A stretch of DNA of 62,974 bases, counting the filler, from Globobulimina sp. (Eukaryota): assembly GCA_003354225.1 (NCBI GenBank). It is 26 parts of 26 records of this genome, joined end to end, with 100 filler letters (N's around TTAATTAATTAA, not from the genome) between each part and the next. Parts side by side here need not be neighbours in the genome. Positions count along the whole stretch, not along the records: positions 50,953 to 53,277 come from PIVH01007377.1; 25 more parts are not named here. The stretch is one strand, 5' to 3'. The notes under the pieces were generated by a model. The model was given only the letters and a program-made list of their open reading frames with translations, had not been told where the DNA came from and ran no database searches. Below, piece after piece: positions 1-62,974 of this stretch (positions are counted from its first letter, which is position 1; each line of letters begins with the position of its first letter). Position numbers and translations under genes: made by a program.

Positions 1-2022
1 ATTGAAGTACATGTCGATATATATATCCATAAAACAAGTATTCCGGCCACCTCTACAACAATATCGCTCCCGACAGGAGGCCGCGTGGCGAGGCAAATTC
101 TTGTCCAACTCGCCCTTTTTGCCTCTGCCAGAGCCGCCTTTGCCGGACGACTCCAACGATTTCCATTTGCTGTTATGATAATCGATATTGCCCTCGGATA
201 GCTTCTTTAAAACTTGCCAGACTTTGTTCCTGTCGCCGTCGCGGATATCTTGTTCTAATAAATTAAAATCAGTGACATGGAAGTCCTCAATGATGAATAT
301 CGGCGGATAGTTAATCAAACACGCCATCAAACAGAAGGCTTCCAAGTGGGATTCGCCATGGTTTGCGTTCAATTGTTTGATGAACGCTTTCATTGACTCT
401 CTGTAGCTCGCATTGTCTAAATCGATGCTTTCGGTGTAACATAACGGCGATGTCACGAACGGATAGAATTTGTTGGTGTTATCACTCGAATGCCGTAATA
501 GTGGATAGGGCAAATGCTGCGTGTATTTGTTATCTGACAAATAGTGTTTTGGTGTTGGAAGGTATCGATTAATGCTGAATCGGTCATACACACTTTTCCC
601 AAAGCGATCGGTCAATCGCTGGGCATAGAAATCGCGACGAATGAAATCCTCACTTTTGATCAAAGTGACTCGCAAAATAAAGCAGTTCTGCATAATATCT
701 TGCAAATATAAGCAAGGAATGTGCTTATCGCCGGGAACAATGTACGACACAAACTCCTCATTGATATCCGTCGGCTGTCTGCGAGCTGCGGCCATGCCAA
801 CAATTTTGCGATTGTTCGGATTGGTCCATAGTTGTGTGTCATTCCCAAAATCCACGTTTTTCTCCATTTGCGGGTGATATTTATACGGACATTGCTGCCG
901 TCGATACTTCTCACAGTAGCCTTTAATGCGAACATGAGGGCAAATCTCGCGCGATTTGTGAATGTCAGTGATGATATCTTCATCATTACTCTTCATATAA
1001 TTCCTATTATGCTTCTTCTCCATTTTATGCACTGATTCTATATAATCCGCATCGACTAAGTCCTCGTCGAAATACTCTCCGCCGGCACCGGCCGTAATGC
1101 GCTGTTCATGGCGCCAATTCATAACAAAGTCGTCATCGCTGTCCGGTGCCACACTTTTACTGTCGACGCTGTCACACTTTTTCTCCTCATCATACGACGC
1201 ATATTTCTTCCGCAGCCGCTCTGCATCGCTCTTAATTTCAGTGGCAATGAATCCATATTGATAAAAAGTGGGCAGCTCACACAGCGAAAAGTCGATGACC
1301 AGACATTCAGCGTTTTCTTCGAGTATGTAATTCTCCACATTTTCGCGGGAAAGTTCGAATCTTTCCACAATCGGAGGCGGCAATTGGTATAAGGCATGCT
1401 TTTTATTTCGCGGGTCTGAGTATGGCTGATCGTACACAAAAAAAGAAACAAATTTCGGATGGTACATATTCATCGAAACGAGGCCATTCCACCGCGAGAT
1501 GCAGCGCGATTTGGTGCGAGTGTGCGTTGGGTCCAAGTCCTGATGGATTGGCCTCTGCAGTACGCAGGCATTCATGGCAAAGGCGTTGCGATACACGAAC
1601 TTGTCGCCTTGGGCGAACTTGATGGGTATGAGCTGGAGCTCAAACTGTTTGTTGTTGTGCTGGTTCTTGGCGTAGACGCATTTCAGGAAGAACATCAATG
1701 CTAATTCCTGCAGTTGGAATATGAGTTTGATGGTATGGTCAGACTGCAACTCGATCCTTTCGACTTCGTTTGGATGGAATAAGCGTTGTTGGAAATAAAA
1801 ATAAAAAATGACATCTGATGTGGTAAGTAATGTTGATTTCAAATTTTGTGAGATGAGCTTGAGGATAAAGGTTCTGTTTTCCTCTGCCCATTTGGGGAAC
1901 TTTCTGAAAGTGTTTTTATTTGGAAGGTTATAAACATAACAAACATAGGATATGTATGATGACGGAACTGGTATTTGCGACCCATGGTTTAAATAACGGG
2001 TTAGTCTGTTTACTTCAAAAAA
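1..2022 (-). CDS. Large uncharacterised protein (>670 codons, partial) with a CCCH-like zinc finger
   Basis: Manual minus-strand translation is open from 2022 to the window edge, so it is absent from the ORF track. Contains CPHVRIKGYCEKYRRQQCPYKYH (942-874), RNP2-like CYVYNLP and C-terminal CRERYCCRGGRNTC. Confidence 0.8.
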
Positions 2023-2328
2023 TCATCTTCATGTAGTTGACAGCATGTTTATTGACAGAATGACGGTCCTGAAAGAAGATGAATTGCTGTTGGTTTTTCC
2101 GACATTATTGTGCGGATTCTTATCATTGTTTGCAACTATCTTTACATGTTACACAGCATTTATCATTTCGTGCAGAAGAAGAAGATCAACAGTCTCTTGT
2201 CAGGAGACAGCAACATTTGCAATTTATCAAGGCATGATGGCACTGAATGATATTTCCATCAGTGTTTGGATCATATTCTGTTGGATACCTCCAACGTTGA
2301 ACCAATTTGAATTTTACAGTGAGATCGG

Positions 2329-2428
2329 NNNNNNNNNNNNNNNNNNNNNNNNNNNNNNNNNNNNNNNNNNNNTTAATTAATTAANNNNNNNNNNNNNNNN
2401 NNNNNNNNNNNNNNNNNNNNNNNNNNNN
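2329..2428. other. Artificial contig linker (first of 25 such spacers)
   Basis: 44 N + TTAATTAATTAA + 44 N, recurring every ~2,426 bp. The core has stops in all six frames. Flanking contigs decrease steadily in length from 2328 to 2324. Confidence 0.99.
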
Positions 2429-2769
2429 AAGTCGCACGTTTGGTAATGCTATAAACCAATAAGAAGCCTTCTGCTTCGCGCATCCATGCATCCCGCAATG
2501 CGGCAAAGTCGTCCTGGCCCGCTGTGTCCAATACGTCTAAAGTGCGAAAATGCGTATTAACCACATACTAAATGATACAGGCACATACCAAGCATCACGG
2601 ATTTGCCATCAAGATCACATTGTTTCCGATAGGAATCCTCAATGGTTGGATCATACTCTTCTAAAAAGTCATCACTTACTAAGCGTATGGTCAATGCGCT
2701 TTTGCCAACACCGCCGCCGCCTAACACTACAATCTTATATTCCTGGATCTTATGTTGTTGCGGTTGCAT
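2429..2769 (-). CDS. RAS: Ras-family small GTPase, 5' part, one intron
   Basis: [17 protein letters not shown] (G1), [11 protein letters not shown] (effector loop), DVLDTAGQ (G3). Exons join across a 52-nt GTATGT...TTAG intron (2588-2537). Truncated by the contig end. Confidence 0.95.
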
Positions 2770-2889
2770 TTGATGATAACGATAGCTGCTGAGACTAAGC
2801 GAGCTTTCAACCTCCAATGTGTTTAAAAGCCCATGTACTAAATACAGCAAATATTAATAGAAAACAGTCTGCAGTCTTCTGCTCAAACC

Positions 2890-4122
2890 ATGGCACAAAG
2901 ATCAAAAGCAACACGCAAACGTCCCAAATCAAAGAAACTATTGAAACAGTTTTCAACTTTATCGGAAGGCACCTTACACTCTCCCTCCTTGTCGCTGTGC
3001 TTAGAACTAGTTTCCAAATTGTATCACCGACATATAATATTACGAGATGGCTGTCATGAATCGCGGCGAGACATGGAATGGGAGGACAAGTTTGATATTG
3101 ACAATTTCCTATCGGCGCGATACAATACGTACATGACCTATCCCTTGACCTATATCGGTGGCGCATATATATTCAAACAGGAACGCAAGAGATCGGTAAT
3201 GAAAATACCGACGTTTGAGACGATCAATACTTTCTTAATTGGCATCTTTGCCAAATTGCACCTCAACGTTGAATCGTCGATCGTGTCATTGATATATACG
3301 GAGCGATTGATGGACAAACGGCATATATCGGTGACATTACGTAACTGGCGACCGGTGCTAATCGCGTCGATATTGACCGCCTCCAAAGTATGGGACGACT
3401 TAAGTTCATGGAATATAGAATTCAGCAATTTACTGCCGATATTATCCTTGTCCAATATCAACAAATTAGAAGGGATCTATTTGCAGGCTTTGCAATATGA
3501 TTTATATATATCCTCATCAGAGTATGCCCGATATTATTTTGCTTTGCGTGGCCTCAAAAATACCAAAACGTTGCATATCCCGCGCTATTATTTGGATATG
3601 AAAATTGCGAAAAATAATAATTATAAGGAACATTCCATGTCGTTATCGCGCAAAACAAAAAGTTTGGAGAAGAAATCCATAATGAAGCATGCACAGAAGT
3701 TGGTATTGAATATTAATGCGTCGCAGGAGAGAATTGAGGAAAATTCCATTGAAGAGGCCAAATATCCGGCGATGGATAACAATTTAAGCCATTCCATGCT
3801 GTCCAATGTGTCCAATGTGTCAAATGTATCGAATTTGGGCGATGCGCAATTAACTTCCAGCTCGGAGTCGGATAAAAGTGGCGGTTCAAGCAGTCATATT
3901 GGAATAAACAATGTAAAGTTAAATCAAGTTATAAAAGAAGAGGAGGAAATTGATCAATTTAATTATAACGAGAAACAATTGAATGGTAATTATGACATAG
4001 CAGACATACCGAGGAGCAAAGCAATGATATTGAAACCAAAAGAAAAGAACGAAAATCCATCACAACAATTGCCATCGTATAGTATGCCCCCAACGTTGCA
4101 AACTATTCGGCCGATTAATTAA
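2890..4122 (+). CDS. Cyclin Y-like cyclin
   Basis: Cyclin box SLIYTERL...NWRPVLIASILTASKVWDD...INKLEGIYLQALQYDLYISSSEYARYYFALR closely follows the cyclin Y consensus. Low-complexity C-terminus. Confidence 0.88.
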   Translation: MAQRSKATRKRPKSKKLLKQFSTLSEGTLHSPSLSLCLELVSKLYHRHIILRDGCHESRRDMEWEDKFDIDNFLSARYNTYMTYPLTYIGGAYIFKQERKRSVMKIPTFETINTFLIGIFAKLHLNVESSIVSLIYTERLMDKRHISVTLRNWRPVLIASILTASKVWDDLSSWNIEFSNLLPILSLSNINKLEGIYLQALQYDLYISSSEYARYYFALRGLKNTKTLHIPRYYLDMKIAKNNNYKEHSMSLSRKTKSLEKKSIMKHAQKLVLNINASQERIEENSIEEAKYPAMDNNLSHSMLSNVSNVSNVSNLGDAQLTSSSESDKSGGSSSHIGINNVKLNQVIKEEEEIDQFNYNEKQLNGNYDIADIPRSKAMILKPKEKNENPSQQLPSYSMPPTLQTIRPIN

Positions 4123-4380
4123 TTGATAATTAATTAAATATTTGTTCATATATTAACATATTTGATATTTTGCGCTCGATTTAATTTTTAGGTCTATTAA
4201 ACCAACTAAGTTACCTTCGGTTTAATACTGAAGGTGTGTGTTTTCGTTTAATTCTATTTTACGTTCACTAGGTCAGTAAATGGGTGCGAAAAACGTGAAG
4301 TAAAGGTACTTTTACTGGCCTTTTTTGGATAAATTTTATTGTCTAAGTATATTAGTACTTATTGCTTATTTGTTCATTGA

Positions 4381-4756
4381 TTAACAATATTTTTCATAAT
4401 TCCATAAACCATCCATAGTTAATGTCATATTTTTTATATGCACACATATCCGGATATCATACTCGAGTAACAATTGAATTTGTAAATCTTTATCATATTT
4501 GCCTCTCGTTGCATGGCGTTTGGATTGCCCGATTATATCCAAATTATGTTCAAATAAATATGATAATAACCTATCATTATTAATACCAAGTTGTTTTAAG
4601 AAATATAGTATACTCTCATTATAATTATAATCATGAAACCATTCAAATCGTAAAAATAACAGCCATTTATAATTATTATTGTGTTTAATATGTTGATACA
4701 TATTTAAATGTAATGGATATTCACAATTAACAAATCTTGTAAATTCCAAATACAGT
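4381..4756 (-). CDS. Hypothetical protein, 3' fragment
   Basis: Frame open from the contig end to the stop at 4381. No recognised motif. Confidence 0.45.
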
Positions 4757-4856
4757 NNNNNNNNNNNNNNNNNNNNNNNNNNNNNNNNNNNNNNNNNNNN
4801 TTAATTAATTAANNNNNNNNNNNNNNNNNNNNNNNNNNNNNNNNNNNNNNNNNNNN

Positions 4857-5830
4857 CCCATGGAATATTCTATGATAACATTAATAATTTTCATCTCCAA
4901 ATCCTTGCATCCATTCATCAATGCTTTGCAAATATTATTTCTTTCCCTTGCCACCATACACATTTTGCAAAACGCTTCCGAACCACATCCTAATTTATCA
5001 CAAAAATAATTATTGCACAATGTATAATTTTTGCACAAATGTAAATTAAGTCTAGACAGCCGAGCCAAACACGTACAGCATTTGTGATGATTGAAGCATA
5101 TACGCTCTGTATCACTGTATCGACAATATTTTGCTTTGCATCTTTGTGTGGCACAAATGCCGCATGAAAATCTTCGATATCTGCCCGCTACCTGGACCGC
5201 ATTACATTTTTCTACTACATATTTGTCACAAAATTGATCTTCAACGTTACAGTAAGTGTACTTTTTTTTATTGCGCCAGAATTCTGATTCGTTACCAATA
5301 ATAATCTGATTATTACAGTTATGAATGTTATTTGAACAGTTTATGACAAATCCAACGGAATACTCTGCTATTATTTGAATAATATCATAATATAATATGT
5401 CAATGTTTGCATTTTCAATTGCTGTGGTTATTGGTTTTAATTCACAGTCCTTACATTTGATGGTGTAATTTCGATATTTTGCATACTTATTATTCAAAAT
5501 CATGCATTGATTACAGGCCGTGTGTCTATGTAACTTGCTTATTGATGATATTTGTGAAGGTAAGCTTAACCATTCAGTTTTAGCATTATATTCAATTTGC
5601 AACAGATACCCAACCTTCTTTTTGTTAACAAAAGTCACTCGATTTTTAACTGTACCAACGCACCACAATGCATATGACTGATATGTTTGCGATTTGTAAC
5701 GTACATCTAATTCATCACCTTTTTTTAATGACTTTGCCCATAACATTATGGCTAAATGTGAAAACGAACATTCAGGATTTTCTTCCACTTCAAGCAAAAG
5801 CATACCGTCGTCTTTGTGGATCATAGACAT
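4857..5830 (-). CDS. Cys-rich hypothetical protein with Tudor/Agenet-like N-terminal domain (partial)
   Basis: LKKGDELDVRY...WCVGTVK...LQIEYNAKTEWL resembles a Tudor-like barrel. Many CxxC pairs. Two DII..I.EYS-like helices. Confidence 0.7.
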
Positions 5831-6114
5831 AGTTTGTGAGACAACAGTTTTGTGCTAAATCTATAAAAATTATAAGTATCTGTATTGGTAATTGCTAAAA
5901 AAGAGATATGCTAATCCTAGACATGCATCAAAGCATAAATAGCATGATAGCAGAGATAATAAAGCATTTGTTTGATACATACAGATCATATACATACAAG
6001 CATAGCATCGCACCCTCTGTTCTATGCTATTCATCTAAGATAATCCAAACGATTAAAAATTACATTTATATATATATCAAATTATATAAAATACATAGTA
6101 TTAAATTAAGTATA

Positions 6115-7119
6115 ATGGCTGACACAATTCAGCTGAATATCCAGCAACTTATGGTATTATCAAAAAAATATGAAAAAGAAGTGCCATTCAAACAGTTTTA
6201 TACAACATCTCAGAATGATTCAATTTTGAGCGAAGCAGAAGTCATCAAAAACATTGACAATAAAATTAAATCCATTTTGGAAAATGTTCTCAATGATTTT
6301 TTAGATTTAGATATTGCATTCATACAAATACATAAATTAATTATGTACGCCACCGAAGATATGGACGGCTTATTTCCAAACTCAAATTTGCATCGACTTT
6401 CTGCTATGGCTTATTATAAATTGTTAATGCATTTTATTATTTTTGCTTGTTGTTTAGGCACAAAATATACAAAATGTATCGTATTGGATGAGACTGATGC
6501 GGCCTATCAAAATAGTGAAATATTACGATTTTGCATCAATGAATTTCTCCCAAAAGTGACCAGCAAACATATTAATTATCAACAATGCAATCAAGCTCGT
6601 GATCCAATCATAAGTGCGTTAAACAATTGTCCCTCAATCCAATCATTTAAATATTTCCCTCAATCCATATCTGAATTAATTGCAGATTTTGTTGAGTTCA
6701 AATTTGAGGAATTTTTTGTGACTTTGTCGGTCTTTTTTAAATCTTTGGAAGAATCGCAAGTTAGGACTCGGATATTACTCCGACGGTTATGGCGATGGTA
6801 TGGTTTTAAGGCAGGCCGAGCAACGTATTTTGTACCAAAATTACTTTTGTCCAAAGCATTTATTTCGATAACAGATGATGAGAAATTAAAGGCAAATTTG
6901 GAGTATTTTGCAGATAATGTTTTTACAAAATCATTAGCAACAAAGCATACGACACATTATCAATTTATGTCGCTTTGGGGGAAATTTATGTTGTTGGCTT
7001 CCAACATTTACTGTTGGCTTCTTTGGATTGTACTCTTATTGATTTTATTAGCATATTTCGTGTATTTTGCAGTGTACCAAAAGCATTTATTCACCTTTTT
7101 ACGGGATCCGGAATATTGA
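6115..7119 (+). CDS. Hypothetical protein with C-terminal transmembrane anchor
   Basis: Probable start MADTIQ at 6115. Hydrophobic IYCWLLWIVLLLILLAYFVYFAVY near the C-terminus. Confidence 0.7.
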   Translation: MADTIQLNIQQLMVLSKKYEKEVPFKQFYTTSQNDSILSEAEVIKNIDNKIKSILENVLNDFLDLDIAFIQIHKLIMYATEDMDGLFPNSNLHRLSAMAYYKLLMHFIIFACCLGTKYTKCIVLDETDAAYQNSEILRFCINEFLPKVTSKHINYQQCNQARDPIISALNNCPSIQSFKYFPQSISELIADFVEFKFEEFFVTLSVFFKSLEESQVRTRILLRRLWRWYGFKAGRATYFVPKLLLSKAFISITDDEKLKANLEYFADNVFTKSLATKHTTHYQFMSLWGKFMLLASNIYCWLLWIVLLLILLAYFVYFAVYQKHLFTFLRDPEY

Positions 7120-7284
7120 AAAATTGTGGAGTTGTTTTATTATGAATATTATTTTTTTTTTACGTACTTTGTTAAATATAAATCNNNNNNNNNNNNNNNN
7201 NNNNNNNNNNNNNNNNNNNNNNNNNNNNTTAATTAATTAANNNNNNNNNNNNNNNNNNNNNNNNNNNNNNNNNNNNNNNNNNNN

Positions 7285-7672
7285 CATCCCACGATCTCTT
7301 TTTTTTATTCTTATTCTTATTTTCATTCGCATCAATTTTGTTTAATACATCAATGATTGAATTAATATCCGCACCACGCACATTACCAATTTGCTTTGCT
7401 TTATGAATTAATATAAAGGTCGGCATTGCAGTTATTCCATATTCCTCAGATATAGCTCCTAATTTATCAACGTCTACTTTCACAAATTGAATATCTTTAT
7501 ACGTATTGCTTAATTCCTCTATTTTTTGTGCTGCTTTGCGACACGGACCACACCACGTTGCGTAAAAATCAATTAACAATGCTTTAGAAGCAGTATTTTC
7601 CACATGTTTCTTAAATTCCTTCTCTGTTCCAATATCAATCACATTGCGAAGTGCCATTGTTTCTGAAGCCAT
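7285..7672 (-). CDS. TRX: Thioredoxin (C-terminal extension truncated)
   Basis: IDFYATWCGPC active site, FVKVDVD, ITAMPTF cis-Pro loop, VRGAD. Confidence 0.95.
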
Positions 7673-7700
7673 AATGTTTATCAACGAAAATCTTTACATC

Positions 7701-8861
7701 ATGAAGTTCTCAAAACGAAGGTGGCAATGCTTTACAATTAGTCTCATGATAATGCTTTTGTTAACCCAGCTGTTTCAATTAGATCTAATAATCACACCTG
7801 AATTATCAACAACTATAGCAACGGACGTTGTTATTAACCGAAACATATTGAAAAACAGGAAATGCATTGATATTTTCTTATGTTGTGATGAAATCTCAAG
7901 ACCCGGCTTATATACGTTAGTCAACTCAATCATTATCAATCATCACTTCATTATGGATGAATATCTCTATTTCCACATCTTAGTTGAATCAAATACTAAT
8001 CTCTATTTAGCTGAATTTCAACAATTATTTCAAAACTTTATTCAAAATCCCTCCATATCCGTACTGTATGAATTCAAATCGTTTGTAGACTATAAATCTT
8101 TCTATGCATTTTTTAACGATTATCATCGCAATGATGTGAGTTCACATAATATTGGAAATCAATATATATTCCAGATCATGAATTATGCGCGTTTTTATTT
8201 GCCGGAAATATTTGAAAACGTGGTCGGTAATGCCATCTACTTAGATATTGATATGATTTGTTTGAATGACATTTCTTTAATGTATTATCATAATAATAAT
8301 AAGTGTCCATTGCATGCTGTGTTTAATTCAAATTATAAAGAACTATTTTATATGAATGATACTGTCGGATTGCAATTATTAGGAATTGATTTGGAGAAAG
8401 ATGTTGCATTTAATGCCGGCGGACTGGTGTATAATATGAGCTATTGGAGAGCAAATAAGTTGACATCCAAATATGAATACATTATGAAACTAAATAAACA
8501 ACAAAAACATGATATCTTTAACCTGGGAACACAGCCAATTATGAATGTGCTGTACAAAGATGTAAACAGTCAAAGGTGTGGACTACAGAAATGGTGGAAT
8601 TTCATTGGTTTGGGGAGTGATCGGATTGGCGGTGCTTATTGGCAAAGAGTTAAAAACAGAGCAAATATATTGCATTGGACAGGTGCAAGTAAGCCATGGA
8701 TGAAATGTAGAAAAACACCAATCGGGCGTTGCAAATGGACACATAAAGATTTTTGGAGACAATATCTACCAAAACAGTTTAATAAGCACATTATTCAAAA
8801 TTGGAATGATGAGTGGAATTTTTACGATGGAGACTTTGAGTCTTTGATCACAGCATACTGA
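7701..8861 (+). CDS. Glycosyltransferase family 8 (GATL/GLT8D-like), type II membrane protein
   Basis: N-terminal signal anchor, NYARFYLPEIF, YLDID (DxD), FNAG, LGTQPIMN, ILHWTGASKPW. Confidence 0.92.
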   Translation: MKFSKRRWQCFTISLMIMLLLTQLFQLDLIITPELSTTIATDVVINRNILKNRKCIDIFLCCDEISRPGLYTLVNSIIINHHFIMDEYLYFHILVESNTNLYLAEFQQLFQNFIQNPSISVLYEFKSFVDYKSFYAFFNDYHRNDVSSHNIGNQYIFQIMNYARFYLPEIFENVVGNAIYLDIDMICLNDISLMYYHNNNKCPLHAVFNSNYKELFYMNDTVGLQLLGIDLEKDVAFNAGGLVYNMSYWRANKLTSKYEYIMKLNKQQKHDIFNLGTQPIMNVLYKDVNSQRCGLQKWWNFIGLGSDRIGGAYWQRVKNRANILHWTGASKPWMKCRKTPIGRCKWTHKDFWRQYLPKQFNKHIIQNWNDEWNFYDGDFESLITAY

Positions 8862-8929
8862 CTACATAACATTCTTTCTGAACGGATAAAATTACATAAT
8901 ACTACCAAACATTTCCAGTAAAGTCGATC

Positions 8930-9592
8930 ATGGCAGAATCAAAGTCTACGTTTATATGGAAGATCCCTCGATTTACAGACGATGAAGTTGATTATATTTG
9001 TAACGGTTACATTAGAAACGAGTCTAATATTTATGTGCCCATAGACGTTATAAATGTATGCAAAAATTATTACAAAAATGATTTTAAATTAAATGGCTCT
9101 CTGTCACCCAAAGACGCTGCTCATTTTAAAAGCGGCATGTTTGCATATAATGGAATAAAATTTTACATGACATTTGAGAAAGGACAAACTAAAGACACTT
9201 TATTTGATACCTCTTCTGAATGGAACATAATAATCCCGTATTTACCTAAGAATATCTCCAAAATTGATATACTTTGTCGTAACACTGTGACATATAAACA
9301 AAAATCCACACTCAACAACAAAATCACCATGAATAAATTTTTAAAATATGATAAAGTGCACACGGAAACATTTGGTACTCCAGAAAACAATGACGATGAT
9401 GCAGACAAACCTGAAATGAAAATAACTGACTGTTTCACTCTCACCGATATGCAGTCTCATATATATTCCTTCTCATTGGCTATTAATACGCTCCTTAAAT
9501 ATGATAATAATAAACAATTAATCGAAGAAAACAAAAATGGGGATATTAAAATGGCAGAGACACATTTTGTAACTGATGATTTATATTCGTGA
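8930..9592 (+). CDS. Hypothetical protein with GYIR...VP.DVI motif and MATH-like region
   Basis: 220-aa ORF. FIWKI and FKSGMFAYNGIKFYM are reminiscent of MATH beta strands. Confidence 0.7.
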   Translation: MAESKSTFIWKIPRFTDDEVDYICNGYIRNESNIYVPIDVINVCKNYYKNDFKLNGSLSPKDAAHFKSGMFAYNGIKFYMTFEKGQTKDTLFDTSSEWNIIIPYLPKNISKIDILCRNTVTYKQKSTLNNKITMNKFLKYDKVHTETFGTPENNDDDADKPEMKITDCFTLTDMQSHIYSFSLAINTLLKYDNNKQLIEENKNGDIKMAETHFVTDDLYS

Positions 9593-9712
9593 GGTGGGTA
9601 TGTTTGCAATATNNNNNNNNNNNNNNNNNNNNNNNNNNNNNNNNNNNNNNNNNNNNTTAATTAATTAANNNNNNNNNNNNNNNNNNNNNNNNNNNNNNNN
9701 NNNNNNNNNNNN

Positions 9713-10862
9713 CTGGATGTCAGCGGCGGCGTTCCTATGGATGTGCAGCTTGTTATTACTCTCTATTTTCTCCTCATCGTCGTTTATATTCATATGCTCC
9801 TCCTGTTCATAGTCGTTCTTACACTCACTCCCTTTCTTATTCTTATTGCTGCCCTTCTCCGCGAGCTCTATATTGGGCAACACGCCGCCATAAATATAGT
9901 CCAACATCAACTTGACCGCCGACGACGGGATGTCCTCAATTCTGACCTGCGAGTTTTTTTTCTCTTGCATGTCGTTCTCAAACATGGCCTGAAACACCGG
10001 CGACGACGACATTAATATGGCGCGATGCACTGAGAATGTCACATCGTCCCTGTTCTGCTCAAGTACCACCACTGTGCAATCGCAGCCAATTTCGTTCTCA
10101 AACAGCTGTAAAATGCGATTTTGCGTGGTATATATGCATAATCTGACATATATGACATACCATTTTGAACTTGTTTTGATAGCCAGCATTCACCGCAGTG
10201 GTTGGCGGCGATTTCACCACAAATTTGCTGTTGAATTCCTTCTGTTGTTGGTTCTTCTGATTCATAGAGGCTTCGTCCAATAATTCGATCAAAGGCTTCC
10301 AGTTCGCTAAGACTGAGGGCCGGCAACCCGCCCATTTGTAGGCTTGGAGGAAATCGATGGCCACGTCCAACACCATTTTGTTTTGGAAGGAGACGGTCTT
10401 TTTCTCCCGGTTCGGGTTATCGGGGCCGTTTTGCTGCCCGTTTGGTAGTGGTTTCTTGTCCAACACATTGATGGCCACTGCGCCATCCGGACAAGGTTGG
10501 TTGACGTCGGAGGAGTGATCTAATAATAAGCGCACGATTCGCAAGGTGTCTTCGGGTGGATATTGGTTGTATTTATACAAACACGCATGTAACGCGGTCC
10601 ATCGGTCTTCGGGACAGATTAAGTTGGCATGGACGTATTTGCGACGCGAGCCAGTCAATAATAATTTGACTAAATGATAGTCTCTGTCGTATATGGCTTT
10701 GAAGAACTGTCGCCGCGCACTGTCGGCAGTCAAGCGTTCGATGCGCGATTCCTGGTCGCCTTGCTCTTCTACAAATTGTACCAGACGTTGTAAGAAGACA
10801 TCCTTCTTTTCGGGTGGCACTGTTTGCATTATTCTGTTCATTAAATCTGTGTCGTTCATCAT
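9713..10862 (-). CDS. Ankyrin-repeat + BTB/POZ protein (partial), one intron
   Basis: Ankyrin motifs WTALHAC and IVRLLLDHSSDVN. A 55-nt intron (10160-10106) joins KFKM|LFENEIGCD to the BTB domain FSVHRAILMSSSPVFQAMF...MLDYIYGG. Confidence 0.9.
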
Positions 10863-11094
10863 GCAACGAGGTCGCAAGTATGGAGAAGACACAAAAGTTT
10901 GAGCTAATTCAAATTATTCAAACAGTTTGTAGAAAAAGAAACAGTTTGTTTGTCTTCATGACCATATTATTAAAAAAAATAATTCCATAATCCGTATACC
11001 TATGACCGTACGTTGTATCATACCGTGTAGACATATAATAATTAGATATTAGAGTGAGAATTTTTATCTTTCGAAAACAGTTTTTGGGCCGATA

Positions 11095-12040
11095 ATGTCA
11101 ATAGAGGAATGGAAACAGAATTATTATTGGATAATGGTATCAATAGTCCTTTGGAGTTCGATGACTGTTATAGTGTCAATGCTGTTCATTATTGAAATGA
11201 AAATATTTTACGACAGATTTCGCCATAAAATCCATAGTCAAGTAGAATTACCAAGAATTCAATCAAAACGCAATCATCGTGAAAAAGTGCCACGTGACTC
11301 GTCAGCATCAAATCCATCTGCGATGACCAAACAACGGAGCATCACTGAAGAAGATCGTAAAAAAATTAAAACCAAATTGGTTTACATTTTTCCAATGCTT
11401 TCATATATTTTCTATGTCATATTTGGAGCACTTTCTGTTTTATTCAAGCTCAATCTGCTGATGTTTGAAGGATGCAAATATGGCGAATATATGGGTGTTA
11501 TCTTTACAACGGCGCGATTATTTATGTATTTTGTATTCATTTGGAGGTTATACATTGTTTATACAGACTCGTTTTTTGCATATAACACCTGTCTAATAAT
11601 TGCAATGGCCATCATTGTTGTTGTATGGGGATATTTGAATGCCTTCTTCAATGTATTAACAACGAAAAATGATATATTACTCAGTAATGGTTATACATAT
11701 TGCACCATAATTATGTATTTCCCTATGGTGGTAAGCACTGTTTTATATGATATGGCAACCTGCATTTTCTGTTGTTACTTATTTATAAGACCATTATTGA
11801 AATTAAATGATATGAACAACAGCAGCGACAATATATTTATGAAAGATTTGATTGCTAAATACACGATTTTGACATTTGTTGCCGTCATATCTACGCTAAT
11901 TACATTTATTGCAGTAGGACTAATAGAATTAGCTGGTTTGGTAGCTATTGATTCTGTATTTAATTGTTTCTGTATTTTCCTATTTAACAACAAGTATCTA
12001 AAATATTACAAGTGTTTATGCTGTGGCGCTATTTGTATAG
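11095..12040 (+). CDS. Seven-transmembrane, GPCR-like membrane protein (3' truncated)
   Basis: About seven hydrophobic segments, with Cys in two predicted extracellular loops (EGCKY, YTYCT). Confidence 0.7.
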
Positions 12041-12381
12041 NNNNNNNNNNNNNNNNNNNNNNNNNNNNNNNNNNNNNNNNNNNNTTAATTAATTAANNNN
12101 NNNNNNNNNNNNNNNNNNNNNNNNNNNNNNNNNNNNNNNNTTCATCAATTCGAAATCCGTAATATGTGTGATGCTCAAGGAGTTAAACTAAATATAAATA
12201 TAAAATAACTGTTCCATGTATATGTAGTGTGACTAATGCATACGGTGTAACTGATTGTGGTGTGATGTGAATACATTCATTTTTTTTCGTAAACCATTTT
12301 ATATAAATCCAATGAATATTTTGCCAAAACGACAAACATTTTTGTTTTTTTTTCATTCTTTCAAGTGACTTTCAACCGAAC

Positions 12382-14265
12382 ATGGCATCACCAACTTTGT
12401 TTAAATGGGAGAATGACAATGCAATTTCGATGCAGACGATTAAACAAAAAATTACGCACCAACTTCGACCGCGGCAATTACTATCAATGAGCAACAGATT
12501 TACGATATTTGAACATGAATTTTATTTATCACTATATTCAGAATTATTAGATAAGCAAATGATTTTACAGCTTGATTTGAATGCATTTGGTAGTGGTGTT
12601 GGTCAGATTATGTTCGATTGTAATGTTCGACATATTGAATCAAAAAAAATGCAATCATTCAATGATAATAAATTTGAAACAAGTTCAACCAGTTTAAAAA
12701 TGCATTTATTTCTGGATAAAAATGAATTTGTAAAATATAATTCATTCTCATTCCATTTCGAAATCACAGCATTCACCGCCTTTGACCATTTCAATAAAAT
12801 GATATTTTCAACAATGCATAACACGAATTATCCGCAAACACCAAATAATACAGAAATACAAACGTATATGGATTGCTTCCCAGGAGGAGATGATGAATTT
12901 GACACTGATATTGATATTGCTATGAACATAGCCAATATAAGTCCAATTATTCCAAACCGTTTTCATAATGAGTCAAAATGTAGCAATTTTAATAGTAAAT
13001 TAGAAGCTGATTATTCTGATGAAGAAGATGATGATATTAATAGTCCGCAAACCGACCGCAAACCAACCAATAAATTACCATCAATCAATGATGCAAATAA
13101 AATGAAATTGACAGAAACAGAACATTGGAAAGAAGGAGAATTTGCGGTTCGAAAGGATGAATTATGTGTCATTTCAAAAGTGGATTGTTCAACGAATCCG
13201 CCATCAATCACTGTTTTAATGTTAGAGAGTTCAGAATATGTCGGAACAGAAATGCAGTGCTTACAACATCCATCAGTTATGTTTTTGTTTTTGTTTTGGT
13301 GTATTCAGTCATATAACACTCTAAAATTAAGGGTGATAAAATGGAAAAATTGACAGAAATCAAAGCTAATATGGATGGAATTTTGGATAAAAAGATAGAA
13401 ATTGAAAATGTCAAACAATCAAAAGAATTAAAAATAAACAATAAATTATTATTAGAAGCATTAAATACAAACTATATGAAAAGCCCAGCAATAAATTCCC
13501 AAAATCGATATCAATGTCAAATCGAAGAGAAGCAATTATCAAATGATGAACAATCAGTTTGTGTACTTTTCATTTGATTTTTTGTATATTTTTCAAAACC
13601 AAAATTAAAAACAGGAAACTGACGCTGATGAAGTAGTATCAATCAAATCTGCAGCTGATAACAATGATAATCACGATTTAGTATGTTTTTTTTTGTTTGT
13701 TTTATCAGTTTGCTAGGTTTGCTGTGATACAAAAACTCTGAAAAGGCACAAAGTACAGCACATAATACGGAAACGAGTAATAAATGTGGTGAAGCATTAA
13801 ATGATATTAATCAAGAAAATATCACACCAAATAGGAAAATTAATAATGTCTCAAAACATTTATTATTAACTCAAACAGCAATAGACTCGCATAATGAATA
13901 TCATTTATCACGAATAGGACCATCAATGGGGAAAATACCATCCAGTGGGAAATTGTCAATACAATATTTACAAAAATTAGGTAAATATAATGATTTGATG
14001 AATACATTTATAACAATAACAAATATTCAAAAGCAAGTGAAAACTGAATATAATAGCAATTTAGCACAAATGTCAGCAAATGTAATTATTGCTGATACAT
14101 TTAAATTGGATATGACAGCAAAAAAAATAAAAGAAATTGCAATTGCCTCAAATGCAATGGATACAAAGACACCAATAAATCGAAAACGAAGAGTGAGGAG
14201 ATATAGTTCTGGTTGTTTTGATATGACACAATCCAACAATGCAAATAAAAATTATTCATCGCCAA
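12382..14265 (+). CDS. Multi-exon hypothetical protein with MATH-like N-terminus (3' end interrupted)
   Basis: Three frame-preserving GT-AG introns: 13276-13331, 13557-13614, 13681-13745. The reading frame runs into foreign GC-richer sequence near 14265. Confidence 0.75.
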
Positions 14266-14467
14266 CATTTCCATTGGGCATTACCACAATCATGGGTCTT
14301 GCCTTACCGGTGGCGATCAGGTTATCCATAATCTGTGTGCTTCGACCCAGTGAGAGCCAGGCCTCTTCATCACCTCCTGCCCCATGCAAAAGATAGAGAA
14401 CCGGGAGGGACTCACTGCCGGATTCATAACCCGGGGGCGTGTAGATGGTGATCCTTCGTTCCTTTTC
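14262..14467 (-). CDS. Bacterial-type esterase fragment (CE1 / Fes-like alpha/beta hydrolase)
   Basis: Minus strand reads ERRITIYTPPGYESGSESLPVLYLLHGAGGDEEAWLSLGRSTQIMDNLIATGKARPMIVVMPNGN. GC rises abruptly. Confidence 0.9.
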
Positions 14468-14567
14468 NNNNNNNNNNNNNNNNNNNNNNNNNNNNNNNNN
14501 NNNNNNNNNNNTTAATTAATTAANNNNNNNNNNNNNNNNNNNNNNNNNNNNNNNNNNNNNNNNNNNN

Positions 14568-14686
14568 TGATGTGTATAATCATACAGCAGTCAATTGTGG
14601 GAGATTTATGTGTTTGACGATAGCGATTTAAGTGGTATTTATGTGAATGAAAACGAAGAGAATGTGATAATGTACGGCGTCTAATT
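14568..14686 (+). repeat. 119-bp terminal direct repeat, left copy
   Basis: Identical to 16776-16894 at the other end of the same contig. Confidence 0.97.
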
Positions 14687-15004
14687 AGGGGTCTCCGATA
14701 AGTACTGATTTTTTCAAAAACTTATCAAACAGCTCTCAAAAATGCAATCAGTTCGATAAGTATTTTAATTTTTTTTAAATTACATAATCGTAACAACACA
14801 CACAAGAATGAGTAAGATGACTTAGATAAGCAAAAAACAAATAAACATTCACAAAAAATACCACATATATGATATATCCTTGTACTTTCACACATGTTTT
14901 TGTCTCGAAATTAATAAAAGTGGAATTGCGATAGAAATATTTTATTATTTGCTTGTCTTCCATTACAATTCCAAGCGATTAAAGAAATAATCCATAAAAA
15001 CACA

Positions 15005-15960
15005 TTAAAATAAATTATTCTCTATTCCAAGCAAAGAATTCATCTCTAAACGGCGTTTATGAATATAAACAAAATTACAAATATAATGGATTGGGCTATG
15101 AAAAACATGTTCCTCACTTTTCGGTGTATTCCCACATTCACCAAACGTGTTGCTTCCAAATGTATAGACTTCTCCGGCTTTAGGCTTTACTCAATGCCAC
15201 AGAATGCCCACTACCGCAACAGATATCATTGACACAAATCTTTAATTGTAGGAATAGTGGAATTATGCTTGGTTTACTTTGTTGATCTTTATCTGCTGTA
15301 CATGGCCCCACTTATTCCATCCAAACGATAAAACATTACCATCTGAATCTAAACATAGAGAGTGACCGCTTCCAGTTGCAATTTTTTTAATGTTTTCAAG
15401 TGTTTGAATATGATTCCATCGATATCCTTTTGATTCTGATCCTTTCCCATTTTTTTTGTTTTGTCCATTCCCTCCCTTCATACCATAACCTGTACCATAT
15501 ACTTTACCAGACATTGTCAATAATAATGAATAATCTGCCGCACATTTTATCTCTTTAATAATACCATTCTTGAATATGATGGTTGATAATGCATTTTTAG
15601 TGGATGTTGTACCATTTGTTATTTGCCCATATTCATTACATCCAAATCCATATAATTTATTATCATCACTTAATACAAAGCATGTCGTGAATATTGGACT
15701 GGTGTACAAAATATGGATTGAATGGTGATTCCTAGGCCTTGTATTGAATTGATTTTGACGGCTTTGCTTTGTTTTGCTACCTTAAAAATCCTTTTATTCC
15801 ATTCATGACTTGATATCCATTCTGATTCTGCATAATCTGTATAAACAACAAAAACTTTATTCTTCTCTACTTTGCTTATTGTTGCATTATATTTCGTATT
15901 GCCTTTACGTATACATTGTATTCGTTCTCCTTTTGTAAATCCAGTCTTATTTTTACAATT
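15005..15960 (-). pseudogene. Tudor-like + RCC1-repeat gene, disrupted
   Basis: Tudor-like KGERIQC...YNATISKV...VFVVYTDYAESEWI. RCC1 repeats LYGFGCNEYGQ, IATGSGHSLCL...SFGWNKWG, CGSGHSVAL...YTFGSNTFGECG. Frameshift near 15705 and a 7-nt tandem duplication at 15176-15189. Confidence 0.8.
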
Positions 15961-16775
15961 ATGTGTATATAAAACGCCAAAAAAATGAAATGTAACAAAC
16001 AAATGAAAATAAAAATGCATACCTTGTTGTTATTTTGTTTTTTTTGAATTATTTTTTGCATACGTTGGCCATTTGTATTATTTCCAGCAGAATAAAATGA
16101 ATTATTGGAATCCCTACTATTTATTCAGTCATGGAGCGGTATAATATTTGCATTTTGTATTATAATAATCTGTACGAAATAGACATTGTATAAATGCAAT
16201 ATTAGCAACGTGAACAGCAACACATCGACCAGTACAACGAACCGCGTCTGCAGCCATTCGCTCCTTGCGTTCTTTATCTGCGGTTGGATCAAATTTGGCG
16301 ATACAGTAATTCATAACAAATCCTTTCGACGCTCAATATCACCGCATTCGTCATCCTGTTCTAACATAGAAGACTCGCCCTCAAACTCACCGTTATCACC
16401 GACGCCGCCTATACTCATCACTTCGGGCTCTGGCTCTGGCTATAAATTATAATCAAAGGAAAAAATTAATGAATTTAATGGTGAATAAAGAGAAATGAAT
16501 CAGATTAATATTTATGATCATGACATCGTACAACATCCAATTCCAATTCCTTTAATTGCGGCAGTAGACTGTAAATCCATTACTTCATCAAAAGCCAGCG
16601 TCCATTTTACTGCAATGTTATCAGAAAAGGATCGAAATCAAAAAGTTGCAATTGGCTCAACATTATTTATGAAATTAGAAGCTTCCAACAATTGCAACGA
16701 TATCGATATTGATATTGAAAGAAAAAAATGTGGAATATGCAATATTGAAATTGGATAAAAATAAAAAGAAAAATC

Positions 16776-16894
16776 TGATGTGTATAATCATACAGCAGTC
16801 AATTGTGGGAGATTTATGTGTTTGACGATAGCGATTTAAGTGGTATTTATGTGAATGAAAACGAAGAGAATGTGATAATGTACGGCGTCTAATT
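16776..16894 (+). repeat. 119-bp terminal direct repeat, right copy
   Basis: Identical to 14568-14686. Confidence 0.97.
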
Positions 16895-16994
16895 NNNNNN
16901 NNNNNNNNNNNNNNNNNNNNNNNNNNNNNNNNNNNNNNTTAATTAATTAANNNNNNNNNNNNNNNNNNNNNNNNNNNNNNNNNNNNNNNNNNNN

Positions 16995-18025
16995 ATAAAG
17001 TGTCTACAGATAACAGTCGAAGCATCGGTTCTTTGCCGCATTGCTGGATCAATAAAAAACAATCGTTCCGTACAAAATGGCATTTCGAATATAAATTTGA
17101 CAGAAACACTATACACAGATTTAAAAAAAGCAATGTTGGCAAAAGTTTTACGTCGAATATTATTGACAATACATGGCAATTATTAGTGCATCCTAACGGA
17201 TACCAACAAGATTGTAAAGGAAATGTCGGAGTCTGTCTTTCATTGTGTTCGTTACCACCAAATACGGCAGAAATTGTGGCAAAATTCTCCATCAAATGTT
17301 GCGACAGCGATCATAATCGCAGTTATAAGCATACGTTCAAAGCTCATGCCAATACTTTGGGGCCTTCGAAGCTTATTCCTTTGCCACGGTTGGCTTCGTT
17401 GAATGAGCTTACATTTATTGTTGATATTAAGATTTTGAGTGTGAAGAAAGAGGAAAACATAGAATGTATTGTTTCTGATTCAAATATAATTGATCGGATA
17501 TTTGCATTGTATTCCTGTGATAATTATGAAGAACGTAAATTGGATTCTGTTAATATCCGACGACAACTCATAGAAAAAGATAAAAAAATTCAAGAGTTAA
17601 GTTCAAAAATGATATCAATGCAAAATGTAATTGGTGCCAACGAGAAAACAGTCGAAGAATTAACAAAAGAAATGGCATCGATCAAACAACAATTAACGAA
17701 TAAGATTAATAATTTAGAATTTCGTGTATTTGCAGAGAAAAAAAAGAACGAGGAAAAGGAAGATGATATAAATAATAATAAACAACAAAATAATCAAAAT
17801 CCAAGACAAAAACAATTAAAATCATGGTTTATTAATGAAGTTCAATTAGCAGAGTATTTTGATGTTTTTGTGGAACATGGTTTCGAAGATTTTGATTCTA
17901 TAAAATATGTCACCGCAAATGAACTAATTTTGATGAAGATTACAAAAATCGGGCATAAAATGAAATTACTTCGATTTATTGCTAAATTAAATGTTGATAA
18001 CGAAGGAAATACTGCCTATCGATAA
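16995..18025 (+). CDS. MATH - coiled coil - SAM domain protein (5' truncated)
   Basis: MATH: WQLLVHPNG...GNVGVCLSL...AKFSI. Heptad-rich middle. SAM: LKSWFINEVQLAEYFDVFVEHGFED...ITKIGHKMKLL. Confidence 0.88.
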
Positions 18026-18276
18026 ATATTAATATTCATTGTTATACGTGTTTGTATTGTGCGTGTTGTCGATATTTGTATTGTTTGTGCTCAGTTTAAT
18101 TTGTACGATATTTGTAAACTGAAACTCCACTGAAAAAATTTAGAACGGTGTTATCTTTATATTGGTCGGTGTTATCTAGCCGCGAGGTACCGAGGGAGTG
18201 AAGGTTATGTATCAAAACTCACCGTTTAGACAATATAATAACGACGGAGTTTTTAATCTAAGTGCCAGTGGAGACC

Positions 18277-19320
18277 ATGTTCTCTTCAATTCGAAGTCCA
18301 AAACCTCCGAAAACCAGAACACAAAAAGTGAAAGAAAAGATATGGTTTATTTGTTGCAGTTATAAAACATCTTGTTCTGTGTGGATGTTATTATTATTTG
18401 GACTTTTCATGTTATATTTACGAGAGAATTATACAAGTTTGAGTGTCACTGCCATTACAAAGTTTATTCCTGTATATTCTGCATCCATTCCCGAGCCAGA
18501 TTCATTGCGAATGGTCTCTCGCTCAGATATCGCCGGCTATGCCTATTTACATCCATTATCATATAAATCATTGGGATATGGAACTTGTCCGTATTTATCC
18601 CCAACATTTCCAAATATTGGACCAGAGATAGCATATATTTGTCCGTCAGATAAGGCTTACACAGCCAGCGCAGTATGGCAGTTACAGAACGATGTAGGCA
18701 ACGATGCCATGGCATTTTTTAAACAAATTGAATTCTTTAAACAAATTGTTAGAAACAATACAGATTCAACCAATAAAAATCTACAAATACGTTTAAAGAA
18801 AGCCAGTGTACTTAATATTGGATATCAATATGTTTCATGTCACACAAAAAGAGATATAAAAACATTAAAAACTGAGTGGAAAGATATTATCAAAGATGAT
18901 GAATATAGGGCTATTTTTAAACGATTTGGATTGAAATCATGGCAGGATTTGGAGGTTTGTTTTGATGCAGTTTTGTGTGCCAATGATAATTATTTTGGAG
19001 AGTACAGTTTTAATTTATATTTGAATGAAAAATCACAAAATATGTTGAAAACATTGGTGGCAAAAACTGAGCAAATTGAGGAAGAAAAGTATTCCATTGA
19101 CTTGACGCTTAAACGTGAAAATCGAAAGGCATTTCATGTCATATTGGCCCATATTACAAACAGCGCAGATTATGATTCATTCGATGCAAAAGCATTAATG
19201 GATGAAATTAATAAAGAAATGAAAGGTAAATTCCCTTGCATTAAATTGGCGATGGAGCCTACTTTTAAAAATGAATGGTGTCATAATACTAAAAAATTAC
19301 AGGAAAACTCTCCTAGATTT
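18277..19320 (+). CDS. Uncharacterised type II membrane protein (3' truncated)
   Basis: Basic N-terminal tail, one TM segment (VWMLLLFGLFMLYL), long open luminal region. Confidence 0.7.
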
Positions 19321-19601
19321 NNNNNNNNNNNNNNNNNNNNNNNNNNNNNNNNNNNNNNNNNNNNTTAATTAATTAANNNNNNNNNNNNNNNNNNNNNNNN
19401 NNNNNNNNNNNNNNNNNNNNATAATATCATACGATTTTCTGATTTTTTTACGGACAGGATTTGAAAATGCGGATAAGATAAATGAAACATGTTAAGATAG
19501 ATTTATGTTATGTTAACATGGTATTAATTAAATTAAAAATATATTTTACAACAAATAGCAACGATATCTATTACGTATACAGAGTATAGATGCACTGCAT
19601 A

Positions 19602-21506
19602 TTATGTTCTTGGTTTAATTTTTATCTTAAAACCGTCCGATTGCTTCATAACCAAAATAGGCGCCAATGGAATATTAATAATGTCCTGATTTGGCTGTGG
19701 AACAATTTCATATTTTCTTAAAATTGAGATTGCCATTACTTTTGCTTGCATGATAGCGGCTGTTTTGCCTAAACATAATCTCGGATTCACATTAAATACT
19801 GGAAATTTATACATATCATAAGAATTTAAACCATTTACAAATCGCGATGGGTCAAAGATATCTGCATTGGGACCCCACAATTGAGGCAATCGCAAATAAG
19901 CGCACGTATACACCATCACGCCATCTGACGCTAATAACTGTAATGTTTTATTATTTCCATTGAAATCTCGATATGGAATAACAGTGTCTTTCACAGCAAG
20001 TCTCGATAAAAATGGAACGGGCGGATACATTCTAAGCGTTTCCATCAACACAGATTCTAAATAACCATATTTACGGACTTTTGTTTTCTCATTAATTTTA
20101 ATACTCTTTTTTTTGTTAAATTATATATAAAAATCCAAACTAAAATGTCAGTTTAAGCATCTTTTGCATGGATAAAATATGCATAAATGTCCATTTTAAT
20201 TTGGATATACCTTTGCATTTGGAATACAATCATTATATACTAATGTCTCACCTTTGTATTGATCGATTTCCTCATATAATTTATTTAAAATATGTTGATT
20301 CTCTTTCTTAGTGATTTCAAAAAAGAAAAAGGACAATAAAATGCGTGTGGTGTCACGTGCTGCGATCACAAAATTCATTGTAATATCTCGAATGTCCTTA
20401 AGATTGCTTATTTGTGATTGTTTTTCCTGTTTATTATATTTCATAAACAAACTCAATAAATCATGTTTTTCACGATCTTCGTCCATAATATTTCTGTTTG
20501 ACTCACTCTTCATTCTTCTTTTAATTATTCCGTCTGCAAAATCCGCCAAAATCTTTGCATGATTCGGAATATTGACACCTTCTCTTTCTCCAATGCCAAA
20601 TCTCCGCTTTGTTCTCCAAAAAGGATCAGGATACCGAGCCTGACATTCATTGACTAATAAATCAAAAGCAGTGCAAAACGAATGTGTTTTGGGTAATAAC
20701 TGTATGATATCTGTGCTTTCACCAAACGCAGTCTCCAGGAAACTTTGCAATGTGTATCGACCAAACATTTCCCATAAATCCATAATCGAATTATTTGCAG
20801 AAAACGATAATTGTTTCATTTTTTCAACCAAAATGTCAGCGTTGTCCACTGAACATTGAAACATATAATTTTTTAAATTATTCAATGAAAACATCCGCGA
20901 AGCCACTTTACGATGAAATTTCCATCCATCGTTCCAATCTGATGCGAATATACCATTTCCTTTCAAAATAAGCATTGTGTTTACGTGCATTGTATATATA
21001 TATATTATACCTAATAATGGCTCCATTGGTTCCTTAACATGAGGTCCTTTGATAAAATCTGTAAATCGATCTTCAAAAATTAATTTTATTATTTTTGGAC
21101 AAAATATCAAATATTCATAATTCCGTTGTTGAGACAATTTTGGTCCTTTGGTGTTTAATAGTTGATAGCTTCAAAACAAATCAACATAAAATACATTCAT
21201 ACCACCCCATATCACAAATTTTTCGCCGGTTTGTTTAATTAAACGTAGACATTCTGCGGTAAATTTTGGATGGAAATTATTTGATTTATTTTGAAGGATC
21301 CATAGTAATGTTCCTGTTCCGGCGCTGTGAAATATGATTGGAATGGAGGGATTTGGCACTTTGTATTTCCAACACCCGATGGAATGAACTGTTTCAAATT
21401 ATTTTAGATGTGCCGTGATGTAGTGATGTGAATATTATATTATTTAACTTTTATAAATTATATAACCAGCCACTAATCCAACACCAACTGATTTAATAAT
21501 ATCATA
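19602..21506 (-). CDS. Cytochrome P450 (CYP86/94/704-like), multi-exon
   Basis: LLGNGIFASD, NFVIAARDTT (I-helix), ETLR (ExxR), FDPSRF, FNVNPRLCLG (heme Cys). Introns include 21202-21146 and the stop-free 51-nt 21010-20960. Start codon not located. Confidence 0.93.
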
Positions 21507-21846
21507 TTATATTATATTTGAATGCATTTCTACGCAGACTACGGACCTGCTTTTATTTTCGTCTTTTGCACAGGTACCATTTTATTGACTGATTTTTGCA
21601 CAGATTCATACCACTCGTTCAATGAAGAAAGCATCACTAACGGTTCGTGAATATATGTATTTCGATCGTTTGACCTTTTATGAAGTTTTGGTGTTAGTCT
21701 ACTGCCCAAAAACACTAATTCCATGGGTACTTCCTCCAGCAAACCCNNNNNNNNNNNNNNNNNNNNNNNNNNNNNNNNNNNNNNNNNNNNTTAATTAATT
21801 AANNNNNNNNNNNNNNNNNNNNNNNNNNNNNNNNNNNNNNNNNNNN

Positions 21847-22687
21847 CGTTCGCCAACATCCGCATTTTGAATGATGTAAATTTCAATGAGCTGAGATCCC
21901 GCAACAACGAAATCGGGAAAATAATTAAATAACAGATAATAAGCACACTTTTAGTGTAGATACTCGAATCAAAAAATAAGCTCCAAACCAGATCAATGGT
22001 ACTACAAAACGTCACAATGTATGCGACGGATGCACCGAAATACTGACATGTCAGTAGAATTTGAACTGTTTTGTGCAATTTGTGTCCGTAAGAATGTTGG
22101 GCTAAGCTGAATATGTAAAAAAAAAATATTTTTTATTCTGTATATAAATATGATATGCAATTTACATACGTTAGGTATGATATATTTCGATTAGGTTTAG
22201 TCCCTTTCATATTGGAAGGCAGATATTCAACGGCTATTAATAGTAAATCCAATGTGAAATACGACATAATGGCAGCTAGAAATAGGAGACAGATTCCTAT
22301 AATCAAACCGACATTGCGCAATGCGTAGGGCAGTGATAAACAGCCGGCGCCAACAATGGATATACACCTGTAACAGTCGAGTGGTTGTAGCTAGGATTAA
22401 AATGGGTGCAATTAACAAACGAAACGTAACATTGTGAAGATTGCACTTTGCTTTGAAATTAATTTGAAATCCTGATCAACGTCTTTGGAGAGCATAGAAT
22501 GAGTATCATCCTCATCAAAACACTCTGATTCTGCATATAATGTAATTATATATAAATAGTATTTTGTGAAAGTAATAGAATCTTAAATCAAACCTGGATA
22601 TGAGATTGCTGGTACCAACGATTGGTCATAGTCTTGATTGGTCATTAACAGCTCGTTACGCTCATCATTGTGTTGAATGATTAACAT
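21847..22687 (-). CDS. Amino-acid transporter (Aa_trans/SLC38-like), 5' part, multi-exon
   Basis: SIVGAGCLSLPYALRNVGLIIG, FGASVAYIV, LIIFPISLLRDLSSLKFTS, split by short introns. Confidence 0.88.
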
Positions 22688-22897
22688 TTAAAAATTAGTT
22701 TTTTCGTTTGAAAAGATGTCAAAAGAAATAATTTAAAAGAAAGTCAAAGAAACTGAAGAGGAAATTATTTGTGTGGCGATGAAAATTACTATATTTAGAA
22801 GAGGAAATTACTATATTTAGATCAATTTTTCATAATTAAACAGCTGCCTTTATCTGACTCATTTAATTTTCCATGCAAAAAAAAATAAAACAAAAAA

Positions 22898-22961
22898 TGG
22901 AGTACCCGGCTTTCGATCCCGGTGCCTTAACGTTGCGCGCTTCCGATTGCGCCAGAACCCC
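22898..22961 (-). pseudogene. tRNA-Ala-like pseudogene lacking about 9 nt of the anticodon arm
   Basis: GGGGTTC-TG-GCGC-AATCGGAA-GCGC-G...CAACGTTA-AGGCA-CCGGG-ATCGAAA-GCCGG-GTACTCC-A, 64 nt. G3:U70 pair. Followed by an oligo-T (Pol III terminator-like) run. Confidence 0.72.
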
Positions 22962-23145
22962 TACAATATTTTCTTTATATTTTCTTTATTTTTCTTGTAT
23001 AATATTGATATATAAACATCTGGCTTATTACCGGCATGAAATTATGGGAACACATGAATGTAATTATATATATACAAATTAAACATAATTATCTGATTTA
23101 TACTGCCAACAAAAGTAATATTCCATTAAAGTAATTGACAAACAT

Positions 23146-24150
23146 TTAAAGTTCTTTGTGTTGTGAACTTCTTCTTTTCACAATGCGTGCTATCCCACCT
23201 AACAAAGATAACGGATCAGCATGAACATCCTGACCATTTTCCCAAATCATAAGTCCACCAATTTTCCTCTCCAATGCAAATTTAGTTTTTTTAATAATCA
23301 TATTATATCCATTGAAATAATAATCATTATAAATATCCAATTGTTTGATATCATTATCACTCATACCTTCACCACGCAAATGCTTAACAATCTCTTCATA
23401 TGTTTTCCAATCACCAGACACTGTGTGCCTTGCATAAAAAGGCAAACCCAACGCCAACTTATTAGCTCTTATCCCGCCGTTCAGTGCATTGGTCACAGTG
23501 TGCACTGCAAAGTTATAAGTTGAATGTTTTGATTTTTTATGTGCAGAGTTCCGCATATTATCATAAGACATCATCAAAAATAAATCAATGTTTTCTTGCA
23601 AGTTATATTGTTCCGCTAACGGCGAACACAAAACCTTTTCCTGTCCGGGATAGAAAGCCATTGTCAAGATGATATCCGGTGATTTTGCTTTAAATAATTG
23701 AATAATTTGAAACAAACCAATCCATTCTTGCTCCGTGGAGGGATATTCCCAATTTAAATCTATGCCATCCATCTGGTATTCAGCCATGAATTTAAGTGAA
23801 TTTCTCACAAATTGAGCTTGTAAAGTATTTGAGATGGATACTGCAGGAAATCCATTCGAACGACCATAACCTCCGAATGATATCAATAACTTTGTATTGC
23901 TTTGTTTCGTAATTGTTCGGATTTCAACCATTTTGTCTTTTGATGGTAATCTATCCGTTTGAACTATGTTCGCATTATTATCAGTTTCTGTGCTAAATAA
24001 AATTAAATGCGTCAAATGATGTGATATTGTATCAAATGGAATGCCGTCAAATCTCCATTCTGGGACATATCCTACAACGGCAAAGTCTGTATTTTTAGAT
24101 TCCAGTGATATAAAGCATGTACGTAGAATGCATAGAATTAGTTGCCACAT
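23146..24150 (-). CDS. Glycoside hydrolase family 18 (chitinase-like) with signal peptide and C-terminal HKEL
   Basis: VVGYVPEW, KLLISFGG, MDGIDLNWEYP, LMMSYD, LALGLPFYAR, IGGLMIWE. Confidence 0.93.
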   Translation of the reverse strand: MWQLILCILRTCFISLESKNTDFAVVGYVPEWRFDGIPFDTISHHLTHLILFSTETDNNANIVQTDRLPSKDKMVEIRTITKQSNTKLLISFGGYGRSNGFPAVSISNTLQAQFVRNSLKFMAEYQMDGIDLNWEYPSTEQEWIGLFQIIQLFKAKSPDIILTMAFYPGQEKVLCSPLAEQYNLQENIDLFLMMSYDNMRNSAHKKSKHSTYNFAVHTVTNALNGGIRANKLALGLPFYARHTVSGDWKTYEEIVKHLRGEGMSDNDIKQLDIYNDYYFNGYNMIIKKTKFALERKIGGLMIWENGQDVHADPLSLLGGIARIVKRRSSQHKEL

Positions 24151-24272
24151 TGATTGAGTTTGAGGGCGAAATNNNNNNNNNNNNNNNNNNNNNNNNNNNN
24201 NNNNNNNNNNNNNNNNTTAATTAATTAANNNNNNNNNNNNNNNNNNNNNNNNNNNNNNNNNNNNNNNNNNNN

Positions 24273-26379
24273 GAAATTTGATTGGAGTACAAAAGATGAA
24301 CAAGATTTGTTGAATTACTGCCCTGATTATAGGAAAATAAAACCATACAAAAATGATATTGATACCACCGCAAAACAATCCCCTTTTATGTTTAATAAAT
24401 ATTCCAATAAAAATTGTGATATCAAACATTGTCAAAGTTCAACAAATATGTATGCCATATTGGAAAGATATCAATTATTTATATCTGCTCAACACGAAGA
24501 ATGTAAATCTGATGTGACATTTGATATGTTCTTTGGTGATGACTTCGACACAGTCAGTGTATTGAATAATTTTCATCATTTATTATTGGATCATAAGTTG
24601 CAATTTGAGGATATTTATGATATGTTGATGCAAATAACTGCTGATAATATTTGTTCATTACATAATTGTAGTATGTTAACCAGACACTACACTGATAGAT
24701 CAGCGGCAAATGGTAGCAATGAAATGTTAGTATCAGTTGAGGAGAGTGTTTTAGATGCAATTCATTGTTATTATTTTCATTCATTTGACATTGGATATAA
24801 ATTCACAAGAACGACGCAGCAAAAATTGTGGAATGAACATGTGCAAGAAAGTAAACAGTGTGATCAGTATACATATAACAATGTGGATGCTAATATTCAT
24901 AAATTCATTGCAGTCAATCGAAGGTCACGTAAACGCGTACAAGGATTAGGAAGAATTGAAAATACAAAAAATAACAAATTCACGACGCATACGGATGCAG
25001 GGCACAGTATTTATGATCATGGAATACGATTTTTTTATTGGGAGTATTATAAAGATCGAGATGAAATAAATGATACTGTATTGTTACAATATGATTTTAT
25101 TGGAGGAGATGGCTATCGGCCAGCACGCGGTGATGAAATTGAGGCAAATATCGGGTATAAGGTCATGGATTGGTACATTCCAAAAAAATATAATGATTTA
25201 AAGGATGAGTTCTTAAACAATAAAGTTTGTAGACTAAGTTTGAGTGTGTGGCAGCATGATACTGTCAAAGCAACACGCCATTTACAAACAGAATATGCAA
25301 AAGCGATTCGTGGCAGAACCATTCAACAATATGGAATACAATCGCAAACTCTCAGCCTATCTCATATTATTGCTATAATGTCGCATTGTAATCATGAAGT
25401 ATGTATACTATATTTTATTTATGAATTTATTTTGCATGACATTAATGAACTGTACATAGACTTTACAAGCAAGTTTTTCTGAAACATTCCGTAGAAGAGT
25501 TAATGAGAAGGATTTAGATTTGAAACAAAGACACCGCAACTTTGCAAATTTTGCACGATTATTGCGAGAAGTTGTAGAGTGTTATGGACAGCAACATATT
25601 GATGGACCTACTTGTGGCGATCAGAGGCTGTTTCATGGAATATCTGGGAAATCGCAGTTTGAAACAGTGAATCCATATGTTTCAAAGGACCAATTAGTTC
25701 AACAACAGACTATTCCGTTGCTGTTAATTTTTGCGGAGATTCCGGATGTATAATACAATTAAGATTGCATACAACATGGTTATATCAACGAGGTATGTTT
25801 TCAAGCAATAGGGCGACTGCCGCATTTATGGATGTTGTGTGGCTGAGTGCTTACCCAAATGAACAGGAGAGGTTTTTTATTGGTGGATATTCACGGTTTT
25901 ATATTGAATCTATTGTTATGACGCCAGAGCTAGATAATTATTGCGAATATATCACTGCTATGAGAGGCATTTGGCAAAAAATAGGATATTTGGATGCGTT
26001 TTGTCCGCCAGTATTATCAGATATTGCAAGCCATCTTTGTTGGAGAATGTTATCCCATGAATTTAACAGATATTGGCCAAATAATAAGAATTATCGTTCA
26101 TGGCCTTCCATGCCAGATTATATTGACACATTATTTCATAATTTCTGTATCAATTTGAGGGCAGTTGATTTTTTTGCAATGGAAAGAGGTGGTTCTTCAT
26201 ATGAAAAATTGGATAATGTGTTGGATTGTTTGTTTTTGTATGATAATGGAATACCAAAATTAAAAGAAACAATGAAATTATTCCCAGCCGCAACGTATAT
26301 TATTATCAGAACAAATTGTAATGGAAAATCAGAAGAAGCAAAGAATTTGGAAATGATTAATGACGATGAATTTTCATGA
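24273..26379 (+). CDS. ADP-ribosyltransferase-like (ARTC clade) domain protein, partial, one intron and one frameshift
   Basis: Intron 25399-25459. Then RLFHGI, a frameshift near 25676, FKGPISSTTDYSVAVNF...GCIIQL, and WLSAYPNEQERFFIGG. Confidence 0.7.
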
Positions 26380-26385
26380 ATTCAT

Positions 26386-26502
26386 AGATCGACAGATCAT
26401 GATCTCACTATGATCTATGATCTCACTGTGATCTTACTATGATCCATGTGATCCTGTGATCTCACTGTGATCTTAGTATGCTCTGACTGTGATCCTATGA
26501 TC
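26386..26502 (+). repeat. Imperfect short tandem repeat, unit about GATCTCACT(A/G)T
   Basis: About a dozen GATC-anchored 6-11 nt units just after the stop codon at 26379. Confidence 0.85.
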
Positions 26503-27098
26503 TGGGAAGGAAAATAGGTTAATAATAAAATGTTAATGGTTCCCGATGAAACACAACCTTTAAGAATTCAATTTTGACTTTCAATGTTTTTATTTTGANN
26601 NNNNNNNNNNNNNNNNNNNNNNNNNNNNNNNNNNNNNNNNNNTTAATTAATTAANNNNNNNNNNNNNNNNNNNNNNNNNNNNNNNNNNNNNNNNNNNNTT
26701 TTCCTGTTGTCATTGTCCGATCACCATGAACTCGACGACTCCAACCATCCTTTTTATGTAATTTGGCTGATTTCTTGTTGTTTCTTAATCGTATATTTTT
26801 ATGACATTTTTTGGCTGAAAACAAATGATGGTGAGCTTTGTGTCACTATGCGTGTTATGATTGGAAGACTCATTAGGTTTCTCCGATAAGCAGACCACGA
26901 CATGGTTGGTTTTGTTGTTTACAAGACGTTGTGTGAGTATGACACACAAGTCGAACATGTTCGTCAGCGTTATACATTATGCAACAATAAATACGACACA
27001 GTATAACACAATACAAGTTATACAACCAAAACACATGCAGTACACTGGATTAAAAAACTATTTTATATCTATATTAATTTATTTTTATGGTGATTAAG

Positions 27099-28151
27099 CT
27101 ACGCGCTGTTTGTATGATAACTGTCAGCACTCACTGTAGTCACAGTATTCACAGTTAATTGACTGTTACGTTTCCCTGCCACAATTGTTTTTGAATGTTG
27201 CTCTCTCATTTTTGTCTGCTCCCTCTTAATCTGCCTCAGTAATAATGGGCCATAGAGAAAGAGATTGAATACGCCGCCCAGATTCCCAGTAAGTACCACC
27301 CACAGTGTTGTCGCAAATGTACGGGGAATAACATCTGCTTTATACAATCCATATGCTAACCACTGCATAAAATAGGCGATTGGATACAAACCAATTGTTT
27401 TAATAACTTTCTTCATTCTTTTATTAAAATGTCTGGCATCATTTTCGTTTTTTTGCTGCCTCCTTGCTACAGAATATAATTTGTATATTATTGAACTATA
27501 ATTGATTCCTAATATCATCATTGCGATTACAATCCATATGTCCACCATTAAAATATCTGTTGTTGGATTGGAAACACCGCACCACGGCCCTTCCACGCCA
27601 TATACATCAAAGATGAAACCAAATATAAATATAATGGCCGGTATTCCCCAACAAAATGTATGCAAATATATGTCATGTTTACCAAATGATGGCTCTGTCT
27701 TCGATCCATTAAATACTGTTCTATTTAAATATAATGCGACTGCTAAAGACCATGCGGTTTGGCAATTAATACTGAATGGCTTCATACATCCAAATAATTG
27801 GCACAATCCTTTTTCTGAGACATACCTTTAAAATTTGAAAAGTATGAAACAAACAACTTTAATTAATAAAACATACCCTTTCAGAACATTATGTAGATGA
27901 TCACCTCCGTGAAATATTTCAAATGACAAGTCAGAAATTGAAATAAATATTGGCAGTTTGGCACCAAGTGATAAATTGGAAAATTTATGATGATATTTTA
28001 TTCCTGTAATTATTATAAATATACTGGCGAATGATGATAAAATTGATGGTATCAATGCTGTGATATGAATTGCCTTCCATTGTTTTAAACATTTCATGTC
28101 AGATTCATCACATTGCATTGCATCATACCACCATACGCGATCAGTCGCCAT
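27099..28151 (-). CDS. GPCR, cAMP-receptor-like/Git3-like family, one intron
   Basis: Seven TM segments: SILSSFASIFII, IFISISDL, LCQLFG, HTFCWGIP, GPWCGV, LYPIAYFMQW, GGVFNLFLYG. 51-nt intron 27876-27826. Confidence 0.88.
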
Positions 28152-28313
28152 GCTTTAATTATTCAGTTTAACAGAAAACTACAAAGTTTAGCTACTCTTG
28201 CATGAAAATGTAAATATGCTGCAGAAAATTAAACAAAGATTTTAATTAGGTTTGGAACGCTTTCTTTGTGCTATCAAACACAAAAAAACAACAATATATT
28301 CATATTTTTTTTA

Positions 28314-29024
28314 TTACAGTCCAGCAAAACTTATTTGTCTATTAAGTCTTTTTTTAGTGAGAAAATCTTCCATCGCTTGATCCTCGCAATGAAACTCACT
28401 CCGAATGTTAACAGCACAATGACTTTTTATATTTGACGCGCCATTCCCGCCATTATCCCCATTGTCGTCCGGTGTTTCTGGAACAAATTTAACGTTGCCA
28501 TTATCTGTATTATTATCTCCATCTCCACCGCCATTATCAAGCATAAACATATCATCCTCATCTTTATGCCCGTAACCTCCACCAAAACAAAACCGCTGAT
28601 TTGACATTTTTTTAAGTGGTGTGGGTGTTGGTGGTACCACACTGTTTGTTTGCGATGCAGCAACATAGAAATTATTATTAGAATTACCGCAAATCGATGG
28701 GTGAATATACACTTCTTTTGCCATGCAATCTGGCGGCAATTCATTCTCATCCAACTCGCACCAATCTGGATGCATTGCATTGTTTATATTATCATCCACC
28801 GCCATTCTCTCATCATTACCATATGCATCCAGATGGACTCTATGTTTGTCCGCTTTGTGGAGCATGACATCCATTGCAGAACAGGACCGGGTTAGCGGCT
28901 GACTCAATGGCGACGCCTCTTCACTAAAACTCTTGCGTTCTGGTGGAGCATGGCGGTTTTCTGAAGGTCTACTCAAGTCACTCATACTCTGTGTTTTAGA
29001 CAAACCGAAGGAAAATGTCGGCAG
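28314..29024 (-). CDS. Disordered hypothetical protein, 3' part
   Basis: Open frame of more than 229 codons, rich in S/P/D/N/G. Confidence 0.65.
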   Translation of the reverse strand: MPTFSFGLSKTQSMSDLSRPSENRHAPPERKSFSEEASPLSQPLTRSCSAMDVMLHKADKHRVHLDAYGNDERMAVDDNINNAMHPDWCELDENELPPDCMAKEVYIHPSICGNSNNNFYVAASQTNSVVPPTPTPLKKMSNQRFCFGGGYGHKDEDDMFMLDNGGGDGDNNTDNGNVKFVPETPDDNGDNGGNGASNIKSHCAVNIRSEFHCEDQAMEDFLTKKRLNRQISFAGL

Positions 29025-29205
29025 NNNNNNNNNNNNNNNNNNNNNNNNNNNNNNNNNNNNNNNNNNNNTTAATTAATTAANNNNNNNNNNNNNNNNNNNN
29101 NNNNNNNNNNNNNNNNNNNNNNNNCCACACAAAAGATATTTACAAATCCCAACTAAATATGTATAATATAAATATGAATAATTAAAAGAGCAAAGGTAAT
29201 CTTAA

Positions 29206-31450
29206 CTAATTTATCCATCCGGCCAAGGTAAAATAATCTCGCAAGCCTTTATCATACGCTTCAATTATTTCATACACAAAATAACCAATATTCAGTGACC
29301 ACAATATCATTTCTGGTTTTTCCAACGGATCATGCAAATATATCCTGTTTGAAATAAATACAAATATGGCTAATAAGTATAACAAATGTAATGATTTTAT
29401 TGTAGAATTGAAGCCCATTGGAGTTAAATAAAAATGAAATGGAGCGTCCAGTAATAAATTTGTGATCTGTTGGGAAGTACGCGTTTTCCTTAAAATCTCA
29501 ACATTGGGGTCTAACCCCGATGGAGTCTGCCATACATGCTTCAACACCGCATTTATTCTCTCATTATTTAAAAACTGAGCTCTATTTTGTTCCAACGCCA
29601 CCTGTAACAGAGGTACCTTCATTTTGCCACTGTCACTCAATGGAATATCCATTAGCACTGACAATAAGTGATCTGACTCGATTTCGTTAATACTTTTACC
29701 GGCTTCATCTTCATAGTGTTTACTAAACTTATTCCATTGATCATGTCGGGCTAAATCCTGCGCAGCGTTACTCTCCATATATTCCGCTAAAAATAAGCAA
29801 ATATGAACGCTAAAATTCGAGCCTTTAATAATTTTATCACAAACATTCTTTAGTTGCTCTGGGTGGCCATGCCGCAAATCCTCCCTTTCTTTGTTTAGCA
29901 CAAACCGCGCTTTCTCATACGGCAGAAATTCTAATACCACACCCAATGCATTCCATATCGATTTCGATTGTTTTCGCGCTAACAATTTTATTAAAAACAG
30001 CGCGATATCCACGCCAATATATAACAAATCAAATGATTGACAAATTGCTGCTAATTCGAAATCTAAATGTCTGGTAATAAATGGATCTCTCATTCTCGAT
30101 TTATTTGCCTCCATATTAATAATCTGGCTCTCTTGGGCGCGGTGTAAGACCTTTTGTGTTAATACATTCGCCATTGATCGAATTTTTTTATTCTTCGACA
30201 TAAGATTATCTAACTGCAGCCTTTGCGTTTTACAATTATCTAAATGTACTCTTTCAATATAACCATTTAGAAACACAAACGAATCTGACACATAACAGTC
30301 CGGTCGATCGCTTGCGTTCGGTATTCGTATCTCAATAATACTCGGTTTGCACGAATTTAAATATTTGCAAACAGTAAATGATAAAAAGCGTAATCGATGT
30401 TGAATATTTCTCCAATCACTGCACCAAACTTGGAATTCTTGATATCCACGATACTCAAAGTCATCATTAGCATTAATTGCTTCCTCTGCTGCCAACATTT
30501 CCTTTTCTTCTTCACATTCACCATCCTCATTAATCACACCATCACTAAACCCATCACCAACAAATGGATCATCAGTAATACTTTCTTTTTTGACACTTTT
30601 TAGCAATTCCTGGTAATAATATTTCTTTGATTCATTGGTTAATTCATTATTTATCTCATCCTTATTCCAATTATATTTCAGTGATAACTCAATTAACAAT
30701 ATATCATGTTCAATAACCCACCATTTTGGTGTGCGACGAAACGAGTCCTTAAAACTTATATAATATCGGATTTGATCTTCGGAGCTCTTTGGTTTTTGGT
30801 CCTCGCCATCAGCAAAGTGTTCTAATATCGTTTTCATCAAAGAATGCAAAATATTTTGCTGAGCATAGCTTGGTTTTTCTTCCGCGTCCTGTCGTAATTC
30901 CAGTATAGTTTTACGATCCGATTTGGATATTTGTGTTTGTGCTTTGCTGTTAATTTCATTTATTACTTGCTTCCATGCACTCCATTCCTTCTTTTTTATT
31001 GCCTCATCAATTAATCCTTCTTTTTTAATTTTTTCTTTGCCATTGTTCTCATTTTCCTTATCAATTTTTTCTTTTTCCTTAAACAATAACTGCAGCTCAC
31101 TCTTGATGACATTTATATTTCTCAATATATCCCACGGTGATAACAATACAGAAGCTGCGAATTTCCTTAAATGACGGATTTGTTTTTTATTGTTGTCCTT
31201 AGCTTTCTGTTTTATTTTTGGTTTTGAAGTGTCATTCGGCAAAACATCCCGAACCATAAACAAATGACTTAAATTATACTTTGCAATGTATTTTAAATAT
31301 TTTTTCCTGTCACGACGATGAAAGTAGTTCCGATACCACGGCCACATAAAATCAACCACTTCGGTACTGTCTGTCTCTAATACATATTTACGAATACACT
31401 CTGTGAATTGTAGCAAAGTGGCACATCGATTACAATATACATCATATGTT
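29206..31450 (-). CDS. TRP-like cation channel, internal exon (N-terminal cytosolic region through S1-S2)
   Basis: LLQVALEQNRAQFLNNERINAVLKHVW and FYLTPMG (pre-S1-like), then TM helices LLYLLAIFVFI and MILWSLNIGYFVYEI...DYF...WIN. Likely GT donor near 29206. Confidence 0.65.
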
Positions 31451-31550
31451 NNNNNNNNNNNNNNNNNNNNNNNNNNNNNNNNNNNNNNNNNNNNTTAATT
31501 AATTAANNNNNNNNNNNNNNNNNNNNNNNNNNNNNNNNNNNNNNNNNNNN

Positions 31551-31675
31551 TCGGAATTTTAATCGATCGGATTGGTGATGTTTTGGAAGACCAGATGGAG
31601 AAAGCCGCTGAGGAGCTCAGGGCGATGAACGGAGAGGTTGCGACTGTTAAGTGCAATGTTACCAAAGAAGAAGAC
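31551..31675 (+). CDS. Short-chain dehydrogenase (SDR)-like fragment, probably bacterial
   Basis: Reads IGDVLEDQMEKAAEELRAMNGEVATVKCNVTKEEDC, matching the SDR betaB-alphaC-betaC segment. Confidence 0.6.
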
Positions 31676-33876
31676 TGTGGTCATTCGTCGAAATGTTCGC
31701 TTTGATGAATCAGTACACGACGATCGAGAAGGAGAAATGAAGAAAAAACGACAAAAGCGACCGTCAGTGACTGATCATGATGATGGTAGTTTTGTGCAGT
31801 GGACAGTCACAGATGAAAACGAGGAAGAAAATGACAACGAAAATGACAACGAAGATGAGTACTTCAGTGGTGCTGAATCCGAAGATGAAAACGATAATGT
31901 TCCTTTACAGGAACCTTTACAAGAACCAGTGCCAGTTCAGCCAGAGCCAGAACCACAAGCAGAATTGCCATTACGTCGTTCTACAAGAGAGAAAAAAGCA
32001 CCTGATCGTTTTGTTGCAAAAACGGCCATTACAGCAGATGTTCAAGTTTATGAGCCGAATGGCTGGAAAGCAGCCATGAAATCAGAAGATGCTGTGCTGT
32101 GGCGTGAAGCTGCTCAGAAGGAGTTCGACAGTCTACAGAAGCATCATGTTTGGGATTTGGTTGAATTGCCACCTGGCAAGAAATTGATTGGCTGTAGATG
32201 GGTTTTTAAGGCTAAACATGATGAATTTGGCAAAGTCAACAAAAGAAAAGGTCGCTTTGTTGCCCAGGGTTTTACTCAAGAATGGGGCATCGATTATGAT
32301 GAGATTTTCGCCCCAGTGGTGCGCTGGGAATCAGTCCGTGGTCTTCTTGCAATGGCTGTTCAATTTGGTATGAAAATACATCAAGTGGATGTCGAAACAG
32401 CGTTTCTTAATGGTTCAATTGAAGAAGAGATGTATATGAAACAACCAGAGGGTTTTGAAGAGCCTGGAAAAGAGCATCTTGTTTGTCGTCTGCGCCGTAG
32501 CTTGTATGGTCTAAAACAGAGCCCAAGATGTTGGAATGAAGTCCTTCATGAAAGTTTGTTGAAAATGCAGTTCAAACAGTCAACATATGAATCATGCATT
32601 TACACTGGAAAAGTTCTGGGTTGTCTGGTTCTCATTGCAGTATATGTTGATGATATCATCATTGCAGCCATGGATGACAAAGTTATTGCTAAAACGAAGC
32701 AGCTTTTCTCAAAGTACTTCAAAATCTCTGACATGGGCGTTTTGCACTATTTTCTGGGAGTTGGAGTCGTCCAAAGTGAAGGTACTCACTCAGCAGAAAT
32801 ATATTGAAAACATCCTTGAACGTTTCAAGATGCAAAGAGTTAATCCTGTCTCTACTCCAATGGAGACAAATGTGAAACCACGAAAAACAACAGCATCTGA
32901 AGATCTTGTGGATACAAAATATTATCAGTCAGCTATTGGGAGTTTGCTCTATTTGGCTATAGCAACTCGTCCTGATATTAGTTATGCTGTGGCCAAGCTT
33001 GCTCAATTCAGTTCCAAACCTTCAACATTACACTGGCAGATGGTCAAGCGTGTTTTCAAGTATCTGCGTGGAACTACTAGCTTGGGATTACAGTATACTT
33101 CCTCTAAAGACCCTGCATTGATTGGATATTCGGACTCAGATTTTGCTGGTTGTCCTGATGATGGAAAATCAACGTCAGGCTATGTTCTTATCAAAAGTGG
33201 AGCAGCAGTGTCATGGAAAAGCAAGAAACAGACAATCACTGCTCAGTCGACAGCAGAAGCAGAATATGTAGCACTCAATCTAGCATACGCTCACCAGCAA
33301 ACAAAGCATATAAATCCAAAATACCATTACATTCGAGACAAGATTGCTGATCGAACTATTGCACTTGAACATTGCTCAACTGTGCTCAATGTGGCTGACA
33401 TATTCACGAAACCATTGGAACGTGGAATATTCGAGAAGCACAGAAGCAGTTTAGGATTAAAAATGATACCTAACTGAGAAGGAGTGTTGGAATATTATAA
33501 ACATTATAGCAGTTTAGGTATTATGTTTTATTAATCAACTAAATATGTGTTGGTGTCTCAGTCACTTTAAACTAGACTAGACTGAGGCATGCATCTGTTA
33601 AACGCATGGACAGGCTTAGCCTGCATAAGTGTAATAGGTTTTTGCAGCCAGCCCGGAACAGAAAAGAGAGCTGGTTGCACCGTTTTGTTGCGTCGTTTTT
33701 GTGTCCTTAGGTTCGGTCTTTTTGCTACTGTATTTGTTGTGTAGCTGCGACTTTAAGGTCGATTTAGGATGGTTATTATTCCCATGAATAAACGTTGAAT
33801 TTGTTGCCTTTCGATTGTCCAAAAGTCAATGGGTCAAGCCCGAATATTTGCCATTGTTTCTATGATTTGCTGACGG
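31660..33876 (+). mobile_element. Ty1/copia LTR retrotransposon, 3' half, degenerate
   Basis: Integrase tail RNVRFDE. RT: WDLVELP, CRWVFK, GRFVAQGF, QVDVETAFL, LYGLKQSPRCW, YVDD. RNase H: YSDSDFAG, STAEAEY, ADIFTKPL. Frameshift near 32790 and an internal RNase H deletion. Confidence 0.96.
33476..33876 (+). repeat. Polypurine tract and start of the 3' LTR
   Basis: GAGAAGGAG (33476-33484) right at the pol stop, followed by TGTTGG at 33485. The 3' boundary of the LTR is not determined. Confidence 0.8.
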
Positions 33877-33976
33877 NNNNNNNNNNNNNNNNNNNNNNNN
33901 NNNNNNNNNNNNNNNNNNNNTTAATTAATTAANNNNNNNNNNNNNNNNNNNNNNNNNNNNNNNNNNNNNNNNNNNN

Positions 33977-35181
<1,205 letters not shown>

Positions 35182-35400
35182 TCAAAAATATACAATCTGT
35201 GTGAGATAGAAGATAGATAAAAAACAATAATGTAATTTTATTGAAGTAGTTATTGATGTGGCATACTGTATTAATTATGAAAAAGAAGTAGTTTTAAGAG
35301 GAAGATGGAGAAGGAGTTAGTTTGGTTGTTTGTTGGTTAAAGTTTTTTCCAAAACATTTCTTCTCCTCCTCTAATTTTACAAGTGCCAAGTATTAAACAA

Positions 35401-36302
35401 ATGAATAATGTTATTGGTCAACCTGAAAATACAAACGATTTACATTCAAAATGGATTAAATTACCATCAACAACACAAACTACAAGTAATTAATAATGCT
35501 ATTAATATTAATGAAAATGCATTCATTGTAGCATACCGTGATACATCGATGTTTAAATATAATATTTTAACAAATACATTGACTCAATGTCCTCAAATGT
35601 CCCCAGACTTATCATTGCGATTTGGTTTGCGAGTTGCATTTAATAAGTCAAGACAAGAAATGTATTTTTATAATCATTACCGAGCTCAAATTTGGGCTGT
35701 TAATTTCGACACAAATGAATATAAAAAATTCGAATCCTCTGTTCCAACCCATACATATGATACATGTTTTTTATTCATTGATAATTATATTCATATTATA
35801 AACAATCATAATAAACACTGGATTGGCTGTATACAAAATGGCGCAATCCACTGTTTTAGTGATACGTTATCAAATCGTAATAGTGTTTCAGCTTCAAATG
35901 CGTTATCTGCAATTTATGTGCCATCAAAACAATGTATATTAACGATTGGTGGTCATTATGATGATGATACGATACCAAAATCTATATGGAGTTATTCGTT
36001 ATCATCAAAGAAATGGAGCAAAATGGAGAATATTTCATTTGGAGGATTTCTATTTGGTGCGGTTTTAACGTCAAATCAAAGATATATTGTATTACTCGGA
36101 GGTTATAATGATGAGAAACGATTTGATGATGAAATAAATGATATATTTGTATTGGATATGAAAGATGACAATAATTGGAAAATAAAAAGGAGCAATGTTA
36201 CTTGTCCACAAATTGGTGCATGTATTGCATTAAGAACCGGCGGAATTAATTCAAAGAATGAAATATTAGTAACTGGATATATTAAGAGATGTTTTAAAAT
36301 GA
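35401..36302 (+). CDS. Kelch-like beta-propeller protein (possible 5' frameshift, 3' truncated)
   Basis: ILTIGG...IWSYSLSSKKW and YIVLLGG...IFVLD...W. ATG 35401 (MNNVIG...KWIKLPS) is out of frame with the main ORF. Ends with EILVTGYIK. Confidence 0.8.
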
Positions 36303-36402
36303 NNNNNNNNNNNNNNNNNNNNNNNNNNNNNNNNNNNNNNNNNNNNTTAATTAATTAANNNNNNNNNNNNNNNNNNNNNNNNNNNNNNNNNNNNNNNNNN
36401 NN

Positions 36403-38727
36403 TAAATGTTCCAATGTTTGTATTGTATCTTGATCGCATAAATCACATTGTCTTAAATTCAATGTATTTGCAATGTGTTGATTTAATTTCCTTTTCAGTA
36501 AACGTCTTATTTTGGCAATTGACAAAATACATTTTGTAATATGTAAACTTGATTCATTCATATTAATTAATGATTGTTGTTGCTTTTCTTGTTGGTCGAC
36601 GTCAGTTTCTTCACTTTCTTCATCATTGGCTGCCAAACCTAACACTTTTGCTAATTGAATAATTGATATTTTGGAATATTTTTTAACATTTTTTGTAGAA
36701 ACAATGGAATGAATATGATTTCCAATAAAATTTGTATTGTGTTTGAGAAATTGTTGACGGAAATTATCAGTGATGATTTGTGGTGTTTTAATTTTGCGAT
36801 ATTGACTTAAATATTTATTTTTTTCTAAAGTATTTAATTGTAATGGAGTCACATAATTTAAATCCGTTCTTGCTTTAATTTTATCCATTTTTGGAGGATA
36901 ATGATATTTTAATACATAAATCTCAAATAAATTTGCTAAAAAGAATGATATTTTTTTGAATATAAAACATAAAAATAATACAAATAGAAATATTGGAAAA
37001 AATAGAATATCATTAAATGGCGAATAATTATGGCGAACAAATGATTGCATGGATACTAAGCCAAATAATAAACCACAGCTTGAAAATAATAACAAAACAT
37101 AAAATTGAGAGGAAAAACAGAAATCGTGAGTTGTTTTTTGATGCGGTGGAATAAATAAATCCGAATATGGATTATTTCCAATCCATCTCACACTTCTATA
37201 AATGTATCGATATTGGCAATATTCTAAATATGTAAATATATTATATCCATACATTAAACCTTGAATATTTAATATAATTATGGATGATAAGATGGTCGGT
37301 ATAATAATAACAATTGTAAATAATCCGTAAAATACCATTTCACGCGCTTTTATGTTAAAGGCCGCCGCCATACCAGTTTCCTCACGAAATAATATTAAAA
37401 CCAATACAAATAATATGCAAAGTGTGGCGGTAATGAAGGTTTGAACATGCGACGATATGATAGTCACAATATCTTTTGGTTTTTTATCGAGTAAATTGAT
37501 TATTGGCTCAGCATATAACCGCTCCAATATTAAGAAAAAGATATCAATAAAATGTCCAATCACAAATGTTATAAAATCTGGTGCAGATAATGTGGCAGCA
37601 AATATTGCGCATTCTAATGCCAAACTAAATGGTGAGATTAATAAATCCTCTTTTAATGATTTTGCAAATATCTCATTTAGTATTATTTGACATATTTTTA
37701 TTGCAACAAATATTGCATAAAAAGATTCTTCAAATATAATATTTAATGATAACTCAACAATCACTGCACTTAATATCATTGTAATTATTGCATGAAATGA
37801 CCAATAAATGCGTTGCTGTTTATTTTTTGTGATATGGATGGAAGAATGATATAAAATAAAGCAACAAATGGACATAAATGATATTGGAACAAAATTGTGC
37901 GTCAAATGAGCTCCAAAATAGCTTGTCATTGTTTTCATTAATAATAATAATAAAACGATTGGTGGCATTACAAGAAATATTGAAATCATCAATGGATTAA
38001 AAAATTTAAACCACAACGCAATAATTTGTATTTTAATAATGTATCTTCTTGATATATAATGCAGAATTAATAAAATAAAATGGATAAATGTTTGAATTAA
38101 ACCAACTAATACAAATAAAACAAAATACGTATTTATATTATATGCGAAATTATTAATTAAATCAAAATATGACATTGGTTTCCAATTTATATTCAAACGA
38201 TAATCACTTCCATCATAATATGAACTAAAATTAGTCAAATAAATGGTGGCCGATATTATCCGTTTTTGGTCTTTATTTATTTGATTATACAAGAAATCAA
38301 ATATAATATCTCTGGGTATATCGGTATGCAAATTCCAAATTCCTCTCTGATCATCGCGATAAACATAAACTGGTAATTTTTCATCTTCATCATATTCATT
38401 TAATATATGATAAAAATCATTATAATTTGTCAAGAATAGCGGGGTTGCTGTAATATAAAATAATGTTGAAATGGACGTATAAGAAAACCATATTTTTTTA
38501 TTTGTACCAAATGATAAATCTTCTTCATACTCACATTGTAAATGATAATGACAAGAATCTGATTTCGGTGTTGTAAAAACTTCCAAATTACTAATTGGCA
38601 CAGTTTCATCCGCATCAATCAATGAACAAAACTTATCCGTTTCTAATAAATCATTATAATATATATAAGAACCAAAATGTTCGCAATTTGTAAAAAATGG
38701 TAAATATGATAATAACCAATAACGTGA
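36403..38727 (-). CDS. Large polytopic membrane protein of unknown function (internal fragment)
   Basis: Frame open across the whole contig, with more than 10 hydrophobic segments. Starts with YLPFFTNC. Confidence 0.8.
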
Positions 38728-39684
38728 NNNNNNNNNNNNNNNNNNNNNNNNNNNNNNNNNNNNNNNNNNNNTTAATTAATTAANNNNNNNNNNNNNNNNN
38801 NNNNNNNNNNNNNNNNNNNNNNNNNNNAGAGTTTGATTCAATTTCTATGCTTTCCATTGACTCGATCTAAAAGAGGTGCTTACTTCGTTATTCGTTAAGA
38901 AAACTTCAAAAAAAAAAACCCACCTCAAAACTTAAACCTTTTCTACTCTAAACTTCTCAACCATTACTCCACCTTTCTCGCAACTCATTAAACTGTGGTT
39001 TTCAATAATAATTTAAATTAATAAATTGCTGTATTTTATCGAGTCGCAGCTTCCATTGCATTGAAACAACAAAATCCTTGTGATTTTTTTAGGCGCATCA
39101 ATTATTGAATCGAATCAAATTGTATATTAGTTAAGAAATTGAATTATATATTTAATTTGTATAAATGTGATGTGGTGCATTATTAAAAAAAACAGGAAAT
39201 TAATTAGCTGCATTGGTAAACCCTTCTTCTCCGCGCATAGAGATGATAGCAAAGCAAGATTGAACATAATAAGTGATGTATGATTAATATAATCATATAT
39301 TGCGTTATGCAAAAGTGAGCTGCCCATGCTATGTGGTGCTATGCTATGCAGTCTGTACTCTCTACTCTGTGTGGTATGCTTTACCATTAAAATGGGATAT
39401 GGACAGATGCTTTGTTCTATGTTCATAAATTACATTTTTTTTATAATAATCCAAAACTATCCTCTTTTAATTTACAATGTATCTGTGTTTTAATTTCTTT
39501 TTAATATATTTATATTTGATATATTTTGTTGTCAATGTGTTTGTAATTTAATCATATTAATTTAGTTTTAAGTTTTAGCTCATTTTTTGCTTCAAGTTGC
39601 GAAATAAATATTATATTTATTGTGGATCCTTGCACATTGTATACTGTCACAAACAAAAACATTTGCTTCGTAGCAGAAACAGTA

Positions 39685-41152
39685 CTTTTGTGTTTGTCTA
39701 ATGTCTATCAAAAAGCAATTGATTTCGAGCAAATTATTTTATGCTGATAACAATTCCAATGTATTTTTTGACATTTCTTTGAACAGTAATATGTCAATCG
39801 GCAATTTGAACATTTTTTAAATCTTTGTCCAGGAACATTACACATTGCACAATGCATTGGCCATGGAATCCGAATCCGATCTAATTTATGACCTAAAAAC
39901 CCTATCCATCTCCAAATAAACTTAGCATTGCTGACATATCCTTTATTTAACATTGATTTCTTAAGTTTTGAAGATTTCGACATTCTTTGATATGGCATAA
40001 AATCTCGAAACTCATTTCTAATTTTCTTCAATGAACGTAATAATTGTATTCGGTGTTTTTTTTTCAATTTTTCATGATAAACACAAAAATGATTATATAT
40101 CATCCAAATTATTGTCATCATCCTATAGATTAATGACTGCTGCGTTACCTCATATTTCTTCATTTTCTTTACAATTAATTTAATGTGAGGCAATTGGCAA
40201 TAACTTTTAATAAATTTATTTAATATAAAAACAATCGGATTTAAACATAAATTGTCAATGAATAAAGATTTAATGTGATACAATTTCAAATGAGGCAATA
40301 ATTTGATTATTATCCCAGACAATGAACACAGTGAATGTTCGATACCATGGCAATTATTAATATCCCAACAAGCAATCCTTACAAACAGCGACATGTCAGG
40401 CCCAGAATTGACATATTGGCCACCATTTTCCTTCATTTTCAATAATGAATAATAGTTATTGTTAAATATAACTTGCTGTAAATTGGTGTCATTTAAATAT
40501 GTCACGAAAAATAAATTAAATATAATTGTTAAACGATGAACATTTGATTTTGATAATAAATACCTGACAAAAGATGGATTTGAAGCAATCAAAATTTTGG
40601 TGTTATTAAACTCCGATCTCCAAAATTTGCGTTTTGGATCGTAAAAATTATTAATTCGATGTTTTATGTTTACAAAAATATTCCTTAATCCTTCTGTTTT
40701 TATGATAAATTTCTGGGAACAATTAATACAAATTCCATCTTTAATATGACAGCTATTTAATACATTTTTGTCTCTCTCCTCATTGTTGGCATATTTTATT
40801 AATTCATTCAAGAAATGGTCCTCACTTTCAAACCAATTGAGATTATGCGGACATTTATTCATTTCACACGACTTGGAAGTGTGATATGGATGATGGCCTA
40901 ATAAATTATCAAACTGTCTATGGATTGGGTTTTGATCACACGATTGTTGACAATATTGCTTCCATGTTTTGATCGTTCTCATTCTTTTTAACCTTGAAAT
41001 GCACCCATCAGGATTGTCACAAGTACAACCTTTGTATCCGGACACATTGCAGCCTATTATGATTGATTCCATTAAAGTTACAAAAAACTTGAGGATTGTC
41101 TCCAAGATTTCCCTCTAAACGTTTTTTGATAGACATTAGACAAACACAAAAG
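39685..41152. repeat. 30-bp perfect inverted repeat pair (39685-39714 and 41123-41152)
   Basis: CTTTTGTGTTTGTCTAATGTCTATCAAAAA and its reverse complement at the contig end. Confidence 0.92.
39708..41110 (-). CDS. MYND zinc-finger protein (5' truncated)
   Basis: C-terminal CAMC...KKCSNCRLTYYCSKKCQKIHW...HKIIC. Confidence 0.88.
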
Positions 41153-41252
41153 NNNNNNNNNNNNNNNNNNNNNNNNNNNNNNNNNNNNNNNNNNNNTTAA
41201 TTAATTAANNNNNNNNNNNNNNNNNNNNNNNNNNNNNNNNNNNNNNNNNNNN

Positions 41253-43077
41253 ATATTTCAATACAAAAACAAAAGCAATCAGCAGCAGCAGCACTAATTT
41301 GACCGCAATGCAAATGAAAATGGAAGAAAGTATGAAAAAATTGACATTGAAACCAGATTATGCCACTTCTAAAACGACATTACTATCAACACCGAAATTA
41401 AACAGTCGATTGTTATCAGGCACAGATATGTCGAGTTTATTAGATCACGCCGATACTTATGATCCGCCACAGCCATCGCTGCATAATAGCTCTCCCACTG
41501 TGATATCGGCCGCATCGCAACGCACAAATTCCAATACAACACACATAAAACCGAACCAATACAAAATGCAACCAATGTTACAAAGTGTTGTGGAGGAAGT
41601 ATCGGTATCGGAACAATTGAGCTTAGAACAAGATATTATCCATAATACAAACACTAAAAACAGCAAAAATAAAAACATTCGCTACACAAAAAAACGCAAA
41701 ATATCAAATTTAAAACTGGCGAATGCCAATGTCAATGCGAGCGAATATCATCATTACCAACTGAGACAGGAGGAATTTGATAAGATTATAAATAAAAATA
41801 ATAAAAAGCAAAGCAAACACAATCGAAATTCATTGGGTGTCAATGTAAATATTAATATAAATAATAATAATAACAACAACTCCAATATGCCCAAAACCAA
41901 AACCAAAACGAAAAAGAAAAATGTCCGAAAGAAGCCCAGCATTATAAAACTAAAAAAACGCACTCCAGACTACAGAAATCGAAATATAAAGAAAAGTGTC
42001 AGAGGCAATGACAAGTCGCAGTCGTCATCGCTGGTCATCACCGCCAAGAAACATAAAATAAATAAAAGGAGCAATGTGGATATACGAAGACCGCACACCT
42101 CGCGAGAGCCAACTGTTGCAAATACAAAAAATACAAATCAAAATATCATCTCACGAGGCAGCGGTAACGGTGCCGGTGCCGAGAAACGTATACTTCGCTA
42201 TCGATTAGGTGGCGGTGATGAGACACCGTCACGGACACAGTCGCAGTCACAGTCACAGAGTCAGAGCCAGAGCCAGACCCAAAGTGAGTTTTCAAGCATC
42301 ACCATTACATCCTCGATATCCACCACTACAATGTCCACACAATCGGGTGATACCATTGACAAACTATTTGATAGACAGAGACAGAAACTGTTTCCTACGC
42401 AGACACGCAATAATTTGGTGTATGGTAATAATGCAAATGATATACAGAGGTCGTCGAGTATTAATTATCCGAACGTGTACCGACCTGTACGTAGGAGGCC
42501 GGTGCGGATAATCAGAAGAAGTGTGCATAGCGTCGGCAGTCAGCATAATGGATATAATAATATGGTGCGGGCAACATCGGCAATGAACTGCAATGATATC
42601 GATCATGTTCGCGTGCAACAGCAACAGCAACAGCAGAAATACGGACTTTTTGATGATGATAGTTATGGCAGCAATTTTAATAAGAAACATAAACATAAAG
42701 CTAAGCATCGACAGGTTGGATACCGATGTGACTCTAAACATGTTCATAAACATAAAGCCAAACACGTACATAAACGGAATGATTTATTATCAGAGAGAGA
42801 TAAATTGTTTTTAGATTCGCGATATAAGCCAATAAATGCAAAGGCAAAGGCTAAGAAGAAGGGGTTTGATGGACATGTCGGAGTATCGGATTTGGCCAAG
42901 AACTGTGATAAGAATATTTTGAAGAGATTGAGTGTGCGGCATAACCATAACCATCAACTTTGTAAGAAAGAGGTGCACGATGCGTATGAACGAGGGTTTC
43001 TTGCCGGATATTTTTTGGGTGTTAATATTATGCAGCAACAACAGAAAGATCACGACAATAAATCGCTTACAAAATAA
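41253..43077 (+). CDS. Low-complexity N/K/S/Q/H-rich disordered protein, 3' part
   Basis: Open frame of about 600 codons with poly-N, (SQ)n, poly-Q and HKHK tracts. Confidence 0.75.
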
Positions 43078-43775
43078 TATAAGTATTTTGTATATAGACT
43101 TTTTGTTTTTGTTTTTGTTTTTTTGTGTTGCATTAATATTTTTAGATTGTATTTTTTGTGTTGTACGGCCGTGTCATCTCAAGTGTTAATTAATAATTTG
43201 ATATATTGTGAGTGAATTATTTTTTTTTGCTTTCTTTGAATTGTGTTTGTGTATTTTTGCTTATTTTTTCCACATTTTATTTTTCTTTCCCTATTTTTTT
43301 AATTTTCATCATTTTTTATAAAATTTATATTTTCAAATTTGAGGCTCAGTTCTCAGTAATCTCAGTTCTCATCATACTTTCAAGAAAACCGGAAAAATAC
43401 ACAAAAATGGTTTATATATTTTTTTAAGAGTTTTGATGGAGGCTTTTGCCAAGCCGCGCATCAGCGTTTTATTAAAGGATAGTGAGTCAATACAAGCAAG
43501 TAATAACTGGAATGAGGCAAACACTTATTGCAATTGCAAAACATTAACATATCAAGAAAAAGGAGAATTAATATTCCNNNNNNNNNNNNNNNNNNNNNNN
43601 NNNNNNNNNNNNNNNNNNNNNTTAATTAATTAANNNNNNNNNNNNNNNNNNNNNNNNNNNNNNNNNNNNNNNNNNNNCGTCTAAATCCGATGCAGCTTTT
43701 TTTGTTGGGTTCAGCATACTGCCAAGCTTAACAGCATGAAAATCTTAGCAGTAATTGAAAATCTATACTTTTAGC

Positions 43776-46002
43776 ATGGCAGCGTCAAGCGGTGATCACA
43801 GCAAACTGGATCTGTTTTATTCACGCTCCCAATGCTACATTTCAACATTCTTCATTATTTCGCCACGTGGCTCTACCATATTAACCAAAGACTTACGCGG
43901 CGATTTGCCATATCGAAATTGTGTAGAAATCTTCTGGCAAAATATAAAAAGAGAAGAGCAACAATTTGAAACCTCCTCTTTGATCAAATCGCGTGATATA
44001 AACCAAAACGGTAACTACGAACCTTCCTCTTTTTTCAACATAGATAACATCACTTACATTTATCACAAAAACATCCACAATATCTATTATTTAATGATCA
44101 CAAAATGTAACATCTCCCCTTCATTCGCTATTGAGTCCCTCCACAAATTGATCCAATCCTTTTGCGATTACTGTGGCCGCCGATCAATGACAGGTAAATC
44201 CACACAAATATACACCGCCATATACTGCAAAAACAGCACACAAAATATACACAACCGTCCTCGCAAAATCGCACTACAAATACACCTAACAAACAGAGCA
44301 AGCGATCCGTGACAATTTTATCTTGCTATACGAGTTAGTGGATGAATATTACGACAACGGCTACATTCAAATCCCTTCGGTCAACGACCTCTTGAATTTG
44401 AACGTGATTTACAACCAGCCGACGTTGGACAATCTGAGCGAAATTTGGAACTTGTTGTTGACGGCAGACTTAATCGCGTCCCACACCGAAGGCAATCGAC
44501 ACCGATCGCACAATACGGCCATCTCTTCATTCGCGCCGCCACCGCATCCCACGTCGACCATCATCGAGTCGCCAGACAAGAACCAGATCTTCGTCGACAT
44601 CGTGGAATATATCAACGTGACGTCGCAGTCCTTCTATTACCGCCGCAACCATCTCTCCTGCGACCATAACAGCAATCCCTTGCAATTCAACCAAACGCCC
44701 ATCGTACAGACCAGCTCCATCCACGGCAGCATTACGATGAAGGTCTTCCTCTCCAACATCAGCGCCATCATAGCACCGCCAAAGAAGAAGAAGAAGAGGC
44801 GGCGGAAGCGCAAGAAATTGAAATTTGGCAAAAAAAACAGGGAGGAGAAGGAAAAAGAAAAAGAGGAGCAATCTGTGTCGCAATCGCCGCCGCCGACGTT
44901 GCAGCAAAATGCCATGGAGTATTTATGCAGTTTGGCGCCCGGAATCCGTCTGCAATTCAACGACGATTTGATCATCGGGCGGGAGAACGCGCCGCCATAC
45001 AACAAGATATTCGGTGCGCTCATCCTCGACGACGTGTCCTTCCATAAAAAAATCTTGTCGTCGCAGTGCCAAATCGAAGAAATCATCCACGAAAAGGAAA
45101 AGTTTGTAGGTACCGGCCAAAAGAACGAGATCAACGCCAAGAAGAATGTGAATATCTCCTTTATGGACAACTTCGCCAAGAAGAAGATCCTGAAATTCTT
45201 CCTGCCGAATGGCGAGGAATTCGATATTATGAGTTACCGCATCACCTCGTCCTTCCGCGATGGCTCCAGAAGCCGGCCGTCGTCGCGGCGCAATTCGCCC
45301 AAATCCGACGAGAAGAAACGAACGTTTTCCTACAATTTGAATAATTTGAAGAATGGCTATAATTCGCATATGAATGGACAGCCCGACGAGAATTATACGG
45401 ATTATCTCCGCATTCCTTTCCGCATCTTGCCGTATTTCAACGTGATTCATGAGAACCAATATCAAAAAGTGCCGACCATCGAGTTTTTGCTCAAAATCCG
45501 CGCCGATTTCCCGCGACAATGCATCGGCAGAGACATCATCGTCGAGTATAATGTGCCGAATTGTGTGTCGACGGTGTCGTTGCAGACCAAGACCGGCAAC
45601 AAAACGCAACAAACGCAGCAAAATAATCTCAAGCAAAGCGGGAATGGCGCAAAAAGCGAGAAAAATGGGAGTAAAAAATCAAAATCGAAGAGCAAAGAAT
45701 GGAAATTGAGTGAGAAGGAATTGTCGTTAATTAAGCAAAGCGCGGAGTGTATCACCATGGTCAAAAGCGCCAATACGTTTTCTTCGGCTTTCAACATCGA
45801 TTTGACCTCAAAATATTCGTTAAATGTGCAGCAGGAAAACGAGAGCAACACAAATATTAATATCAATAAAGAAAGACAGTTAAATCCGGCGCGGCCGTCT
45901 CGAAAAGTGATATGGCGAATAAAAAAATTCCCCGCCGGAGTCGAACAGGTTTTAAAGTGTAAATTTACCGTAAATTATAATAATGAAATGACGGAGACAT
46001 TG
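43776..46002 (+). CDS. Adaptor complex mu subunit (AP-4 mu-like) with large insertions, 3' truncated
   Basis: ISTFFIISPRG, IRDNFILLYELVDEYYDNGYIQ, KNQIFVDIVE, LDDVSFH, PNGEEFDIMSYR, PFRI, VIWRIKKF. Intron 44194-44296. Confidence 0.88.
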
Positions 46003-46180
46003 NNNNNNNNNNNNNNNNNNNNNNNNNNNNNNNNNNNNNNNNNNNNTTAATTAATTAANNNNNNNNNNNNNNNNNNNNNNNNNNNNNNNNNNNNNNNNNN
46101 NNAAAGAAACAGCAAATTGTGGGACGTCTTGAGAAAATGAAGAAAAAAAGAATACTTATTGTCTATTTTATATTTATTGT

Positions 46181-48079
46181 CTATTTAAACCAACTCATTA
46201 ATCCCGCTTTCTTGGCAACATATGTTTTCCCACAATTTATACACAAATCAAAGCCACGCTCATGCACTTTCACATATTTCTTGCTACAATGCCAAACTGC
46301 ACCTTCCACCACAGCCGAACACACATTGCATGACACCCGCATCGTATTTGGATACGCATTGAAACTCATCACCGCATCCAATTTACTCCCACAATCACAC
46401 GATGGCCGGCTAAGATTTTGCGTCTGTTGTCTCGCCGCACCGCACGCTAAACACAAATCATATCCATCCATATGTTTGCTACACCTTTTCGAGGGACAAT
46501 GATAACACTCAATGCCACTTAGCACGTTATTCCCACACACATTGCAGATCACATTTATTTGTTTATCCTGAGGGTTATACGGATTGTTATTAATTTTGAC
46601 CATTCCTTTCCCGCAAACACAGCCAACCGCATAATTCGCGCGAATATTATCCTTTTTGTCATCATTATTCATGGTAACATGCTGTATCCCGCTCCGTTGT
46701 CGTCGCATTTGTGCCGCTAATGACTTGAACTCCCATTCCAAATCAAATTCCCTCTCCGTATATCCGCGTACTTTGATCCTCGAATTCTCCACATTCCCCT
46801 TAATGTGCCACAGCCCGTCACAAAATAAGCCACGTTTTTTATCCTTATTCTTGGGTTTCCCTCCAACTATAATTTGCACTTTTTTTTCATCCTCACTCTC
46901 CGCCATACTTTCTACACTTTTCTCCTCCGCTTTATCGGATAAGTTATGCATTAACATCTGTTCCAATTGCAATATATGTTCGGCTTCGACATGTTTGGCA
47001 GTGGCGGTGGGATAAATTCCCATTCGTAGGGCCACAATCTCGCGCTCAAAGCCTTTCTTATCCAATACCCAGCCACGCAATACATTGTCATAACGGATTA
47101 AGTACGTTTTACGGTTCCTATTGCTCCAAACGGGTCGACCATAATAGCCCTTATTTTCCCGTACGTACATCCCACTGATCTCTGGATATAAGCCCGTTGT
47201 GTTGGACACTGATAATAATTCAGTCGACTGCGCCTATTATGTTAGATTATATATTTTAGAATTTATATATACGCAAAATCGCTATACAATTATTTGCGTG
47301 GTACGTACCAGTCTCTCCAAATAAAGCACTTTGAGCTCCAAATGCGTCACTTGCTGTTGGGACAAATGTGATTTTAAAGCGGTGTATTTTGGTTGGATCA
47401 AACAGCCATAACAACGGTATAAACAATCAATTTTTCGATTGGTGCATTGATTCTCAGTGTGATTAGTTAACAAATGTTGTTTTATTTGCAGGCCACAGTC
47501 ATTTGGACATAATATTAATAGATTGGGACAGATTTTATCTGTATGGCTTTGTATATCTTTGCGTGCGATTTGTTGTGAACATAAATTACATTCAATTAAA
47601 TATTCGGCGCATTGTGCAAAATGCTGTTCTTGTGCACCTCGCAAATATTGTTCGATACTGCAATATTTACATAATAAGCTGACAAATTGACATTGTTTTT
47701 GTAAGTGTTTTTTAAAATAATTTAATTCGCCTTTCCAGTCACAGCCAATGTTATAATTGGCACATTTTACACGTAATTTAAGGACTTGTCGTTCCACGAA
47801 TTTGCTGCGGGAGGTTTCACTGATTGGTGAACGACAGGATGGACAAAGCGATGGTTCTTTGTTTTGCGTATTTTTGAGATTTATATCAGACATACTTTTC
47901 AAATTCAATACTTTTTGTAGACATCCTCTGCAATATAAATGTCCGCATGGCTCTGTTTCAATGGGGTCTTTACAAATACACGTACAAATTGGGCATTTAA
48001 ATTCTGCCGCTTTCTCCGGGTTTTCAAATAAATCTGAATCGTAACCATCGTCACTTTCCTCCTCATTAGCATCATTCAT
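46181..48079 (-). CDS. RING + TRAF zinc-finger E3 ligase-like protein with two ZZ-like fingers; one intron joins two track ORFs
   Basis: RING CPIC...CGHLYCRGC...CPSC, followed by TRAF fingers. 54-nt intron 47287-47234 is in frame. C-terminal CNVC...HC...H..G(Y/F)DLC..C occurs twice. Confidence 0.88.
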
Positions 48080-48125
48080 TGTTATGTTTCAATTTTAAAG
48101 AGGACTAACACACTTCAAGAAAATC

Positions 48126-48427
48126 TTAATTAATGAGACGAAAAAAATGCAAGTCAGCTTTGGCGATCAACTTTGAAAAGTCAAATAAAGCAACATCCAG
48201 CATATTGTATTGAATTAATAACTCGAGCTCCTCTGTTTTGTTAAAATAATCGAGTAAATTGGATGTGGTTATTCCAGCAAATTTGCGTTGCGATCGGTTA
48301 TGTGGCCATGGATTTGTATGAGCAATTTGAGCACATTCACTTTCTGTTATATTCAAAATATGTCTCAAAATGTGCCTTGTTGAATGTCTCCAAATATCAC
48401 TGTCTGTCGACATATTCTCACTGACAT
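48126..48427 (-). CDS. Hypothetical short protein or 3' fragment
   Basis: 95-aa ORF ending 46 bp before the RING-TRAF start codon. No motif recognised. Confidence 0.4.
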
Positions 48428-48527
48428 NNNNNNNNNNNNNNNNNNNNNNNNNNNNNNNNNNNNNNNNNNNNTTAATTAATTAANNNNNNNNNNNNNNNNN
48501 NNNNNNNNNNNNNNNNNNNNNNNNNNN

Positions 48528-50852
48528 GCCAGCACCATCACCACTTATTGCATTATCTGATGAATCTTGTAATTCTGTACGATTAATTTGAGCAATTTGA
48601 GTAGTTTCAGCAGTTTGTGTTGACAGTGTTGTTGGGTTTTGAGTTGGATTCATCGCTGTTGCATTATTTGTATCTTGAAACGTCGGTGGCAATGTACAAT
48701 CTGTGTGCATATCAATTGAATTACCAGCCATATCATACCACTTCGTACAGTTCCATGGCTCATATTCCTTCCATAAAAGACATACATAATCCCACGATGT
48801 GTCGTCAAATAATTGTTGTTGAATAACATTACCAATGATCCAATATTTCCATCTCTCGCTATAATATACATACCATGTCACTTCTGTCTTTGTCAAATTA
48901 TAATATTCTGTTCTCAGCCAAACAGCTCTGCCATTAAATGCTATATTTTGTTGCAAAGTATATTTTCCTGTAAGTTCCCCATAGGAGAAACAAGCAGTAA
49001 TTTCATTTGTATATTGAATAATATTATTTGTTGGCACCTTTCCAATGCAATCACTTTCATTGCGGCTATTTATTGCTGTCACAGAAACATTACACTCGGT
49101 CTCAAAGTGCAACAAGAACACATTGCGAAAACGCCAACAATCTCCACACAAATCGGCTGTTGCAACGTTTTCCGCACAATACGCATAAATGGTAAATGGC
49201 GGCGCAGTCTGTGCAGTTATAACCCATCGATCTAATTCATCCACAAACACAATGTACCATGAAATATTACCGTTTAGTCTTTGATTCTTAAAAATATATC
49301 TTCCATCATATTCTGTTGTATTATCTAACAAATATAAACCATAATAACCTTGCAAAAATGAACCATTTTCATTTTGATCAAATGAATCATGTAAGCATAG
49401 AATTGGTGGATAATATATGCTTACATTATTTGTAACATTTGGATGCGTGCATTCATCCACGTCAATATCAGACGGAAAACATCCAATAGTCCAACATCCC
49501 AAATACCACGAAATACAATCCCACGGCGCAAATAACATTTCATTCGGTATAGCTGTCGTATCATTTGTAACAAAACCTGTTGCACAGACTGCGAATGAAT
49601 AAGTATTTGTGCCTTGACCCATGGCAAAAAAAAGCTCATTTCTTCCAAATAGGTTATGCGTGGGCGTTATAAATGTATCTGGAGAGGTTTCACTGATCCA
49701 ATAAGCAATACTTTTATGATACTGTCTGTAGTGGCCAGCCAGTGGCGACCCATAACTTGTTTTAACACAAACAAATATATCACCAATGTTGCAAATACCT
49801 CCATGTGAACTTACATTTTGTCGAGTTAATGTGCCATTACTTACCTCTTTCATATACCAATTATTCCCACATAAAGTTGGGTCATCACTATATTCTGTAT
49901 ATTGCGTAGAATTCAATATACATTGCATAGAAATGGTGCTGTCATTGTTATAATCTGTACCGACGACCCAACGCCATGGATTATGTTCGTTTGTAACAGA
50001 ATGGTTTACAGCTAACCAAATATAATAATCATTATGGAAATGAGGACCAGAATGACCTTTTTTGTACCATACGGGATGGTGATTGACAATGAGATGAGCT
50101 ACGTATTTCATTACAGATATAATGTTATTTTACACAACAATAAGAATATGTTTCTATATATACCTTGCTCTTGAAACTCGCCATCAAAAATAAAAATTAA
50201 GTTTGGTGTAGTCTTTGGTGAATGATCAACAATACAAATTATTGCTGGATGTAAGGCATTATTAAAACAATCAATTGTAGCAAATACGTTTTGTGCTTCA
50301 TTGCTGATTATGTCTATAATGAAAGTTGCATCACTTTTTGATATCATTCTGGTTGGGATTGTTGGATCAGCCATAGATGAATCACCAGATAATGCATATA
50401 CTCCATGTAAATCATTATCGTTTCCAATTAAAACAGCGCATACATTTGCATATTGTTCTAGATTTAATGTCCATCGTTGCGCAGAACATAGCGTTTCAAA
50501 ATAATTACTGTATGTTATTAAAACAATTGTATCATTATAATATGTCGATGGTGCGTTCCATGTTAATACATTGCATGGATTATTTGTGATATCAGTAATA
50601 TTTTCACCGTTTGCAAATAATACAATTTTTTTATCACTTATTGGAATTTGGTAAGCGAACGGTGGGAAATTTACTCGTTCTGACATTACAGTCTGTGATA
50701 ACGTGGATGGGAGTTCTATATTAACAAATGCGTAATTCGCACTGCATCGGGCGTCAGTCGGTAAATATGGGCTTGTAGAGGTAATTTGTGTACTTATATG
50801 TGTGTGACTTTGCGTTGTCTGTATTATAGGTTCATTTGTAGGGTTATATGTA
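48528..50852 (-). CDS. Extracellular protein: PA domain + four W/Y/C-rich repeats + Thr-rich stalk (internal fragment)
   Basis: PA-like PCN...TIVLI...C...AVLIGN...TIPTRMISKSDA. 65-nt intron 50163-50099. Many NxT/S sequons. Confidence 0.8.
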
Positions 50853-50952
50853 NNNNNNNNNNNNNNNNNNNNNNNNNNNNNNNNNNNNNNNNNNNNTTAA
50901 TTAATTAANNNNNNNNNNNNNNNNNNNNNNNNNNNNNNNNNNNNNNNNNNNN

Positions 50953-52045
50953 TTTATACTTGGACTCTTTCTGCGCGTCCAACAATTCTTCATTTTCCTC
51001 GGTGATCTCCGTTAATTTATCCGTCAATACCTTGATCTGCGAAGTTAACGACTCACTGCGAATCCGCGTAGAACGATTGATCAATATCGCAATGGGAATC
51101 TTCCAATGCCCGCACATGCCTTCATACTCAAATAAATGCACCATATCACCGTCTGTCAACACTGCATAATATCTAGAAATGCATTAGAAATTAATATAAT
51201 TATACAGCGTGGGAATAAAGTGTTAACTTTGCTTTTTTTGGACATTTTAAATGAGCGCGGCTCCATTTCCAGTTTTTAAGCTGTAACACCCAAATCTCAT
51301 CCGATAAACCAGAGTTATTTTTGTTAGTTCCTTTTTGTTTGCCGCCGAATATAATGATATACGTCTGTTGGAAGACAACGCAGCCAAAAAAATACTGTTT
51401 GTACGGCATTTTGAACTCTTTTAATTTTTTCCATTGGATTTCGGGATGGATGTCGCAAATATAAATGGTGTCTAAATATTTTTTTAATTTGATGGAGTCG
51501 TTGCCACCAAACACCACAATTTGCGCGTTATGCGAGTCATTTGCCTGCAAAACGATGGAGGAGTGTCCAGCCGGCGAAGGTTGGATCATTTCGTGTTCGA
51601 TGAATTTCTGTTTCATGGTATCCCATATTAAATGGCGATCTTTCTCGCTGCCGCCAATGACATGGAACGCGCCTTTGTGAACTAAGGAGGATGAAAATTT
51701 GCCATTGCCGACGATGGATTGTTTGGCTTTTTTCTTGCATTTTGTGACTAATTGTTTATGGACATCGAACTCTACGAAAGTTTTATCTGTACCGTCATAC
51801 AAATATATTTTGCCAGTCTCGCGATCAGCTGCAATTGTATGGAATTTTATATTTATCTCGGTTGGGTATGGTATATACGGACAAAATTTATCTTTTTCAA
51901 TGTCATATTTTCGTAAATATTCATTTTTGCCGTATGGACTTAATATAATCTCATTCTCACTTAAAATTACCGGTTTTGCAAATGTTTTTGTGGGCGATTT
52001 CGCGCAGCGAATCCAGTCTGATTTTTGCTCGACTCTACGAGCCAT
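50953..52045 (-). CDS. Kelch-like beta-propeller protein with C-terminal coiled coil (3' truncated)
   Basis: FHVIGG, IVVFGG...IYICD...W, IIIFGG...IWVL...W. 55-nt intron 51227-51173. Confidence 0.85.
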
Positions 52046-52117
52046 TACTTTACAGTTTTTCGAATTAAAGTTTTAGTAAAAAAACACCAACTTACTCAAC
52101 CACAACCAATACCGAAT

Positions 52118-52942
52118 ATGTGCGACGGCTCTGGATTAACACCACATTTAAGTGGATCAAAAGGATCAGGATCCTTCGGATGCGCACCTTCAGTTTAGTT
52201 TGACAATCCATATTCTGAATGTATATCACTTCAATTTTAGGTTACATGCCGCCAACTTCTTCGATTTATCGACGATTTCACAGTAATTGATATTCGCGAA
52301 GAAGCTGAATGTAAAAATGATGATCAAAAAGAGTATATTAAAAATGTTGTATTTATCCCAATGGGAAAAGTGCTGTCCGGAGTATTTCTTAGTTCTGACG
52401 AAGCTGATGATTTATTAAAAAAAGGATCAAAAGTTTGTTTTGTATGTCCCCGCGGAGGGAGAGCTAAAACAACCGCAGATTGGTTTTATTCGTCAAATGT
52501 TGATATTAAACCATTTTATTTACGAGGCGGATTAAATGAATTTATGGCCCAACAAAAAGGGAAAATTGTGGTTGATGATGATTTTTTAATGATATTATCC
52601 CATTTAGAGGATGATCCGGAAAAAGTTGGTGTTGGATTACAACTTTGTGTGGCTGCAGCAAATAAAGGAAAAACGGTTACTTTGGTGTTAATGCATAATG
52701 CCACGAGATTAGCAACAAAATCTTATGCTAAAAGTAATAAATTAGTCTGTCCGCCACCGCTGAAACCGTGGACTGAATTATTGCAAAAAATTATTGATAA
52801 ACAGGGGAATATTTATTGCTGTAATACCTGTTTAAAAATAAGAAAAACTGCGGATGAAGATTTAATTGATGCAGCAAAAAGAATTAAAGGACCGGATGTT
52901 ATTGATATGAAGGAATTTTGTAAAATGAATTTCATGATGTAA
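52118..52942 (+). CDS. Rhodanese - DsrE/DsrF-like fusion protein (258 aa), one intron
   Basis: Exon 52118-52192, 48-nt GT-AG intron, exon 52241-52942. Rhodanese: VIDIREEAE, FIPMG, VCPRGGRA, YLRGGL. DsrE-like: HLEDDPEK...VTLVLMHNATRLA...ELLQKIIDKQGNIYCCNTCLKIR...DLI. Confidence 0.85.
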
Positions 52943-53377
52943 CTACTAACAATACCATGTACAGTAACTACTAATAACTAATAGTAATATTTTTTTTTAC
53001 AGAGGATGTCCGCGCCGATACGTTTAGATCCTGACTGACTGTTTTCATACTACTTGCGTCGACTTAAGCTCAGCTGCGTTGATTAACTGCTCTTTAATAG
53101 CAGACATTTGGGAGCTACTTTTTGTCTGCTTAAGTCAAAAGAAAAATTGCTCGAAATATTTTACCAGCTTTAACAGAAAATGAACCATCCTCTCAGGAAA
53201 AGACGATCCCAATTATTAGTAAGTGGATACGTTAGAAAATGTAGCACCCACTACATCCATACAGATATTATTAGCATNNNNNNNNNNNNNNNNNNNNNNN
53301 NNNNNNNNNNNNNNNNNNNNNTTAATTAATTAANNNNNNNNNNNNNNNNNNNNNNNNNNNNNNNNNNNNNNNNNNNN

Positions 53378-55702
53378 ACCAAGTGATGCAGACACTTCAA
53401 CAAGAACAAAAGGTTCAAAGGGCAGATGATAATCAGAGTCGCGGGTCTTCTGAGCAAGCCAAAGCGGTTAATGAGACAACATCAGAAAAACAGGTACGAC
53501 TTATTGCACTTTATTTGTCCATAATATACACAGCCTACGTTTGTCCATGCATACATATGTAGCCATAGACAAACAGCCATCGTCTGTAACATCCAGTGTA
53601 TCCATGGTAGCAACAGCGGCATCATCATCATCGTCGTCGACCTGCTCCATAAATTACCTGTCATCTGCGAGCAATCACAGTTCTTTCAGTTCCAGTGTCG
53701 TCGCCAAATTAGAGGCAAAATTAGATGATGCATCCCAGTGTTCAGTGGCCAATGATTGCAGCTGCAGTCACCCAACAGCGCCAACAACAAAATTAGAATT
53801 AGAGACAAAATTAGAGACACAATTAGATGATCCCCCCAGAATGCCGTCGAAATGCAGCATACGCACCGTCCGATTGATTATAAATGCACCTGTATCAAAG
53901 CCGATATTTAAGCTAATATTGCAACAAAAATGTATACCAAATCCCACGGCACAGAGTTTTGAAAAAATATTTGTACGCTGTCATAAGTCTTATTACCATC
54001 CGAGCGCCACCGTGATTTATGCGCATTTTGTTAATTTTGAGGATAGAAAATTTAACCAATGCCGGCTGGACTTATTTGATTTCAACCCCTATGCTACGCA
54101 TTATAATTACATAAGTCATAAAGCAGCGAGAAACACAAAAAACATTATCGATTTAATTGGCAATAAGTTCGGATTGATCGCGTTGGTTAATGGCGGGTTT
54201 AAACAGTATCCAAAGATCGAGGTTCCCGTGGAATATTTATCGAAAATGGTGAAGATATGCTTGCGGTGCAAATTAAACGAAGCCGAGAGCAGGAAACGAG
54301 TTTGCAAATATTGTCTGGCGGAGGAGATCAATGATCGAAAGAAGATTGCTCAATATTATAAGCACCCGAATAATAAAGCAAATTCTAAATCGAATTTCCA
54401 GATCGAAGCAGATTTAATTAAGCTCAAAATCGAACCGCATCTAATCCCGACCCCGCTGTATAAGTCAGAGTGTCATGCATTAAAAAACGGCAAATGTACG
54501 CGGCAATGTTGTACTTTTGTCCATAATCCCAAGGAAAAACAGTTTGGAAAGACATTAATGCAAATCCAAAGAGCTGCGAACCAAAAGAAATATGCCACAG
54601 CAATGTCACAATACGAGTTAAGCAGTTATCAGACGATTGGTTTGCAATTCAAATATAGACGCATTATTTGTAAGTTTTATGAACAAAAATTGAAATATGG
54701 CGCACCAATTGCAATGGTCGATAATGAAAGCAATTGCAATTATATCACGAAGGAATTAGTTAAATGTAAGGTGCAGTTGCATTTAATTCCATTAGTGTAT
54801 AAATCCGATTGTAGGGAGGAAAGATGTCGCGGGAGATCTAGATCCGGCAAAATGTGCTCCTTTGTTCACACCCACAATGATCGCGTCTTTGGTGACATAT
54901 TATGGCGCATAAAGTGCGTTGCCAGAAATAAATATGAATCCGCGTCCACGTCCGTGCATTCGCAGCAGTCCATGCCTGACGAGAAGCAGTTATTGTTTGA
55001 TGGCGATATGGACGAAAAAAAAGACAAACACGAATGGAATAGGTCGCCGATAGAAAGAGAATGGGGATATGCCATTCGACCGTACATAGAAGCAGTTAAT
55101 GAGGAGCGAGCCGCGGAAATTAAAGAATTAGCTGCCTGGAGCATAGATGCAGGCCATATTGCACTCAAAATAGAGACTGTAAAGTGTGTGAAAAATGTGG
55201 AAGGCCGAGTGTACGGATTATTTGTCATCTACGAAGATGACAAAGACGCCAAAATCACGCCATTTCGGACGTATATTAATTTCTTATTTCCCTGTGAATT
55301 TGATGTGGGATTAAGGACGTGTACAGCCGATGAAAAACCCAACAAACAACGAGATAAACAGTGCCCTGCGTGCTATTTTAATGTATGTGACAAAACCCAT
55401 TGGACGTTGGAGGATAACCGAATGGTATTAGCGCCAATCGACGGTGATTACGAAACGCACAATGATAGATTGCAAGGTGTTGTTGTCGAGAGATTGCCAT
55501 CGCGCAATCCCAAGAAAAAACGATACAAAGTAAAGATAGAAAAATATGGACTGACTGATAATATTACGGCGTGGTTGAAATTTGCAGTGGTCGCATCCAA
55601 GAAATTTAATAAAAACCATAGGAGCGATTTTGAAAATGTACACATTTCGTATAATCCGAGCAATGTCTGGCAGCAAATAGAAGATGTTTTGAAGGGTTTG
55701 GA
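53378..55702 (+). CDS. Large protein with two CCCH-like zinc-finger modules (internal fragment)
   Basis: Repeated HLIP..YKS.C...C...C.FVH...FG..L module. Probable in-frame intron 53494-53576. Confidence 0.78.
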
Positions 55703-56172
55703 NNNNNNNNNNNNNNNNNNNNNNNNNNNNNNNNNNNNNNNNNNNNTTAATTAATTAANNNNNNNNNNNNNNNNNNNNNNNNNNNNNNNNNNNNNNNNNN
55801 NNTATTGATTGTAGACGGATAAAATCAACTGAATTATCGATTTTACTTTCTTTTCACTTAAATGCACTAACTCTATTAAAATATACAAAAACTTGTTATT
55901 CATAGTTTTTTTTGCAAAGTTTGCTAAAAACAAAAACTTGAAGTTTGCGAATTTGTGTAATTATATTTCCGACGCCAGTGATAGTGCAAGGATGTCAGAA
56001 GATATTCGCTTGAGTCATTAATATTAAATAATGGTAAAAATAGCAACAAAAAAAGGTGACAAAATGTCCAAAAATAGTCAATTCCCAATAATTTGATGTG
56101 TGATATATTAATTGTTTAAGTGTTCAACAATAAAAATACAGATGATGGAGATATATATGATTATTATTAGAG

Positions 56173-56606
56173 TTATCGCCGAATATCTGATCGCGGTGTA
56201 TTTTTTTTGACCAAATTTTGGCTCTCTCTCTTTAAAACATGCAATAATGTCTGTGATGATTCCAATATCTGATAATTATATATGTAAAATGTATCAATGT
56301 ATGAATGGTGATGGAAGGCAGAGTCGCAGAGAAGAGAGAATTTAATCAATTAACTTTCATATACGCGGCTTCTGTCTCGTGAATGGTTTTGTCGTATTCA
56401 TTTTTAGAGCTTGATTTGTGTTCAATTGATTCATTTAAACCGTGTAATTTTTCTGTTAAATCAGCCAATTGCTTTTGAACTCTGCCTTTCTCTCTTTCTT
56501 CATTCATCATTTCCTTTTGAACTAAATCTCTTTTTTGTTTTAAATCTGTTAAGCATTTTACTAATTCATTGTTATAATTTTGTAACGATGCACCTGATTC
56601 TGCCAT
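56173..56606 (-). CDS. SSNA1: SSNA1/DIP13/NA14 microtubule- and centriole-associated coiled-coil protein
   Basis: GASLQNYNNELVKC...YDKTIHETEAAYMK|ILESSQTLLHVLKRE across an 86-nt intron (56354-56269). Confidence 0.95.
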
Positions 56607-56674
56607 GGATTAGAGATTGATGACTGATGAGACACCACAAAAAGTTAATTTAGGAGTAAAAGTCGAATTGCAAG

Positions 56675-57700
56675 CTAGTGGTCTTTCGTAAAATTGCTTA
56701 AAAGTTGGTCTCTTTCCATTGATTTTAAAAGCAATGCTCTATACTCTTTTATAGCCGTAATTGCCTCCATTTCATCTCTATTAAAATGCAATGCGCCCAA
56801 ATATTCCTTTATTGCTTTTTTAACATCCTTTTTATGCCTTAAATACAATCGCGCAGCGTTAACAAACGGAAACTCTCTCGATGAATATCTCAAACACTGT
56901 TTCGATCTCGCAAATAATTCCAATGCCTTATCGCTTTGGTCACTCATAAACAATTGGTTCATTATACAAACACCCAAATCATTCCATGCATTCCCAAATG
57001 ATGGGTCTAATAAACATGCGATTCGATCACATTTCATCATTAACATCATCCCATCAATGTCATTTAGTTTAGATAAATAATTGTCGTTCATTATATATTC
57101 CAATATCTCTTCTTTTATTTCCTTATCATTACTGACAGCATCCTGCGATGACAATGGACTCATCTTTAACTTATCCGATTCATTTATTTTTGTGTCTAAT
57201 ATATCTTTGTTACCTTTGTTGTTGGCTGACAATGTATATAACATCCAACCTAAATAAGTGTATCCATCTGCTGTTTCATAGGCATTTATGGATTTGGCAT
57301 AATAAGAGATGCGATCTTCAATTTTCTCGCACGCGTTGGCTAATTTTATGAACATGCAAGCTTCGTTGATGTTATTTGTTGTAGTTTCATCAGCTTTGGC
57401 CAATGCTTGTTGTATTGGATCGGATAAACGCGGCGGAATTATATTGTTCTGAGGGAGGGATTCAATGTATTTTATGTCATATTCGATGTAGTCAATTAAT
57501 TGTGCAGTGGTTGAGAATATTTTAATGATATCAAAACCTAATTGAGTCAGATATATTTCCTTCGAATAGTTTTCATTTGTTGCTATCACATGTTTATGAT
57601 TCACTTGTTGGGTACAAAGTTGCTAACTCTGAAAACAGCACATAATATAGTTGCTAAAGATTTAAACGTATCACTACACACGGTGCCAACTGCGCAAGCA
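56675..57700 (-). CDS. TPR-repeat protein (5' end uncertain)
   Basis: ADGYTYLGWML, LDPSFGNAWNDLGV, RYSSREFPFVNAARLY...AIKEYLGAL. Confidence 0.8.
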
Positions 57701-57961
57701 ATTGCCCGGTCCTTCGGGCTCCGCAATGACATTTTGCGCAACATCTGGAACGCAAATCGGACGACAACTGGCAGATAATTCTAGGAAATGGGCTAAAAAT
57801 AGTTGATTTTTTCCCAAAAACCCTCAAGGCTCGCAGGGAAGTCGTCCGATAATTACATTAACGATAGTAGTCGGAACATGGATGTGAAGGATCGTCATTC
57901 TCTCTTTTAGATAGCCCTGTCCCGAGGTCGAGGCGGGCGGGCACAGTTGGGAACTCTCAAG

Positions 57962-58126
57962 ATGAAGAAGCTTATAGCGCAAAAGAAGGTAAAATGTCGG
58001 TGTCCGGCGTGTCAATCCGTCCAGTGGCTGCGGTACTCACCGGTTATGTCCGGGACGATGCAATGCAAGAAGTGCACCGCCGAATTTCAGGCCATACCTG
58101 CAAAACGCAATAGCCGGACAAACCGC
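57962..58126 (+). CDS. Zinc-ribbon protein N-terminal fragment, GC-rich, possibly bacterial
   Basis: KVKCRCPACQ...MQCKKCTAEF. Base composition differs from the rest of the contig. Confidence 0.45.
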
Positions 58127-58655
58127 NNNNNNNNNNNNNNNNNNNNNNNNNNNNNNNNNNNNNNNNNNNNTTAATTAATTAANNNNNNNNNNNNNNNNNN
58201 NNNNNNNNNNNNNNNNNNNNNNNNNNGCAAGTAGACACTGCAACAACTACGTAATGCTCTCTTTGGCTTAATGTCGTAAGAATGATTAATATGCATCAGA
58301 AATGCAATACAATGAATCTACGCATCAAATTTGTGGCAATCACTGAACCCATAAAAAAAATATTGTGCAAAAAACAGTGTTTATATAGAAGCACAATGTT
58401 GTATTGCTATCATAAATAATAAGTTAAAAACACAAACTATGTTGTTCCATATCCTAGGTATAGAGAGCCACATTTTGCAACGAAATTCTTTCTCACAAAA
58501 TAGACTCGGTATACAATAAAAAATCACGATTCGTGTACGAGGTTTATGGAAGTTGCCATATGTAACACAACTATGCAAGCGAACACGTGCCGTATTGTGA
58601 AAAGTTTTACATGAATTATTATAAGATTTGTTTCACACCAAAAGCATGAACAATG

Positions 58656-60053
58656 TCACTTATAACTTATTTTGTCTCTATAATATTTAATCTGTAACCT
58701 CAAATAATCATTTTCTGCTCTTAACATTTCCACTTCCTTTACCAATTTATCCTCACTATGCTCTCTCCGATGAATATCATCCTTATCCTCCAACATCTCC
58801 TTATCGCCATGAGCAAAATGGCAGCGATCGCCCCACGAACAATGACCAGTCTTCCAATGAGCACAGATTTGAGTTTTAAATTTTTCGCTATCTAAAAAAA
58901 AACAATTAAAAATATACAAAACAACACTAGCTCAAATATATGCGCAGCACAAACCATGTTTTGCATCTCGTCCATGATGCAGTGGAACATTGGGAGATAT
59001 ATCAGCTGTCATAAGCGGTCTCTCCAATAAAATAGCACCACAAATATGTCTGGAACGAGAATGATGACTATGACTATGATGATGTTTGTGTTTGTGTCTA
59101 TGTCTGGATCTGCTCCGTGATCGAGCAATATTTCTATGATTACTACGCTCTCTTTTTATTACAACATTATTATTTTGCATACATTACTTATCATTGTAAG
59201 CCTTCTGCCGACAGTTTACTATGTTTACTAAACTTGCGACTATCACTATGTTCACTATATTTATATGTCATATGTCTACGATGTAGCGAATGCCTATGAT
59301 GTCGGTCGCGATGATATGAGTGCCGCCGAGAATGATGTCGTCGTGATTTGATTATTGAGTTTGATGCATGGTGGTTATGATTAGTATGATTGGTATCCGT
59401 ATCAGCAAAATCTGAACAGATTTTGACTGGATTACTTTGGTGGTTTATGTCGTTTGTTAGTGTGAAAGTTGTAGTTGCTGTTTTGCGATATTGTGGTTTG
59501 CGAAAATGCGGTCAGAGAACATGCGATATGTATTATTAACTTTGATTGTCGGAATTAACTACCGCTGAATTTAAAAGGGTTGTGGGTTCAGCCGTTTCCG
59601 TTTTTACCAGTACACGTTGCACTGAAACTGCCATGTTTCTGTAGTAAAATTGAGGATTTTTCTTACTGGTTTTTATTAATATTTCCAATGATGTCAGCTG
59701 GTTAAACCAATCCGTACTGAAAAATCTGTCATTATAAAAATATTAGATTTGATACGTTGATATTCTCACTGATAATATGGCAGTATTCGACTATCCTTTT
59801 CGTAAAAACACACAAGTATAACAAACATATAATTTATACAGAGAACAATACAATTTGGTAATAGAATTCGTGCATTTAACTGAATCGAAAGCAAAGTCAG
59901 TAATTCAGTACAATGTGAACGGTATCGATGAAGGTTAAAAGAAAGGCATACAAAGCAATTGTCGGCATCACAATATATATTTATATATATATATACAATG
60001 CCGTATTGTAACGAGCTAACATTGTTGTGATTGATTGCATGAACTGTATCCAT
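58656..60053 (-). CDS. Multi-exon CCCH zinc-finger protein with R/S/H-rich region and C-terminal coiled coil
   Basis: FKTQICAHWKTGHCSWGDRCHFAHG (C-x7-C-x5-C-x3-H). Intron 58954-58892, plus further frame-consistent introns upstream. Start uncertain. Confidence 0.8.
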
Positions 60054-60266
60054 TGTAAATCTGCAATAAAAACATGGACCTTAATTTACTGCACAGTAAT
60101 CGCAATATTTAACCAATCTAAAATACAAACTGTACAGCCACGCATATAACTGTTTATTTACGAATACTTAAACACACCATTTCCAAATGAAAGAGCTTAT
60201 TCCTTAAATGATTTCAAATAATAATATTTACAAACAACAAAAAATTAAAACAAACCAAACAAACAA

Positions 60267-60550
60267 TCACATACATTCAAAAAGTAATAAATCTTGTCTC
60301 CCTCCACCACTATCACTTGTTTGTTGTATTGATATTTTTATTTTTGGATATTTAATATTTAATGATGATGAAATTGATGAATATAAATAAAATAACCAAC
60401 TTCGTCTATCTCCACCTTCTTCTTCTTTCCAATCCTTCCAAATCCCATATAATGAACACTTGATTTTATTTGTTTTTCTTGTTTCACTTAAAATATCCAA
60501 TAAACCACATAATGAAAATTGATATGAATAACCTCCCAAATAATATGTAC
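60267..60550 (-). CDS. Hypothetical protein, 3' fragment
   Basis: Frame open from the contig end to the stop at 60267. Confidence 0.45.
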
Positions 60551-60650
60551 NNNNNNNNNNNNNNNNNNNNNNNNNNNNNNNNNNNNNNNNNNNNTTAATT
60601 AATTAANNNNNNNNNNNNNNNNNNNNNNNNNNNNNNNNNNNNNNNNNNNN

Positions 60651-61438
60651 TTGGGACGGTTTTAAAGTTGCGACATAAGAAATATTTGTTGCAGAAAAAT
60701 AATGGGACGCAAAGATATCAATCGCCTGAAAAAATGATATTTGAGCCGATAAGGTATAACACAAAAACAGATATTTGGTCCATTGGAGTGACAACGTATG
60801 AATTATTATTTGGTGATGAGTATGCTGCGGATAATGAGCTTGCGTATGTTCACAGTGCACCAAAATTAAAGAATAAGAAGAAATATAAAATATCTGCTGA
60901 ATGTTGTGATTTTATGACCTTGTGTTTTGAAGAAAATTACGAAAAAAGACCATCTGCAAAAGAGTTAGTGGAACATGAATGGTTTAAGAAATATGTCAAC
61001 AAAGACGTAAATGCCTCGTTATGGCCGTGGTATATCACAATGCCAGGAACAGAGGAGAAAGAGGATATATTTTCAGCCATTGATGGTATGAATGGAAGAA
61101 AACGAGGAAAGGGTGTTACGTTTGCACCAAATGTTAAACACCAGAAACAGGAAAAAAAAACACAACTTTATAATGAAGATTTATTATTTATGATATCCGC
61201 GTTGATAATATATTATTCCGCACAATTTTTTGATGCAAACGAAGATAATAATACTGATACGATATTACATCGTAGACGGTCGCACGTTATAGTTGATAAA
61301 CAAAACGGTGGCAAAGGATATTCGGATGGTGAAAGGATCACAAATATGGCTAAATATGCGCATTGTTCGAAGGAAATTGTTAAAGACAAAATAAGACTCA
61401 CTGTTAATTATATTAAATCACAAATTCATCAATTATAA
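60651..61438 (+). CDS. Ser/Thr protein kinase (STE/MAP2K-like), C-lobe and tail
   Basis: Begins inside the DFG motif. GTQRYQSPEK, TDIWSIGVTTYEL, CFEENYEKRPSAKELVEHEWF. Confidence 0.88.
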
Positions 61439-61693
61439 AATTAAATAATTAAATGTTTCACAATTATTATATTCTAATTATTTAACTTGCTTTTTCGAAT
61501 TTGTTTTGTTTTTTATTGGATATGATGTGTGTTTGATGTGTATACTGTATACTGTATACAGTGAAATCTGAAATTGTTTTTAAATGAGTCTGAATATATA
61601 CAACAAAAACAAACTACAACCGAGAAACAGCACGATTCTAAATCAAGGTTAACAGAAACAATGTTATATAGACACCAGAATTAGAATACAGTA

Positions 61694-62941
61694 TTAACAT
61701 TTTATTTTTTTATTCGGATTTATTATTATCAGTGATTCATCTGAAGATGCCAATACATAATCAATATATGATGTTTTCTCCACTTTAAGTTCTTTTTCTT
61801 TGTCCAAACAATATGGTGTCAAAATATAATGTGTCTCAATTGCATCTGGCAAACATTGTTTATTTACATTGGATCCAAAACAATATACATTATTTTTATT
61901 TGATAACAACAAACTATGATTCAAGCCACACGCTGCATGGATAATAAATTCATTTGATACTGCTAAATATGGTTCACTTATTCTAGTATACTGCGTTGAT
62001 TTATATCCTGTACCACATTGACCATAATCATTTTTTCCAAATGAATAACAATTACCATCCATACTTATTATTAATGAGTGATAACTTCCGGAGCAAATCT
62101 GTTTTATTTTGATATTATTTTGTCCAAAATATGACATTATCGGATTAGTATAATATGGTGATCCACCAAACATTACTAACTCATTATTTTTATTTAATAA
62201 TAGAGTCTCCAATGAATGTGACCAGCCAACAGCTATTTGTATTATATTTTGATAAATCAATACGGGTTTTAGCGTATAGTCTGTCGCAGTCACTCGATGG
62301 CCGCATGCGTATACATTGCTGTTTGAACTTAAAAACAAAGAAAACCCATCACCACATTGTATATCTATTAATGTTTCTTTTTCATTCCAAAATCTCGGAA
62401 TTGGCGCTAATTTTTGCGGCCAATCTGTTTTTTGACCATTTCCTAATTCGCCATTATTGTTAGGGCCATTGCCATATAATTTATTATTCTTTGCATAAAT
62501 AAATGTGTGACCATTACCGATCCCTTTTGATAATAAAATCACTTTTTCACTATTATTTTCCAATGAAACATGTATTAAATGTCCTTGTGTTGGATCACCA
62601 AATCCCATATGAATATGATACAGCATTGCTATCCTAGCTTTTTGTCCGGATATATATAATTTATTATATTGATTAATAACCATAATACATTGGCGGTTCA
62701 TGTATATATTCTTGTAATGCGGCGTAATGTTTGCTAATTCTCTTAATTCTTTCCATTCACATAATTTTGTTTCAGTTCCTATTGATAATTGTCCATAGGT
62801 ATTATTGCCACAGCCAAGAATCTTATATTTAGTATTAAAATTTGTTATTAACTTCATGATATTGAAAGGAATGATTATATTTGTTTCATTTTGATGACCC
62901 CTGCAGTATCCAAACGAAACAAGTTCATTTGAAGGGTCCAT
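61694..62941 (-). CDS. RCC1-repeat protein with N-terminal GYCR...IP motif
   Basis: GCGNNTYGQL, IQCGDGFSLFL, ICSGSYHSLII...YSFGKNDYGQCG, ACGLNHSLLL...YCFGSNVNKQC. Confidence 0.92.
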   Translation of the reverse strand: MDPSNELVSFGYCRGHQNETNIIIPFNIMKLITNFNTKYKILGCGNNTYGQLSIGTETKLCEWKELRELANITPHYKNIYMNRQCIMVINQYNKLYISGQKARIAMLYHIHMGFGDPTQGHLIHVSLENNSEKVILLSKGIGNGHTFIYAKNNKLYGNGPNNNGELGNGQKTDWPQKLAPIPRFWNEKETLIDIQCGDGFSLFLSSNSNVYACGHRVTATDYTLKPVLIYQNIIQIAVGWSHSLETLLLNKNNELVMFGGSPYYTNPIMSYFGQNNIKIKQICSGSYHSLIISMDGNCYSFGKNDYGQCGTGYKSTQYTRISEPYLAVSNEFIIHAACGLNHSLLLSNKNNVYCFGSNVNKQCLPDAIETHYILTPYCLDKEKELKVEKTSYIDYVLASSDESLIIINPNKKIKC

Positions 62942-62974
62942 GTTCTATATCGAAAAGGATTTTCTATTTATTTT

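Follow-up and report, generated by a model that had tools for sequence, protein, structure and literature searches.

The stretch of DNA analysed here (the window, 62,974 nt) does not represent one locus: it consists of 26 contigs, each 2324-2328 bp long, with linkers of the form N44+TTAATTAATTAA+N44 between them. Its contigs range in G+C content from 26% to 44%. The true genomic neighbourhood of the gene described below is only the 2325-bp contig at positions 50953-53277. On the plus strand of this contig lies a two-exon gene (52118-52192 and 52241-52942, ATG at 52118) for a 258-aa protein in which a rhodanese-like domain precedes a DsrE/DsrF-like domain. Exon 1 (52118-52192; 75 nt, 25 codons) opens with Met-Cys followed by a Gly/Ser-rich stretch, and its start, MCDGSGLTP, is identical in three homologues (P0001, P0003, and P0007). 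The phase 0 intron (52193-52240; 48 nt, GTTTAG...TTTTAG, 73% A+T) has GT..AG boundaries and contains two TAG codons in the reading frame (52196 and 52238), which close it when unspliced. Exon 2 (52241-52942) contributes 233 codons and a TAA stop. These coordinates bear out the intron and the 258-aa product given in a preliminary description of the locus, as well as its remark that 65 residues are missing from the ORF track: a plain ORF list shows only the last 193 aa (52361-52942).

The rhodanese-like domain (Pfam PF00581) occupies 52256-52549, or residues 6-103 of exon 2, and its active-site loop, C-P-R-G-G-R, lies at 52445-52462. The DsrE/DsrF-like domain (PF02635) follows at 52571-52939 (exon-2 residues 111-233) and includes a C-C-N-T-C motif at 52817-52831. 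Both motifs had been claimed beforehand, and both are present. Below, C69, G72, R74, C194, and C197 are numbered within exon 2, and Cys94 (the loop cysteine) and Cys218, Cys219, and Cys222 (the C-C-N-T-C motif) within the full protein.

A Kelch-repeat gene occupies the minus strand of the same contig. Its first coding exon (51228-52045) matches PF24681 (E 1.3e-14) and PF24981 (E 3.6e-11), and is followed by a 55-nt intron (51173-51227; GT..AG, read as CT..AC on the plus strand) and by a further exon (50953-51172) that is open to the contig end. Without splicing, the ORF covers 51200-52045; the spliced frame runs on into the ORF at 50905-51162. The start codons of the two genes are divergent and are separated by a spacer of 72 nt (52046-52117), the distance originally proposed, which RNA-like contigs enter from both sides. 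No family match was found for a 737-aa ORF on the next contig of the window.

Splicing was assessed with contigs from runs X6 and X7, which come from one sample and are taken to be RNA by guess only. In each run, one contig joins 52194 to 52250 through seven intervening letters and is thereby exactly 48 nt shorter, and the 9 nt past the junction vary from the window at third codon positions only. An RNA-like contig also spans 52091-52194, over exon 1. Likewise, one contig in each of the two runs joins 51172 to 51228 and so lacks the 55-nt Kelch intron. Run X1 retains both introns: it is unspliced at the Kelch joint, and its contigs that reach the rhodanese-DsrE intron show no joint, one of them extending inside the intron to 52228. 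Homologues align unbroken across the exon junction, and six of the eight compared show MCDG...ITxRQLL without the 16 intron-encoded residues, which are absent from all eight. The preliminary description had proposed an intron-containing eukaryotic gene; splicing is seen for both genes in the RNA-like contigs, and the rhodanese-DsrE gene is a real spliced nuclear gene of a foraminifer-like protist. An intronless alternative, in which TAG is read as an amino acid within one continuous 274-codon frame, could draw on an intron length that is in frame and on intron stops that are both TAG while the gene ends in TAA, but we reject it as highly improbable given that the X6 and X7 contigs lack exactly these 48 nt, the 16 extra residues are missing from all eight homologues, the intron has GT..AG boundaries, and an intron of similar size is spliced out of the Kelch neighbour.

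The closest relatives of the protein are foraminiferal, from Globobulimina (86% identity), Bolivina/Nonionella (79%), and a cluster that contains Rosalina (77%); exon 2 is 86% identical to P0003 of Globobulimina turgida. The suggestion of a sediment protist is in keeping with these nearest named relatives, which are benthic foraminifera. The same two-domain order occurs in the choanoflagellate Salpingoeca rosetta, the diatom Amphora coffeiformis, and the amoebozoan Mastigamoeba balamuthi, in about 30 further 50%-identity clusters, and in many eukaryote-like sequences. Relatives are found in at least four eukaryotic supergroups. The fusion is therefore not new in Globobulimina, contrary to what had been suggested, because the diatom, the choanoflagellate, and Mastigamoeba share the architecture. 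On sequence comparison, the gene belongs to an uncharacterised family with a wide distribution among protists. The preliminary description had counted it against its own reading if the fusion were both common and characterised in eukaryotes; it is common in protists, but no characterisation was found. A literature search that matched by word start, and returned mostly DsRed, yielded no paper on the eukaryotic rhodanese-DsrE family and none for PTSG_10837.

The family has a conserved N terminus. A Cys follows the start Met in the members from Salpingoeca rosetta, Amphora coffeiformis, and Mastigamoeba balamuthi and in the roughly 30 further clusters, shows at least 90% conservation across the 33-member alignment, and belongs to a Met-Cys start found in 34 of 50 two-domain relatives. 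One Mastigamoeba protein (P0034) has, C-terminal to the rhodanese and DsrE domains, a class-V aminotransferase (cysteine-desulfurase-like) domain; this three-domain fusion rests on a predicted gene model, in which two separate genes may have been merged. If genuine, the desulfurase-like domain of P0034 would provide a link to sulfur mobilisation.

The nearest single-domain relatives of the DsrE domain, which may itself be of bacterial origin, are DsrE proteins of bacteria, and hhalign indicates that the domain is homologous to them along its full length (probability 99.9%, E 7e-34). A quick tree of the domain was built without eight rows that were too short (P0003, P0006, P0008, P0045, P0048, P0067, P0107, and P0108) and without cluster duplicates; its branching does not show if the fused proteins of foraminifera are sister to the other fused clades. 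The DsrE family is chiefly prokaryotic, and this, together with the bacterial single-domain relatives, the short contig (2325 bp), and a window of unrelated contigs that differ widely in G+C, could suggest a gene from a bacterial or other contaminant, or a dead remnant, within a fragmented assembly. We reject this explanation as extremely unlikely: the contig carries two spliced genes, the frame is intact with every catalytic residue retained, the protein is 77-86% identical to transcripts from three foraminiferal genera, and it shares the Met-Cys start common among its two-domain relatives.

Both domains pass their Pfam cut-offs in the HMM search called for by the preliminary description. The rhodanese domain does so by a margin of 1.7 bits (23.9 against 22.2, exon-2 residues 6-103), and PF00581 matches 30 of 33 family members. 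Much stronger than this single-protein score are the matches of the family profile to solved rhodaneses (6mxv, E 4.9e-24; 3gk5, E 1.9e-12). A Foldseek search with a structure model places the rhodanese part with 3gk5 (E 3e-5, TM-score 0.72), and also with 3icr and 5ve3. Catalytic rhodaneses have an active-site loop of six residues with Cys first (C-x-x-G-x-R). In the loop of this family, C69-P-R-G-G-R74, the Arg is invariant across the 33 aligned members, while conservation of the Cys and the Gly (G72) is at least 90%. Profile, fold, and loop thus point to a catalytic-type rhodanese with a predicted sulfurtransferase activity.

For the DsrE domain, the Pfam score is 31.8 bits against a cut-off of 22.7 (exon-2 residues 118-215), and PF02635 matches all 33 family members. 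The structure model, made from the 33-sequence alignment, reached a pLDDT of 92.9 and a pTM of 0.81, compared with a pLDDT of 41.5 for an 8-sequence version; an 8-sequence profile searched against solved structures likewise gave weak rhodanese matches only, and no DsrE match. Of the ten Foldseek matches of the model at E<=0.001, eight are DsrE-fold, and the other two are the rhodanese 3gk5 and a designed protein cage (8uja). The DsrE-fold matches (1jx7, 3mc3, 3pnx with two chains, 2qs7, 2hy5 with two chains, and 2pd2) all have a probability of 1.00 and TM-scores (by target) of 0.62-0.86; the best E value is that of 1jx7 (2.7e-6), and 3mc3 (3.1e-6) has a TM-score of 0.86. The lack of a DsrE fold in the C-terminal half, named earlier as a reason to abandon the assignment, can be set aside because both Pfam and Foldseek find this fold. 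The protein does not belong with MSMEG_0572/Sll0783 (TIGR04044) by the NCBIfam cut-off (21.3 bits against 109.85).

In the family alignment, C194 is invariant (33/33), and conservation of C197 is at least 90%. The Cys of 3mc3 corresponds in alignment to the first CxxC Cys of the bacterial proteins, and the placement of C194 on that 3mc3 residue is transitive, from this protein through the bacterial relatives to 3mc3. A direct hhalign comparison of the family with E. coli TusD was misregistered (probability 0.9%) and was rejected. The second Cys of C-C-N-T-C (Cys219) is named here as the putative sulfur-binding residue, with Cys222 as its putative CxxC partner. A CxxC is atypical of DsrE carriers of the classical kind and is also compatible with a redox role. 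In the model, the motif lies where a strand ends and a helix begins, and it is part of a predicted subunit interface.

This interface comes from a homotrimer prediction, made without the alignment, that scored 0.92 (best of three controls, 0.00), with related oligomers already solved. The runs share at least 79% of contacts, partner pLDDT is at least 86, and the interface is confined to residues 114-233, including 194, 196, and 197. Of proteins solved as one-chain pairs, 21 of 30 attain the mark, as against none of 23 solved as single chains, counts that are only rough because the job used three copies and not two; for eukaryotes the figure is 17 of 29, although just one of the seven without an older solved relative attains it. 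The pass may reflect the model's memory, because DsrE-family oligomers (3MC3, 2HY5, and 1JX7) have been solved.

Among known systems, CstA of Staphylococcus aureus resembles the present protein in having rhodanese and DsrE-type modules in a single chain, and its domain order has TusA between the two. A search for TusA (PF01206) gave no match to the window protein up to E<=1 and none to any of the 33 relatives up to E<=0.01. CstA-type proteins thus differ by their intervening TusA, whereas the present family is without a detected one, and CstA is furthermore bacterial, operon-encoded, and without a conserved Cys after the start Met. The nearest proteins in a protein-atlas search were Rhodanese+TusA+DrsE_2 proteins of Bacillota (about 350 aa, score 0.75), which we treat as a lead only. 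CstA is the multidomain sulfurtransferase of the cst sulfide-oxidation operon. It is reported to be able to remove the persulfide from the cysteine desulfurase SufS (PMC5480029).

A second point of comparison is the DsrE3-type carriers, DsrE3A (the protein of 3MC3, according to PMC11094781) and DsrE3B and DsrE3C of sHdr. The fold is shared, a Cys lies at the same aligned position as in the present DsrE domain, and the adjacent Cys-Cys seen here has a parallel in Cys83-Cys84 of HdDsrE3C (PMC11094781). DsrE3-type proteins are reported as homotrimers that exchange sulfur with a rhodanese-like protein (PMC11094781), while for the present protein the homotrimer is only predicted. They are separate small prokaryotic proteins with TusA partners and a role in dissimilatory sulfur oxidation, in contrast to the rhodanese-fused, CxxC-bearing, eukaryotic domain described here.

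Bacterial single-domain proteins annotated as DsrE family protein or predicted peroxiredoxin (about 120-124 aa, e.g., Psychrobacter WP_028858380) are homologues of the C-terminal domain. They share with it a G-x-P-F-K-P motif, the CxxC, and an LQL/LQF ending, but are without a rhodanese domain. No rhodanese or sulfur gene was found beside them at two of ten loci (L001 and L009; query P0043), where the neighbours are PhoX, YgjP-like, Amphi-Trp, Pirin, YetF, and CMD genes. E. coli YchN (1jx7), which ranks first in Foldseek, also has a CxxC at the same place. The fold extends to TusBCD/DsrEFH, of which chains A and B of 2hy5 are matched; those complexes consist of three paralogous subunits (E/F/H or D/C/B), in contrast to the one DsrE-like domain here, and no DsrE paralogue was found elsewhere in the window.

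We favour, at a probability of about 0.6, the interpretation that the protein is a single-chain relay for sulfane sulfur, organised around a trimer of DsrE domains. It would be a cytosolic protein of three parts: a flexible Met-Cys arm, a rhodanese domain with Cys94-P-R-G-G-R, and a DsrE fold with Cys219-x-x-Cys222. The DsrE domains would form the trimeric core, with the rhodanese domains outside. By analogy with the two domain families, the rhodanese Cys would accept sulfane sulfur from thiosulfate, from polysulfide, or from a low-molecular-weight or protein persulfide, and the sulfur would then move, as a persulfide, onto the DsrE Cys within the same particle. From there it may pass to an acceptor or be resolved by the adjacent CxxC Cys. 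Sulfur exchange of this kind has been reported between the rhodanese-like Rhd442 and DsrE3C (PMC11094781); the bacterial exchange uses separate proteins, where here one chain would suffice.

The protein could instead be a persulfide or thiosulfate reductase and not a carrier, a possibility to which we assign a lower but appreciable likelihood. The rhodanese Cys would again take up sulfane sulfur, but the CxxC dithiol would free H2S and become a disulfide, to be recycled by thioredoxin or glutathione, with a role in redox control or detoxification. Such a function is consistent with the second CxxC Cys, at least 90% conserved in the 33 members and invariant in seven bacterial relatives, and with the C-K-T-C that YchN has at the same place. 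DsrE-like carriers, as presented in PMC11094781, have a single conserved Cys, which binds the sulfur. Sources also label the relatives "predicted peroxiredoxin," but this label is an automatic one. Against a reductase, the second, adjacent Cys of HdDsrE3C is reported to matter in vivo without binding sulfur (PMC11094781), so extra cysteines are compatible with carriers.

An additional proposal concerns the N-terminal Cys on its flexible Gly/Ser-rich arm, which, though we consider it unlikely, might be a functional switch. Cys2 could serve as a swinging arm, a third site of persulfide formation that carries sulfur back and forth between the rhodanese and DsrE cysteines. Or, after removal of the Met, the N-terminal Cys could act as an oxygen-sensitive degron, in which case the protein would build up only under hypoxic, sulfidic conditions. 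If either option were true, the family would represent a sulfur-handling device, gated by oxygen or sulfide and shared across protists, for which there is no studied counterpart.

As far as our literature search shows, work on DsrE-type sulfur carriers has dealt with bacteria and archaea. Here, foraminifera are shown to encode a fused rhodanese-DsrE protein with a fixed cysteine set, from a gene that is spliced and apparently transcribed. Benthic foraminifera inhabit anoxic, sulfidic sediment. Papers on foraminiferal metabolism already invoke "rhodanese" (PMC11736642; PMC13561418). The family offers a simple system for rhodanese-to-DsrE transfer within one polypeptide and, if the proposed function is correct, a dedicated single-chain relay would be a concrete, testable part of sulfide and thiosulfate handling in foraminifera.

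The rhodanese-DsrE gene sits in a 2325-bp contig (50953-53277, G+C 36.5%). The window is not one chromosome stretch: it chains 26 contigs (2324-2328 bp each), arranged from longest to shortest, through 25 linkers of the form N44+TTAATTAATTAA+N44, and G+C varies from 26% to 44% per contig. Because separate contigs have been linked, neighbour-based findings across any linker are unsafe, and the neighbourhood of the gene is contig 50953-53277 alone. We found no second copy within the window. At the contig edge (53059-53277), word depth in the public sequencing run X1 climbs from about 4 through 80 and 1384 to 2798 as the end is approached, and loose ends are numerous, a pattern resembling a high-copy repeat. 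A short ORF starting at 53180 has no Pfam match. Nearly all of the neighbouring contig is occupied by a 737-aa open frame (53541-55754) with Cys/His clusters and Ser runs, for which no significant Pfam family was identified (best E 0.0074).

The gene has two exons on the plus strand. Exon 1 (52118-52192) opens with the ATG at 52118 and has 25 codons, and exon 2 (52241-52942) has 233 open codons before the TAA at 52940-52942. The 48-nt intron between them (52193-52240, plus strand, 73% A+T) starts with GTTTAG and finishes with TTTTAG; the unspliced frame has two TAG stops, both within these 48 nt. As the preliminary description pointed out, a plain ORF list misses the first 65 residues, beginning only at 52361 (193 aa). 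The intron is real, as that description had also proposed. Homologues start with MCDG(S/T)GL(T/N)P and pass straight from APS to IT(C/R)RQLLRF, and the 16 residues encodable by the 48 nt are absent from six of eight homologues in protein collections, the remaining two being N-terminally cut or mis-modelled. Removal of the intron is seen in contigs (not reads) of the public runs X6 and X7, which represent one sample, taken to be RNA by guess only and about 95% similar to the window. One contig from each links 52194 to 52250 with seven letters between, which together with the two preceding letters stand for the first nine of exon 2. These nine letters differ from the window at three third-codon positions only, leaving Val-Thr-Cys unchanged, and the net loss is exactly 48 nt. 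An altered genetic code in which TAG is read as sense can be rejected, as the TAG codons in the frame belong to the intron.

The divergent neighbour is a Kelch ORF on the minus strand (51200-52045; PF24681, E 1.3e-14) that starts 72 nt from the ATG of the rhodanese-DsrE gene. Its stop at 51200 is a false end within a 55-nt intron (51173-51227, minus strand), the ends of which read CT..AC on the plus strand, i.e. GT..AG on the minus strand. The X6 and X7 contigs join 51172 to 51228, and after splicing the frame stays open to the contig end via a coiled-coil-like tail. Given the joints in both, the two genes of the contig are spliced eukaryotic genes. In X1, contigs cross the Kelch intron without a joint and likewise extend into the 48-nt intron up to 52228. 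RNA-like contigs of both genes extend into the 72-nt spacer between the divergent start codons (52046-52117), suggesting that a very compact promoter serves both directions.

Both domains were recovered by Pfam in the exon-2 protein: Rhodanese at residues 6-103 (23.9 bits, curated cut-off 22.2) and DsrE at residues 118-215 (31.8 bits, cut-off 22.7). Among 33 aligned family sequences, DsrE matched all 33 and Rhodanese 30. The first Cys of the DsrE-domain C-x-x-C, Cys194 in exon-2 numbering (Cys219 of the full 258-aa protein), is present in 33 of 33. In the same alignment, conservation is complete or at least 90% for the second, Cys197 (Cys222), for Cys69 (Cys94), Gly72 and Arg74 of the rhodanese loop, for a P-D pair near the C-terminus, and for a Cys directly after the start Met. 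The Met-Cys start occurs in 34 of 50 two-domain proteins; three have an internal Met-Cys behind an upstream extension, in two the Cys comes one or more positions later (MACDG, MSSMLCDG), and in 11 the N-terminus is cut or mis-modelled. A Gly/Ser-rich stretch of variable length separates this Cys from the rhodanese domain.

The fold predicted from the 33 sequences has a pLDDT of 92.9 and a pTM of 0.81 (pLDDT 41.5 with 8 sequences). In the model, Cys194 lies at the end of a strand (190-194) and is followed by a helix (195-200). Foldseek gave 10 PDB matches at E≤0.001, including one designed protein cage (8uja). The C-terminal half resembles DsrE-fold structures, as anticipated from the sequence: YchN (1jx7, E 2.7e-6) and the DsrE/DsrF-like protein 3mc3 (E 3.1e-6, TM-score 0.86), along with 3pnx, 2qs7, DsrEFH (2hy5) and 2pd2. 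The N-terminal half resembles the rhodanese 3gk5 (E 3e-5); weaker matches include 3icr and 5ve3, through the rhodanese modules of CoADR-RHD and a persulfide dioxygenase-rhodanese fusion, respectively.

The nearest relatives bear EukProt names of benthic foraminifera, which fits the suggestion of a sediment protist: Globobulimina turgida (86% identity), a cluster of Bolivina argentea and Nonionella stella (79%), and a cluster including a Rosalina sp. transcript (77%). Nonionella stella has a further protein, at 52% identity, and therefore two paralogues. Searching a foraminiferal-protein profile against 1.84 billion representatives returned 96 proteins at E≤0.001, of which 24 reached E≤1e-10 and four E≤1e-30; about 30 of the 96 are 242-306 aa long and align across both domains. 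Named members include PTSG_10837 from the choanoflagellate Salpingoeca rosetta, annotated as a hypothetical protein, a "Rhodanese domain-containing protein" from the diatom Amphora coffeiformis, and Clim_evm87s156, presumably from Corallochytrium limacisporum. Another is a 1025-aa Mastigamoeba balamuthi gene model (P0034), which carries, C-terminal to Rhodanese and DsrE, a class-V aminotransferase domain (PF00266, E 8e-31) labelled molybdenum cofactor sulfurase-like. This architecture therefore occurs in Rhizaria, stramenopiles, Holozoa and Amoebozoa; for the diatom-type subgroup by itself, 47 relatives reached E≤1e-10. Thus, the preliminary description was right about the identity of the protein, a rhodanese-DsrE fusion, and wrong in proposing a new fusion. 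Source labels are "hypothetical", "Rhodanese domain-containing" and "rhodanese-related sulfurtransferase/predicted peroxiredoxin". A 284-aa protein with a Met-Cys start (P0072) is a further unstudied fusion, pairing a similar rhodanese domain with a haem-binding beta-barrel of THAP4-like type (PF08768, E 3.9e-33).

About 45 of the 96 matches consist of the DsrE part only (~115-170 aa), including a "DsrE family protein" of Psychrobacter, another of a gammaproteobacterial MAG, and one protein from the euglenid Rhabdomonas costata. A profile of seven single-domain proteins aligned with the fused-family C-terminal domain over its full length (hhalign probability 99.9%, E 7e-34), placing CxxC on CxxC and LQL on LQF. 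The single-domain bacterial profile also matched 3mc3 (E 1.3e-4), with the first Cys aligned to the 3mc3 Cys, and YchN, which has C-K-T-C at the same place; direct comparison with E. coli TusD gave no significant match. In the two loci examined, out of ten, no sulfur genes were found beside the bacterial single-domain relative. In a quick DsrE-domain tree (87 rows, leaving out eight short rows and cluster duplicates), foraminifer-like proteins group together (8 rows, support 98), as do the other fused proteins (31 rows, support 98). Both fall with 15 single-domain rows into one group, the support of 95 applying to this group as a whole. A single origin of the fusion is possible, and is favoured by the common order of the domains and by the Met-Cys start; the DsrE domain may be of bacterial origin.

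Identity with a DsrEFH/TusBCD complex was rejected. The nearest described system is CstA, a multidomain sulfurtransferase of the S. aureus sulfide-oxidation operon (PMC5480029); Pfam detected no TusA domain in the 33 relatives or in the gene product, which is thus not of the CstA type. As a lead only, an atlas search indicated Bacillota Rhodanese-TusA-DrsE_2 proteins (score 0.75). One study names 3MC3 as DsrE3A, and describes one conserved sulfur-binding Cys in all DsrE-like proteins, an adjacent Cys-Cys pair in HdDsrE3C, homotrimers for DsrE3-type proteins, and sulfur exchange between the rhodanese-like Rhd442 and DsrE3C (PMC11094781). Literature searches outside subscription journals and supplements, on DsrE with rhodanese and eukaryotes, PTSG_10837, and DsrE with protist or foraminifer (the latter matching mostly DsRed), returned no study of the fused family. 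The accessible parts of two foraminifer papers name rhodanese or thiosulfate sulfurtransferase and never DsrE (PMC11736642, PMC13561418).

Three-copy fold prediction, made without an alignment, scored 0.92 (best of three controls, 0.00), with contact agreement between runs of at least 79% and partner pLDDT of at least 86. All confident contacts fall in residues 114-233, including 194, 196 and 197. The mark used was reached by 21 of 30 one-chain pairs and none of 23 single chains, a rough calibration for three copies; among eukaryotes it was reached by 17 of 29, yet by one of seven without an older solved relative. The predicted ring is as expected for DsrE-type proteins, and since such rings are already solved, the score may reflect likeness rather than new evidence.

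The main rival to a sulfur relay is a persulfide or thiosulfate reductase that would release H2S by means of the CxxC, and the computed data do not distinguish between the two. We consider a relay from Cys94 to Cys219 the likeliest working mode. Cys94 of the rhodanese domain would take up sulfane sulfur from thiosulfate, polysulfide or persulfide, and Cys219 of the DsrE domain would receive it, after which it would be transferred further or resolved by Cys222, the three chains being kept together by their DsrE domains. For the N-terminal Cys, two roles are conceivable, a regulatory one or that of a third station carried by a flexible arm. The Mastigamoeba fusion with a cysteine-desulfurase-like domain, if one gene, points towards the relay, and as a single transcript would tie the fused family to cysteine-desulfurase chemistry. 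The gene represents, in foraminifera, an unstudied family widespread among protists. This family is probably a eukaryotic, two-domain variant of the multi-protein sulfur relays of bacteria.
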